Source: Aplysia californica (taxonomy: Eukaryota). From it: a stretch of DNA of 63,312 bases. Shown piece after piece: positions 1 to 63,312 of this stretch. The notes under the pieces were generated by a model, which did not search any database, was not told where the DNA came from, and saw only the letters and a program-made list of their open reading frames with translations. The DNA is taken from positions 131,911-195,222 of the forward strand of contig NW_004798019.1 of assembly GCF_000002075.1 (NCBI RefSeq). Direction: 5' to 3'. Both the position numbers and the translations under genes were made by a program. Position 1 is the first letter of the stretch, and each line of letters opens with the position of its first letter.

Positions 1-3000
1 TCTGGCCAACAGAAAAATAGCAGTTATATAATAAACACTCGTTATATCGCATAACGGTCAAAATTTTTTTTTTTACATCATCAATGTGATAATGGGAGAA
101 ATAATCTTTAAAAACCATTAAAAACTGACGACAAAAATAATCAACATTAATTAAATATATGCCAACAGCAATAACTAGAAGTCACAGACTAACCGTTACC
201 ACATAATGACAACATGAAATACACTTCCCCGTTCCTGAAATTCCTGATTCATATAAATTACATCAAGTAAATGTAATATTCCATAATAATCAAATATTGC
301 ACACAGTAGGATCAGATAAGGTGTGGCATATATATGTAAGGACATTAAATGAGATTGGTCTCTCACACACACACACACACACACGCATACAGACACACAA
401 TCTCCCGGTGTTCACTGGCATCATACAAAATATCTTTCTCTGTCATTATCAATTAACTAAAACAACATCCTGCTGGCTTCAGAATATCTATTGAGAACAC
501 TCCGGGAGCATATATTGCTGAAATCCCCCATCCCAGTCCGTCCAATGATTAAAACCGTCTCACCCCCTCTCTAATGGGTCTCATATCAATGACAAAACCA
601 TGCTGTGGCTACTACGCAGTTCCTGCTGTTTTTTGGGGGTTTTTTTTTTCAACAGAAGTATTTTTACATCTCTTTCAACACAATTAACTTAAGATAATTT
701 AAGAAATCTGTCAGGGTCAAACCCGGCAGAGAGGAATACAACATCCAAGCAGACAGACAAATGCTTGATAAACCCATTGCAAAGTCAGACCTGTAAATTG
801 CCCAATGAAAATCAGATGGGGGCACAGCTGTACCGATTTTGTTGTATTCTGAAATTGTTCCCTTGTTTTCAGCTTTATTGCTATAGGTATTATTAGTAAA
901 GGAGCATTGTGCTTATTACCACATTTCGTTGAGAACCTTATCTGAATAGTGTTTTCTTTATACAGAATAACTGATTTATTTATTGTATTACCCCACCACT
1001 CCCTCCTCTTACATATGCATAAACACATAAGCAAAAGTTAAAGTTGTACAGAACTCACAGTACAAAAAATAACAAGTCAACTCTACTGATTCTGAAGAGT
1101 ACAACCTGGAAAAAACATCATTTATAAAGTAACTCTCATCTGCAATGAGAGCTAAACTGCAAGCCTTCGTAAGTTTTATTTGCAATCTTGAAGAACAAAT
1201 TTTGTAATGTATTCATCTAGTATTTAAACATATTTATACCGGTATTATTTATATTCTTATGAAAATGAAACTATGTTTTTGTTAACATCACACAATTCGT
1301 TTATCTGGATTATATTTTCTCAGTTCTGACATATAGTATTGCGAAGATTTTCTCTAAGTGTTTTTTAAAATCACACACTGTAAATTGACCACATAATGTA
1401 GAAATGTTTAGATCTTGATTATTTCTTTTATCAAATGAACAATTTTTCCTTCTCTGAAAAATTGATATGAATTTGTTGTAATTTTTAAAGTGAAACTTCA
1501 TGCAGTATTAGCACAAGATATATATATATATATATATATTTTATAGAACTGCTCAATCAAAGGTACTATCTAGAATGTCCGTTCAATTTCCAACATTTTG
1601 ATATGCAATTCAACAAATGAGAGGGAAAAAACCCACAGAAAAAACAAAGAACCATTAAAGGCTAAATTTTAAACTTTTTCCATTTGTCCCCCTCCCGTCG
1701 ACAGCACATACCTGTGCCACAGTCACTTTCAACCCCACACGTTACACTGCAATGCCCCAAATTTTTCGCCCACTTTCACCGAGTGGCTCTCTGAACACAA
1801 TATCCGGTCAACAACTAATACAAAGTATAGTACTACTGCACCTAAATAAACCAAGCTGTTTTTAAACCAAAAAAAATAATATGTAAACCTGAAATAAGAA
1901 TAAATGCACTCATCACATATTTCACATTCATGACATTCACATCATGTTGCTGACTTCCAACAGTCACCCCCCCCCCCCCCTCCCCCTCTCTCTCTAGTCC
2001 TGACAAAATTCTCCTTACAAAGCCAGACCCTTACAAGCCCAGGGTCTAGACATATATCATATCTGCTTCACGACAGCCCACATTTTCACTCCAAAGTCGT
2101 TGAGTACACTACCGCGGACAATCTTTAGCATACAGCAAAGGAAGCAAAATGATCTTAATATTAACTTTATTTTCGAAGCAGAGTCAAAGGACATAAAAGT
2201 GTGTGAGAACTGAAGTCATCACGTGCAAGTGCTGCAAGGAAATGCCGAGACCAATGACCGTACTGGACTGTACAACAATCTGCAGAAAAAATGAGTCTTG
2301 ACATTCAACTCCACATCCCAAAGTGCAACTCCAAGTCAAAGGAAAAGTGATGAGTTTGAGTTGAGTTCTTAATGCTACCACGCACCCACAAATATATTTC
2401 TCCATTTTCATACTCTGCAGATCTTAAATGATCACCCCACCTCCCCACCCTTTTTTTTAGCCATGCCATCATAGAAATTTCTATAAACTAAAATTCTACA
2501 AAGTTTGTGCAACTTTGTAGCTTGATATGATATTTGTTGATTAAGATGAAAATAACAACCTCCGCCATACACACTCGAACAATAATCTCATTCTGTTCAG
2601 GGAAAAAAAAAAATCCCCAAAGAAAGCAAAAATGTGACTTGAGGACGAAATTGAGCTAATAAAACACTTCACTTTACAACACAAGCCCAACAAATGCTAT
2701 GTCACCCAACAAATGCTATGTCATGTCTGTGTTTACCACAAGGCAGTGTCATGTCAATAATAATAATAATACTAGCAAGTATGAGACAGTCAAGACGATG
2801 TTGCTCGACCTTAGAGCCTCAAAACGCACCATCAGGCTCACAGAGTGTTCCCTGTCACCCCACAACATCCATAAAACTAAAACTCACTCCTCTTTCAAAC
2901 ACTTGACCAAAACACCTGACAACACATTTTTTTCCTCGATCATCAGCACACATGGTATCATCAATACTAAAAGTCGTGATGGGGATAAGATAAACTGATA

Positions 3001-5838
3001 AGGAATATTTTGAAACAGAAGAAGACGGTTACTCTCAGCCCCCGTCTCAGCATCACAATATAAGTGACAAAAATTAAATCACAACGCTGAACTGAGAAAA
3101 GGACATGATGACATACAAAAGACGCCTCGACAATAAGTGCATGCCTACCAAAGAATCAGCACTCAACACAGATCAAGAAGATGGTGAAAATATTCACAAG
3201 GTTTTGCAGGACAATGGGCCTCTTGTCCACCAAAGGACTCGGATACCTGAAAGTGGCTCTAGTAACAAATGTTAAAAAGGTAGTAAAACAAATCTACACA
3301 CCTATCGACCCAATTCAATAGGTGGGTTGCTTAGATCCTGTCGGTCACGGCCAACCCGGACAGGTAGGGATGCAACATCCCAGCAGACATTGGTATTCTT
3401 TATTTTAAAAACCCCCACACAGGAATTGTATTCACGTTTTCTCCACTGGCATTCGCGTAATTTGAGGTTGAGACCCCTGATGTAGGGGATTCAACACTTC
3501 AAGAATTGGTGGGAAAAGTTGCTGAAAAAGCACATTCATAAGATGGGTTGAAATCAACTTTGGCCTCTGTGTAGATTTTCAGCGAAGGATCGTTCGACCC
3601 AATGACTCAGAACCAAATTAATATGGGAAAGAAGAAGATTGAAAACCAAAGCCAATTACAAAACTATAGGAGTAGGCAGTGGGGCTTGTGAGGAAAAGGC
3701 AACGGTACCAATGTAGACTAATCTGGAAGTAAGTTTTCTGGTTAAATAAACACAAAACTGAGAACAGAACTGGCAAACGTTAGACCATAAATGTAATTTT
3801 TCTACCTCATCTTTGAAAAGAAATTGATAAGATGCAAATTTCTGAGACTTTCTCAATAGAATAAACACAAAAATGCCAACCCCCCTCCCCCCCCAATAAA
3901 AAAAAAATTTCTTATATCAAGAACCTGCAGAAGGTCATACAGACAGTTCTCTAAAATACTTCCCCCGAGAAAACAAATAACAGACATATAGACGAAAAAA
4001 ACAACAACCAAATCAGAGAGAATAAAAGCTGAATCTACTGGCATGGCAAAGAAAAAGAACTGAAGAGCAGAGAGCATCATTATGGTCTGGAATGTGGTCC
4101 ACTAGAACGACCTCTAATTGCACATAGCCACCTCGTGAGTATGAATTTACCTGTAACATAAAACTAGTCACAAAATGCAGGACTGGTTGCAATCAGCACC
4201 AGGAAAAATAATCTATCGACGGTTTCAGTAGATGCAATTATAAGTGTTTTATATATGCCCCATTGGCACAATTAAGCAAGTTTGACAGGTGTGCTCTAGT
4301 TGTCCCTTTTACTTAAAAAAACCCAAACATATTTGAAACTTTTTTGTGTAGAATACTTGGTGCTTCTCAGGGCCACCTAAATTCTACTTTCAGCGTCCTC
4401 TGGGTAATTTGTGTGTACGAAAAAACTGGTCTAGAAGCATATAAAAAATACTTAGCTTTAGCTGTACGATCAAGCCAACACATTAAAAAATGTTTTGCAT
4501 TTTATCCTGCTTGCACACCAAAGAGAAAAAAAAGAAAGAAACCTTACAGAGATTATGAAATAAAACTTGGTAAAATGAAGGCTGGAGCATTCTTCCAAGT
4601 TAATCCAAAATGAAAAAAATCATTCATTCAGATTTTTTCTCTCCAATCATATAAAAACTCTTCCCCCAAAACTGAGAGGAACTCAGCCTACGTAGATCAG
4701 AACACCATCCACCCCCTCCCCAGCCTAATTAATTCAATTATTTCCTAATTGACAAGCCCCACAGATGAACCCCAACAGAATCTCACAGAATGTAATTGGC
4801 CCGACCGACATTGGAGATTGGCTCGCACCAAACCGCTTTCAATCTTGGCATACGAAGCTGGAAAAAGTCCAATTTCTGTGTCCATAAAATTTTTTTTTTT
4901 TAAACCCCAAAAAACCACACTATTCCTAAATAGGCATGATGACAACCAACCCCTTTACAGGACAAAAGTGAGTTGAGAAAAAGGGTACAAGGTGAATGAA
5001 AAATACTGTGTAGTAATGTCTACAAAAACTACAGCACCACAATGAGTAGAGAAGTTAAGTAGAGAAGCTGTTTCAGCCCTCCAAGATACTGGAATCTGCC
5101 AAAAGAGAAACTACTTCAGTATCAATAAATGCAGAAGTACCCTTCGACTAAGAAGGCAAGAGAAGAAAAAAACAACTAAACAACTAGAAACAAGGAGATG
5201 GCCAATGGGACACCGGCAAGAAACAAGTTGAGACTTTGAAGAATTTCAAATTTGAGAGAGCAAAGATGAAATGAATATCCACCTCATGACACTTTTTGAA
5301 CCAGCAGATGTACCAAGGTGAGTCAAGGCACACCCATATACACATAAGAGAAGATCAATAGAGAAAACCACTGGAAAATAAAAATAAAAGACGAGGAAAG
5401 ACCACGAGTCCAAACTACAAAAGGAGATGAGCTGTGGCAGACTGAGTGAACACACAGACAGTAGACAGGTTTTTAGCTAAAAAGAGAGTTCCTCTCGTTT
5501 GTACACAAATATTACCTAACATCCACCTCACGTGGAAATAGCCAAGGTTAAATTTATAATGCCTGAAGCCAGGGTTAAATTTATAATGCCTGAAACAAAT
5601 AAAAATTGTGTCAAATAGCAGTATGTTCTTGAGCATCTGCTGTATTGGCCTAGAAATAAAACATCCCCACCCGACATGTGAAAACTACACCTTTGTGAAA
5701 GCAATAAATACATTCAAGTCACAACTTCTGAGCATTTAATATCCAGCACCAACTGAGTGTGCTGTAAATAAATATAACTACAGTACTGACAATAACTGAG
5801 AACAAAACATCATATCGACATTAAACTACAACCTAGTG

Positions 5839-6242
5839 NNNNNNNNNNNNNNNNNNNNNNNNNNNNNNNNNNNNNNNNNNNNNNNNNNNNNNNNNNNNNN
5901 NNNNNNNNNNNNNNNNNNNNNNNNNNNNNNNNNNNNNNNNNNNNNNNNNNNNNNNNNNNNNNNNNNNNNNNNNNNNNNNNNNNNNNNNNNNNNNNNNNNN
6001 NNNNNNNNNNNNNNNNNNNNNNNNNNNNNNNNNNNNNNNNNNNNNNNNNNNNNNNNNNNNNNNNNNNNNNNNNNNNNNNNNNNNNNNNNNNNNNNNNNNN
6101 NNNNNNNNNNNNNNNNNNNNNNNNNNNNNNNNNNNNNNNNNNNNNNNNNNNNNNNNNNNNNNNNNNNNNNNNNNNNNNNNNNNNNNNNNNNNNNNNNNNN
6201 NNNNNNNNNNNNNNNNNNNNNNNNNNNNNNNNNNNNNNNNNN
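5839..6242. other. Assembly gap (other gaps near 10568-10667, 34050-34316, 35884-36020, 48867-49081, 58104-58301, 59906-60406, 61730-61829)
   Basis: Runs of N. Confidence 1.
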
Positions 6243-7428
6243 TTCATAAGGAAAACGGGTCTTTAGGCCATACCCAAAGGGGCGAGGAGGATTTATAACA
6301 TGTTCTTATGAACAGTAGAATTGTAAATGGGTTGATTTATCAATGTCATGCTCAAACTGTGCCGGAACAACCTAGGCGGAACTGCTACTTTTTCTTTCCT
6401 CCTCTGTACTATTGTCATTTTTCCTCTACTTCTTTTGTATGTTTGTCACTCTCTTGTGACCTGCTATTTCCGGGGTGCCTAGATAGTCGAAGAAGACCTT
6501 GTGCTGGTGAAGCTAGAGGGGTGAGCACTGATTCCCCCGTTTGGACTTCTATGTTGACATCCACCCATTAGCGCAGTTGCAAGCGCCGTAAAATCTTACG
6601 AACACTAAAAACTAAAAGAGGGGGGGGGATCTTTTATACAATTTCAACTGTACATATGCAACATTTTACTCAGCTGAATGAAAAACATGTGAAACGAGAT
6701 TCAAACTCTGGTTTTAATTAATTAATCTTTCTACCAAAAAACACCCATAAACAATCAAACCAAAAAACTAATCAACAAATCAAGGGATGCTTCGTCTTTT
6801 TATAGTAAAATAACCAACATGACATGAGCGTGGTTATAGTGAGATAAATTTCCATCAATTTGCACGTCGAGCAATGCTCAATTGAAGGTCTTGATTACCT
6901 TTCACTACAACTACAACAGCCAGTTTTGTCCAAATACATCAATCCAGGCTTGCCAACATTTTACAAAATCCAATCATAGACATCCAACGTTATAGCATCA
7001 AACTACATAACAAAGAACAAAATTACACAAAGTTAGGCTGGTTTTGGTCATGTGATAGAATCCAAGTTCCTGACTGCTGAATCCGTAACAGTCCTGGGAA
7101 AGCCCAGATGGTTGGCAAGCCTTCCAATCTGCCAGAATGACTTTTGTTGGCATAATATAACATCCTTGATAGTAACAAAAGAAGTTTAAAAACAAACAAA
7201 ATGGATGCAACCTGTAATCAATGCTTACGGCAAACTGTCTTCAATTTTACTACTGTTACCTAGACGCTGGGACACATTCATATGAATATCATTTCCATAA
7301 TAATCATTTCATTTCTTTATCTATGATTAAGAAAAAAAAAACTACAAAAAAATCAACAAAAAACGTTACTGTTAGACAGTTAGCTGTTCGTTGGGAAAAT
7401 GAAAAAATTGTAGATGATTTATACTCAC

Positions 7429-8134
7429 GATCTAATCCACCGATGTACTTCATTGTGATTTCACAGTGTCCCCACACTGCGCTGACTATTGGGTAGAGCT
7501 TCTTGCCCTTGAGTCCTCGAAAAGCCACGCCTAAATACTGTCCATCCACAACGAAACTTAGTGTCCCCTCGTCCATGTCTAACACCACAAGAAAACTGTC
7601 TGGCACAACAAAATTTTCGTCTGAGTTGAGTAAAGTCGGGTAAGTGACCCCCGGCGTATTCTTCATGTCATAGTACAACTTATTCCGACCGAGATCCCAG
7701 CCCCAGGAGTCTTTGCTGCTGCCCACCAGGCTTTGGTACCCGACGCAGTGTAGCGGGGCGTCGCTCGTGGCCACCCCGACCACCGCGTGCGTACCCCGCT
7801 GCCGGGTGCTCCAGAAAATTTCCCACACGTGGAGCCCCCTGGTGTACCCAAACCGCCCCCTGATGCAGTCCGTGCTCTGAGCCACAGGGTGTCTGTGGAA
7901 GGTCATCTGGTCATCGTCCTTCACGAAAATGTTGAGGGAACGATCGTCGGCGTTCCAAGCATGTTTTATCTGCTGCTCACGTGAGCAGGAGGGCATGTCC
8001 AGCAAGGCATCGAGCCGGCTGGGTTTCTGAAAGTCTGGACTGTAAGCGGGCTCACGGTTTATAGCTTTGTACGTTGGCTCCCGAGCACTGGAGATGGTCT
8101 TGATTCCCCCTGAGACTTTCTGCCCCATGTTCAT
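7429..8134 (-). CDS. SPSB1: SPRY domain-containing SOCS box protein (SPSB1/4, gustavus-like), main coding exon with the B30.2/SPRY domain
   Basis: Translation [10 protein letters not shown]...[15 protein letters not shown]...[14 protein letters not shown]...[13 protein letters not shown]...[11 protein letters not shown]...[23 protein letters not shown] matches SPSB1/4/Gustavus. The exon ends at GAT C|GTGAGT (phase-1 donor at 7428). Start may be 8134 (MNMGQK) or 8128 (MGQK). The SOCS-box exon was not found. Confidence 0.95.
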
Positions 8135-8594
8135 CCTTTGCTCTCGCACTCCCCCTATGTTTGCTAATGTTTGAAAACACACGTACATTCAAGAATCACT
8201 TTGCAATACTTATCAATTATAAAGATGGAAAAAAAATCACATTCCTCAAAGCACAATCTGATACTTTCCTGATGTCTTGTAACACTCTGATCACACAAAC
8301 CCAACACAGAGAGCCTTTATAACTGGGACCGATCCTCAGGGGAAATATAGAAGCTAAAACTAAATAAAACACACATTGGTCTTCCAAATCACCATTAAAA
8401 ACAAATGAAATGATAGATTCACCGCAAACGCATATTACTCATTAAAAGGGAAAAAGCGTGGATGCAAAGCACATTTCCTGCCTCCCCAGTAGCCACAGGA
8501 TTGAATGAAACAGACTTGAGATGATGCAGCTGCTGCCTTGGAGTGGTGATTACAATATGGTTCGCAGAACTTGTTTGCAACATTACTCAAACTC
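8135..8594 (-). other. Probable 5'UTR part of the SPSB coding exon
   Basis: Polypyrimidine acceptor ttttttctcctcacag|GAG at 8595/8594 on the minus strand. No other convincing acceptor seen before the start codon. Confidence 0.6.
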
Positions 8595-10205
8595 CTGTGA
8601 GGAGAAAAAAACAGACAAACGTGGTTTTAGAACAAAATTCAAGCAATGGTTTTTAAAATAATGTAAAAAAAATAAAAATAAAATAAAAATATAAAAAACA
8701 ACAACCCAACACACTATTCTAATGAATAACTAAAATTTGATCTACTATTTGAGTGCTATTTCTTCATTCTAGATTGGGCAATTAACATTTTTTACACAAA
8801 ATCTGTACAATGTGCAGCTATGATTTATCCATTCCACTTTTTGTTATAATTTGTTGTTTTTCTCTGGGGCTGAATTAATCTGGAAAATGACATTTATCAG
8901 GACCTCTGGAAACGAGGTTTAAATTCAGAAATTTCCAAATAAATCAGGGGAGGTTGGCTGGTCTGATCTTATCAGGGTTTTTCACTGTAACATAGTTTTG
9001 TACCCAGCATGACCCTGAGCAAGTTTTGATAAGCGAAAAAACAAAAAAGATCAAAATGAAATGCAATCTACAGTACATTCAGTTTGGTAAAGAGTTTTAC
9101 CAGGCTGGCAAATGCGAATGGTTATGGTACTAACTACTTCACAATAAATGATAAAATTGCAGGTCAGGAGGAAGTAATTACATTGACCTAAACTAACACA
9201 GTGAGTTGAAAGTTTAGGCAACACAAATGCTGGCATTCTGGGTAGACACCCAAAGATGTTTTAAGTTAGGAACTGTGTATGATATTAATTACTAGCTCCC
9301 TATGACGAAACTAATAGAGATATTGTTGCTCCATTTTATAAACACACAAACAAATATGGCTCTCCACATCCGTACTCCTCCAACAAATAACCTGTCCAGT
9401 CCTTCCTGAAAAACATTTTAGATGGAAAAGAACAATAAAACGGAAATTTAACTATTGGAAATACTGAAAAACAAATAGACAATAACCTAACTTCAAACAA
9501 ATTATATAAACTACTCTAAATGACAAATAAATTATATGCTGAAAAGCAGTGTATGCCGTCCTGGTTCGAACTTCCAAAGAGGTGATCGTGAATGTGGATT
9601 ATGCAGGCACTTTTCATGGTTCTCCATACTTACAGAGAAATATGGTCAATCAGAGGGGCTGCCTCTTAATCAACATGACTGTATCCACATTACAAAGATA
9701 AAAATGACAGAAAAGTACATTACCTCCGGACAAGACCTTGCAATGATAAAACAAAGGACAGCATGAGAAGAACTTGAAATTGTGGAAGAACTTGCAACCG
9801 ATGAAGAATCGAAACAATGGACAGAAATATTTACCCATCGCATAACCCTGAGGTGCAGCTGATCATATTGTTCTTGCATATATATTCAGAGATCCATATC
9901 AATCAACCTCACCACTGTTACAATTGTGTGGCTAGATAGATCTGGCTTTAAAACACATTGCCATTATTTTTAGTCTATGATGCTTATAATGGCCGCGCTC
10001 TTGCTTTTCTATCGACTAGATCCACATCAGCCGCAGAATGAAAGGGAAGTGACATTTTCAATCAGGTTTTCATCCCATCCAAAACATGCCCGCATATCAT
10101 GTATTTTTTTTTTAAAGGATGTGTTGTTATCTGAGAAAGACTACCTGTGATTTGTCCTCAATGACCGGATATCTCCGAAAGGAAGATTGTAAGATGATTT
10201 ATTTG

Positions 10206-10213
10206 AGAGAGAG

Positions 10214-10275
<62 letters not shown>
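10206..10275. repeat. (GA)n(GT)n compound microsatellite
   Basis: Read directly from the sequence. Confidence 0.95.
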
Positions 10276-10278
<3 letters not shown>

Positions 10279-10814
10279 TCGCGAGCTTTTATGTGTGCGA
10301 TTTTTGTGTGTGTTTGCTTTAATTGTTCTTGTCTGTGTAAAAATAAGCCCACCTTACCCCCACCCAAAGTCACCTCCCCTTCCCTCGCCAAATCTTCCCA
10401 TCCGGACCCAAATAAACGCCCGCTTCACCCAACAATTTTCCAATCCCCTCCCCCCTCCGCCCTCCTCACCTGCCACCTCACTTCTGTCCCATACCACGAA
10501 AACGCCCACGCCACTGTTTCTCTTAGCTCTTCCATACACCTCTTCACCTCACCCAACCACCATACCANNNNNNNNNNNNNNNNNNNNNNNNNNNNNNNNN
10601 NNNNNNNNNNNNNNNNNNNNNNNNNNNNNNNNNNNNNNNNNNNNNNNNNNNNNNNNNNNNNNNNNNNGGGGGGTGTTTACAAAAATGCAACAGTAGAGAT
10701 CAAGAGGAAGGCCATGTAGACCCTGGAGATGCACAACAATTTAGAAAAGTGGAAAGACATGGAAATTATATAAAGAGGCTAGCTCGAAATAGGGAAAGGT
10801 GAAGAGTGTTTTTC

Positions 10815-11180
10815 CCCCCAGGGCAGTGCCACTGACTGTAGTGTCTTTAGGCCATTCCCAAAGGGGGAACATTTTTCTCTCGTTCAAGCACAGTAGAATT
10901 GTAAATGGGCTGACTCATAACTGTGACTGATCTACAACAGGGAACTGTTGCCTTTTCTTTCCTGACCCTTACTGTACTATTGTCATTTTCCTCTACTTCT
11001 TTTGTATGTTTGTCACTCTTGTGACCTGCTATTTCCGGGGTGCCTAGATACAGATAGTTGAAGCAAACCTTGTGCTGTTAAAGCTAAAGAGGTGAGCAGA
11101 GTAAGTCTGATTCCCTGTAAAGACTACTCTGTTGACACCCACCCCTTGACACTCATATGCCCTTATGCAGTTGTGCGTTG
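10815..11180 (+). repeat. Dispersed ~360-bp retroposon-like repeat (copies about 6255-6615 and 54320-54695)
   Basis: Shared GTCTTTAGGCCAT.CCCAAAGGGG...AGTAGAATTGTAAATGGG...TTTTCCTCTACTTCTTTTGTATGTTTGTCA...GCAGTTGC. Confidence 0.75.
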
Positions 11181-11328
11181 TGTAGAGGTACATGTTATAC
11201 GGACTTGCATGTTATTTTTATTTAGAAAATTGCTAAACGTAAATTTGACAAAGAAAAGAAGCTGATCATCATAAACCTTGGAAAATAAACCATACAATGC
11301 CATGAGGACTAAACAGTCTCTGAATTAG

Positions 11329-12005
11329 GGTAACCAGTCATTTCGTCACACAGTCTTCTTGTCACACCCTATTATGTGTGACGAAATGACTTCACAGATC
11401 TATCTCTCCAAAATTGTTGCTAGTAAGAGTTTTTGAGGATCAGCCTAAAGCTTCTTTTAAAAAAAAATATAAATTATAATTTTTGATATTAATAAAATCT
11501 TCATCCAAACTGTTCCATAGTTGAACAATAGTTTAAATATAAGGCGAAACAATGTCTGGTAAATAGTTAATAGGCTTCGTTTGAAAGTAGGGGTCTAGCT
11601 GCAGCACCATACATTTCTATAAATTACTATTATAATTAGCTAATTTATTTTTAACAGAACTAATATGATCATGCCAATCACACCTTTCATCAATAATAAT
11701 TTACCTAAAAACTGTGATGATCTGACTCAATAGATTTCAATATTGTCAATACATATTTATGAACGGTGTAGCTGATCAGATAGGCACGACGACTCGCACA
11801 GCCCCCCCCCCTTCCACATACAGCCCCAACCCTCCCCCCAAAAATTGTGATTTGCCATCGCAATGATAATGCACGTTTGACTTGATGTTTGCAAGTGTGC
11901 TACGAATACGAATTGACCATCTCCATTCAACCTTGTGGATTTGGAGTGTGACGAGATGACAGTGACGTCTTGACGGCACCAGTCTGACGAAATGACTGGT
12001 ATTCC
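11329..12005. mobile_element. MITE with GG-initiated TIRs and an ~8-bp TSD (Merlin-like)
   Basis: Left GGTAACCAGTCATTTCGTCACAC, right GTCTGACGAAATGACTGGTATTCC. Flanks TGAATTAG and TGAAATAG match at 7/8. Confidence 0.65.
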
Positions 12006-12016
12006 TGAAATAGTGT

Positions 12017-12410
12017 TGTTCTCTGGAGTAACAAAACTCAAAAGCAGTTCCCAACCCACTTCTACTCACATCACATGACGTAGTCAAATGATTAGAACCA
12101 GTTCAAGCCCCCATTACGAGGAAAATTTATCATGACAAAATCTGGATCTGTCCATTCCTTACTCGCTTAAACTAACATTTCACATGCACAAGATGATGAA
12201 CTGTGTATGTTTAGTCATTCATTGATTTTGTTCTCTAGAGTAACAAAACAAATAATGAAGTTCCCAATCCACTTCTACCATTCACATCACATGACATAGA
12301 GTTTAAAATTCAGTTCAAACCCCATTATGAGAAAAATTTATCATGAAAAAAATCTTGATCTGCCCATTCCTTAATTAATAGCTTTGGATGACATTTTCAC
12401 ATTCACAAAA
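12017..12410. repeat. Diverged direct tandem duplication, period about 210 bp
   Basis: GTTCTCT(G/A)GAGTAACAAAAC...CCACTTCTAC..CACATCACATGAC...AAAATTTATCATGA...CCATTCCTTA occurs twice. Confidence 0.75.
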
Positions 12411-12503
12411 TATTACCCTTAAGACTAAGAGTAGTCATTTTTTAAGCATTTTTAATTTATATCCTCTCTGTTGAGACAAGATAATGACAAGTGCCTATTG
12501 CCT

Positions 12504-12680
12504 CTTTAGTTTTAGTAAGAGTTTTACGGCACTTGAAACACAATATGAATAAGGTCATGTAAGTGCTAAAGATGAGAGGTAAGACAGTAACAACACAAAA
12601 AAGAAGGAGGGGAGATAGAGATGATAGATTTTTCATAGGAAAGTAGGAGCAAACGACACCAAAGCACCAGCCAACCACCC
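12504..12680. repeat. Dispersed ~170-bp repeat family (copies about 17490-17680, 19800-19900, 28050-28210, 41645-41810, 42155-42320; inverted at 58500-58615)
   Basis: Shared TTTTAGTAAGAGTTTTA...AAGTGCTGAAGATTAGAGG...GAAAAGAAGGAGCAAA..ACACCA.AGCA.CTGCCAACCACCC. Confidence 0.8.
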
Positions 12681-13689
12681 ACTTTAGGTGAAACAGCGGT
12701 GACTACAATCAGATCTATCTATCAAGGACTCAAATAATTTCTGAATCTCCTAAAACTTTGACATTCCAACAAAAATAAAGACTACACAGTGAACAGTGAT
12801 TCAGAAGAGATGTTGGTCATGGACCAGGTCCATAGACAAAAACAATTTTGAAAAATTCAGCTGATTTCACACCGAGTTATTAAAAGAAAACCTCTATGCA
12901 GATATTTAATAGGCATGCTTGAACAAATAACAGGACAGCAGTGATTAAACTGGACATCAAGAAAAGCTGTTAAAAGCGGCACCTTGTGACGTCTTGTCAG
13001 TGTGCGTCGGTAGAAATAAAACCTGACAGCTATCTTTGGATTAGATTCTCATTAAATCGTTCATCCCTCAGTCATTCTGAAAATGTAGGTTAAAATAAAT
13101 TTTACTTTTCTACTTTACTTGGAAAGAAAATCCCACCAAAATAGAAAAAGGAATGGATTCTTTTGAACCAACAAATTACAAGGCTCCAGTTTGTGTTCCT
13201 ACCTTCACCACCATGTCCTCAAGCCCAAGCCCTCTTTCTCTTGAGCACAAACACACAAAGATCAGACCAAACAGCTGAAACCAAGCCCATGCACAACACT
13301 AGCCGATCATAAAGACCGTCACGAATGAAGACTCTTTGTTCGGGTCGGTGGCTTGCCTGGCTGTGTTTTACATTGTTTTTGTTTGGTGTGGCAACGATCG
13401 ATAACTTCCAGCGAAAATGTCTACAGTCAGAAACGACATTACTAAAATGGACTCAAGAAACACACACATACGAGTCTTGTGAATAGGCTACAACAGATAG
13501 TATACCACATTCAAGCTATATTATAATAAAGAGCTTCTAAAATAGTAACTGAACATCTGTCGATCTGGGCAAGCGGGTAGGAATCGAGGTTTTTCGAGGT
13601 CGGAGACGATAGCAGAGAAGAAAGAGAACGGGCGGTGTAGACCGAGCGCTACACTGCGATAAAAAAAAACAACAAAAATCGCACCCTAC

Positions 13690-13900
13690 CTGCTTTGATC
13701 AGATATTTCAGATTTTCTGTCTTAATCCAGTGAACCCTAGACATAATAACTGGTCTGCACTATTCGTCAATGACAGATAGGCTTTTTTCCCCCTTGGGAG
13801 TCTACTACTGTGGACAGCAGGCCACGGTTGAATGACTCACAAAACGACTGCTATCCCAGGCCGGGGGGCCATTGTGGCTTTACAATATGGCCACCATCTC
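13690..13900 (-). promoter_or_regulatory. Putative non-coding first exon and promoter of SPSB
   Basis: Minus-strand donor GCAG|GTAGGG at 13690/13689, locally CpG-richer DNA at 13560-13930, and a YY1-like CAATATGGCC at 13883-13892. Confidence 0.4.
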
Positions 13901-15726
13901 CAGGGTTGCCAGATCGGGTACGAGCTTTCCAGCTAAATTGATGCTTCTTCAAAAAGGAGCTGAAGTCAGTATATTGGTATTATCTTAGTCCACGAACAAC
14001 TACACAGAACATCGTAAAAGAGCACGCAGTTTATTCAGAGCAGCATGTTTTAAAGTTCTTATAACAAGAATGATGTGTTGATAAATCATGTCAAGGATGC
14101 GATCATGTTTATGCATAGTATGAATTGTCAAGTACATGTACATACATTGTAATTGGTGAATCCAGAAGCTTTTTAGCATTCTCTTACAATAAAGTAGACT
14201 AAAGGTAGACGAAGAGTGGAAGAAACGTATTAATATTTGTTCTGATGATAAATTCATCAAAACAGGCTAAATTACGCCTTTTAAAGACCGCTATTTATCT
14301 ACAATTAATATAATGTTAAAGTTCCAATAATCATCAGCAGTTTATACAGTATTTAAAGAGATTGGATCTTTGAATATGATGAAAACACCAATCATATAAA
14401 AAGGTTGGTGGATTGTGGCGATACGCGTTTTTAATAGGCGAAAGCTACAAACCACCATAGACCATTTTCTTTCAGCTCCACGATTTTCGTCCAAAAGGCC
14501 AATGTGGCACGGTAGTCATCTCAAAGTATCACGTGACCCTATTGCCTTTGTACGTCAAAGAGAGACGAGCGATGATTATTAGCTCTCTATCGATCAGTTC
14601 ATGAATAATACTGGGAAAGAGAGAAAGGAGAGAGAAAGAAAAACTGAAAAATAGAGAGTTGGTTTAGGTGGAAACAATGTTTTTCATTAGAAATTACAAA
14701 CTCGCATTACAAACTTGAATTTGTCACATAATGTCTCTTGATCTAGTAGAAAAAAAACAAACTAACAAGCAAAAACAGTTGAACATAATATGAACTGAGA
14801 AAAGCGGAAAATATGTTTTTCTTTCTTTTCCCCTGACACAGTGTAATTGTTATGGCCACCACTTCTTTCGCTGATTTCATTACTTTTTATGGGGGGGGGG
14901 GGGGGGGGGGGGATAAACATTAGGCCTATCCCGGATGCGTCAATTAAATGGGGACATAAGCAGGGAGGTCAAAACGGCAAATGAAACAATGAACAGTAAG
15001 AGAAAAAGAAACTTGGGTAAACACTGAAACGATCTCCTCAGCAGAGAACACCGCTCCTTTACCCACACAAAACAAGACAACAACAAACTCTGTGTGTGCG
15101 GCGTGCGGGTTTGCTCGTTCCCGCTCTTGATTGCGAATCGCCGAAAGTAATGTCACACTCCCCTTTTTATGCTCGACGGAAGATTCGCATCGAATCTGGC
15201 CATTCGAAGGCTACATTAAAAATGTTTCATTTTATTTAGCCAATTGACGTATTTTCTTTTTCTTTGGATCTATTTATTTTTTTGCATGCAATGCGGAATA
15301 TGAAAAAAAATGAAATATAGATTTCCGAAAGTGGCCATGATATTATTATGCAGCCTAGTCTACCAAAGCAGATATAAAATAACGAGGGGAAAATAAACCA
15401 AGTACGGTACGTAGCCTACCATGACTACCAAATTTCAAATATATTTTTAAAGACAAAAATCAAGAATTAAGAGAACAAGTCTCAAATAATAAAGTAAGCA
15501 ACAAATATCAAGCTCTGGGAACATTTATATAAGAACTCAATTTGACAAAATCGTGGGGTGGGGTGGGGGTGATCAAGGACTCAGTAAAGGAAGCCATGGA
15601 AAAAAATAAAATGCGCTTTATGGTAAATGTACACACCTTTTTTTTGTTACCTGCAAATACCCGTCACCCTCCGGCAGCCTTGGACGTGTCACGTCAAGCA
15701 GACTTTCGCGGGAGGGGGGGTGGGGA

Positions 15727-16095
15727 GGGCTCTCCTGGCCTAGAGGTTAAGGTGTTCGCCTCTCATTCAAAGGTTCCGAGTTCGAATCCGGGAAACTTTT
15801 TGTCGCTAAAAAATGTCTCCTTTCACCTCCTTTTCTGCTCTCTAACCATGTTCTGTCGGCTGACTAGCTGCTTTCGTCTCCACTTTCTGCCCCCAAGCCC
15901 CCACGTCCTTCCCGATCCTTGGGCTCCGGGCTCTCTGCAGCCTTTCGTCGTCTGCTACTCTTTGGACTGCTCTATTTCAGTTTCAGCTCGACCCCTGATC
16001 TTATGGTATGTAAGATGTAACATCTATACCTTCTCGGACAAGGGTGAAAAATCTCCGAGGTCCCGAGTGCAAGTTGCACACGTTTAAGATCCCCG
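15727..16095 (+). mobile_element. tRNA-derived SINE with a Nin/Deu-like core (related copy about 39860-40125)
   Basis: A box TGGCCTAGAGG, B box GTTCGAATC, and the core GAGGTCCCGAGTGC...GCACACGTTTAAGATCCC, shared with the copy near 40030-40070. Confidence 0.6.
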
Positions 16096-16851
16096 AATAT
16101 GTTAAGTTGTTTAATCAAACTTGCATAAATATGCTGTTTTGAAACTCCTGAATTTTGTTATATTGACATGTAACTCCACTTTTTCATAGAACAAGATCTT
16201 GGCTTGATACTCAAAAGCTAATGCTTTTTCTGGTACATGTATCAGCAACCTCAAATTAGCTTAGAACAAGTTTTAAAATTAATGCCGCAAAATTATGAGT
16301 GTTGACCCCAGTGTAATTTATCCGAAAAAACAGGTAAAGGGAAATAACTAAACAAAAAGATTACCACAAAAGCGCTCGCTAAGAGTTTCTGAGCTTTTTT
16401 TGGCAAGTGTTTAACGGCGCTCGCAACTGCATTATAAGCCCAGAGGAGGGGGGTGGGGGTGGGAATGAGGGTAAAAAGTGGAGACGAAAGGAGACGACTG
16501 AAAATGAATAAAGAACAGGAAAAGTGAAAGGAGAAAACTTCTTTGGAAAAAAGAATTTTCCGTCGAAGTCAGATTTCAAACCTGCGACCTATTGAACGAG
16601 AGTCTGCCCTCTCCTGGAACATTTCTCCTTCCACGTAGATGTATCAATGTTCCGGGTACCGTACCGCAAACGAGCTGGATTACCCTAAACCTAGCTACAC
16701 GTTCTTACACTCTGACTTTCTGAGAGTCTAGCCCCAAACCTATACGTTCTCACTCTCTGACTTTTTTTGAACGACTAGCCTAAAACCGATTTTCTTTTTT
16801 TATACAGGTGTTTTTATGCACCCATCGACACAGTTTAGATAATTTAGAAGG

Positions 16852-17034
16852 TGGGCTTCTGACCCTACCTGTCAGGGCCAGCCAGCCCGGGCTGAGAGGG
16901 ACACAAGACCCCAGCAGAAAGACCGAGTAAGTAACCGAGTAACGTGTACTTGATAAAAATTCTCCCCACTCGGGAATCGAACTTGGGTCTCCTGTGTGTG
17001 ACAGCCAAGTGCCCAACCGTTAGATCTACTCCAC
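16852..17034 (-). mobile_element. tRNA-derived SINE family (other copies about 3330-3395, 33415-33555, 37855-38025)
   Basis: Minus-strand head with GTTCGATTCCC. The body CTGTCAGGGCCA...GCTGAGAGGGA...CCCAGCAGAAAGAC recurs at the listed sites. Confidence 0.65.
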
Positions 17035-17166
17035 AGACGCTGGGCCCAAAACAGAGATTGTCAAATTATTTCTGTGAAATAAACAGCCTGCAGAAACATA
17101 GTGTATTTCAATGACATCTTCCTTGGTAAAATAAAGCAATCGCAATAGGCTAATACAAAGCTACTT

Positions 17167-17200
<34 letters not shown>

Positions 17201-18314
17201 AGAAAGAAAGAAAACAAAAACATGATGATTGGGTTTGTGCATTTTCAGGAATAGGTTGGAAGTGGGGATCCCGGGCCGTCAAATACATGTAGCCTATATG
17301 AAAGGCTCCTGTATTACATACATAGCTACACGTGTATGATAGACTGGACTGACGTATGGTGGGGTGTTATTGATTAAAAATCATTGATACTTGATATTTG
17401 TAATCGCCAGTCAGCTGCTGAAATGTATGAAGCTCAAAATTTTGATTAAAAAAAAAAAAAAAGATGTTATCTGCGATACATGTGTATCAGTTTTAGTTTT
17501 AGTAAGAGTCCATAATCAGTGACACTTGCAACACAATTAGATCATCATATAAGTGCTGAAGATTAGAGGTGTTACAAAAGAGTAACAAACATTAAATAAA
17601 GGAAGAGAGACCAGGACGACAGATGTTAGAGATAGGAAAAAAAAAGGAGCAAACCACAGAAGAGCATTTGCCAACCACCCATGGGTCTTCTGTGTGCTAA
17701 TTGCTGCACCACAAATTCCTATCATAAAGCATTCATCTGACACTGAGTATTAGCAAAATCAAGACAGCAAACAATTTTGTAACCTTTTATTTCTGTTTTC
17801 TTCTAAATCATAAACAATACATATCAATGAATATTATATAAAACAAAATCACTTGCAACACAACATGATTAATAAAACAAAATGCAACTTTCTTGCAAAC
17901 AGACAAAGACTGTTTGAATGACAAACTCCCCTCCCTGATGCCCAGTTAAAACTCTCAAAATTACACATTCAACTCTACCACATCTGACGAGTAACATTTT
18001 TACCTCTTCCTTTCCTTCTTCAAGGCCAAAATTTGTGAATAAACCTTCACTGTAGAAGCTTACTTCATCATTCATAATATATTGGCAAGATTCTGATTAC
18101 AGGAAAGAGTTCACGTCTGACTTGTACGTCACTCTCAACAAATCATAGGTCAATTAAACAAACAGTACTTGACTGTTTTTGTTTCGGTGTGAGTTTCATG
18201 CTCTACAATGCACAGACATTTCAGAAGCAGAACGCTTGGTCCTGGCGTAAGAAAAAGGAAGACTACAAGAAAGATGGCTGAGATGAAACAACCCAAGACA
18301 ATATCACACTCGTG

Positions 18315-18576
18315 TTTGGTTGCTTTTAATTTTAAGGACAAGCGGGCTAACCCAGATTTCGGGGTTTCCACAAATCTTGACCAATACCAAAAGTGGGCAT
18401 TGCCCTACGTATAGAAGCTTGGTTTCATTGGTGTGTATATTTGTTTGGTTATAGAGAAAACTCTCGTCTTATAAAAAAACTGAACAATGGTCTACTAAAA
18501 CTAAAAACTTTACATTCCATTTCCCAAAAACAGCATTTTTTCGGGATAGCCCCCTTGTGCTTAAAAGCGACCATTT
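18315..18576. mobile_element. MITE (second partial copy at about 60407-60620)
   Basis: TIR-like TTTTAAGGACAAGCGGGCTA and TAGCCCCCTTGTGCTTAAAAGCGACC. Similar internal sequence occurs at 60407-60620. Confidence 0.6.
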
Positions 18577-18794
18577 GTGTACCCAAATGTTGTTGTTGTT
18601 CTTTCTGGTGGAGTTGACAACTTATTGTCATCCCCCCCACCCCATCCCATGGCACATGCTTTTACTTGGACACATGGCAAAGAAGCCGACTTGAGGCAAA
18701 ACTGTTGTTCCTCACACACAGAGAGGTTGAGTCAACAATGCTATTGCAAACAAATATAGGTCAAAGGAAATGCAGCTTCACCTCATGTTTATTG

Positions 18795-19095
18795 CGTTGG
18801 TGGTTCAGCGGTTAGCTGTTGGGTTCTTAACCGAAAGGTTATGGGTAGAATACTCTCTGATGTTGTGCCCTTGGGAAAGGCACTTGACCAAATTTTCCTC
18901 ACTTCACATGAGTGGGAATAGGCACCTTGCGATAGACTGTAAAAGATCTTGTCAGTTTGTTCGAGTTTTAGGACTTAATTGGGTACTTGCATTGTATGCT
19001 TCCCGTGAAGTCAAGACTGTTTCTAATTGTGCTAGAGTCTGCTGGGGTAATAATAGTTGTAAAGCACATAGAGCACATTGTAAAGCACAAATATG
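18795..19095 (+). mobile_element. CORE-type SINE with an L2-like tail
   Basis: tRNA-like head TGGTTCAGCGGTTAG, CORE-like TGTGCCCTTGGGAAAGGCACTT, and tail TGTAAAGCAC. Confidence 0.5.
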
Positions 19096-19101
19096 CGCCC
19101 A

Positions 19102-19134
<33 letters not shown>

Positions 19135-20710
19135 AATATATATATATATGTATAATTGACAGAAGCATGGAGATATGCCATATACGGTATATAAAAATTA
19201 TTATCATTGATAACGCAAACATTGAGAAAATGGCGAGACAGCCCCCTCTTGCACAAAGGTGTTGTAATTATTTTTACACGAACAGCTTGAAAAGGAACAT
19301 GAAGTCATACTAGTCACTGTTATTTTCAGTTAAGCATTGTCTTTTTTTCCTTATCAGTTGCAGCCTAAAGTGACATAAGGGTCAGAGAGTATGAACCAGA
19401 CGGGTCAGATCCATCGTTCTTAGCAAAACGCTGAAAACACAATCTACTCATAACACACCTGTTGAAACACACAAACATGAAGACAGGGTTTTGTGGAACA
19501 ACAAAGTCATTTTAAAATGGATAACAAATCTAAAAAAAACCCCCACATTATAAGTAAGACACGAAAAGAAATAACTGAAAAAAAGAAGAAGAAAGAAACA
19601 AAGAAACAAACAAAAAAGCACACTCAACCATAATATACATGTGGGGACATATTTTGATTTTTAAAAAGTACACACAATACAGAACTGTCTGATATAGGAA
19701 AATATCCGAGTTGAATTATAGTTTACTGTAAGTCTTTATTATATTAGTCTGGTAAAAGTTTTACAAATAGAATAAATAAGTGCCGAAGATTCATTCGAGA
19801 TTTTACTAGACAGTAACATAAAAAGAAAAGGAGGAGAGATAAAGACGACAGATGTTTGATAGAAAAGAAGGAGCAAACGACACCAAAGCATCTGCCAACC
19901 ATAACTATAACTATTAGTCTGCACGGCAGTAGTCATATATCAACGAGAAGAGAACAAGGATGACAGACAGCAACAACACAAGTTCTGTTGACACAAAATC
20001 AAATACAACAACCATACCAACAGATCACATGACTGAACCCCCCCCCTACAAAGCATGTTTCACAAGACGAGGCAAATGAGGACTGAGCCAAAACAAATGC
20101 ACCATCAAAAGATGACTCACACACACACACACACACACACGTTTTTCACTGACAATCACCCCATGCAACTTCACATACTATCAAAGTACACACAACCAAA
20201 GTTGCAACTGGCATCTATTATTACATTTATCCTCTTGTTCTCCCTATAAATTCAGACAACAACTTTCAGCCATACAGGTTAGCATTCTCTGAATTTCATT
20301 CAGACACTCAAGAGAACCAATTCTGTTAGTTCTGAAAAATGAAGAGTCACTGACACTTTACGGTCACCTGGCGCTGCGCCAGGCCCGAGAAGTCTGTTGT
20401 AGTCACTCTCCTGGTTGGGTGACCGGATGGGGTGTTTTGTACTGCAGGCTATGTGACTGCAAAGTGTTAAAGGCAGTGCCTATGAAAGCCCAGGATTCAC
20501 ACCCAGACTGCAATCACATTTCCAGCTTCAGGACATGAACACCCACACCAGTTCATACTGAACAAATCTTTCTGACAAAACATTTCATCAACACTGGAAT
20601 ACTGGTAGGCCTACCTTAAACTAGAGCAGTACACCTCACACTCATAAAAACACATATAAAAAAACTACTTCCGACGACGACTCTCATAATTTAGTTATCA
20701 CACCCAACCC

Positions 20711-23700
20711 TTAGGATATATTGCCCTTGCCACCAGGTTTCTGTGGAGGGTTGCTGGGAGAAGATGGCGCTGGTTTTGACGGAGACGGAGCCGCTGACGA
20801 GGGTGCCGCCGAAGCAGATGTAGGTGGCGGCATGTTCGACAACAGCCTGTCTTTGCTGGTCCTGTAGAAGACGTCGGAGGTCTCCTCCCCATGCTGCCAG
20901 GCCACTTTCTTGGCGTGCTGCTCGATGGCGTCCTTGACAATGTCGTCCATCATGGGAATGGTCAGAATACCATCCTCCGAGGCGTAAGCACGGGCCTGTC
21001 AAAGACACCACACAGAAGGAAAAAAATGAGCATTTCTCCACTCTTTAATTCTGCAACTGCATGCATCAGATAAGCAGCCGGGTATAGAGAGCATGAACAC
21101 AGAAAAAAGACAAAATCACGTACAGCTCGAACAATTTGCCATTTTCCAACTGATGTCTTTTAATTTTCCATTATCGGCTTACCTGAATTATGGATATCTA
21201 ACCCAATTGTCAATCCCCTACATATTTGAGTTATCTGTACCAGACTGTACTATACATCCTTTTTTGTGTGCACGGCTTGAATTGGTGATTTTTTTCAATT
21301 TTTTAATAAGAAATAATGTTTAAAAAATGCTACTGCAATAAAATTAATTTGAAATCCATCTAAAAATCTGGTTAGCGCAAGAACCTGCTTTTTAGCAACC
21401 TCCTGATGACAAGATGCTTAGGCAGACCAATGTATAATCATAAGAACATTCCTTTTAGTAGGTAGCTGAACCACGTCATCACTTTCTCACCTGCCATGCG
21501 ACTCCCAACTTGGAAATCTCTCTGCCTGAGAGGCCCTCTGTCTCTTTGGCAATGTCCACACATTTCTGACCGTAATCAAATTCTGCAACTCGCAAGCGCC
21601 TGTTTTGAATGCAAAAGAACACACCCTTTGAAATTTTTTTATACAGGAGTACAGTTGTTTTGAACAATTTTATATGGCATGGAGGACACAGCAGAAACCT
21701 TCAACTGCCACCAACCACTCCATGACCAAAAAAAGAATTTGTACTCAGAATCCCCTAAAAAAAAAAAGAGTCAGAGAAAAGAAATCAGTTTTCAGAACTC
21801 CGGTATATTAAGATTAAGTAAGTAAGTCTGATTGACTATGGCAAACAAACACGCAGTCTGAATATACTCCAATAAGCATCTGCATTTTCAATTCATTTAC
21901 TGTAAGTTGCACAAATATTGCAACTAAAAGAAATAAAAATGTGTTTCCACGTCAAATACGATAAGTTGTGTGTGATCGACAGAAAAGGAATCCATGGAAA
22001 AATAAGAGCATTTTATTCAAATTTCACTATGGTTTTTCGATGGGCAAAAATAAATTATTCTAAAAAATTGGAGAGTTCAGATTTAATCGGAATATTTGGT
22101 CGGCTGTCCATTGCCCACTATTAAGACATTTACAGGAAGTCAGCATATCAGCAACATTTCTCCTGGACCAGACTTAGACAATAAGAATATACGGAAAAGA
22201 TGTGTAAGAAGCAAAACATACCAGGGCATTCGCCAAAGGAAAAAAACCCAACCTAAACAAGGAACAGCACACACAAGAACAACACCCCATCACAAAATGA
22301 CGACAAAAAGATGAAGATGGATCACTCACCCAGTCTTCTGTGTGGCAGGCTCCAGGATAAACTTCTGGAAGTAGTGCCGGATCAGCCTCTCACGTTCCTG
22401 GAAGGTGGGGATTTCAAACTCCACCATCTCGTCCACACGATCGTTGATGGCCCAGTCAAACTGCTCCGGTTGGTTACTCGCTAAGACCAGCATGAACCTG
22501 GAAAGGGAACACATGAGAAAACCATCTGACAACTGGGTCAAAGACTTCCATAAGTAGTCAAAATTCAGACTATTATGCCAAGGACATAAGCCATAATTAC
22601 ATATTTATTGGTAAGTTTTAAATTAATTACAGGCACAGTAAACAAGAAGACACAGTTCAAATGACTTCACTCCCCCTTGAAAGTCAGACTAACATAATAC
22701 AGAAATATGTTATTATCTGAAGAAAGTGACAGTCACCCAGGACACCTCAGCCAGCTTTCTTAGATATGTTCAGACATCATAAAAGCAAACTGTTTCTTTT
22801 TATTGTAAATCTTTTCACCACAATGACACCGGTTGTGTATTTCTAACAGCAAATTTTGCGTTCTTTTCCACAGTTTCACCTCAGACATGTTCAACTGTAC
22901 TGACACACCACAAAAAACCCCCCACAACAAAACAAAACATAAAAGCTTTAAACTGGGATGGGATGGGGAAGAGGAGAGAGACAACGAACACATGGGGGGG
23001 AAGGCAAAAAAAAACAAACAAAAAAACCCCAACTTACTTTTGAGATTGTTCTCCAGTACGGTAGAGGAACGCATTTAAAGTTGCTCTCATGTCTTCACTG
23101 ATCACTTCCTGCAAGTGCAACGAAACGCTTAACAAGACACTAATACTACCGTTATTGTAAAAAAGCACACCAACACAAAAACAGTTACTTCTTCCTTGTA
23201 AGAAGACAGATAGAGAGCAACAACTGAAGGGGAAAAAAAGTAGGACCTAGAAGTGGCGTCTTCCAATCCTTCCTTTCTACAACTATTTCTCCCACATGGG
23301 AGAAAGGTGACAAGAGAGACACAATTCTTTGCACATTACAGCATCACTGTTCAGTAAAGAAAGGAAATAGATACTGTACAATTTTTAGCTTCATGCTATG
23401 AAAAAAAAAAAAGAAGTTTGTACCAATGAGCTTTACATTAGTGTAACATTACTAAAAGTATGGCAAGCAATTTAATCAATTTAAAGATGTTAACCCTGGA
23501 ATTTTGAAATATCACATTTGACTATACTGATCCCAGGAGCAGTCAGTTCTTTTTTCTGAGCTCAGTAGCTTTAAGGTTACTACAAGACCAGACTGTTACT
23601 GAAAACTGAAAAGTCGTAACCTGAGATGAAAAAAAATAATGGTGAAAGAAAAACTGGATGGAGCACATTCTAAGGCATTGTCTGCCAACACAGAGGACAA

Positions 23701-26700
23701 CAGTATTTTTGAAAAGTGATTTAACTGACTTACTGTACTTCTTTTCCTAAGGAAGGCATCTGCTTCATCAACAAACAGTACCACGCTGTGAATGAAATAA
23801 CAAACAATGTGAGAATGGTTTAGATTGTTCCAGATCAAGATAGCGCAGCTTGAAATCAACATTCTGTTCACTCCTTCCATTCCTGTATTAGAGCCAAAAG
23901 CACCAGGTGATTCTGCTTTTATTGCCATTTATTGCCTTCGAAGGGGAACAGAATTCTAATCGGCTAGCCATTCTAAAAATAAGACATAAAACTTTGATAA
24001 ACACGCTTCTTGCCTGGGCTGACTATTGTTGTGATGCACTTCTATTTCTATTCCAGCAGCTTTTAGGGGCCAAACACTAAAAATGGGGGAAAGTTGAATG
24101 AATGCAACAAACATCTAGGATACAATGAAGTGAACTATCAGATCTTTGCTGGGGCTATTTTTATTCTTACTCCAAGAACAAGTCAACAGTCCCCAATATC
24201 CCCAACACACAAAAGTAGATGTTACAAACAAACAAATAGCGATAAATTTAACTCACCCTTTCCTACTGGTGTGTGCCCAGTCAAACACTTTGTGCATGGC
24301 AGTGACACCCTCCTTTCCCATTGGTGCTACATCACCTCCCGTCATGATAGCGTAGTGCATACCTGAGTGCTTTGCTAAACTCTGAAGAAAGATTTAGAAA
24401 AGAAAAGTAAACTACAGATAAGTTACATGGTAAAAAATTAACCAGGAATTTGTTATAATAGTAAAAATAGCAAACTCAAAGGACTTCTGGCACCTGGTTG
24501 TTTTTCTCATACTACTATTACACTAGATTAATGCATCTACAAGCATGTCTTAGGGTATCCACAACCACTTCTGGCACAACCACGAATTAACAAATCAACA
24601 GCTACACTCTAATCTGTATTTCTTTTCAAGTGAGCAGACCTGCCACTCTATGAAATCTAAAAATCAGGATTTTGGAGTAAAAAAATCAGGATCTGGTGAA
24701 AAAAATCGGGATCAACGGCAAATCAGTGATAAGGGGCACTGGGGAGGGGGGGTCCCTGGTTCCCTTTTATGAGGCAAGCATGCAAGACAAAACTTTTGCA
24801 GGGATAAGTTCACATTTGGGCCTCTAAATAGAGAGAAACCTGAAAGACAGCATATACAATGTATATGTACTCGAGTCGTGAGTTGGATAGACTGGGGGGG
24901 TTGCAGAAATGCTGAAACTCTCGTAGTCTTGAAAATAGCTGGCACATAACTCTAATCATCCATGCAAAAAGTCCGCGTTTTCATACAGTAACGTTTGACT
25001 CCCATCGCATATACACTCAAGGCGCCCACCGCCCCGAAAAAAAGACCGCGCCAAGGTTGTTAATTAATTAATTTTTTCTTATTTCTTTCCCCTCAATTAG
25101 TACCTGTACCACGGCACGCACTGCAAGTTTTAAAAAAATACCCCCCCCCCGGTTAGGTCCCGAAAAACACCTCGACCAATGCGACCGGTGTGAATGAACT
25201 TGTTGACCTTGACAACCAACGGTCCCCATCACACGCACTACTCACACGTACGAGATCAGGTCACGTGATGCGATTGAGCGTTTGAAAGTTTGATGATGGG
25301 CCAGACGAACCAGCACTCAGATCAAGCTTGCTTTTAAAGCAACGGCAGAACAACTAATAGATTATTCTTAGCCCATGTCATAATAGTTACAGTAATCAGG
25401 ACACCATCTGAGAATTCTGGGTTATAAAAGCGAAAGTAGATCTTGAGCGTATCCAAGTCTGAATTCAAAATTGATACATGTACAACGTCGATTTTAGTTG
25501 AAATATCGTGCATCAGTCATCTACTAGATTCGGCATAGATGCTTTAGAAAATAGTTCCTGCCGATAAAAAGTCCAATCGGTGCTTCCAAGCAAGAGAGAT
25601 TGCAGAACTTTTTTTTTCTAAGAACCGGATGCAACAGACGCAACGACAAAAAATCAGGATACTGGCAATCGAAATCGGGATGCTTGAAATTTGGAGCAAA
25701 AAATTGGGATACCCCGATTAAATCGGGATGAGTGGCAGGTCTGAGTGAGTCATATTCAGCAGTTCTGATACGAAAAACAAAAATTACCAGCTATTCATCA
25801 TCCTGATTTCAGCGGAGAACAGTTTGTGAATCTCACCCATAACATCTGACACTACACAATGGTACAAACAGAACTTTAAAATTCTTTTGACAAAAATCTT
25901 TATAGTAAATTAAAGTCATCCAAACCGATATTTCTCTTCCCATCATATACTGCGACACAGTTAAGAAACTTGCAAAAATAGAAAGAGCTATATTAATTTG
26001 CTGTTCACAATTATCTTTAACATTATATTGTAAGCTACATGAGAACACCCCCCCAACTTTTTTATCTCATCTTTGAAAAGTGAGATAGATTTCCTGACAC
26101 TATGAGATGTAATAAGAAATTTTGAATACATCGCGATTTGTGACCATTCTTCATGACAAGGTTCGAAGTACCTGTACTCACCTTAGCAAACATGGTTTTT
26201 CCAGTTCCTGGGGGACCATACATAAGGATATTACGGAAATAACCATTATTTTTCTTAGTGTGTCTCGTTGCAATGGCAACATCACGCAGTTTTTCTTCCA
26301 AAGTTGGCTGAAAGCAAAACAAATTTTTAGAATATTTTATGAGGACAGAAGCTATATCATCACAAAATAAAATACTAAATAAAATTATAGTATTGTAAGG
26401 TCTATATGAGGCTGTCAAATTCCGTGGAAACCAAAATAATTCCATTGACCCCAGGAGCATTACCAAAATTACTGTGAATCCTTTTTTCGATAATCAAGAC
26501 TTGGCCCTTGTCCGTCATATCACAATATGTATCCAGAAACTGTCTTCTCCATCCTCCCTGGTTTAGTGATGGATTTAAAAAAATCTTGGGACCCTATTGG
26601 GGCCCGCTGTCAAATCCTAAACTTTGTATGTAAAATTTGATGAACTGAGAATCCTGGCAAAAAGGCCAACAAACCCCTGATCCTTACCAATCAACAAACA

Positions 26701-29700
26701 AGAAAATCCAAAGAGACATCCAAAAGATAATGCAGCAGAAATCAATACCTAGACATAAATAGAAACAACAGAGAGAAAGAAAAGAATTAAGACTATCTTA
26801 TACCCCCACCCCACCGTGCCGCATTATAAAGTCACCTGGACTCCTCATGAGCATTAAAGAAAAGGCATTCTTTGATGATCTACTTAGAATCCTGAATGCT
26901 GAGCATCAGAACAACAACAAAAAACCCCCCACAAACACAACAAGCATAAACAACCACGTTTTTTCAGAATTTGCTCATACAATCACTGCAATACAAAGCA
27001 ATGTCACTCCACAAGCAGACCTTTTGAAAACTTACCTTTAAAATAATGCCTTTCAGAGCATCCTCTGGTTTACGAACCATTGTCTGTACAGTCTGTGGCA
27101 AATAAAAATCACATTTTCTTCATTATAACAATGCCTCTCCCAAAAGTACAAACACAATTGCATAACAGTAATAATTAGCTCATCAATATACAGATTAAGA
27201 TGACTTGTGATGTCTGCTGTGGCCAATGAGACCAATTCTTACTTTGAGAGCATTCATTTAATTTCCCCTCAGACCACTCAATATTTTGTTTGAGTAAACT
27301 TTAAGCACTTGGAACACAAATTGGTCGCATTAGTGCCTTATATTACAGGTGTCACCAGAAAGCAACATTTAAACAAAAATAGGGAGGAGGGATAAGGATA
27401 ACAGATGTTTCATAGGAAAGGAGAACTAAACCACATGAGAGCAGCACCCCTTCAATCACCGATGAAAAGCTGTTTCTTATTGCAGCAGGGAGAGTTGTTT
27501 AGGAAGAGAGTAGAAGGAAGAAGTGGTCACCAGAGCTCCAGCCAGCAGGTTGGGCCAATGGAGCAACTGAAAAAAAAAGTTTATACTGGCTTTTTGCCCC
27601 TTGCAAAGCAGTGAGGTTATTTAAGAGGGAAGACCTCCGAATTTAACATACATCTCCGACAGGACTGATCCAAACTGGTAAATTTGTGTAAAATGGCTTT
27701 TCCAAGGACTCAACATCAGACGAGCTGAGACGTGAACCCTTGAACCCATGAACTTCCCCGCTGTTAGAATTTCCTGAAGGTAATCACAAAGCAGGCACAG
27801 CCGTTGGACTTAATTTGTTGATGAGATAACAAGATAGCTATGTTTTGTTGGGTTTTTTTTTTGTCTTCTTCCCTGGAATTATTTAATAGACTCTGGCTAT
27901 ACAAAAGCGAAAAGTCAATAAATTACCCGTCGATATACATTCATTAAAATTTTGACGAATAGACAATGCGAAATAAAGCTGAAACCTAGGTCATGGTAAA
28001 AGATCAGCCACTCAGAAAAAAAGAATGCATAAGCACCAAACACATAGTTCTGTTTTAGTTTTAGTAAGAGTTTTACAGTACTTGCAACACAATAAGTGCT
28101 GAAGATTAGAGGTGTTATAAGAGAGTAACAAACTCAAAAAGGAGAGATCAGGACGACAGATATTTGATAGAAAAGAAGGAGCAAATGTCACCAGAGCACC
28201 CTCCAACCATGTGCCAAACACAAAGCTCATGATTCAAAACAAACAGAAAATGTAGCACTTACGCGTATCGGGTGCTTCAAAGCCTCGCTCACGGTAAAAC
28301 GTGACGTTTCTCTAACAAGAGAAGGCTTTCCCAATCTGGCTTCAATGGACCGAGCTACCAGGCCAATGCTGTGCTTGGCACCATAGTAGCCAACCACGAT
28401 AAGAGTGGCACCTCCAGCCTTGCAATAGAGAAAAAAACATTTCAAGTTTGGTTTATACACCTTAAATCTACAAATATAGAATAAGACAAGGTAACTATTG
28501 GAGGGGGTAATGTCTACACTTTTCATGCAAACATTTTGTTTTAAATTGGCATGGAAGGGCTATTCAGTTTCACTCTTGAGAGGCTTGTTGGTTGTCAAGG
28601 AAAAATAGCCAACTATCTGGAATAGTAGTTTTGAAAAATAACATCCACTGAATGGCTTTAAATCTGTACTTTAAGAGTGATTATAATCATGTTGACTTGA
28701 CATTTGGGAAGTTTACAGCAGTACATATTGAGGAATCAATATTTCCTCTTTCACATAACATGTTTTATTACTGTACTGCTTGCTGATGGGTAGACTTATT
28801 ATAATCATTTGTCAATGGAAAATTTAATCATTTTAAATCACGCTGTACAATAAAAACGGGTGGGGACTCTACAACGCTAAATGAACTTGCAAAACAGAAG
28901 AACTTTTAATAAAGACAGAAGAAATACTCACAAAAGCAGTGATCATGTTCCAGTTGTTCAGAAATGTGGACATCCCAGACCCAAGAACAGAACCGATAGT
29001 GCTGAGGAAAAGAAGTGGAAAATATCAGTGGAAAATATCAGTGGAAATTCAGAGCAAATGTCCAGGAAACATATGAAAGCGGTTGGGCTTCACGAGTATT
29101 TTCGTCAACAATCTCATAAGTGTCAAAAAGTTTGCTTTAAAGCAAGACAAGTTACTTAAACATACTACATGCTTCATTTAAGGCCAACACTCATTTATAG
29201 GAAACATTCAATTGTCAACAGTCCAGCTAAACAAACCAATTCACTTACGTGATAGATTCTAGTGTTGTCTTCCTCTTTTCCTCTGCCTTCAGCTTTATTT
29301 GCTCTCTGATGATGTCTTTGTTCTCCCTCTCCACTTTGGCCCTGCCTTTCATCTCTGCCTCAATTCTCATCATGTCGTGCTTGTGGCGTATTTCCGCCTC
29401 TTTCTGCATTGATGCTGAAACAAAGATCCACACATTGGGCTGAGTGGCAGTTAACTACGAGTCCACACAACAACTGTCATATTCTTACCAAGAACAGATT
29501 AGGGTAAAGACTCCACACTATAACAGAAGAACAATACAAGATGAACAGTAAACTAAAAGCAAAGAAAAACAATTTGGACAAAGACAAAACTTTCTTTCAT
29601 TGCAGGACAATCAACCTGTGCAGAAAGAAAATCTTTTATTCAGTCAAATCAGGCAAGAGCAGAAATTACAGAGTGATAAAATGACAAATCCAAAAATGAA

Positions 29701-30531
29701 AATACTTTAATTTTGACACAAGAGGAAAAGTTCCCATAACATGCACCACATTTTTCCTCTTACCTAATCTTAGCTGTTCTTGTTTTTGGACAGATTCTTC
29801 CTGCTTTCGAAGATTCTCTTCATTCATTCGAGCCTGCAGTAACAATATAAAAAAAAGTATAAAATACAATACTAATTTTTCTTGAAATGCGTAACAAATT
29901 CCAGACTAGAAAAGCCTGAATTTTTACTTCATTGCCAATTTCCAAAGACTGAAAAAAGAGTTACGCATCTTTCACTGCAATAGTTAGCTCATGACCAAAA
30001 AAGAAATCCTTAATTTTTCACCACAGTTGTCCAGATGGCACTGTGGAAAAGCAAGACGCATAGCAAAAAAGAAAAGAGGTTTAATAAAAGAGTAGGAGCT
30101 ATCTCTGACACTCTCCAACCACCAAAACAGTCTAATATGTGAGAGGGTATAATGAACAGGAGAAGTAAAACATGTTTTTCTTTTGCAAAAAAACCCCCAA
30201 TCAACAATAAAAATACAACCCATAGATAAACAAAATATATAAGAGATCTTTTCAAAGAACAAGACGCTCATCATCAAGAAGCAATAACAATGTAGCACTA
30301 CTAGCATCAGTTACCATTTACACACATCAGGCCACGTGTAAACACAGAATATGTTTGGTACAGTGGAAACCATATATAACAGGCCCGGTAATAACAGGGA
30401 TCCGGTAATAGGGATTTTCTAAATCCCCGTTTTTTCCTACGCTTTGTCTCTATTAAAAGTTATCGGCAATAACAGGACCTCATCGGAGCCCAACCGGTTA
30501 TTACAGGGACAAAGGCTCGTTAACAATGTGT

Positions 30532-30581
<50 letters not shown>

Positions 30582-33500
30582 AAGCCTACTTCTTTCATTA
30601 TGGCCCCCAACGATGCCAAGCGCAAGAGAAATGCCTTTCAATTGACAAAATATGCGAAATAACCCAGGCTGTTGACTAAAAGCAAGCTCCACTGACAGAG
30701 ATTTGTCATCAGTTCGACATTCCACAAGGGTCGATTCACACCATTATCAAGGACAGAGAGAAGATAGTGGCAGCATACTCCAATGGAAACTTTGCTCTGG
30801 ATCGAAAGATGACGAGACTACCTGATGCTGTGGACCAAGCTCTTCTGATGTGGTATAAGGAGGCAAGGAGAAATTTGGTGTCAAAACCCCTGTTCGTGGG
30901 TACTTGTGGCAAGGGAAACTACCCATGAATAAGTACAGCTGGATTAGTCCACAAATGCTTACTTTCCTTGCATTTCTGATTTAACAGGGATCGGATATAA
31001 CAGGACTTTTTCTCTATTCCCACCATCTCTGTTATATCAGGTTTCCACTGTATCTTGTCAAATTGAACTTAAGGCCTAAAATTATTAATTTCCCCATATC
31101 ATATGTCATACATCTGAAAATAGTGCTTTCAAAATAATTTGAACTCAAAATCAAAAAGTATTCTGACAAAGGAAAGAAACTAAAATTAAAAGAGAATCAC
31201 ATTCACATGAGTTTGACCATTCAGCGCATACAGTATATAATAATACAGACAGTCAGAAACAATAGAAAGATAGCATAGCACGACCTATTAATGATTGCAC
31301 ACTATAACCACATACTAGATTCTAGAAGCAATCCTGTTTTCCACACAGGTAAAAACAAAACAATATACCTGCTGAGCGAGTTGATCTTCGTAGCGTTTTC
31401 TAGCCAGCTGATCATCATACTGGGCTCTGTACTGCTGCTGTTTCGTCTCCTCTGCCAGGATCTTCCTCTTCTCCTCTCCAGCCACACGCGTCTGCTCCAG
31501 TTTAAGCTGTTCCAAGTGAGCTTCATATTCCTAAGAGAGAACAAAGTAACAATAAACTTATTATCTTATTTCAGTATATATGCAAACAAAATCAGAGCAT
31601 GCATGGATGGCTGATGCTGTATTCAGTTGTAGTGTCTAGCTAGCAGCTCAAGTATATTTGTCAATAAATTTTAAATATCAGCTGATGTAGAGCTTTGACC
31701 TTGAAAAAGACCTATGTTTTGAAGGGGCTGAGCCCTCGGATTTGTTAACAGTGCATCTGGGTGTGGGAGTGGGAGTGATGTTATACACAGAATATCCCTG
31801 AGCAGGCCTTATATGGTAGAATACAGTATCGCGATAGACCACCAGGTAGACTGGTCAGTCAGGTGGGTTATATGGTAAGACCATCAAATGGACTGGCACC
31901 AGGGTTACTTCGAAAGATCAAACAACCCCTTCAAATATGAAGAAAGTTTAGAACAGAATACCTTGATTTGCTTTTGTGACTCAAGAGCTTTTGTCCTCTC
32001 CTGTTCCTGAATCAGCAACAAAGACTCCTTCGCATGTTCTGTCAAGATAGAAGAAATATTCTTAAACATAAAGAATAATAAAGTAAAACGCATATATGTC
32101 ATAATGCAACATCATAGGGAACCAGTTTGATTGCTTTTGTAAAAACTACATATTGTGCAGCACAAACCTCAACACAAAAGTACAGAAACGATACACAATT
32201 TTATTTTACCCAAAACCCCCCTCAAAAACAACCACCCAACTAATCAAATGAGCAGAATATTCAAACAAAAAAATAGCTTCTGAAAAAATCCTGTTCAGTT
32301 GCTGGAAGTAAAATCTTGCTATTATTAAATTGAATATGAGTTCAGTACAATGAGGGGTTGGGTCAGGTTCCTTCTTTATTGTGTTTGTTGGGGTGGTTGT
32401 TCGTTACGGAAGTCCTTCAGATTTTCTAATAGAACAGCATATTGTCATTGTTAAATCTCTGTAGGCTCAGGCCTATCCTGAGTGGACAATGACTTTTAAA
32501 GCCAATCTTTTATTCTAGCGCTGAATGCCCTCTATTCATGCTCTCAAAACTAGAGCTGTACCCCGGTAGCAAACCCGCTCATGCTCGCAAGCCCCTAGTT
32601 CAAGTCACAAGCATCAAATCACTAGGTCAAATCATCAAATCAAATCACCAGCATGATAAGTTGAGTCTAGCACAAACTGTAACCTCCTTGGTCTAGTCTG
32701 AACTTCAAGTCCACACCAACTAGCAATCCGCGAAGCCACTCGTGTCAGACTCCCTTATCCTCCCCACCCTGCTAGCAATCCGCGAAGCCACGTACGTCAG
32801 AAAAAGAGAGAGGGGGAGAGTGAGAGATCCCGCTCACAGTGTCACTGTGCGGCGTAGCGCTGTAGTCTGCTCGATTAATTGAAGGCTTGCAAGCAGCGGA
32901 CAGCCGTCAAGTCTCAAATCCCGTCCGCAGCACACAAGTCCCATAGTATTGTTTTGTGCTAGTGAATTGCTCACTGCCGGGCAAGTCTCTCGGCTCCCAT
33001 TTTTTGCTTTGGCTCCCAGGACCAGCTCGAAAGCTGACAAGTCACTCTGCTGACTTGCTGTTGCAGCGAGCAGCAGGACCGCTCGCTGTGTGAACTCTGA
33101 ACCGTGGAGGAAGGGAGAGGCTGTGCTTGTTTTGGTGCAAGACATAGAGAGCTGAAGTTATTCTTAACTTCCCGTCGTTGATCAGCTTAGCGAGTGGATA
33201 AGTGAGAGGGAGCGTGGTATTGTAGTAACAGAGACCGAGGTTTCTGGTAGTAATAAGAATAAGCAGACTTAGATTACCCTAGAATGGAAAACTCCAGGGG
33301 TCATTGTGATTGGCTTTTGTATCGTATCATGTATGTAACCTATTTTGTAGATGTTTTACACTCACAGTGACATATATAATACAGAACATTTAGGAGACGG
33401 GCTAGGCCTATTCCAACCCAATGTCAGGGCCAACCTGGGCTGAGAGGGATCAACGCCCCAGCAGAAAGACTGAGGTACTCAGTAAAATTTCTCCCCATAC

Positions 33501-35519
33501 GGGAATCGAACTGAAGTCTTTTGCGTGCGACGATGAAGCGCTTGGCTCGTGCACATTAAAAATAAACAGGCCTTTGCATTGTAAGAATAGCCGATCCAAC
33601 ATTAGATTTAATTTTTAAATGCATTGAATAGAGCTTTTTATTTTTTACAACCCAAATATGAAAAAAACAACAATCTTGCACTTTTGGTGCAAGCCTCTCA
33701 ACGCAAATAACCAGATAATCTTCGGTAATATGTACTGAGCCCACAGCCACGAAGGTTCGCAGCGTCACGACACAGTACAGCAGGACTGTCTGCGAGTCAC
33801 AACTCACCGGAAGTTCCCCCCGGTAGCAAGCAGGAGGCAAAGCAAAGCACAAGCCTGCTCGCAAGCCTCTCTAGCACAAGCCGTCTGCTGCTTTGCAAGC
33901 CTTCGATTAATCGAGCAGAATCCAGCTCTACTCAAAACTGTAAATAGTACTTGTACTTTAGTGAAAAACGGTTGGTTTGTGAAAGAGAACCAGAAACAAA
34001 GGGAGAAGATGGGAGAAAACGGGAGTGTCAGGGAGGGAGGGATAGAGGANNNNNNNNNNNNNNNNNNNNNNNNNNNNNNNNNNNNNNNNNNNNNNNNNNN
34101 NNNNNNNNNNNNNNNNNNNNNNNNNNNNNNNNNNNNNNNNNNNNNNNNNNNNNNNNNNNNNNNNNNNNNNNNNNNNNNNNNNNNNNNNNNNNNNNNNNNN
34201 NNNNNNNNNNNNNNNNNNNNNNNNNNNNNNNNNNNNNNNNNNNNNNNNNNNNNNNNNNNNNNNNNNNNNNNNNNNNNNNNNNNNNNNNNNNNNNNNNNNN
34301 NNNNNNNNNNNNNNNNTTGTCAGGAAAAGAGAAACCAGAAGCAACAGACAGGGAAACAAAAAAAGAAGTTTTATAATTGATTTGAATTGGAAATAAAAGT
34401 TTCTTGCAGATTCACGATAGGCCTACTGAAAATATTTGGGGATAGCCGCTCCGAAACAAGAGGCAAAGAAAAAAGGATAAGATCCACAAAGAATTTAAAA
34501 AAATTGTGCATGATAGATGAGCAAATCCAGATTTGAAACTTGTGCTAAAACAGTAACAAAATTTAAGACCAGATTCTAAATGCTATAAAGAAATAGATAT
34601 CTAGATCTAGATTCTAGATCTAGTATTACTAGATCTAGATCTAGAAAATCTAGACTAAATGTTGCATCAGCCATACTCTTTCTTGAAAGTTCTTATATTT
34701 CCGTTTAGTTCATATTACTTTGACTTGTATTCAAAATTTCATCTAGAAAATCTAGATCTAGAAATCAAATCTGTTTCATTTAGTGCTTACTGTTTAGGTA
34801 TATCTAGAAATCTAGATCTATATAAAAAAGTTCTATGATGTTACACATTTCAAACCACTCCGGATAAATCCTTGGGGCAAAGTTTTTACTATGAGACGCA
34901 TAATTTCTCAATAAGCTGAGTAAGTGTCTATGTTGAATGAACATTCTGCTGTATTATAATAGTCATAGTCTAGGCCTTCGATGCCTCCAATTCTCGGCAC
35001 ACCCGAGACAGTTATAGAACCTTAAGACTATTTAATCTATCCTAAATCTTGTCTATTTTCCTCTCTTCCTCTTTAGCTCAGTCTTCCCTTACAACTTGCA
35101 CCTTTTAGTCTTTAGTCAAGTTGTCTGCATCTTGCAGAGTTGGTCAGTAGGTTAAACCGACTGCTGCTCTTCGTGCATGCAACTTGTTCTTTCAGTTAAT
35201 ATTCTTGCCAACGGAAGCTACGGTACAAAACTGCAAACTGACCAAGAAACCAGTAAGAAATCTGGAACAATGCAATTGCATCTGTCAGTACCAAGGCGTA
35301 TTATATTTTGTAGTTTGTAGGCCTAACCCACTCACTTGAATTTTCTAGCTCCTTGGCCGCTTTTGCAGCTCGCTCCAGTGCCGACGAGTCAAAAGAGTAT
35401 TCCATTTGCGATTTTTTCCCTTTATCTCCGCCATCTGAGCCGTCTGGGGGAGGCAATGGGATCTGAGGGAAGCCTCCGGCATTCTGTGGTGGATTCTTTC
35501 CACCAAATAACCAAGACAT
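20711..35519 (-). CDS. ATAD3: ATPase family AAA domain-containing protein 3 (mitochondrial ATAD3), complete 15-exon gene, 625 aa
   Basis: Minus-strand exons: 35336-35519, 31962-32038, 31369-31530, 29764-29833, 29249-29414, 28932-29001, 28263-28418, 27036-27092, 26182-26307, 24257-24381, 23734-23785, 23038-23108, 22330-22497, 21491-21599, 20711-20995. All introns are GT-AG, phases are compatible, total 1878 nt. Motifs: MSWLFG start, [17 protein letters not shown], coiled coils, TM segment [28 protein letters not shown], Walker A GPPGTGKT, Walker [36 protein letters not shown]. Confidence 0.97.
24635..25743. mobile_element. 1.1-kb non-autonomous DNA transposon with 14-bp TIRs and a 6-bp TSD
   Basis: CAGACCTGCCACTC (24635-24648) and GAGTGGCAGGTCTG (25730-25743), flanked by AGTGAG on both sides, with AAATC(A/G)GGAT subterminal repeats. 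Confidence 0.8.
26182..26307 (-). CDS. ATAD3: ATAD3 exon 9 (Walker A)
   Basis: [42 protein letters not shown] flanked by AG and GT. Confidence 0.95.
30361..31050 (+). mobile_element. Tigger/pogo deletion derivative in an ATAD3 intron
   Basis: TA|CAGTGGAAACC...GGTTTCCACTG|TA termini. Internal remnant [13 protein letters not shown]...[17 protein letters not shown]...[16 protein letters not shown] resembles the HTH-psq/CENP-B N-terminus. Confidence 0.85.
32854..33931. mobile_element. Non-autonomous element with ~50-bp imperfect TIRs and a nested SINE
   Basis: GTAGCGCTGTAGTCTGCTCGATTAATTGAAGGCTTGCAAGCAGCGGACAGC versus the reverse complement of the right end, GTAGAGCTGGATTCTGCTCGATTAATCGAAGGCTTGCAAAGCAGCAGACGGC. 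Confidence 0.65.
34597..34820. repeat. TCTAGA/AGATCT palindromic low-complexity array (also 49975-50215 and 53165-53185)
   Basis: Repeated ATCTAGATCTAG units. Confidence 0.85.
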
Positions 35520-35589
35520 TTTCTCTTCACTTGTTGTAGACTAGGAATGACATTGATGTTTCACCATGCAATTTTTCACGTGGGGAAAG

Positions 35590-35610
35590 GGTCACACGCA
35601 TGCGTTGTGA
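35590..35610. promoter_or_regulatory. NRF1-like palindrome in the ATAD3 proximal promoter
   Basis: ACGCATGCGT at 35596-35605, about 80 bp upstream of the ATG. It resembles the NRF-1/EWG consensus (GCGCATGCGC) found at nuclear-encoded mitochondrial genes. Confidence 0.35.
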
Positions 35611-38600
35611 ATATTTTGGTGTGGTAACGTAAAAATTAGGAGTGACCGGTGTTGACCCGGTGATGCTATAATTTTGCATCCGGTTTTCTAATTTCTATCT
35701 CCCGGTGTTGCGTTGGACACGCACCCCAAAATTCTTATTCTATTACGGATATTACTTGCACTTGTTATTTTTTATTCTTCTCAAAATTTGTACTTCCTTC
35801 TAAATATAAGTAACAACTTACATACACGTAGTATAGTCTGTGATTGACTTTTGGGGGTTAGCGAAACATATGGATAGGGCCTTNNNNNNNNNNNNNNNNN
35901 NNNNNNNNNNNNNNNNNNNNNNNNNNNNNNNNNNNNNNNNNNNNNNNNNNNNNNNNNNNNNNNNNNNNNNNNNNNNNNNNNNNNNNNNNNNNNNNNNNNN
36001 NNNNNNNNNNNNNNNNNNNNAAATGGGGGGGGGGGGATAGAAGGGGCAAAAGAGGAGATTCAATCGAAGGGGAGGAGCTGGTATTGGTAGAAGAGGAGAA
36101 AAAAGGGAGAGGAAAATTAGGGGCTGAAGGTGTGAGAGTGAGAGCATGAAGAATAAGAGAAAGAGAGATACGAAAGGAGCAGGGAGAACAACAGAAAGAG
36201 GGAAAGGAGCAGGAGAAAGACACATTGGAGAAAGGAAAAAGAAATAACCATGCCATAATATACAGTATTGGGGACATGGGTGGAAGTGAGCATGATGAAG
36301 AGTAGGTACTTGGAAGAGGGACAGGAGGAGTAGGAGAAGAAAGAAGAAGAAAGAAGAAGAAAGAAAAGAACTGATGGTGTATGCTGCATATGCATGAGGC
36401 AAATGAAGTGGAGAAGGACAATAAAGAAAGAGAGGAATTACAGTAACTTATTGGGAAAAGGAGAGTAGGAACTAGAGTAGGCCTTTATATGTTTAACTAA
36501 AAAAAAAGAAAAAAACAAGAGCACACATAGAATCAAATGCACATATTATGTTTTTAATATAAAAATGATTAATCTTGTGAAGACCAAACTTTAAACTTAC
36601 ATTATACTGTATGTCAGTCCCATAAAAAAACTCATTATAGTGAGACTTGAGACCAGAACAAAAATTTGCAGTGACATCTGCAACTGCATGTAAAAATTTA
36701 CATGTGACACATACATAAACTTCTTATATACTCCCTTGCTGAAAGAGGCCGGATTTACACATATTTGAAGGCTAAGGGATGGAAAAAAAAACCCATAACC
36801 TCAAAGAAAATTAGAGGAAAAAAAAGGAAACAATTGTAATATTTGTACGAAAGGGGTACATTACTAAATTTACAGTCCAACTATGCGTAGGAATTGTAGG
36901 ATACCCCTATTTATCAAACGAAAGTAGTATTAGCAGAAGTTCTATACACCTCTTTTTGAAAAATTAATAATAAAAATAATTCACAACACTAATGAAATTC
37001 AATATGGTCTTGAATAACCATAAAAAACAAATATAACCAGAGTACACGAGAAAGAATATTGTAAGGATAACTCAAACTCATAAGGACAGCCTCAGTTGTT
37101 TTAGTTCACTTGATCTCATGTAAATGGTAATCAGAATGTAGACTTTTCCAAACAACTAATTAACAGAATGAAGGTGAGTGCTTTGATATATCAATAGCAA
37201 TGCAAGCCAACATCCTGTTCTCAGTACATGTACAAATTTATTTAATTCTCATGTCACCATATTAACACTCCCCCTCCCTCAACGGTCTACTCTGGGCCTC
37301 TCTCATCATTGCTTACCAGGAGAAAGTGACATGTGGCCTTGAAGGGTGTAGTTAAGATAATAGAACTTGCCTTCTCAATAGAGCACATTGCTTTACTTGT
37401 CTTTCATTTATGACCTTTTCGTCCTTTCATCTCAGTGCACACTGCCTTAGAATATATTGAAGACAACACCAAGTACCTCCACCTATCCATCCCCGTCTTG
37501 CTTAGAAGTATTTTTTCTTGCATCAGCACGCTGTCCACTCACCCTACTCAACTCATTCAATTGCTGCTATTCCTTGGTTCAAGATATTCTTTTGTATTTT
37601 ATATTTCTGGTCAAGGCTGGCCAGTGTAGACTGAGAATTTTGATGAAATCAAAGACACCAAATCTACTTCATTTAACCACCATCACAGCAAGGACTGCTT
37701 TTGAGTTAGTTTTGGGCTTATGTAAAATGATGAAATCGAGACCAAGATTTCAGACAGAAGAATCTGTGTTCTTGACATTCAAGTGAATGAAATAAATTAA
37801 AAAAATAATATCCTTATGTTCCTATTGACACAATTTAGATGATTTACAAGATTGACTTCCGACCCTGTCTGTCAGAGCCAACCTGAGCTGAGAGAGATGC
37901 AACATCCCAGTAGGAAAGTAGAAAGACTGAAACTGAAATAGTTAATAAAAATTCTCCCCACTTGAGAACAATCCAAATTCTGGTCTCCTACATGCAAAAT
38001 TGAAGCACCTAACAGCTGCACCATGCACGCTAGTCAAGTGTCATAGTTTGGTACAGTATTATGATTTAATGTTATTATAATACAACACCCAGGTATGTAA
38101 GCTGCCTCTGTTTGTGAAATTATAATAATAGTAATATAGTGGTCATTCATTGGGAATATGGGTTTAGCACACCTTTTCATTACTGAAAGGTTCTATGGAA
38201 GAAATGAAACCCCCTAAATTCAATGTACATCTTTGATAGCACCAGGCCAAGAAGGAGGAGAATTTTGAAAAGTTTTCAAACAATTCATTGTAGATTTGAA
38301 CTGGAATTATCCACACGATAGTGCACCATGATACAAACAGAACTAAAAATGAAACCCATATTAAAACAATTTCCCATTATCTTTCCCACATATCCAGAAG
38401 ACAAAAATAAACCTATACATCTGAAAATACCTTCCCCGAGTTCATTTCAAGCAAAGTCCACAGGTACAATAGCAGCTCTACAGCATCTCCCCAATCAAAG
38501 TCAAAGCATGTCCCAGCACATCTGAAATACTAGAAGGAGGTTAAAAAAACCACTACAGAGTAACACCCTCCGTATTTGTTAAATAAATGAACTTTTTTTA

Positions 38601-40562
38601 AATGGTATAATCAGCACCACTTAAAAGAGCCTCATGGATAACAAGATATCAGGTTCACAATAAATCCTCGGGTCTGATCTCATTCGATGTACAATAAAAA
38701 ACGTTATTTTATATCAGGCAATCAAACAGACATGCTCAACAATAACAGTGGTTCATTCATCGACAATATCCTGTATCAAATGAACAAGAAAGCCGGAAAA
38801 TAACAACTGAAGTGGACAAGTTGCACCTACATGATCCACAGCAGGCTTCAATTGATCGTGAACAAATGATGTGTCATGCGGTGTGTGCAGCGGAAGGAGA
38901 GGAAAGCTGGACGCATTTTAATGCTGATGCAAATTTTCTATTCAGTGACAAAGCAAGACCTTGGTCAAGCATCACATCGTCAGACTGTCTCCTCAGTGAG
39001 GGGGCGAGACTTGTAACAGGAATAAATGATTGAATGAAAAGCAGACACTGGGCGTTTGATCTACTGCAGATCTATATATGTGTTCTATTTCCCAACTGTG
39101 GTACCAATTTGATTACAAAATGTTCTTTAGTACACAAGAGCAGGCTGTAAAGCATTGACATGCACTATATAAATGCAATTAACAGTTGTTAGCATTTCCT
39201 ATGCATCTAGGATGATGTCTAATCAACCTTCATGAGACTTAAATACTGGAAATAAGAAAGGTAGAGATGAGGTGAAAAAAATATGATTGGGAAAGAAAGC
39301 AGCAATAACTGATAAATCGCCAGTGGGTAATCTATATTATATATATAATAAAAACAATCCCCTCTGATAATCATTTGTTACAGAGTGTGTGTAAACTTTA
39401 TTCCCTTCTATAACAGGATTCCGCTATAGAAGGGACATCAACTCGGTTCCTGCAGTCCTGTTAAAGCTGGGGCCCATTGTAATATCACTTTGACAGCTGT
39501 ATGGTAAAAAATTTGACCAAAACATAAAACCCCCCCCCAAAAAACAAAAACAAAAAACCCCCCAAAAACCCAAAACACGTACGTTTCAAGTACACTCATC
39601 TATGCAAATTGACAGTCAATTGCTTTTCTGAGCTGATATGCTAATAAAATTATGCATTACATAGAAATGTAGAATAAAAGTGGTCAGCATTCACTGGTCT
39701 GCCTATCGTGTCAAAAGTTACACATTCTGTGACTAAACTATAAAAAAACTCATGTCAACAAAACAGGATTGGATTATTACAAGAGACCCCCCCCCCTATT
39801 AAAATCAAATAACAATAAGAAGTGACCTGTCTTGACATTAATGTCAACAGAAAAAACTCTCTGACATCTCCTTTCGTTTCCACTTTCCGTTCCTTTCCCC
39901 CTTCCTCTTCTGCTCCATGTCTACTGTTACTCCTTGGCTTCTTCTCACTGCTTTCTTTCAGCCACACCCCTGATCTCAGAGTAGGGAAGATCTAGCATCT
40001 AGCCTTCTCAGATAAGGGTGAAAAAATCTCGTAGGTCCCGGGTGCATGTTGCGCACGTTAAAGATCCCTTGGTGGTCCTACATTGATAAGAGTAGGCTTT
40101 GGCCGCCATCCAGGGAAAATTCAAAATTAATTCTTACTAAACTGAAAAAGCTTAATGTATTCCTTGCGCTCATCATTTGAACTTATCAGTTGCGAGCCCC
40201 GTAAAACACTTATAAAAAAAAAAAAACCCCAACAAACAAAAGAACAACCACCCCCCCCCCCCAACCCAAGACAAAAAAACCCCCAAAATATACACACACT
40301 AAAAAATGTTAAAGGCATTAAAATTAAAATATAACAAAATCAATCTCAAGTCGCCAAATCATAATCGGACAAAAAAAAAAAAGAAGTAAAATCCACCCAA
40401 ACAAGAGTGGGACAATCACAGACCCCAAATGAATCAAAATGAAACAGATACAACGATAGATATTAAAAGTTACTCAAACAAAATCTGGACAATCAGACAC
40501 AAAACGAAAAAAAAGAAAGGAGATAATAAACACAAAAATCCACTCAATTAAAAAATTGACAA

Positions 40563-42767
40563 TCACAATCTTCTTCTTTTCATCTTTGGCCGGCCTGATG
40601 GACTCCTCAGAGGGTTATCCGCAATCTGTTCTGTCTGTTTTATTAAAGAAGGGGTCTTTTTGGGGGACACACTGTCTCGCTTCATCAACTGTCTCTGTGT
40701 TTGTTCACAAAAGAAATTGTACATTTCAGTCACAGCAAGTTCTAAACCATCAGAAGAGATTCGCTCGAGGCACTGGTGAAGAAAGTCAGCCGCAAAGTCA
40801 GTCGTCACAGCATCACTGATGACGAGGTTGATGAAGGAAAGGTTTGGTGGGGAGGAGTTCGTTGAAGAAGACAATGAAAGCTCGGCCAGGAATATCAGCA
40901 ACGAGTTGAGGAAGGCCCGTACACACACTCCTGCCGGGAAAATATCTGTAAATATACATAAAATAAAGTGAGCTTTTAAAACCATCTAGAAAGTAGAAAG
41001 CTAAAACCTTAAACAGACTCAAAGAGAAGAGTTTGTGAAGACTCAATACAGTATTTTTGGAACCATTTATTTCTACTAAAGAACCATAATCTTTGGCCTA
41101 GAACACCCTCTTTTAAATTTATTTTACACAATAACAGTGAAAAAAAAAGCTCTCCCAGAATTTCCTGAATTCATGCCATTGGATAAGCATGACTTGGTGG
41201 ACCTGCACCTTGCATGTCTCTTTCTGAGTCAAGTAGAACATGACTTAAAGGGTAATACCTCTAAAAGGTGAGCAAATTTCATATATATATATATATATAT
41301 AAAAATGCATAATCTTTTGTTTGCTTGCCCAATACAATGATTTTATTCAAGAAGCTCCTCTACTCTCATTAACAATTTCTTTCCATTTTAGCTCTTGAAC
41401 CGTAACACTGTAACTCCTTTCACCGAAGGAGAATTATAGGGTGTAAAAAGTGCAATAAGAGTAAAACTGTTCTTAACTGGTACATTATTATTATTATTGA
41501 CCCATTTCTTGTAATAATACCATACTAAAACATATAAAAGTAGATTTCTGATTGGTAATTGCACCCAAGCAGGCATGATTTCCCGGCATTACCTCATCTA
41601 GCAGACCAAACTAGTCGAATAACTGTTCATAGGTTTTCATTCATCTTTTAGTTTAAATTTTAGTATGAGTTTTATGGCACTGTAACACAACTAGGTCACA
41701 TCAAGTTAGAAGTGTTGCTAAAGGGTAACATACAAAGGAAAGATGAACACGATAGATGTTTGACAGGAAAGAAGGAGCAAGCTACACCAGATCATCTGCC
41801 AACCACCCGCCATCCCTCTTACAAAAATTACAACTTTAGCTCATAGCAAGTCACCAACCTTGGCCAATCAAGGGAAAAGACACACTGCGAAGGCTGAGCC
41901 TTTCATTGGTGAACCGGAGGCAGTTGGCGTAGACCTCTAGCAAAGCATGGATGCCACGCTCCTCGTCATCGTAAAGCTCTGCCTCCTCGGGAGTGGTAAC
42001 ATGCAGAATTGTCTCCACACAGCTGTCAAATTTACCACCAGCTGGGGTGAGAAGGACATCAGGGGCCTCCAAAGAACCTCCTGTTGGTGAAAGATAAGAT
42101 AGAACACATATAAGTAACCTCATTATTTATCCATGCCATTAGTTGTTTTCTTTACTTAAGAGTTTTACATCACTTGCAATACAAACAGTACATGTAAGTG
42201 ACGAAGATTAGAAGAGTTACCAAAGAGTAAAATACAAAAAAAAAAGAAAGATAAAAACTGCAGAATTTGATAGGAAAGACGAAGCAAACCACACCAGAGC
42301 ACCTGCCAACCACCCACCCATGTCATTTCCCCTTTCAAGAATAAGGGTAAAATTATAAGGCAATAAAGTTAGTAAAAACACCTTGAAAAAGTATGGAAAA
42401 CAATTTGTTAAGGACTGAAACCAGTATGAAGACATTATCTCACTCACTGAAGAGAAGCACGTCAACATGACAGCAGTCAATTAGAGCAGGGAAAAACAAG
42501 ACGGACAAAGCAACATATAAGGTAAAAAAAAGTAGCTCATACTAGTGATGCCATGAGACCACCCACTTTACCTTTCGTCTCGAGATAATCTTTACAAGCC
42601 GTTCTCATGAGAGTGCCGCCCTTGCTAGCAATGTTCTGGCTGCACTCAGTGATGGAGTGGCTCAGAGCTCCGTCAGTCCAGTTGACTATGCCAGTTGTCA
42701 GCTGCTCCGATATGTCGCCCATGCACACGGAAACCTCTAGAAAGTTCGCCAGCCTAAAGTGGAGCAC
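40563..42767 (-). CDS. Macrodomain-encoding exons (42572-42767, 41859-42080, 40563-40945)
   Basis: Motif order GDI / IVN / TxAG / ILH / Y..CL / SVSFPLIG is typical of the macro (A1pp) fold. Splice sites are canonical. Confidence 0.75.
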
Positions 42768-45700
42768 CTGGAAAACACAAAAGGTTCTGTTGTTAGTACT
42801 TATGTACAAGTATACAGGGAGAATGAAAGAGAAAAAAAAAGAGGAAGGGGGTGAGAGTAAAAAAAGAGAGAGAGTGAGAGAGAAAGAGTGAGAGAGAGAA
42901 ATAAACAGCAAGAGAGCAAGAGAGAGAGAGAGACAGAGAGAAACAGATAGAAACAGACAGAGATAGAGAGGATTAGAGGCAATGACAGACAGGAGAGAAG
43001 GAGAGAGGGAACAGGAAAAAAGATTTATCGGACATGCACTATTGATAAAAATGTGTGGCTTTGATGACTGAATGACTGCAAAAAATATAAATAAACAGCA
43101 TCACCTGAAGATGATGCAATTGTGTCTAATTTATACAGGATTATTCTTAGCACATGTGCCTCTTAAAGCGAGTGAATGCAATATAAAACCCTTCTTCAAA
43201 GAGGATGGAATAAAAAAACAACAACCCAACTTATAAGATAATCCAGGTAAAAACAAGGATTATTGGAGACCTCATGTCTCAATTCAACACAACATCAGCT
43301 GAGCTGTCTGAGAACCCTCATTAATTTGCAGATCAAAATTAATTAACCAAAACCAGTAGTATAATGACAGGACCCGAGCCATCCATAGCCAGTTACTTAA
43401 CCAAGATGAACATGTTGAAGAGTCACTCAAGTGAAATTTATCTCTCATTCTAATTCTCATTCTAATGTGGAGTGCGCTGTCCAGGAAACTGTCAACAGTT
43501 GAGCATGGATAATCCCATTACTAGGGCGACTGACTAATGCGTTTGACACATTCATAATTCCGGTTAATTGATGATGAAAAATTAAAAGAGATATCTGCTG
43601 GGGACAGGCAAATTGTACGACGAGCTATCAATGATTGAGTTTTAGGTGTTTGTGTCATCTGTGCCCAACAATACTTTGTGTTGCGTGCTACGCCGAAAAC
43701 AACAAAAACAAATGAACCCAGCACCCAGATGTTTTGTACCTCATATAGAGATGTTTGAGGCAGCAGCTCTACAAGATCCGCTGACTGATCATCTGCACTA
43801 TCCAAAGTCTGTGTACCAGTGGAATGTACGGTTGGCTCTCTGCGGTAATTACGCAGGGAGATTCTGTTTGTCGATACTGAGGACACAACACAAATATAAG
43901 GATTAAAAATGTTTCAAAATACTAGTCTTGTATTGTAAGGAAAGTAAAGTGAAAATGACCACTGAATCAACAATTCTATTTTGATTAAAATAAAACTTTC
44001 ACATCAGATGCTTAATTAAAAACAATAAAACTATTTCTCTATAAAGTCACCTTCCCTACAAAATCTCCAAGTCTCATAACAAACATGGCATGAGTCATGA
44101 GAGTTGATGTTTTAGACTTTGTTATCATATGCCATCACCACACGACATACAATGTAGGCCCATGTCTCAAACTCACATTACCCACAGGCTGCTGCAAGTA
44201 GTCTAGGTGAGCCTGGGCTTCATCAAGCATTCCACAAAAAAACAAGAAATATAACTCTGATCCGTCCTTCTCAATCTAAATTGACTGTATTTCAGAATAT
44301 GGACGGTTGTTCAGAACAATGGCTTCTCCTTGCTGCCAGAGACCTGGCAGTGATTCCTCTGGCATAGCTCAGCCACATTTGGCTTGAGTGAGGAAGCAAG
44401 TGAGAGCCTCAATATGACTTGAAGATTCTTTTTATCAGTAAGTTTTGACCTGCACTTTGACTTATGGTGAAGAAGAGCTTTCAAACAATTTTTTGCTACT
44501 GAAAATGCACATGGTACACTTGAACATCCTAAAATGCTAAGGAAAATGAGGGAAAAAATACTCTCAAAATTGATAGAGCTTGGGGCGTACTAACATTAAA
44601 CTTTGATGTTAATAAGGGGCAGCAAAATATTGTCCTGCATGCCTCAATTGGCCCGCAGGCTGCAAGTTCGAGACGCCTATTGTAGACCAATACACCACAA
44701 ACATTTTGTCTGCTATGATGGAACACAATTTACTATGACAAGCCAATTTATACGGGAGTATTTAAGGAAAAAAAAAATTCCATCTTGGGAAAGTAAGATA
44801 TAAGGTGAGCCTGGATGAAAGACAGTGGGATCACAGGTGCAGAATACTGTATTTCAGTGCTAAATAAAACAAAGTCCACAATCTCCTCATCCAGTGTTGA
44901 CCAAGCAGCAGACAAAAATAGAATGGTTTGGCCAAGACTTCTAAACTCAGAGGCAGTATTGCTAAATTTAAAATGACAATGTCTTTCTCTCTGTGCCTTT
45001 TTCACCCTGAATTGTGTATAAACCGCCAAGAAAGGCTTTTTACTTGGTCTCTGTTCTGAGACATCTTCTCTACCCCCAGCCCGATGTGTCCCATCTGTTT
45101 GAGATCTACTTCCAGATCTCAAAAAACGACAATGTTGCCACTGAAAATGAATCAGACTTCAACCTCAATGAACTTACTCCTTGGGCTGCTCCAGCTTGGC
45201 AAGGACAATCGTTGACCAGGTCCAATGCTGCCAGCTGCCATCTCTCTGCTAGAATGATAAAGTTGAGTGGGTTGTCCTGATCTCGTGTCTCTTAAAAGTG
45301 AAGGCTGTTTGTTTTGGAAAAAACTTGAAGAAAGACTCGATGAATGATGTGCTGGCAGAGTTGACAGCCCTCGTTTATGTGTTGCCCCAGATGACAGTAA
45401 TCGTTGTTTTATACTGCCCATGTTTTCAAACAAAGTTGGGCTTTTAGTAGACGATGAATTTACTTTTGAGAAAAAAGTTTTAATATTATCCCCAATATTT
45501 TTTCGTTTGGACCAAAAGTTCTTAAAACGCTCAGCAGCTGATCGACCAGTCCTCTTCCCTGTCAGAATTGTGCGGGGCTGCTCATTGGACGGATAAGGAA
45601 AAGCAAGAAAACTCTGAGCACCAGTTTCCACTTCCATATCAGTCTCCAGACAACTGTCCTCTCCAGGTGCTTGGTCCTCAGTCCTCTCTCGCTTTTGACC

Positions 45701-47938
45701 CCGACTCCCACTATTGCTGTTATTCTTATCCTTCATTTGGCTGGGCGGTATCAGCACCAAGTCACGCAGTGGAGATGGTGGCAGCTTCTGCTCCTCAGAC
45801 ACTGAGAAATAGCCATCAGCTTCTGAATTTGACCCATCACTGGTCACTGGGCTTGAGACGATGAGGCCTTTACGGGACCTTGTTGTGCTGTAAGCAGAAC
45901 TATTCACAAGGTTTGAAACATTTCCTTCCCTTGTTTCCATCTGTGTTTCTTGGAGTGGTTTTGAAAAAGCAGAATTTTTCGTTCGCAGGTTCACCGTGAG
46001 ATTGGGGAACTTGGGCAAGGAGGGCTGTTCTGACTGTTGAGAAGATTCTGTTGAGACAGATGATGATGCTGCATTATTCGCGAGACTCACGTGCTGCCTC
46101 AGCGGTACAATCTTACCATGTACGTTTCTAATTCCTTGATCCCCCATTTTTGAAGAGTTTAATAAATTTATTTCTTGATGATCACCATCTTCCCTGGACG
46201 AAGCATTTACATCAGAAGCAATGACTGATTCTGGTGGCAGACTTTCACTGTCTGCATTTTCATCTTTGGAAATTTTTGGCGATAGTTTTTTTCCAGATAA
46301 CTCTCTCGCACCTTCTAATGATGAAAAGACAGCATAATTTTTTCTCTCACTCTCAGAAACAAAAGCATTAACCTCACTGTCTGTTGTTTGATTGCTTATC
46401 ATTGCTGCTGAAGACGCAGACTTAACACTGTTCACCTCTTCATCAGCAACACTTGAAGGTCGGTGGTACGGAGGATTGTACGCTCCAATCCGAAGTCTTT
46501 TGATTCTGCTGGGAAAGGTCTCAGAATATTGATCAGTATTTCGTGACACTGCCCCAGATCGAGTTCGACGTGAAGTCCCAAAATCTTCCTCTTCTGGATT
46601 CTTGCTATGACTAGGACTCCTAACATTTAACTCCCTTTTACCATCACGGGGTGAATGGGACAAGCGTTTGTGACTTAACCGTGACCTTTTATTACGGTTC
46701 TGCTGCGCATCCGAAAGTTCATCACTGTCTGACGTCTCAGGTTGTCTCTGTCTCGAAGAGGGCTTGTCACTATGTCGCCTTTTCCCAATGTCAGGCATTG
46801 GGCTTTTCTCCTCACTTTGACAACTGCTCGCTTCACTAGAACCACATGACTGTCTTTTCTCGCTACCATCTTCACAACTCTCATCACTGTCAGCTGTCTT
46901 AGAACTGCCTGACCACCTCTTCTTCTTTTTGGGTAGCTGAGACTCAGTCGAACTGTTAAGATCTTGAACTCTGTCCTGTCCCTGACCTCTTTTCCTTTTT
47001 GTTTCTGGACTCTTTTTGATGTATCTGCCCTTCTTACTGAATCTTTTGCTGCCTTCAGACTCCGACTCATCAGAATCTGACGAGTCAATGATGCCAAGAC
47101 GCTGGCGGCTCTGCTGGCTACTACGGGTAGCTCTCCTTGTCACAGGAACAGTAACCCTTGTATTTTCTACTACCCTCATTGTCCCTCTTTGTGCTTTTCT
47201 TTTGCCTGCTTGTGCGGCTAAAATAAGAGAAGCGGTTTGAGATTCACCAGTACCAGTCAGTGGGGAGAAAATTGGTTTAAAAGGAGAAACTTTGTCTTGG
47301 GAACTGGAGGTTTGTCTCCCAGGAGTATTTTGTTCTGAGATTTGATTTGTGCTCGCTGTCCTAAGTCTCTGGGACTGGCGCGTTCTTGGTGTGGCAGCCC
47401 TACTCCCATCACTGTCCTGTGTTACTGATAAACTCTGGGAAGATTCCAGCTCAGGTCCGATGCTGTCCTGGTCATGATCCACGCTGACACTGCACTGACC
47501 GCAGGACCTGGTGGACCTGAGGGGTCTCCCTCCTCGAGGAGTTACTTTATCAGGGACGTGCGGGACCACAAACTCTCCTTCCTCAATACTCTCTACACTT
47601 AGGCTAACATCAGGTGATTCTCCATCATCAGCTTGGTGAAGGCTTCTATCATCAATGTTGTCGTCGGAATCATCAGAAAAGTCTTCTCCCGATGACGACT
47701 CTGGTCGTGTCCGGGGCGGTGTGATACTTCCAACACTGTCGCCTTCCTCTGCACTGAAAAATTCGTCATCACTGAGAATTCCAGAAGAAATATGTGGAGG
47801 TGGTATGGCGCCTGTGACAGAAGTGCCTGCAGCTATGGGAGCATTAATTTGAGCCTCGCGGAGGACATCCTCATGAAAAGTGTACCTTGGACTTTCTTCT
47901 CCATCTGAGTCTGGGCTCTGAGACTGATTGTTTCCCAT
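40563..47938 (-). CDS. Uncharacterised ~1232-aa protein: long disordered Ser/Arg/Lys/acidic N-terminus plus a divergent C-terminal macrodomain
   Basis: Coding exons (minus): 45178-47938 (acceptor upstream at 47964; donor AGG A|GTAAGT), 43740-43876, 42572-42767, 41859-42080, 40563-40945. Phases 1,0,1,1 are consistent; total 3699 nt. The last three exons give macro-fold motifs: EVSVCMGDISEQLTTGIVNWTD, LTPAGGKFDSCVETILHVTTP, VYANCLRFT, LRSVSFPLIGQDIFP, LSFINLV. Confidence 0.8.
45178..47938 (-). CDS. Giant first coding exon (920 codons) encoding a disordered region with an N-myristoylation motif and basic NLS-like clusters
   Basis: A 928-aa ORF rich in S/R/K/E/D that starts MGNNQS and contains PETKRKR and PKKKKRW. 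Confidence 0.85.
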
Positions 47939-49499
47939 GATAGGCTGCTAGGACTTCTTTCAATCTGAAAATAGAGGAACAATTGTCTAGACAGTGATGT
48001 TTGTGAAGCCCTCAATTTCATGTAAGCATAGATGCAGAGGTATATTGCCGACTTGTAAAGTTCTGTCATAACATATTTATACACGTTTACATATGGACTG
48101 GTACAATGAAATTTGTAAGACCACCACAAGCTAGAATTATTACCCCAGCAATCTTTGGTCTTTTTATACAAACATCATTAACACAGTACACAACAGACAA
48201 AGCAGAAAAGACATTATAAATTTAATTATAAACGAGCAGCGAGTATATGACATAATGAATGATCAGACTGCCTCTACTCTGAAAAAAGAAAGGACAGGTC
48301 TACCCTACTGTCTATAGTCACAGCTACAAGACTACTCCATACTTTACCATAAAGGTCACCAAGTTATAGCCCTGGAGGTTTGTTTGTCTGCCACCATGTG
48401 CAACAAAAAACTTGAAAGATGAATTTGTAGAGTGTGCTCAGGACGTGGTCACCAACAAAATTTTATTGAACTCTATAGATAGTGCATATTAAACTTTTAA
48501 ACATGCTTTTACAGTTTGGCCAAGTAATGGTAGTGTACTTGCAAGGTGCACAGGCCTATGCCATGCCATTGACCACGCCACAGTAGAGTTGAGTGTGCCA
48601 CAGAGTTACTTTTACTTTTAATGCAATTGTAATTACTAGTTTAATACTTAAATATACAGTCGAACCTGCCTTCACGGAAACCTCTGTGTAAAACAGAAAA
48701 CCGTCTCAACGGAATCTCCCTGCTCGCCCCTTGATCCTCTTTAATTACCAGTATAAACCGAAAACCTGTCCCCCCCCACCACCCTCCCCGACACGCACAC
48801 AGCCACACATATGCAGGCCGCCCATCCGACCCCGACACACGCTAACGAGCCATCTTTAATTGCTTCNNNNNNNNNNNNNNNNNNNNNNNNNNNNNNNNNN
48901 NNNNNNNNNNNNNNNNNNNNNNNNNNNNNNNNNNNNNNNNNNNNNNNNNNNNNNNNNNNNNNNNNNNNNNNNNNNNNNNNNNNNNNNNNNNNNNNNNNNN
49001 NNNNNNNNNNNNNNNNNNNNNNNNNNNNNNNNNNNNNNNNNNNNNNNNNNNNNNNNNNNNNNNNNNNNNNNNNNNNNNNNNGAAGTGATGTCATGCTGGA
49101 CAAGAATCAGAGTCCGAATAACATTTTTTCATATTCGGACTCGAGTCCGAATAATTATCACTTCGTTAAGAATAAGTACGGTTAGACTGAGCCGTCATTA
49201 AGTACGGCTAGCCTCTTCCGCCTACAAAATGAGCAGTAAAATTTCACTTTTTTAACAAGGCAAGGGGGGTTTCATACCAAACAAAAACATGGACATGGAG
49301 GGGGGGCTTTCCGTCCAAGAACTCCAAACACACCTGTACTGTACTGTACACCTAACCAAAGGTATGGTTATAAAGGTTAACAAAGAGGCAAATGACTTTT
49401 CATTTCGAATACCAGGGGGACTATGAATCCATCAACCGCCAGCAGTGGTAGATCATTCGTTCCTTTGACTTCTTGGGTTCGTTGGGTAGCCAAGATCTC

Positions 49500-49660
49500 T
49501 AGACTCTGGGCCCTTCAAAATCATTCAAATGTGTTTACAAACAACCGGAAGTGATCGGTAACTCCCAGATTTTCTACGTTTCCTGGAAGTCATAACAAAA
49601 CCATGTCTCTTACGATATCGACTTCCAATTTTGTTTAATTGAACTTAAAGTATAGGTAGA
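49500..49660. promoter_or_regulatory. Putative bidirectional promoter (ETS/GABP-like motifs) between the macrodomain gene and the Sola-like gene
   Basis: ACCGGAAGTG at 49544-49553 and a second GGAAGT near 49585, lying between two divergent genes whose first coding exons are both preceded by splice acceptors. Confidence 0.4.
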
Positions 49661-51229
49661 ATAACCCCAAACATCGCTGCTTTGAATGAAGCACAAAAAG
49701 GGTTTAACTGAGACACATGACTGTATTTGATCCAATGAGTTGATGAGATTTATGTTTCCGAAACGACGTACTTCATCGTCCACTGCCATAGATCAAAAAT
49801 AACAGACTGCACTGGCACAACCAAGGGAAACAATTCGTAGATTTAGAGTGAGTTTTACTGGATCCGATCATCTGTTGTGACCACTGACTGTGGCTGACTT
49901 GGAAAGTTGGAGGCTAAAAGACCATAATTCAAATTGCCAAAATGATCCAGAATCGTGTGTCTCACATTAAAAGGCTAGATCTATCTTCAAAGTGTTATCT
50001 AGTGGATCCAGTGATATAAGAAAAGTAATTCCTTTGCATGAAAGTATTTTACAATGGAAGCTGAAAGGTCTCTAACTAACTCTAATCTAGATTCTAGATT
50101 CTAGATCTAAGCTGAAAGGTCTCTAGATCTAGATTCTAGATCTAGATGCTAGATCTAGATCTAAAGCCCCGGTTACACACAACGATAAATTGTACAAAAA
50201 CTGGACGATCTAGAGATCATACGATAAATCATTAGAAGGCGTAACCACCAACCAAATTGTACAAAATTCTGACGATTGGACGATGGCTTGGAGACGTTAA
50301 AAAATCTAAAAGCACTGCTTGGTATTTTTCGTGCGATCACGTTCTGATTTGGGGGAGACACGCTGTGACGTAGAATCACTTTGAAATTTGCCGCCGCGCA
50401 TGATTAAACATGGGGCGCAAAATTTAAAAATTAATTATCGCATCTTAAAACGTATTCGAAATCAGCGTCTCAAAATTTAAGTAGAAGAGCTCGCTGGGAG
50501 CCTGATTTGATGCCTTATTATAATTTTATCGATTTTAATATTTAATTGATTGTCAATGGTGAAGTTGTGTATCAAGGTCACTCGGTGCATTGCACATCTC
50601 TGCAGTCAAGTCAAAGGTTGTACACTTCTACACACAACACTGTACAGTATGGCCACCCTTTTCTAAAGACACTGCTACTTATCAAAATGTATAGGGGAGG
50701 GGTTGGGGGGTGGCTCTCATGATCTAAAGGTACAGGGTATGCCCTTCATTCTGAATTCATTTGGTCCCGGGATCAAAACCTTCACATAGATAGAGTGCAG
50801 GCAAATCGCTGTCGTCTCAAAGAGACATGGTGGCTTTATGACGAGGAATCTTATCATTCGAAAGAAAACTGGACTATAGATTGGAACTTGTAAGCAGGCA
50901 GCACAGGTTGGTAAAACGGACAGTTCTAGCACGAATCTGATACAATTTATCGTTGCGTGTAACTGGGGCTTTAGACAGTGATTCACATTTGCACACTATT
51001 CTATTATTTTTGTGTGCTTCTGTGATAGTATCATATTATATTATTGTTCCTTATAATCCTTAAACTTACCATACTTATGGTTAATGAGCCTAGTGTTGTA
51101 TTTTGCTTAAAGGACTCTGAGGTGAGAAGTTAATACAATAATACACAGGGTGGAGGTAGGTGGTTTGGTGGGTGGGGGAGGGGGGAGTGTTACAGTGTAG
51201 ACTGATATAATTGTCTGTTCGTTTGATGT

Positions 51230-53958
51230 CTTCACCTTCACCTATCCCATAGACTGGATGTCCGTCAGGGCGCTTTTGAAGATTTGGCCACCAGCTTCCT
51301 CCACTCCTTCCGGTCTTACAGCTTTCTGATGGTGTCTTTGAGTTCCAGGCCTGTCCATTCCCTGATGTTGTCCTCCCAACTCTTCTTCGGTCTGCCTCTG
51401 CTCCTTTTTCCCTACTGCCTTGCAGGATCATCTTGGCAAGGCCGGATGAACGGGTGATGTGTCCATACCATTGCAGTTTGCGTTTTGTGACCAGAGAAGG
51501 TCAGCATGCATGGTCCAATTTCAATTTTGATCAATTGTTTGACTTCGTTATTTGTGATGTGATCTTTGTGTATAAAATACCAAGGATTTTTTGGAGGCAT
51601 CTTATCTTCACAGACTTAGCTTTGATCCTTCTTTCAAGGTCTGCTTTCAAGGTAGGGATTTACATGCTTACAAAAATACTGACATGACTAGGGAATGCAT
51701 CTCTGTGTCTGATCTTTGGTCTGATGGGGATACTTCTGTTGTTCCAGATAGTGTTCAACTTGGTCATTGCTGCTCTGAAGTTTGCGCTATTCTTGAGATT
51801 ATTTCTGGTTTTGTGATCCTTCATCTGTCACTATTGCACCCAGGTATTTGAAGCTGTGTACGGTCTCAAGCCTCTGGTTGTTGACCTGGATGCCTACTGT
51901 GATGTTCTTGTTGCTGTTGGACATCAGTTTGGTCTTCTCAGCGCTGATTTCCATGCTGTAGGCTGTGGAGGTCTTTTCAAGACGGTCTATTAAGCTGACT
52001 AGTTCTTGCTCTTGTCCTGCAAGGCCGTCTATGTCGTCTGCAAAACATAAGTTATTAATCGTTCTGCCCCCAATACTGACTGTTCTTTCGTGATCTTCAA
52101 GTGCAGCTGTCGTGATCCTCTCTAAGAAAATGCTGAAAAGAGTGAGTGGGAGCAGACAACCCTGGCATACTCCCACTGTTGTTCGGAACCATTCCCCAAT
52201 GTTGTTGTTGAAAAAGACTGCGCTCGTAGCTTTCTTAGCTTTTCTATGACTTTTTGATCAGGTTGGCGTTGATGTTGTATAGCTTTTCTATGACTTTGAT
52301 CGGGTTGGGGGTCTGTCGAGAATGACTTTAAGCATTACTATAGTAGGATGGCTAATCAGGCTAATAGTACGATAGTTTTGGGATTGTTGAAGATTGCCTT
52401 TCTTGGGAAGGGTGATGATCAAGGATTGAGTCCATGGTGTTGGCCATTCACCTGTCTGCCAGATCTTGTTGCAGATTATCCATAGCATGTCTATCACCGC
52501 GTGTCTACCTGCTTGAACTATTTCTGCTGCTATCATTGTGACACAGGGCTTCTTTTTCATGCGATGTTTCTCAAGGAGCTCATTTGCTGTTTCTGTCATG
52601 GCGGTGTTGGAGGTGTTTATCAGGGAGTCAACTTCTGTATCATCTCGATTTAGCGCTAGGAGTGGAGCAAACTTTTCTCCTTTGTTTGCTTGAAAACATT
52701 CTAATATATGGTTGAGTCTTTGAGTCTTTCAAGGTTGAACTTGATCTGTGTGTTGCCTTGTTTCCTGCCTTTTTTTAAAGATGCATTGAAAATGTCAACA
52801 TGACAAGATTGTGGTCACTGCCGATGTCTGCACCTGGAAAACTTCTGGTCTTGGCAATGTTGACACTGCTTTGAAAGTGATGCTTGACTACGATGTAGTC
52901 TATCTGATGTAAATCTCCGCTTGGGCTGCACCATGCCAAATTATGCAAAAATTATGCAAGTTACCGTAACACTATTCGCGACATGTTTTGCACTTTTTCA
53001 ACACGAATTTTCATGATTTTCATGTTTTATGTACAGAAAAATTTAAAACAGAACATATCAGTATCAGTAATTTGTTGTGTATTTGGAAAGAAAACAATAC
53101 ACATCTGTACAAAAAAAAAAAAAACCCCCAAAAATCTAATCATAATCTCTGTAACTTTCAGCTGTAGATCTAGATCTAGATCTATAGAGGAAAGAAAAAT
53201 GTAAAAAAAAAAAAAGAAGGACATCTGGACCTCTGATGCTGGCACATTACTAAAACCAGGAACACCTGTCAAACATGAAACCTGTCAAACATGAAACATC
53301 AGCAGACATGAGGAACAACTTTTGATGGATTGCAAAATTGAACATGCTCAAAGAACAAAATCTCAACCCATAACCAAGATCTTCTAACAAGGGAAATAAC
53401 CAACTTTTCATGTAACTGAGACCTATTGCGGTAATTATTTCCCTTTAGTCACATGGCGAGGCGTTAATTAATTGTTTTGTGAAAAAAAGGTAAAAAACGT
53501 GAAAAAACGCGGGGAATCCAAAATTATGCAAATATTGCAGAATTACGCGAAAAAACGCGGCCGCACAATCGCATAATCCTACGGGGACAGATCGCAGTAG
53601 GCTCCGCAGATTCCTTCCCAGTCTTTCGCTGCAGTTTCCCTGATCTTAGCATTCCAGTCACCCTGTACCACAATGATATCCTTCTTTGGTGTTTTGTCCA
53701 GTACTTCTTGGAGTTGGGTGTAGAAATCCTCCACTTCTTCGTCATCATTTCATGTGCTGTTGTTGGTGCATATGCTTGGATGACACTGATGTTGAATGGT
53801 AATGCTTTCAAGCGTATGTATGGCCGTGAGTCGACAGGAAACTAGTCGGCAACCCAAGACCGTTCACTGTGTCTTTATGAATGAGTATTCCAATTCCATA
53901 TTCATGGCGGTCTTCTCTGCCACTGTAGTATAGTTTATGCCCTCCTGGGGTTGATGTA
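51230..53958 (-). mobile_element. Decayed RTE-clade non-LTR retrotransposon (endonuclease and RT fragments)
   Basis: Fragments: YYSGREDRHEYGIGILIHK and NISVIQAYAPT (APE endonuclease); IWQTGEWPTPWTQSLIITLPKKGNL..NYRTISLISH; GVCQGCLLPLTLF; NNLCFADDIDGLAG; FKYLGAIVTDEGS. The 3' tail is (GTGAAG)n near 51230-51243. Many stops and frameshifts. Confidence 0.9.
52935..53590. mobile_element. Non-autonomous DNA-element fragment inserted into the RTE
   Basis: Non-RTE AT-rich block interrupting the endonuclease region, with AAATTATGCA subterminal repeats near both ends. The right end reads CGCATAATCCTACGGGGACAG; no matching left TIR is seen. Confidence 0.5.
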
Positions 53959-55077
53959 TAAAATAGAAATAGGAGGGTGGTCGCATATCTTTTATAGGAT
54001 TTTTTATTGTAATGGAGAACTCTGCTTCTAAGCATTGTGATAGCGAGTTTGACTTTCTAATTTTAACTCCTCTGCTTGCTGAATTATTTTTTGGCGGAGA
54101 ATTGTTTCATAACATATCATTGACTTTCACTATGATCTTTGTGACTGGTGTCTTTTGTCTAGTAGCTTTAAAAGTGCTTTGCTTTTGCATGCAGATGACC
54201 TGAGTTCAATTCCATTGAATGGAGAATTTTGCTTTTTTTTACCTTGAACATCTCTGACTTCCTGCTGGGACTCTGTATTCCCCTCAGTCCAGATTGACAA
54301 ATCATAAATGAATATTACCCCCCGGGGCAGTGCTACTGACTGAAATGTCTTTAGGCCATTCCCAAAGGGGGGACATTAACATGTTATTATGCAAAGTAGA
54401 ATGTAAACGGGCTGATTGATCAATGTCATGTTCATACTGTGCCAGAACAACATCGGGGGAACTGTTGCTTTTTATTTCCTCATCCTAACTATCATAATTT
54501 TTCCTCTTCTTCTTTTGTATGTTTGTCAATCTCTTGTGAACTGCTATAATTTCTTGGGTACCTTGATTGGCGAAGGCGTCTTATTGCTGTTAAGTAAGCC
54601 TAACTCCCCGTTTAGACTTCTCTGTGGACATCCACCCCTTGGCGCTCATTGGACCTTATGCAGTTGCGAGCGGCGTAAAACCTCAACTAAAACAAACAGC
54701 ATAAATAAATAAATATTGACCTTCACAGAGTTGAAGCCAAACTCCTTAATGATGGAAATAGGGGTATAATCTGAAAAAAAAGTAGTCTCTATGTATGCTG
54801 CCTTTATCATTGGCCTACCTATTCTTTGTTGTGGTTTCCTTTACAGTCTCTACTTATGCACATCATTCAATTTACAAAGACGTGCTCCGCTCAAATGCAC
54901 ATTTTTATGTATTTTGTTTTTTACAGAACAGTTAAATTTAATCTGTTCCAGGTCCATCACCTCTATGTTAGACTTCTTCATGCTCTGAATTGACTAACGC
55001 TGCAAAAAAAAATTACTTGAATGATTTACTATTTCTCTTTCCAGCTAATCAAGTGAGAATTTGAGAGGGTAGCCACC

Positions 55078-57996
55078 ATGGAGTACCACTGCTCGGACCA
55101 GCCTGATGAGAAAGAAGACAGCAATATGGCAGACTTAGCAATCTCTGTGTTATCTAATGCAATTGAGACGCTGATACAGGGGAATGAGTTAGTAAACTTT
55201 TCAGCTTCCCCTTTAGGCTGTTTCAAAAACAGGCAGAATGCCAACACTGTTGAAAACACGAGAAAATATTACATGGCACCGGCTGGGCAAACTGTCAGTC
55301 ACGTAGAACAGAGAGATGCTGAAGAAAGGGGATCAACTCAGCCATTAGAAAAGTTGACAAATACACATCCGCTTTGGGGTCAGGTGTCTGGAGAAGGGAA
55401 AGTGAAAGCTACAGGTGTTGACAAACCTCGAAAAAGATCATGCTTAGGACCTGAGAATTGGAAACGGGTCAAAGCGAAGCGGTTGCGTGAACATGGTGAA
55501 GCTTATGAGGGCAGGTCAAAAAATAAAATGACAGGAAAATCAGAGCCCAAATATGTTGCTGAAAAGAAAATGGGTTGTAGATGTTCCTGTGCATCCGACC
55601 ACAGGAGTTACAAATGTGCCAGCTTTAGTGAGGAGGAAAGACAAGAAATTTTCCAACTCGTTTGGTCAATGACAGAAGCTGACAGGAAAATCTGGGTTTT
55701 TGAAATGGTTAATGCTTTGTCCATCAAGCAAAGAACTGTGTTTCATGACTCGCGTAGGTCGAATACTTTAGCTTACAATTTCAAGAGAAATGGAGAGAGA
55801 CTAAGAGTCTGCAAGACTTTCTTCTTACGAACAACTGGATTGCGTCAGTGGTGGGTTCGACAACGCGCATTGAAAATGCAGAATGATGAATCTTCTGTAG
55901 CTAAAAAGCCCTCTTCTGCCAGTTCACGATTTGAAGAAGAGAGGAAATTTTGTAAGGATTTTTTGCAAAAGCTGCCTTTTGTGTCGTCCCATCCTTCGAG
56001 CAAGGCATCTTCGTCAAAGCGTTTTCTAGACCCAACTTTTGTGACATTTGCAGATGTGTATAGACTCTACAAAAGATCATGTTTTTATAGCAACAAAAAG
56101 ATTCTTTGTCGTCAAGTAGTGCGCAAAATATTTGAGGACTTGAATTTGTCAATTTTTAGCCCCAAGAAAGAGCAGACTGACGCTTATGTTGCACATGATC
56201 AGGATTCTATGTTCATTCCAAGAGAGGAAAAGGACCTAACTGATCCTTATTTTATGGAACCTGAAGAAGTGGACGAATCAATGGATATAGATGCTGAACA
56301 TGAAATGTTAGTAGACGATGAACCAGTACAGCCTTCGGCAGTTTCCGAGACAAATTCACAGAACACAGAAACTGAAGAAGATAGTGCAGTAGAAAGTTCA
56401 ACTAGTGAAAGCACATTTTGGGTCCAAGGGACTGGAGAAGGAACAGTTTTGGGTTTTGATAGGCCACGAAAAAGAAAAGCTTCAAAACCTGAAAACTGGA
56501 AAAAGGTGAAAGCAAGGAAACAGCGGGAACATGGGGAAGCGTATGAGGGTAGGTCAAAGAATAAGATGACTGGAAAGTTAGAGCCAAAATACATTAGGGA
56601 AAAAACACTGGGCCCTAGGTGTCCCTGCATGCCGGATCACAAGAGCAACAAATGTGCTGATTTTAGTGAGGAGGAGAGACAAGAAATTTTCAGACTTGTG
56701 TGGTCAATGACTGAGTTGCAGAGGAGATTGTGGGTCTCTGAAGTGGTTAATGCTGTATCCATCAAACAGAGGACCGTGTTTCACGACTCTCGTAGGACAA
56801 ACACATTGGTTTATAACTTCAAGAGAAATGGAGAGAGACTTAGAGTCTGCAAGACTTTCTTCTTGGAAACAACTGGTCTACGTCAGTGGTGGGTTCGGAA
56901 CTGGGTGTTGAATTTACCAGACCCTGATACTTTAACGATACGAAGACCTTCCTTTGCCCCACAGAGGTTTAAAGAGGATAGACAATTTTGTGAGGACTTT
57001 CTTCAGAAGCTGCCGTGTGTGCCATCTCATTATTCAGGGACTTCAATGTCAAAGCATTATCTTGAACCAACCTTTCGGACATATGCAGATGTGTACAGAC
57101 TCTATAAAAAAGCATGTTCTGAAAACAATAAAAAGGTGCTGTGTCGTCAAGTAGTCCACAACGTATTTGAGGATTTGAATTTAGCCATCTCTCGTCAGGG
57201 GAAAGACAGCAATGACACATATGTTTCTCATGAACCAGACAGTATGTTTATATCAATGGAGAAAAAGAACTATTCTGGTGGTTGTTTTGAGGAAGCTGAG
57301 GCTCAAGACTCATTATTAGATGAAAGTGAAAAACTCATATTAGAGGATGGCCCAGAGCACCGGTTGGTAGCTTCAGGGACAAATCCCAGAAATGTTAAAC
57401 ACGGAGACAAAATAATGGAGAGACTAGCGTGTCAAAATTCTCATTGGATTCAATCATCTGGAGAAGGGACATTGGATATTGATGGATTACGAGACACAGG
57501 ACTCTCAGAGGCTGAAATGTACAAAAACTGGAAAAGGAAGAATGGGGCAACTGTGTGGAGTCACGAGAAAGCTCATGGGGGTAGTTCAATATCACGGAAG
57601 CGAAAACTTGAGCAGAAAGAAATAGACAGAAGAATTTTAGGCGCGAGGTGTTCCTGTACGTTTGATCACAAAACGAACAGATGTGCCAGCTTTAGTGAGG
57701 AGGAACGACAAGAAGTCTTTAAACTCGTTTGGTCAATGACCGAAGCACAGAGGTCAATCTGGGTCTCTGAAGTGGTGAGTGCGATGAGCATCAAGCAAAG
57801 AGCAGCGTTCCCGGACTCGCGGCGGACTAACACAATAGCTTACTTCTTCAAGAGAAATGGGGAGAGAGTGAGAGTCTGCAAGAATTTCTTCTTGCAAACT
57901 ACTGCCTTGCGTCAATGGTGGGTTCGGCAAAGGGCGTTGAAAGTTCAGGACGATGGTCTGTCAGCGGCAGAGAGGTCAATGTTGCAGAGTCTGTGA
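55078..57996 (+). CDS. 972-aa protein with three tandem Cys-rich modules resembling the N-terminal half of Sola1-type transposases; no catalytic domain (probable domesticated transposase derivative)
   Basis: Uninterrupted ORF with perfect Kozak GCCACCATGG (55072-55081) and acceptor tttctctttccag at 55044. Repeats start near 55375, 56419 and 57445, each reading W..xGEG...NWKR/K...RCxCxxDHxxxxC..FSEEERQExFxLVWSMT...SRRxNTxxYxFKRNGERxRVCKxFFLxTTxLRQWWVR. Confidence 0.85.
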   Translation: MEYHCSDQPDEKEDSNMADLAISVLSNAIETLIQGNELVNFSASPLGCFKNRQNANTVENTRKYYMAPAGQTVSHVEQRDAEERGSTQPLEKLTNTHPLWGQVSGEGKVKATGVDKPRKRSCLGPENWKRVKAKRLREHGEAYEGRSKNKMTGKSEPKYVAEKKMGCRCSCASDHRSYKCASFSEEERQEIFQLVWSMTEADRKIWVFEMVNALSIKQRTVFHDSRRSNTLAYNFKRNGERLRVCKTFFLRTTGLRQWWVRQRALKMQNDESSVAKKPSSASSRFEEERKFCKDFLQKLPFVSSHPSSKASSSKRFLDPTFVTFADVYRLYKRSCFYSNKKILCRQVVRKIFEDLNLSIFSPKKEQTDAYVAHDQDSMFIPREEKDLTDPYFMEPEEVDESMDIDAEHEMLVDDEPVQPSAVSETNSQNTETEEDSAVESSTSESTFWVQGTGEGTVLGFDRPRKRKASKPENWKKVKARKQREHGEAYEGRSKNKMTGKLEPKYIREKTLGPRCPCMPDHKSNKCADFSEEERQEIFRLVWSMTELQRRLWVSEVVNAVSIKQRTVFHDSRRTNTLVYNFKRNGERLRVCKTFFLETTGLRQWWVRNWVLNLPDPDTLTIRRPSFAPQRFKEDRQFCEDFLQKLPCVPSHYSGTSMSKHYLEPTFRTYADVYRLYKKACSENNKKVLCRQVVHNVFEDLNLAISRQGKDSNDTYVSHEPDSMFISMEKKNYSGGCFEEAEAQDSLLDESEKLILEDGPEHRLVASGTNPRNVKHGDKIMERLACQNSHWIQSSGEGTLDIDGLRDTGLSEAEMYKNWKRKNGATVWSHEKAHGGSSISRKRKLEQKEIDRRILGARCSCTFDHKTNRCASFSEEERQEVFKLVWSMTEAQRSIWVSEVVSAMSIKQRAAFPDSRRTNTIAYFFKRNGERVRVCKNFFLQTTALRQWWVRQRALKVQDDGLSAAERSMLQSL

Positions 57997-58624
57997 TCGT
58001 CATAGGAAACATACTTTTTTAAAAGAAAACTGCATAAAGTATAAAGTTATTCCACTTTTTGGCACATGCTCACTTGGAAATCATCATTGATACAACTGAC
58101 CACNNNNNNNNNNNNNNNNNNNNNNNNNNNNNNNNNNNNNNNNNNNNNNNNNNNNNNNNNNNNNNNNNNNNNNNNNNNNNNNNNNNNNNNNNNNNNNNNN
58201 NNNNNNNNNNNNNNNNNNNNNNNNNNNNNNNNNNNNNNNNNNNNNNNNNNNNNNNNNNNNNNNNNNNNNNNNNNNNNNNNNNNNNNNNNNNNNNNNNNNN
58301 NCTTTTTTAATGATCCGTTTGTCACAGCAGTACTACAGTAGTTTACAGTTTATAGTACCGATACAGAAAAACGAAAAGTTTGTCACCTATTCAGAACTTT
58401 CTTTGTTTGGTATTCATGCATTGTTTTTCTGTTTTACATATGCAGTCTTTTATAGTAATTTGTGTTGGATTAATTTGTGCTCCTCTCCTCTTAATGTGTA
58501 TGAGTGGGTGGTTGGCGGGTGCTCTTTGTAGTCTGCTCTTTTTTTCCTATCTAACATCTACACCTACATCGTCCTTTATCTCTTTTCCTTCTTTTTTGAG
58601 TTTGTTACTCTTTTGTTGCGCACG

Positions 58625-58830
58625 TCTCCAAAACTGGAAAGTCCGGGTTCAAGCCTCGGTTCGTACACTGATTTTTTTCGTCCCCTCCTGCCCACCCAGC
58701 AGTAATGGGTACCGTACCTCACTTCGAGTTGGGGAAATAAAGGCAACGTCGAAAGGAACTGGCTACCCTACACAATATGCAGAAGGCCCAGGAAGTTGTC
58801 TCACAATGTCCGGATACAACAAGGTTTGAC
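58625..58830 (+). mobile_element. Meta-domain-like SINE fragment
   Basis: B-box-like GGTTCAAGCC followed by CCACCCAGCAGTAATGGGTACC...GGGGAAATAAAGGC. Confidence 0.45.
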
Positions 58831-59112
58831 TGTATATATTGGGAAAAATTCTGTTACACAAGCTTAGGTCGCTGTTAGGTAGAGGTTGCTCTTATCTGGC
58901 TTGCTGTTAAATGGACACTGCTGTAATAAACAAAAGGATGGAGTTAGATGATGCCACTTCAAGGTCCTACTTCTTTACCAAAAGTCTGGGTTTTTTTTCT
59001 CTTGCCCTTTCTGAGCACAAGAGGGTTGTTATCATATGGACCGAATTCCATCTTCAACAATCTTCCTCAGTTTGATCTTTCCATCATTGTTTGTGGGGTC
59101 TGATGTGGTTAA

Positions 59113-59351
59113 CCCTATCTATACGCCCTGGGGTCATTTTGTACCCCAGGAGTTGTATTTTTCTAATTTTAGAATACTTCTAGTACGAAGATCTCTTTGA
59201 TTCTTTCAGTATTTCTCAAAAAATCATTTTGACAGACTGCCATGCCAAGAGTACAGATCGGATCAACGATTAAATTTCCTCTTTGAAAGTGGTGGCACAG
59301 AGTTTCCCACGTCGTCTGGATACGATAGTAAAAGGCGACGTACAGATAGGG
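59113..59351. mobile_element. piggyBac-type MITE
   Basis: TTAA|CCCTATCTATACG ... CGTACAGATAGGG|TTAA: TTAA TSD with CCC/GGG termini. Confidence 0.8.
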
Positions 59352-61644
59352 TTAAGAACAAGAAATCATGATATATATTCTTGATTGGCGTCAGTGATTT
59401 ATTATGAGCATAAATTTTGCAGGTAATGACAAGCAAGTCATCACTTTGCATTACGTGAATTGGTTGTTTTGCTATGAAGATTTTCTTTTTGCATTCTTTT
59501 GGTTGTTTGCTGTTAAGATTTTTGTTTTGCATTCTTTTGGTTGTTTGCAATGAATGCTTTCATTTTGCATTCTTCTTTTTATGCGTTTATTGGACATTGT
59601 TTATGTTTGTTTCTTCCCTCCACCTCAACGTTGTTCTCAGAGAGCTTGACCGTATCATTCCTGTAGAGACTCTTTGTGTGTCATATTATGTATTATATGT
59701 AAGTATGTACAGTTGAAATTGTCCTAATGGTCACCCATTGTGGAGGTGAAAGGTGGTTATCCTAGACGTAGACAGATGATTGTCTTGGACAGTGCCATTA
59801 AAAAATGCAAGAGGGGAAGTAGGCCATATGATCATTTCGACAGGTGATTGTTTTGGACAGGTGGCAGTTGAAGCAGGTCGCAGGAAGCAACTGTTAAGCT
59901 TGTCANNNNNNNNNNNNNNNNNNNNNNNNNNNNNNNNNNNNNNNNNNNNNNNNNNNNNNNNNNNNNNNNNNNNNNNNNNNNNNNNNNNNNNNNNNNNNNN
60001 NNNNNNNNNNNNNNNNNNNNNNNNNNNNNNNNNNNNNNNNNNNNNNNNNNNNNNNNNNNNNNNNNNNNNNNNNNNNNNNNNNNNNNNNNNNNNNNNNNNN
60101 NNNNNNNNNNNNNNNNNNNNNNNNNNNNNNNNNNNNNNNNNNNNNNNNNNNNNNNNNNNNNNNNNNNNNNNNNNNNNNNNNNNNNNNNNNNNNNNNNNNN
60201 NNNNNNNNNNNNNNNNNNNNNNNNNNNNNNNNNNNNNNNNNNNNNNNNNNNNNNNNNNNNNNNNNNNNNNNNNNNNNNNNNNNNNNNNNNNNNNNNNNNN
60301 NNNNNNNNNNNNNNNNNNNNNNNNNNNNNNNNNNNNNNNNNNNNNNNNNNNNNNNNNNNNNNNNNNNNNNNNNNNNNNNNNNNNNNNNNNNNNNNNNNNN
60401 NNNNNNGGTTTCCAGAAATCTTGACCTGCACCAAAAGTGGGCATTGCGTACCTAAAGGAGAAGTTTGGTTTCATTGGTGTGAATATTTGTTTAGTTATAG
60501 AGAAAACTCTCCTTGTTTTTTTAATGAAACTGAACAACTTACAAGGGGCAAAAACTTTACCTTCGATTTTCTCAAAACAGCATTTTTCGGGATAGCCCAC
60601 TTGTCCTTAAAAGCGACCATATAGACCATTGGTTCTCGTAATTCAAGAAAAACATTTTTTTAACTCTATAGGAGATAAGAAATATTGTTTAAAGGTTACA
60701 GGGATGTAAAGATTAGATTTTGAAAATAAAAGAAAAGGAAAAAACAAACCAATGATTTCATGACTTTCCTTATAAGATCTTTTAAATTGGTGCATTTTGC
60801 ATTTATAGGTGGTTTTATAAAAGCCATTTCTGTTTTCAAAAATAAGTTTCTTCTTTGTGAATTTTATGTCAAACAAATTCCTTTGGAATGAATTATACCT
60901 GTTCCAAATTACCACATTCTAGTACAAATTTTGTGCGAGATATTTAGAAAAGAAATTGTACAGTTTTTTTTTTGATCACACTGTACTTATAAAAAAAAAA
61001 TCTTGATCCAGTAACAAAAAGGGTTTTCTCTTTGGGCCCTAAACTGCTCTTTGCATGCATACACATGATCACTAAAATAAGTGACTTACAATTACCTAGC
61101 CTACAAATTGCTCATTTTGAGATAGCGACACCACCCTGCCTCTACATTTCAATGTAAGCTTGTAGATTTCATCCCCCAACTGTCTAGACACCTCCACATG
61201 AGTCTCGAAAATTACTCACCCCATCTCTTGAATCGTGTTTTTTTGCATATATATGTTAAAGTATGGTGTTGAGGAAAGTATATAAACTTTAATGTTCTAG
61301 GTAGATCTACAAGGTGTAAATCCCCTAAATTTGTTTACCTGCTTTAGGCTAACATAAAAGGAAAAAAAACGTGTCTGAACCTTAGTTTGCAATGACCTTC
61401 ATGAAAGGGCTTTTAGATTCTGTTGGTCATCCAACTTTTAGACCCGTGTGCAAAGATCGGAGAGAAGATTAAACGGAGCCACTTCATTTTATCTTGTTAT
61501 ATCCACGGTGAGACAAAAGTGAACAAGCTATAGCAATGACAAACTGGAAAGGTCCTAGTCCTACAGGTACTTCCTTACTTCTATTAATTTGAATCATGTA
61601 CAAATATTTACCTCAACTTAAATTCTGGCCAGGGTTCAGGGTTT

Positions 61645-61840
61645 CTGGAGAGGGAGGGAGAGAGAGAGTGGGAGAGAAATAGAGAGTGGGAGAGGGGGAG
61701 GGAGGGAGAGAGAGAGAGAGAGAGAGAGANNNNNNNNNNNNNNNNNNNNNNNNNNNNNNNNNNNNNNNNNNNNNNNNNNNNNNNNNNNNNNNNNNNNNNN
61801 NNNNNNNNNNNNNNNNNNNNNNNNNNNNNGGGAGAGAGAC

Positions 61841-61883
<43 letters not shown>
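61645..61883. repeat. (GA)n-rich tract around an assembly gap
   Basis: Read directly from the sequence. Confidence 0.9.
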
Positions 61884-63312
61884 CTTTCCTGCTCTCTGTC
61901 ATTTTCGATACTGACTATTGTTGTCATGATAAAATTAGGGCTGTGTAATAAATAAATGATGAAAGCTGTGTGACTTAGGCCTACTTGTCTTGTTGTATAA
62001 ATGAATGGAGCTGGAAGCTCAATGAGTGCTGTTGGATAAAATGGACGTTACATTAATTTCAAATTTACCTATTTTCTATTTCTAAACCTCTTTGCCTGCT
62101 GTTCCAATGTCAATTTTGGACTGGAGTTTCATGGTCACAAGGCTTTAGTCTTATTTTTTTTCTCTGCGTTCCCTGCTAGATCTCAGGGGTAGTCTAGATC
62201 ATTCATTAATTTACCTATGTCCACGAAACTTTGCACAGCACTTCTGCAGGCCAGCGACCAAGTACAAATACAGGGTGTTTAAAAAAATACTGTAGAGCTT
62301 TTTTTGTTAATATTTTCCTCCACACTGAATTTTTGCGCTTCAAATTTGTACACATTTGGAAGTCTAAAGGAATTTGTCTGATATTCATTTTAGAAAAATC
62401 CACCAAATAGTTTTGCTGTTCACAGGGCTAAAAAAACAACCCATTTTCAGCTACGTCCCCATTTTTTTAGCATGACGCACTAGTTCGCATTAATTAAGCC
62501 TTCCACTAAAAATCCAAACATTTGAGCCATATTGCATAATGCACTAGTCTAACAGGCCAACAGAAGTTTGCAGATAGTTTTTTCTCAAGTTTCCTTTGCC
62601 TGCTGAGATCATGGTTAAGGTTAGTGAAGAGCAGAGAGCTTTTTGTATTGATGAACATTTCCACACCACTGACTCATTTCTTAAGTTTTGCTCAAGGTAC
62701 GGAAATAATGTTTAAGTGCCCTTTAGGCCTTATTCTTTGATGTCAAGGGTGGAAATGGTCCATCAGGTAGTGCCTGTAGAGAATCGGAACTAAAAATTCG
62801 CAGACAAAACGACCATTTCAGGTCAAACATACTGTTCGCACCCCTTTAAACGTCACCAGGGTGCAGAATTCAGCATATGAGCCCTAATGAGACGTCTTTC
62901 CGAAGATAATGTCTGCACCAAAAACGTTCCTACGTCTCAACTGTCCACTTTCTCAAGGCAGATCTTCATCTACGACGAGTACCATTTTCCCATTTGGAAG
63001 CTATCACTATCAGAGGATAGCAATGTGTTTATGATTCCTCTATCGTCTTGAAAAGCATGAACATTTCCTGTATGATGACATTTGGTTCCTTAGCAAAGCC
63101 CATATTCACCTTTCAGGTTATTAAATCGACTCCACAAATGCTGTCTATTTGGGCAACCTCACCCCCTCCCTCCCTATTGTTTCTAGAAACAACACCATAC
63201 TGTAAGGTGTACACAGTGTGTGTGGCTTTGAGTACTCATGGCTGAGTGGATCCTAGTGTTTGGCCACCACTGAACATTACAAACGTAGCGTTGAAATGTG
63301 TCCAGTCCAAAG

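What the first reader, a model, noticed from the sequence alone, without database searches (positions are those of the whole stretch)
55078..57996. Probable domesticated Sola-type transposase gene made of three tandem Cys-rich N-terminal modules with no catalytic core
Seen: an intact 972-aa ORF with a perfect Kozak site and an upstream splice acceptor, so it is wired into a spliced host transcript, and I see no flanking TIRs. It contains three ~345-aa modules (the third truncated) separated by acidic linkers. Each module has NWKR/K..., RCxCxxDHxxxxC, FSEEERQExFxLVWSM, SRRxNTxxY and RVCKxFFLxTT; modules 1 and 2 also have SH..S...L.P and Y.LYK...FEDLNL. Recalled, not searched: this motif series matches the N-terminal half of Sola1-type DNA transposases, which continue into PKKDxCxxC and a DDD core. 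Here that motif is eroded (PKKEQTDAY, QGKDSNDTY) and the core is absent from all three modules. Inference: a host gene that multiplied a transposase DNA-binding/Zn module, possibly a multivalent transcription factor or a repressor of cognate transposons. I know of no characterised protein with this architecture.
Basis: partly seen in the sequence, partly recalled or inferred. Interest (0 to 1): 0.85.

Follow-up and report, generated by a model that had tools for sequence, protein, structure and literature searches.

The report
Core-less Sola1 transposase module array gene
A single-copy sea-hare (Aplysia californica) gene encodes three tandem copies of the front, probably DNA-binding, half of a Sola1 transposase and no cutting domain; selection has kept it intact, and similar arrays turn up in many other animals, which points to an undescribed class of transposon-derived regulators.

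Summary
Window 55078-57996 (+) is an intact 972-aa ORF with the layout N-tail, A1-B1, acidic linker, A2-B2, acidic linker, A3.

The Sola1 assignment is supported indirectly. A profile of the module finds 11,364 protein clusters. The typical hit carries one module followed by KKDxCxxC and an RNase H-like core. That core matches, block by block, the Sola1-1_AP core printed in Majorek 2014.

The ORF has no core, and none lies within the window or 10 kb upstream and 20 kb downstream of it. The ORF is single-copy at DNA level and I found no flanking inverted repeats.

The modules diverged under purifying selection (dS about 1.2; omega 0.11 in domain A, 0.56 in the linkers). All family-invariant domain-A residues are kept. 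The Cys/His cluster next to the lost core is gone.

Domestication is therefore probable, not proven.

The architecture is not unique. Core-less arrays of domain A recur in gastropods, mosquitoes, fish, a sea urchin and beetles. Two other Aplysia arrays are conserved unit by unit in other genomes, one of them in named snail and slug genera. The scan earlier noted a parallel FLYWCH array in this genome (s1-716525).

The parts
55024..55044 (+). Pyrimidine tract plus AG: candidate 3' splice site for a 5'-UTR intron (use untested)
   Evidence: Sequence read. Stops in all three frames between 55045 and the ATG.
55072..55081 (+). Start context gccaccATGG
55078..57996 (+). Complete single-exon CDS, 972 aa plus TGA
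   Evidence: The same 972-aa protein is on record in the protein collection (P0001).
55078..55425 (+). Acidic N-terminal tail (aa 1-116, pI 5.0). It aligns weakly with the disordered N-terminal region of full-length relatives.
55426..55875 (+). Domain A1 (aa 117-266): basic, Cys-rich; PRKR, NWKR, RCSCASDHRSYKC, FSEEERQE, RVCKTFF
   Evidence: Model pLDDT mostly above 90.
55894..56157 (+). Domain B1 (aa 273-360): winged-helix-like
   Evidence: VIA-align Z 6.8, 68 residues, rmsd 2.8 to a cullin WHB domain.
56161..56187 (+). Eroded KKDxCxxC motif 1 (PKKEQTDAY)
56188..56463 (+). Acidic linker 1 (the linker segment aa 361-462 has pI 4.1)
   Evidence: Linker omega is 0.56.
56464..56913 (+). Domain A2 (aa 463-612)
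56941..57192 (+). Domain B2 (aa 622-705)
57196..57222 (+). Eroded KKDxCxxC motif 2 (QGKDSNDTY)
57223..57495 (+). Acidic linker 2 (the linker segment aa 706-806 has pI 4.7)
57496..57942 (+). Domain A3 (aa 807-955). The Cys set and core residues are kept. The first helix has diverged (K243, R246, G249, Y252 equivalents changed).
57943..57996 (+). Short tail and stop. No domain B3 follows.

Best explanation
This is a single-exon, single-copy gene of Aplysia californica. It descends from a Sola1 DNA transposon and now encodes only the pre-catalytic half of the transposase, triplicated in tandem.

Each module has two domains. Domain A is about 145 aa, strongly basic and Cys-rich; four Cys conserved across the family probably hold a zinc ion. 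Domain B is about 88 aa and winged-helix-like. The third module is domain A only. Acidic, probably disordered, linkers separate the modules.

The RNase H-like DDD core and the KKDxCxxC...H cluster that precedes it are gone, so the protein cannot cut or join DNA.

The most likely function (inferred) is a nuclear, multivalent, sequence-specific DNA-binding protein. It would act as a transcriptional regulator, or as a repressor that occupies Sola1-type terminal sequences. The three binding modules would read a long or repeated target. The acidic linkers would serve as effector or autoinhibitory segments.

Shown here: the anatomy, descent from Sola1-type proteins, absence of a core, single-copy status, and purifying selection since the internal duplications.

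Inferred only: zinc binding, DNA binding, nuclear location (PRKR/PRKRK motifs), host-level rather than transposon-level benefit, and splicing of a 5' UTR.
For: Anatomy and motifs.

Family:
- The profile search gives 11,364 clusters at E<=1e-3.
- 97 of the 157 proteins examined have one A domain plus a core.
- 34 of 38 full-length relatives hit DUF7869.
- The core of a relative models as an RNase H-like fold nearest integrases and IstA.
- The core blocks match Sola1-1_AP (PMC3985635 Suppl. File 3, against the consensus).

No core here.

Single copy: the only other DNA matches are to two SINE-like repeats upstream. The best protein-level paralogue is only 40% identical.

Selection:
- dS is 1.1-1.3 between modules.
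- Omega is 0.11 for A1 vs A2, 0.25 for comparisons with A3, 0.24 for B and 0.56 for the linkers.
- Neutral change of only 5% would give about 9 stops.
- C278, C286, C351, R294, W302 and T358 equivalents are kept in all three modules, while C416, C475, C478 and H494 equivalents are lost together.

Fold: the module model has mean pLDDT 86.4. Domain B is winged-helix-like. Domains have pI around 10.

Precedent:
- Other core-less arrays in this genome have unit-by-unit orthologues. One has them in Physella (52% over 955 aa), Plakobranchus and Elysia. Another has one in an unnamed ENA assembly.
- Core-less arrays also occur in mosquitoes, wrasses, a sea urchin and beetles.

Presence: the stretch is present in 19 runs from 6 studies. 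Many are only about 100 million letters, too small for genomic coverage of a 927-Mb genome, which hints at RNA.
Against: - No orthologue of this particular gene was found. In a 5.8-billion-protein collection, the only hit besides the window's own protein is a remote 28% match in a bacterial MAG, and the N-terminal 250 aa find nothing.
- The only other label that holds it, organism B, is about 99% identical and may be the same or a sibling species.
The holder runs are only guessed to be RNA.
- Sola1 families in this genome are low-copy anyway. The closest full-length element has just two copies, so single-copy status is weaker evidence than usual.
- Selection between modules could have acted at transposon level before the core was lost.
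- Domain A has no recognised fold, and the domain B matches (Z below 8) are in the range the tool calls common.
- A masked N run begins 108 nt after the stop.
Confidence: 0.6

Rival explanations
1. It is a transposon-borne ORF and no host gene. One version is the remnant of a multi-A Sola1 transposase that recently lost its last B domain and core. The other is a non-autonomous Sola1 derivative whose truncated protein regulates transposition for the element's own benefit, like the KP repressor of P elements.
For: - Sola1-type transposases with two or three A domains plus an intact core exist (P0003/C185, P0018, P0022, P0026, P0131).
- Sola1 families in this genome are low-copy.
- No orthologue was found.
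- The nearest unit in the tree is a core-bearing transposase (P0090).
Against: - No core or B3 remnant within the window, 10 kb upstream or 20 kb downstream.
- No TIRs and no second copy, not even a decayed one, above 40% protein identity.
- KKDxCxxC is eroded in both internal modules while the domain A and B residues are kept.
- The whole 2.9-kb frame stayed open through dS of about 1.2.
Confidence: 0.28
2. It is a neutral relic: a dead transposon fragment whose frame is open by chance.
For: No direct expression data were obtained here.
Against: - The simulation gives about 9 stops at 5% neutral change, and no stop-free outcome in 2,000 trials at 5%, 10% or 17%.
- Omega is 0.11-0.25 in domain A against 0.56 in the linkers.
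- All invariant domain-A residues are retained three times over.
Confidence: 0.02
3. The module belongs to a family other than Sola1, and the Sola1 likeness is superficial.
For: No Repbase or Dfam Sola1 sequence could be searched directly. The comparison with Sola1-1_AP was block by block and by eye. The ORF itself has no core to classify.
Against: Five consecutive core blocks agree with Sola1-1_AP and with its aphid relative. The Sola2 (FTDGCAGQYKN) and Sola3 (SDNASSYHGN) blocks differ. The module is joined to that core in 97 of the 157 proteins examined.
Confidence: 0.05

Closest known systems
Sola1 DNA transposases (Repbase Sola1; clade E.10 of the RNase H-like superfamily in Majorek et al. 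2014, PMC3985635)
   Same: The A-B module is homologous to the region directly upstream of the Sola1-type core. The profile E-value for P0001 is 4.5e-258, and 1,385 clusters score below 1e-30. Full-length relatives carry KKDxCxxC plus the Sola1 core blocks.
   Different: No catalytic core, no KKDxCxxC...H cluster, no TIRs found, single copy, and the module is triplicated.
Pfam DUF7869 (PF25273)
   Same: 34 of 38 full-length relatives match it, and it lies in their RNase H-like core.
   Different: The ORF does not match it at all. No Pfam model covers domain A or domain B.
Host genes built from multiplied transposase DNA-binding domains, such as FLYWCH, BED and THAP arrays (from general knowledge), and the FLYWCH array noted in this genome (s1-716525)
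   Same: The logic is the same: the DNA-binding front end of a transposase is kept, multiplied in tandem and separated from catalysis.
   Different: The source superfamily is different. I found no paper on a Sola1-derived host gene. The repeat unit is much larger (about 145 or about 345 aa) and has no recognised fold.
Conserved heterobranch core-less Sola1 arrays: Aplysia C42 ORF with Physella LOC131958471, Plakobranchus GFO23215 and Elysia GFS20801; Aplysia LOC101854718; Aplysia LOC101856214
   Same: Same domains, no core, same genome. In the first two (C42; LOC101854718 with the unnamed ENA protein P0122), units are orthologous position by position across genomes. For LOC101856214 only relatives of like architecture were seen, in Physella and Elysia.
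   Different: The three units of the window ORF form their own clade (support 0.985). It is therefore an independent, apparently lineage-specific array, with no orthologue found.

Membership tests
Sola1 transposase superfamily | RNase H-like DDD catalytic core with the Sola1 signature blocks | tested here: not met
   Absent from the ORF and from the window, 10 kb upstream and 20 kb downstream. Present in relatives and matching Sola1-1_AP.
Sola1 transposase superfamily | Pre-core N-terminal region homologous to that of core-bearing Sola1-type proteins | tested here: met
   Profile search. 97 of the 157 proteins examined have one A domain plus a core. The window's units are sister to the core-bearing P0090.
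Sola1 transposase superfamily | Terminal inverted repeats and a short target-site duplication | tested here: inconclusive
   No bracketing inverted repeat. With a single copy, element ends cannot be mapped, and the 3' flank is masked from 58104.
Domesticated (host-retained) transposase gene | Immobile, single-copy locus | tested here: met
   No other DNA copy in the 927-Mb assembly. The next protein match is 40% identical. Caveat: Sola1 families here are low-copy.
Domesticated (host-retained) transposase gene | Purifying selection on the coding sequence | tested here: met
   Omega is 0.24-0.36 overall and 0.11 in domain A, at dS of about 1.2 between the internal repeats. Neutral simulation. 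Not tested between orthologues or within a population.
Domesticated (host-retained) transposase gene | Syntenic orthologues in other species | tested here: not met
   No protein above about 40% identity outside this genome. Organism B holds a near-identical copy, about 99%. Other sea-hare genomes could not be searched, so absence is not established.
Domesticated (host-retained) transposase gene | Transcribed and spliced as a host gene | tested here: inconclusive
Small runs hold up to 93% of the words, but their RNA status is a guess.
Pfam DUF7869 | Match to PF25273 at or above the gathering score | tested here: not met
   No hit in the ORF.
Winged-helix DNA-binding fold (domain B) | Structural match over a whole winged-helix domain, well above background | tested here: inconclusive
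   Z 6.8, 68 residues, rmsd 2.8 to a cullin WHB domain. TnsB, RFX, GT-1 and CENP-B follow at Z 4.4-6.2. The tool says Z below 8 is common.

The most novel reading that the evidence does not exclude
Arrays of the Sola1 transposase front-end domain, without the nuclease, are a recurrent and so far undescribed class of transposon-derived multi-domain DNA-binding host proteins. They arose independently many times: in heterobranch gastropods, sabethine mosquitoes, wrasses, a sea urchin and beetles. The window ORF would be a young sea-hare-specific member. It would read long or repeated DNA targets with three modules, either to silence Sola1-type elements or to regulate host genes. This is a large-domain counterpart of zinc-finger arrays, built on a Cys-rich fold that no solved structure yet represents.
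Probability: 0.4. Interest if true: 0.75.

Novelty: new variant of a known kind. Interest (0 to 1): 0.6.

Why it matters
Domesticated transposases are a major source of new transcription factors, yet I found no paper reporting a host gene derived from Sola1.

This locus and its many analogues show the same outcome evolving repeatedly: the catalytic core is discarded and the front end is multiplied. That gives a natural, replicated experiment on how DNA-binding arrays are born.

It also marks domain A for structural and binding studies. Domain A is about 145 aa, Cys-rich, has no Pfam model and matched no solved fold here.

If the arrays bind Sola1 ends, they would be a transposon-derived defence against the same transposons.

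Tried and rejected
- Pfam on the ORF: only noise.
- Word-based homologue searches: the module region gave only the ORF's own protein and a 28% hit in a bacterial MAG. The N-terminal 250 aa gave nothing.
- The look-up of encoding contigs for the exact protein: nothing on record.
Splicing and expression therefore stayed untested. One local script used the whole window file as a tblastn subject, and nothing matched there.
- PDB sequence search with the family profile: noise only.
- Foldseek on the module: no match at E<=0.001.
- ESM Atlas: machine busy twice.
- Yuan and Wessler 2011 was not held. Majorek 2014 supplements were used instead.
- Paper searches for DUF7869 and for Sola-derived domesticated genes found nothing relevant.
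- Inverted-repeat search around the ORF: only short chance pairs.
- Rejected: a fusion with the upstream gene at 40563-47938, because stops lie in all three frames between the acceptor and the ATG.
Full report
**Observation**

Window 55078-57996 (+) is an uninterrupted 972-aa ORF. Self-comparison shows a tandem repeat with a period of about 1044 nt. ORF nt 296-1835 align with nt 1340-2864 at 70% identity, and a third, shorter copy is 79% identical over 310 nt. Protein identity between modules is 54-59%.

The start context is gccaccATGG. A pyrimidine tract plus AG ends at 55044. Stops in all three frames lie between that AG and the ATG, so the ORF is a self-contained coding sequence whatever lies upstream. 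Use of the acceptor was not tested.

**Which genome**

The window is contig C749 (379,758 bases) of a 927-Mb, 4,332-contig assembly. A paralogue on contig C185 is RefSeq LOC101856023 of Aplysia californica, so the organism is the California sea hare.

**What the module is**

Pfam does not recognise the ORF. A six-frame search of the genome with module 1 gave at least 110 matches at 23-40% identity. Many carry stops, which is the picture of an old transposon family. A few lie in long open frames.

A profile of ten modules, searched against 1.84 billion representative proteins, found 11,364 clusters at E<=1e-3. The typical member is about 750 aa. It has a disordered N-terminus, one module, a KKDQCDxC...H cluster, then a C-terminal domain that hits Pfam DUF7869 (34 of 38 full-length members).

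A model of one such protein, P0028, is confident from residue 229 onward. Its C-terminal half is an RNase H-like fold, nearest to IstA, retroviral integrases and TnsB.

The consensus core blocks are TMDLQAVLLxP, YYKTKLxVHNFT, CYxWxExEG, YSDGCxYQNRN and EKGHTQME. They agree one by one with the Sola1-1_AP core printed in Supplementary File 3 of Majorek et al. 2014: FDLEKVLTTPQ, YYKRKFAVYNFT, CYMWDESEG, YSDNCGGQNRN, ERGHTQS. The Sola2 and Sola3 blocks in the same file differ.

The evidence comes through relatives, because the ORF itself has no core.

**Anatomy**

I cut domain HMMs from the full-length alignment. They resolve the ORF as A(123-266)-B(273-360)-A(469-612)-B(622-705)-A(813-955), with no KKDCxxC, core or C-terminal domain.

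tblastn with twelve full-length relatives finds nothing core-like in the 63-kb window, 10 kb upstream or 20 kb downstream.

The A domains have pI 10.3-10.4, the B domains 9.2-9.9 and the linkers 4.1-4.7.

Module 1 models with mean pLDDT 86.4. Domain B resembles winged-helix domains: a cullin WHB domain at Z 6.8 over 68 residues with rmsd 2.8, followed by TnsB, RFX, GT-1 and CENP-B. The tool itself calls this range of Z common.

**Residue retention**

Against 38 full-length Sola1-type proteins, all three modules keep the invariant domain-A residues: the equivalents of C278, C286, C351, R294, W302, V350 and T358. Modules 1 and 2 keep S413, H414, K422, Y439 and C443 of domain B.

Both modules have lost C416, C475, C478 and H494 together. 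My inference is that domain A holds a structural zinc site that is still needed. The lost residues would have formed a second Cys/His site tied to the now-absent core.

**Selection**

Between modules, dS is 1.1-1.3 and omega is 0.24-0.36. By region, omega is 0.11 for A1 vs A2, 0.25 for comparisons with A3, 0.24 for B and 0.56 for the linkers.

In a simulation, 5% neutral change already gives about 9 stops. No stop-free outcome appeared in 2,000 trials at 5%, 10% or 17%. The frame has therefore been held open by selection since the duplications. This agrees with the scan's note s1-763222.

**Mobility**

At DNA level the ORF is unique in the assembly. Only two SINE-like repeats upstream, at 53591-53957 and 54318-54698, are multi-copy. 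No inverted repeat brackets the ORF.

The nearest paralogue is an intact 841-aa Sola1-type transposase ORF on C397, 35-40% identical. That family has only one other copy, at 92% identity. Low copy number is thus normal for Sola1 here, and single-copy status is weaker evidence than usual.

**Expression**

I sent none of those letters to a search tool afterwards. One local script used the whole window file as a tblastn subject.

Indirect evidence comes from the run table. Nineteen runs from six studies hold the stretch, many of them only about 100 million letters. That is too small to cover a given 3.2 kb of a 927-Mb genome as DNA, which hints at RNA, but the tool marks their RNA status as a guess.

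A second species label holds 69-78% of the 31-letter words. That corresponds to about 99% identity and says nothing about deep conservation.

**Orthologues**

None was found. Other sea-hare genomes were out of reach.

**Wider pattern**

The listed hits and their cluster members come to 157 proteins. The ranking favours multi-module proteins, because their scores add up. Of the 157:
- 97 have one A domain plus a core.
- 7 have two or three A domains plus a core.
- 25 have two to nine A domains and no core.

In a domain-A tree, the units of most of these proteins cluster by protein. The window's three units do so with support 0.985 and are sister to the core-bearing P0090. Amplification was therefore repeated and independent.

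Some arrays are old host genes:
- The Aplysia C42 ORF (A-A-B) has unit-by-unit orthologues in Physella (52% identity over 955 aa), Plakobranchus and Elysia.
- LOC101854718 (four A domains) has a unit-by-unit orthologue, P0122, on a contig of an unnamed ENA assembly.
- LOC101856214 (five A domains) has relatives of like architecture in Physella and Elysia, though its units were not resolved position by position.

Arrays also occur in Sabethes, Topomyia and Malaya mosquitoes, Labrus wrasses, Strongylocentrotus, Diabrotica and Nicrophorus.

I found no paper on Sola1-derived host genes. The scan earlier reported a parallel FLYWCH array in this genome (s1-716525, not tested here).

**Verdict**

The structural reading is confirmed, and the Sola1 origin is supported through relatives. 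That the ORF is a host-retained, non-catalytic, multivalent DNA-binding protein is the best explanation, at about 0.6. A transposon-borne truncated protein is the main rival, at about 0.28.

It is a new variant of a known kind. Transposase DNA-binding arrays are known, but a Sola1 source and this large Cys-rich unit are not.

Noticed in passing
G000:C42, locus L024:4735-7848 (-): A 1038-aa core-less A-A-B Sola1-derived ORF. Its two units are orthologous position by position to those of Physella LOC131958471 (52% identity over 955 aa), Plakobranchus GFO23215 and Elysia GFS20801. This looks like a true ancient domesticated gene of heterobranch gastropods.
   Followed up: partly
G000:C195, locus L025:2250-6386 (-), = LOC101854718; also LOC101856214 (P0048, 2520 aa): Two further Aplysia genes with four and five domain-A units and no core. 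The first has a unit-by-unit orthologue (P0122) from an unnamed ENA assembly. The second has relatives of like architecture in Physella (P0080) and Elysia (P0149).
   Followed up: partly
G000:C96, locus L022:5048-8272 (-): A 1075-aa open frame with three nearly identical domain-A units followed by one B domain and no core. This appears to be a very recent internal triplication.
   Followed up: no
G000:C397, locus L021:4123-6645 (-); second copy at C428:564497-568413: An intact 841-aa full-length Sola1-type transposase ORF (A-B-KKDCxxC-core-C-terminal domain). The genome holds only one other copy, 92% identical and carrying a stop. This may be a still-autonomous low-copy Sola1 element.
   Followed up: partly
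window 53591-53957 and 54318-54698: Two different interspersed repeats of about 370 bp (SINE-like), with many genomic copies at 80-88% identity. They lie in the putative intron or promoter region upstream of the ORF.
   Followed up: no
P0006, P0008, P0038, P0007 (Sabethes, Topomyia, Malaya mosquitoes): Annotated mosquito proteins with 4-9 tandem Sola1 domain-A units and no core, forming one clade across three sabethine genera.
   Followed up: no
P0002: A 1074-aa protein labelled as from a Sedimenticola MAG is 28% identical to the module. This is probably animal DNA binned into a bacterial genome.
   Followed up: no
window 58104-58301: A masked or gap N run starts 108 nt after the stop codon. 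No AATAAA or ATTAAA signal lies in the readable 3' flank, so the 3' end of the transcript is unknown.
   Followed up: no
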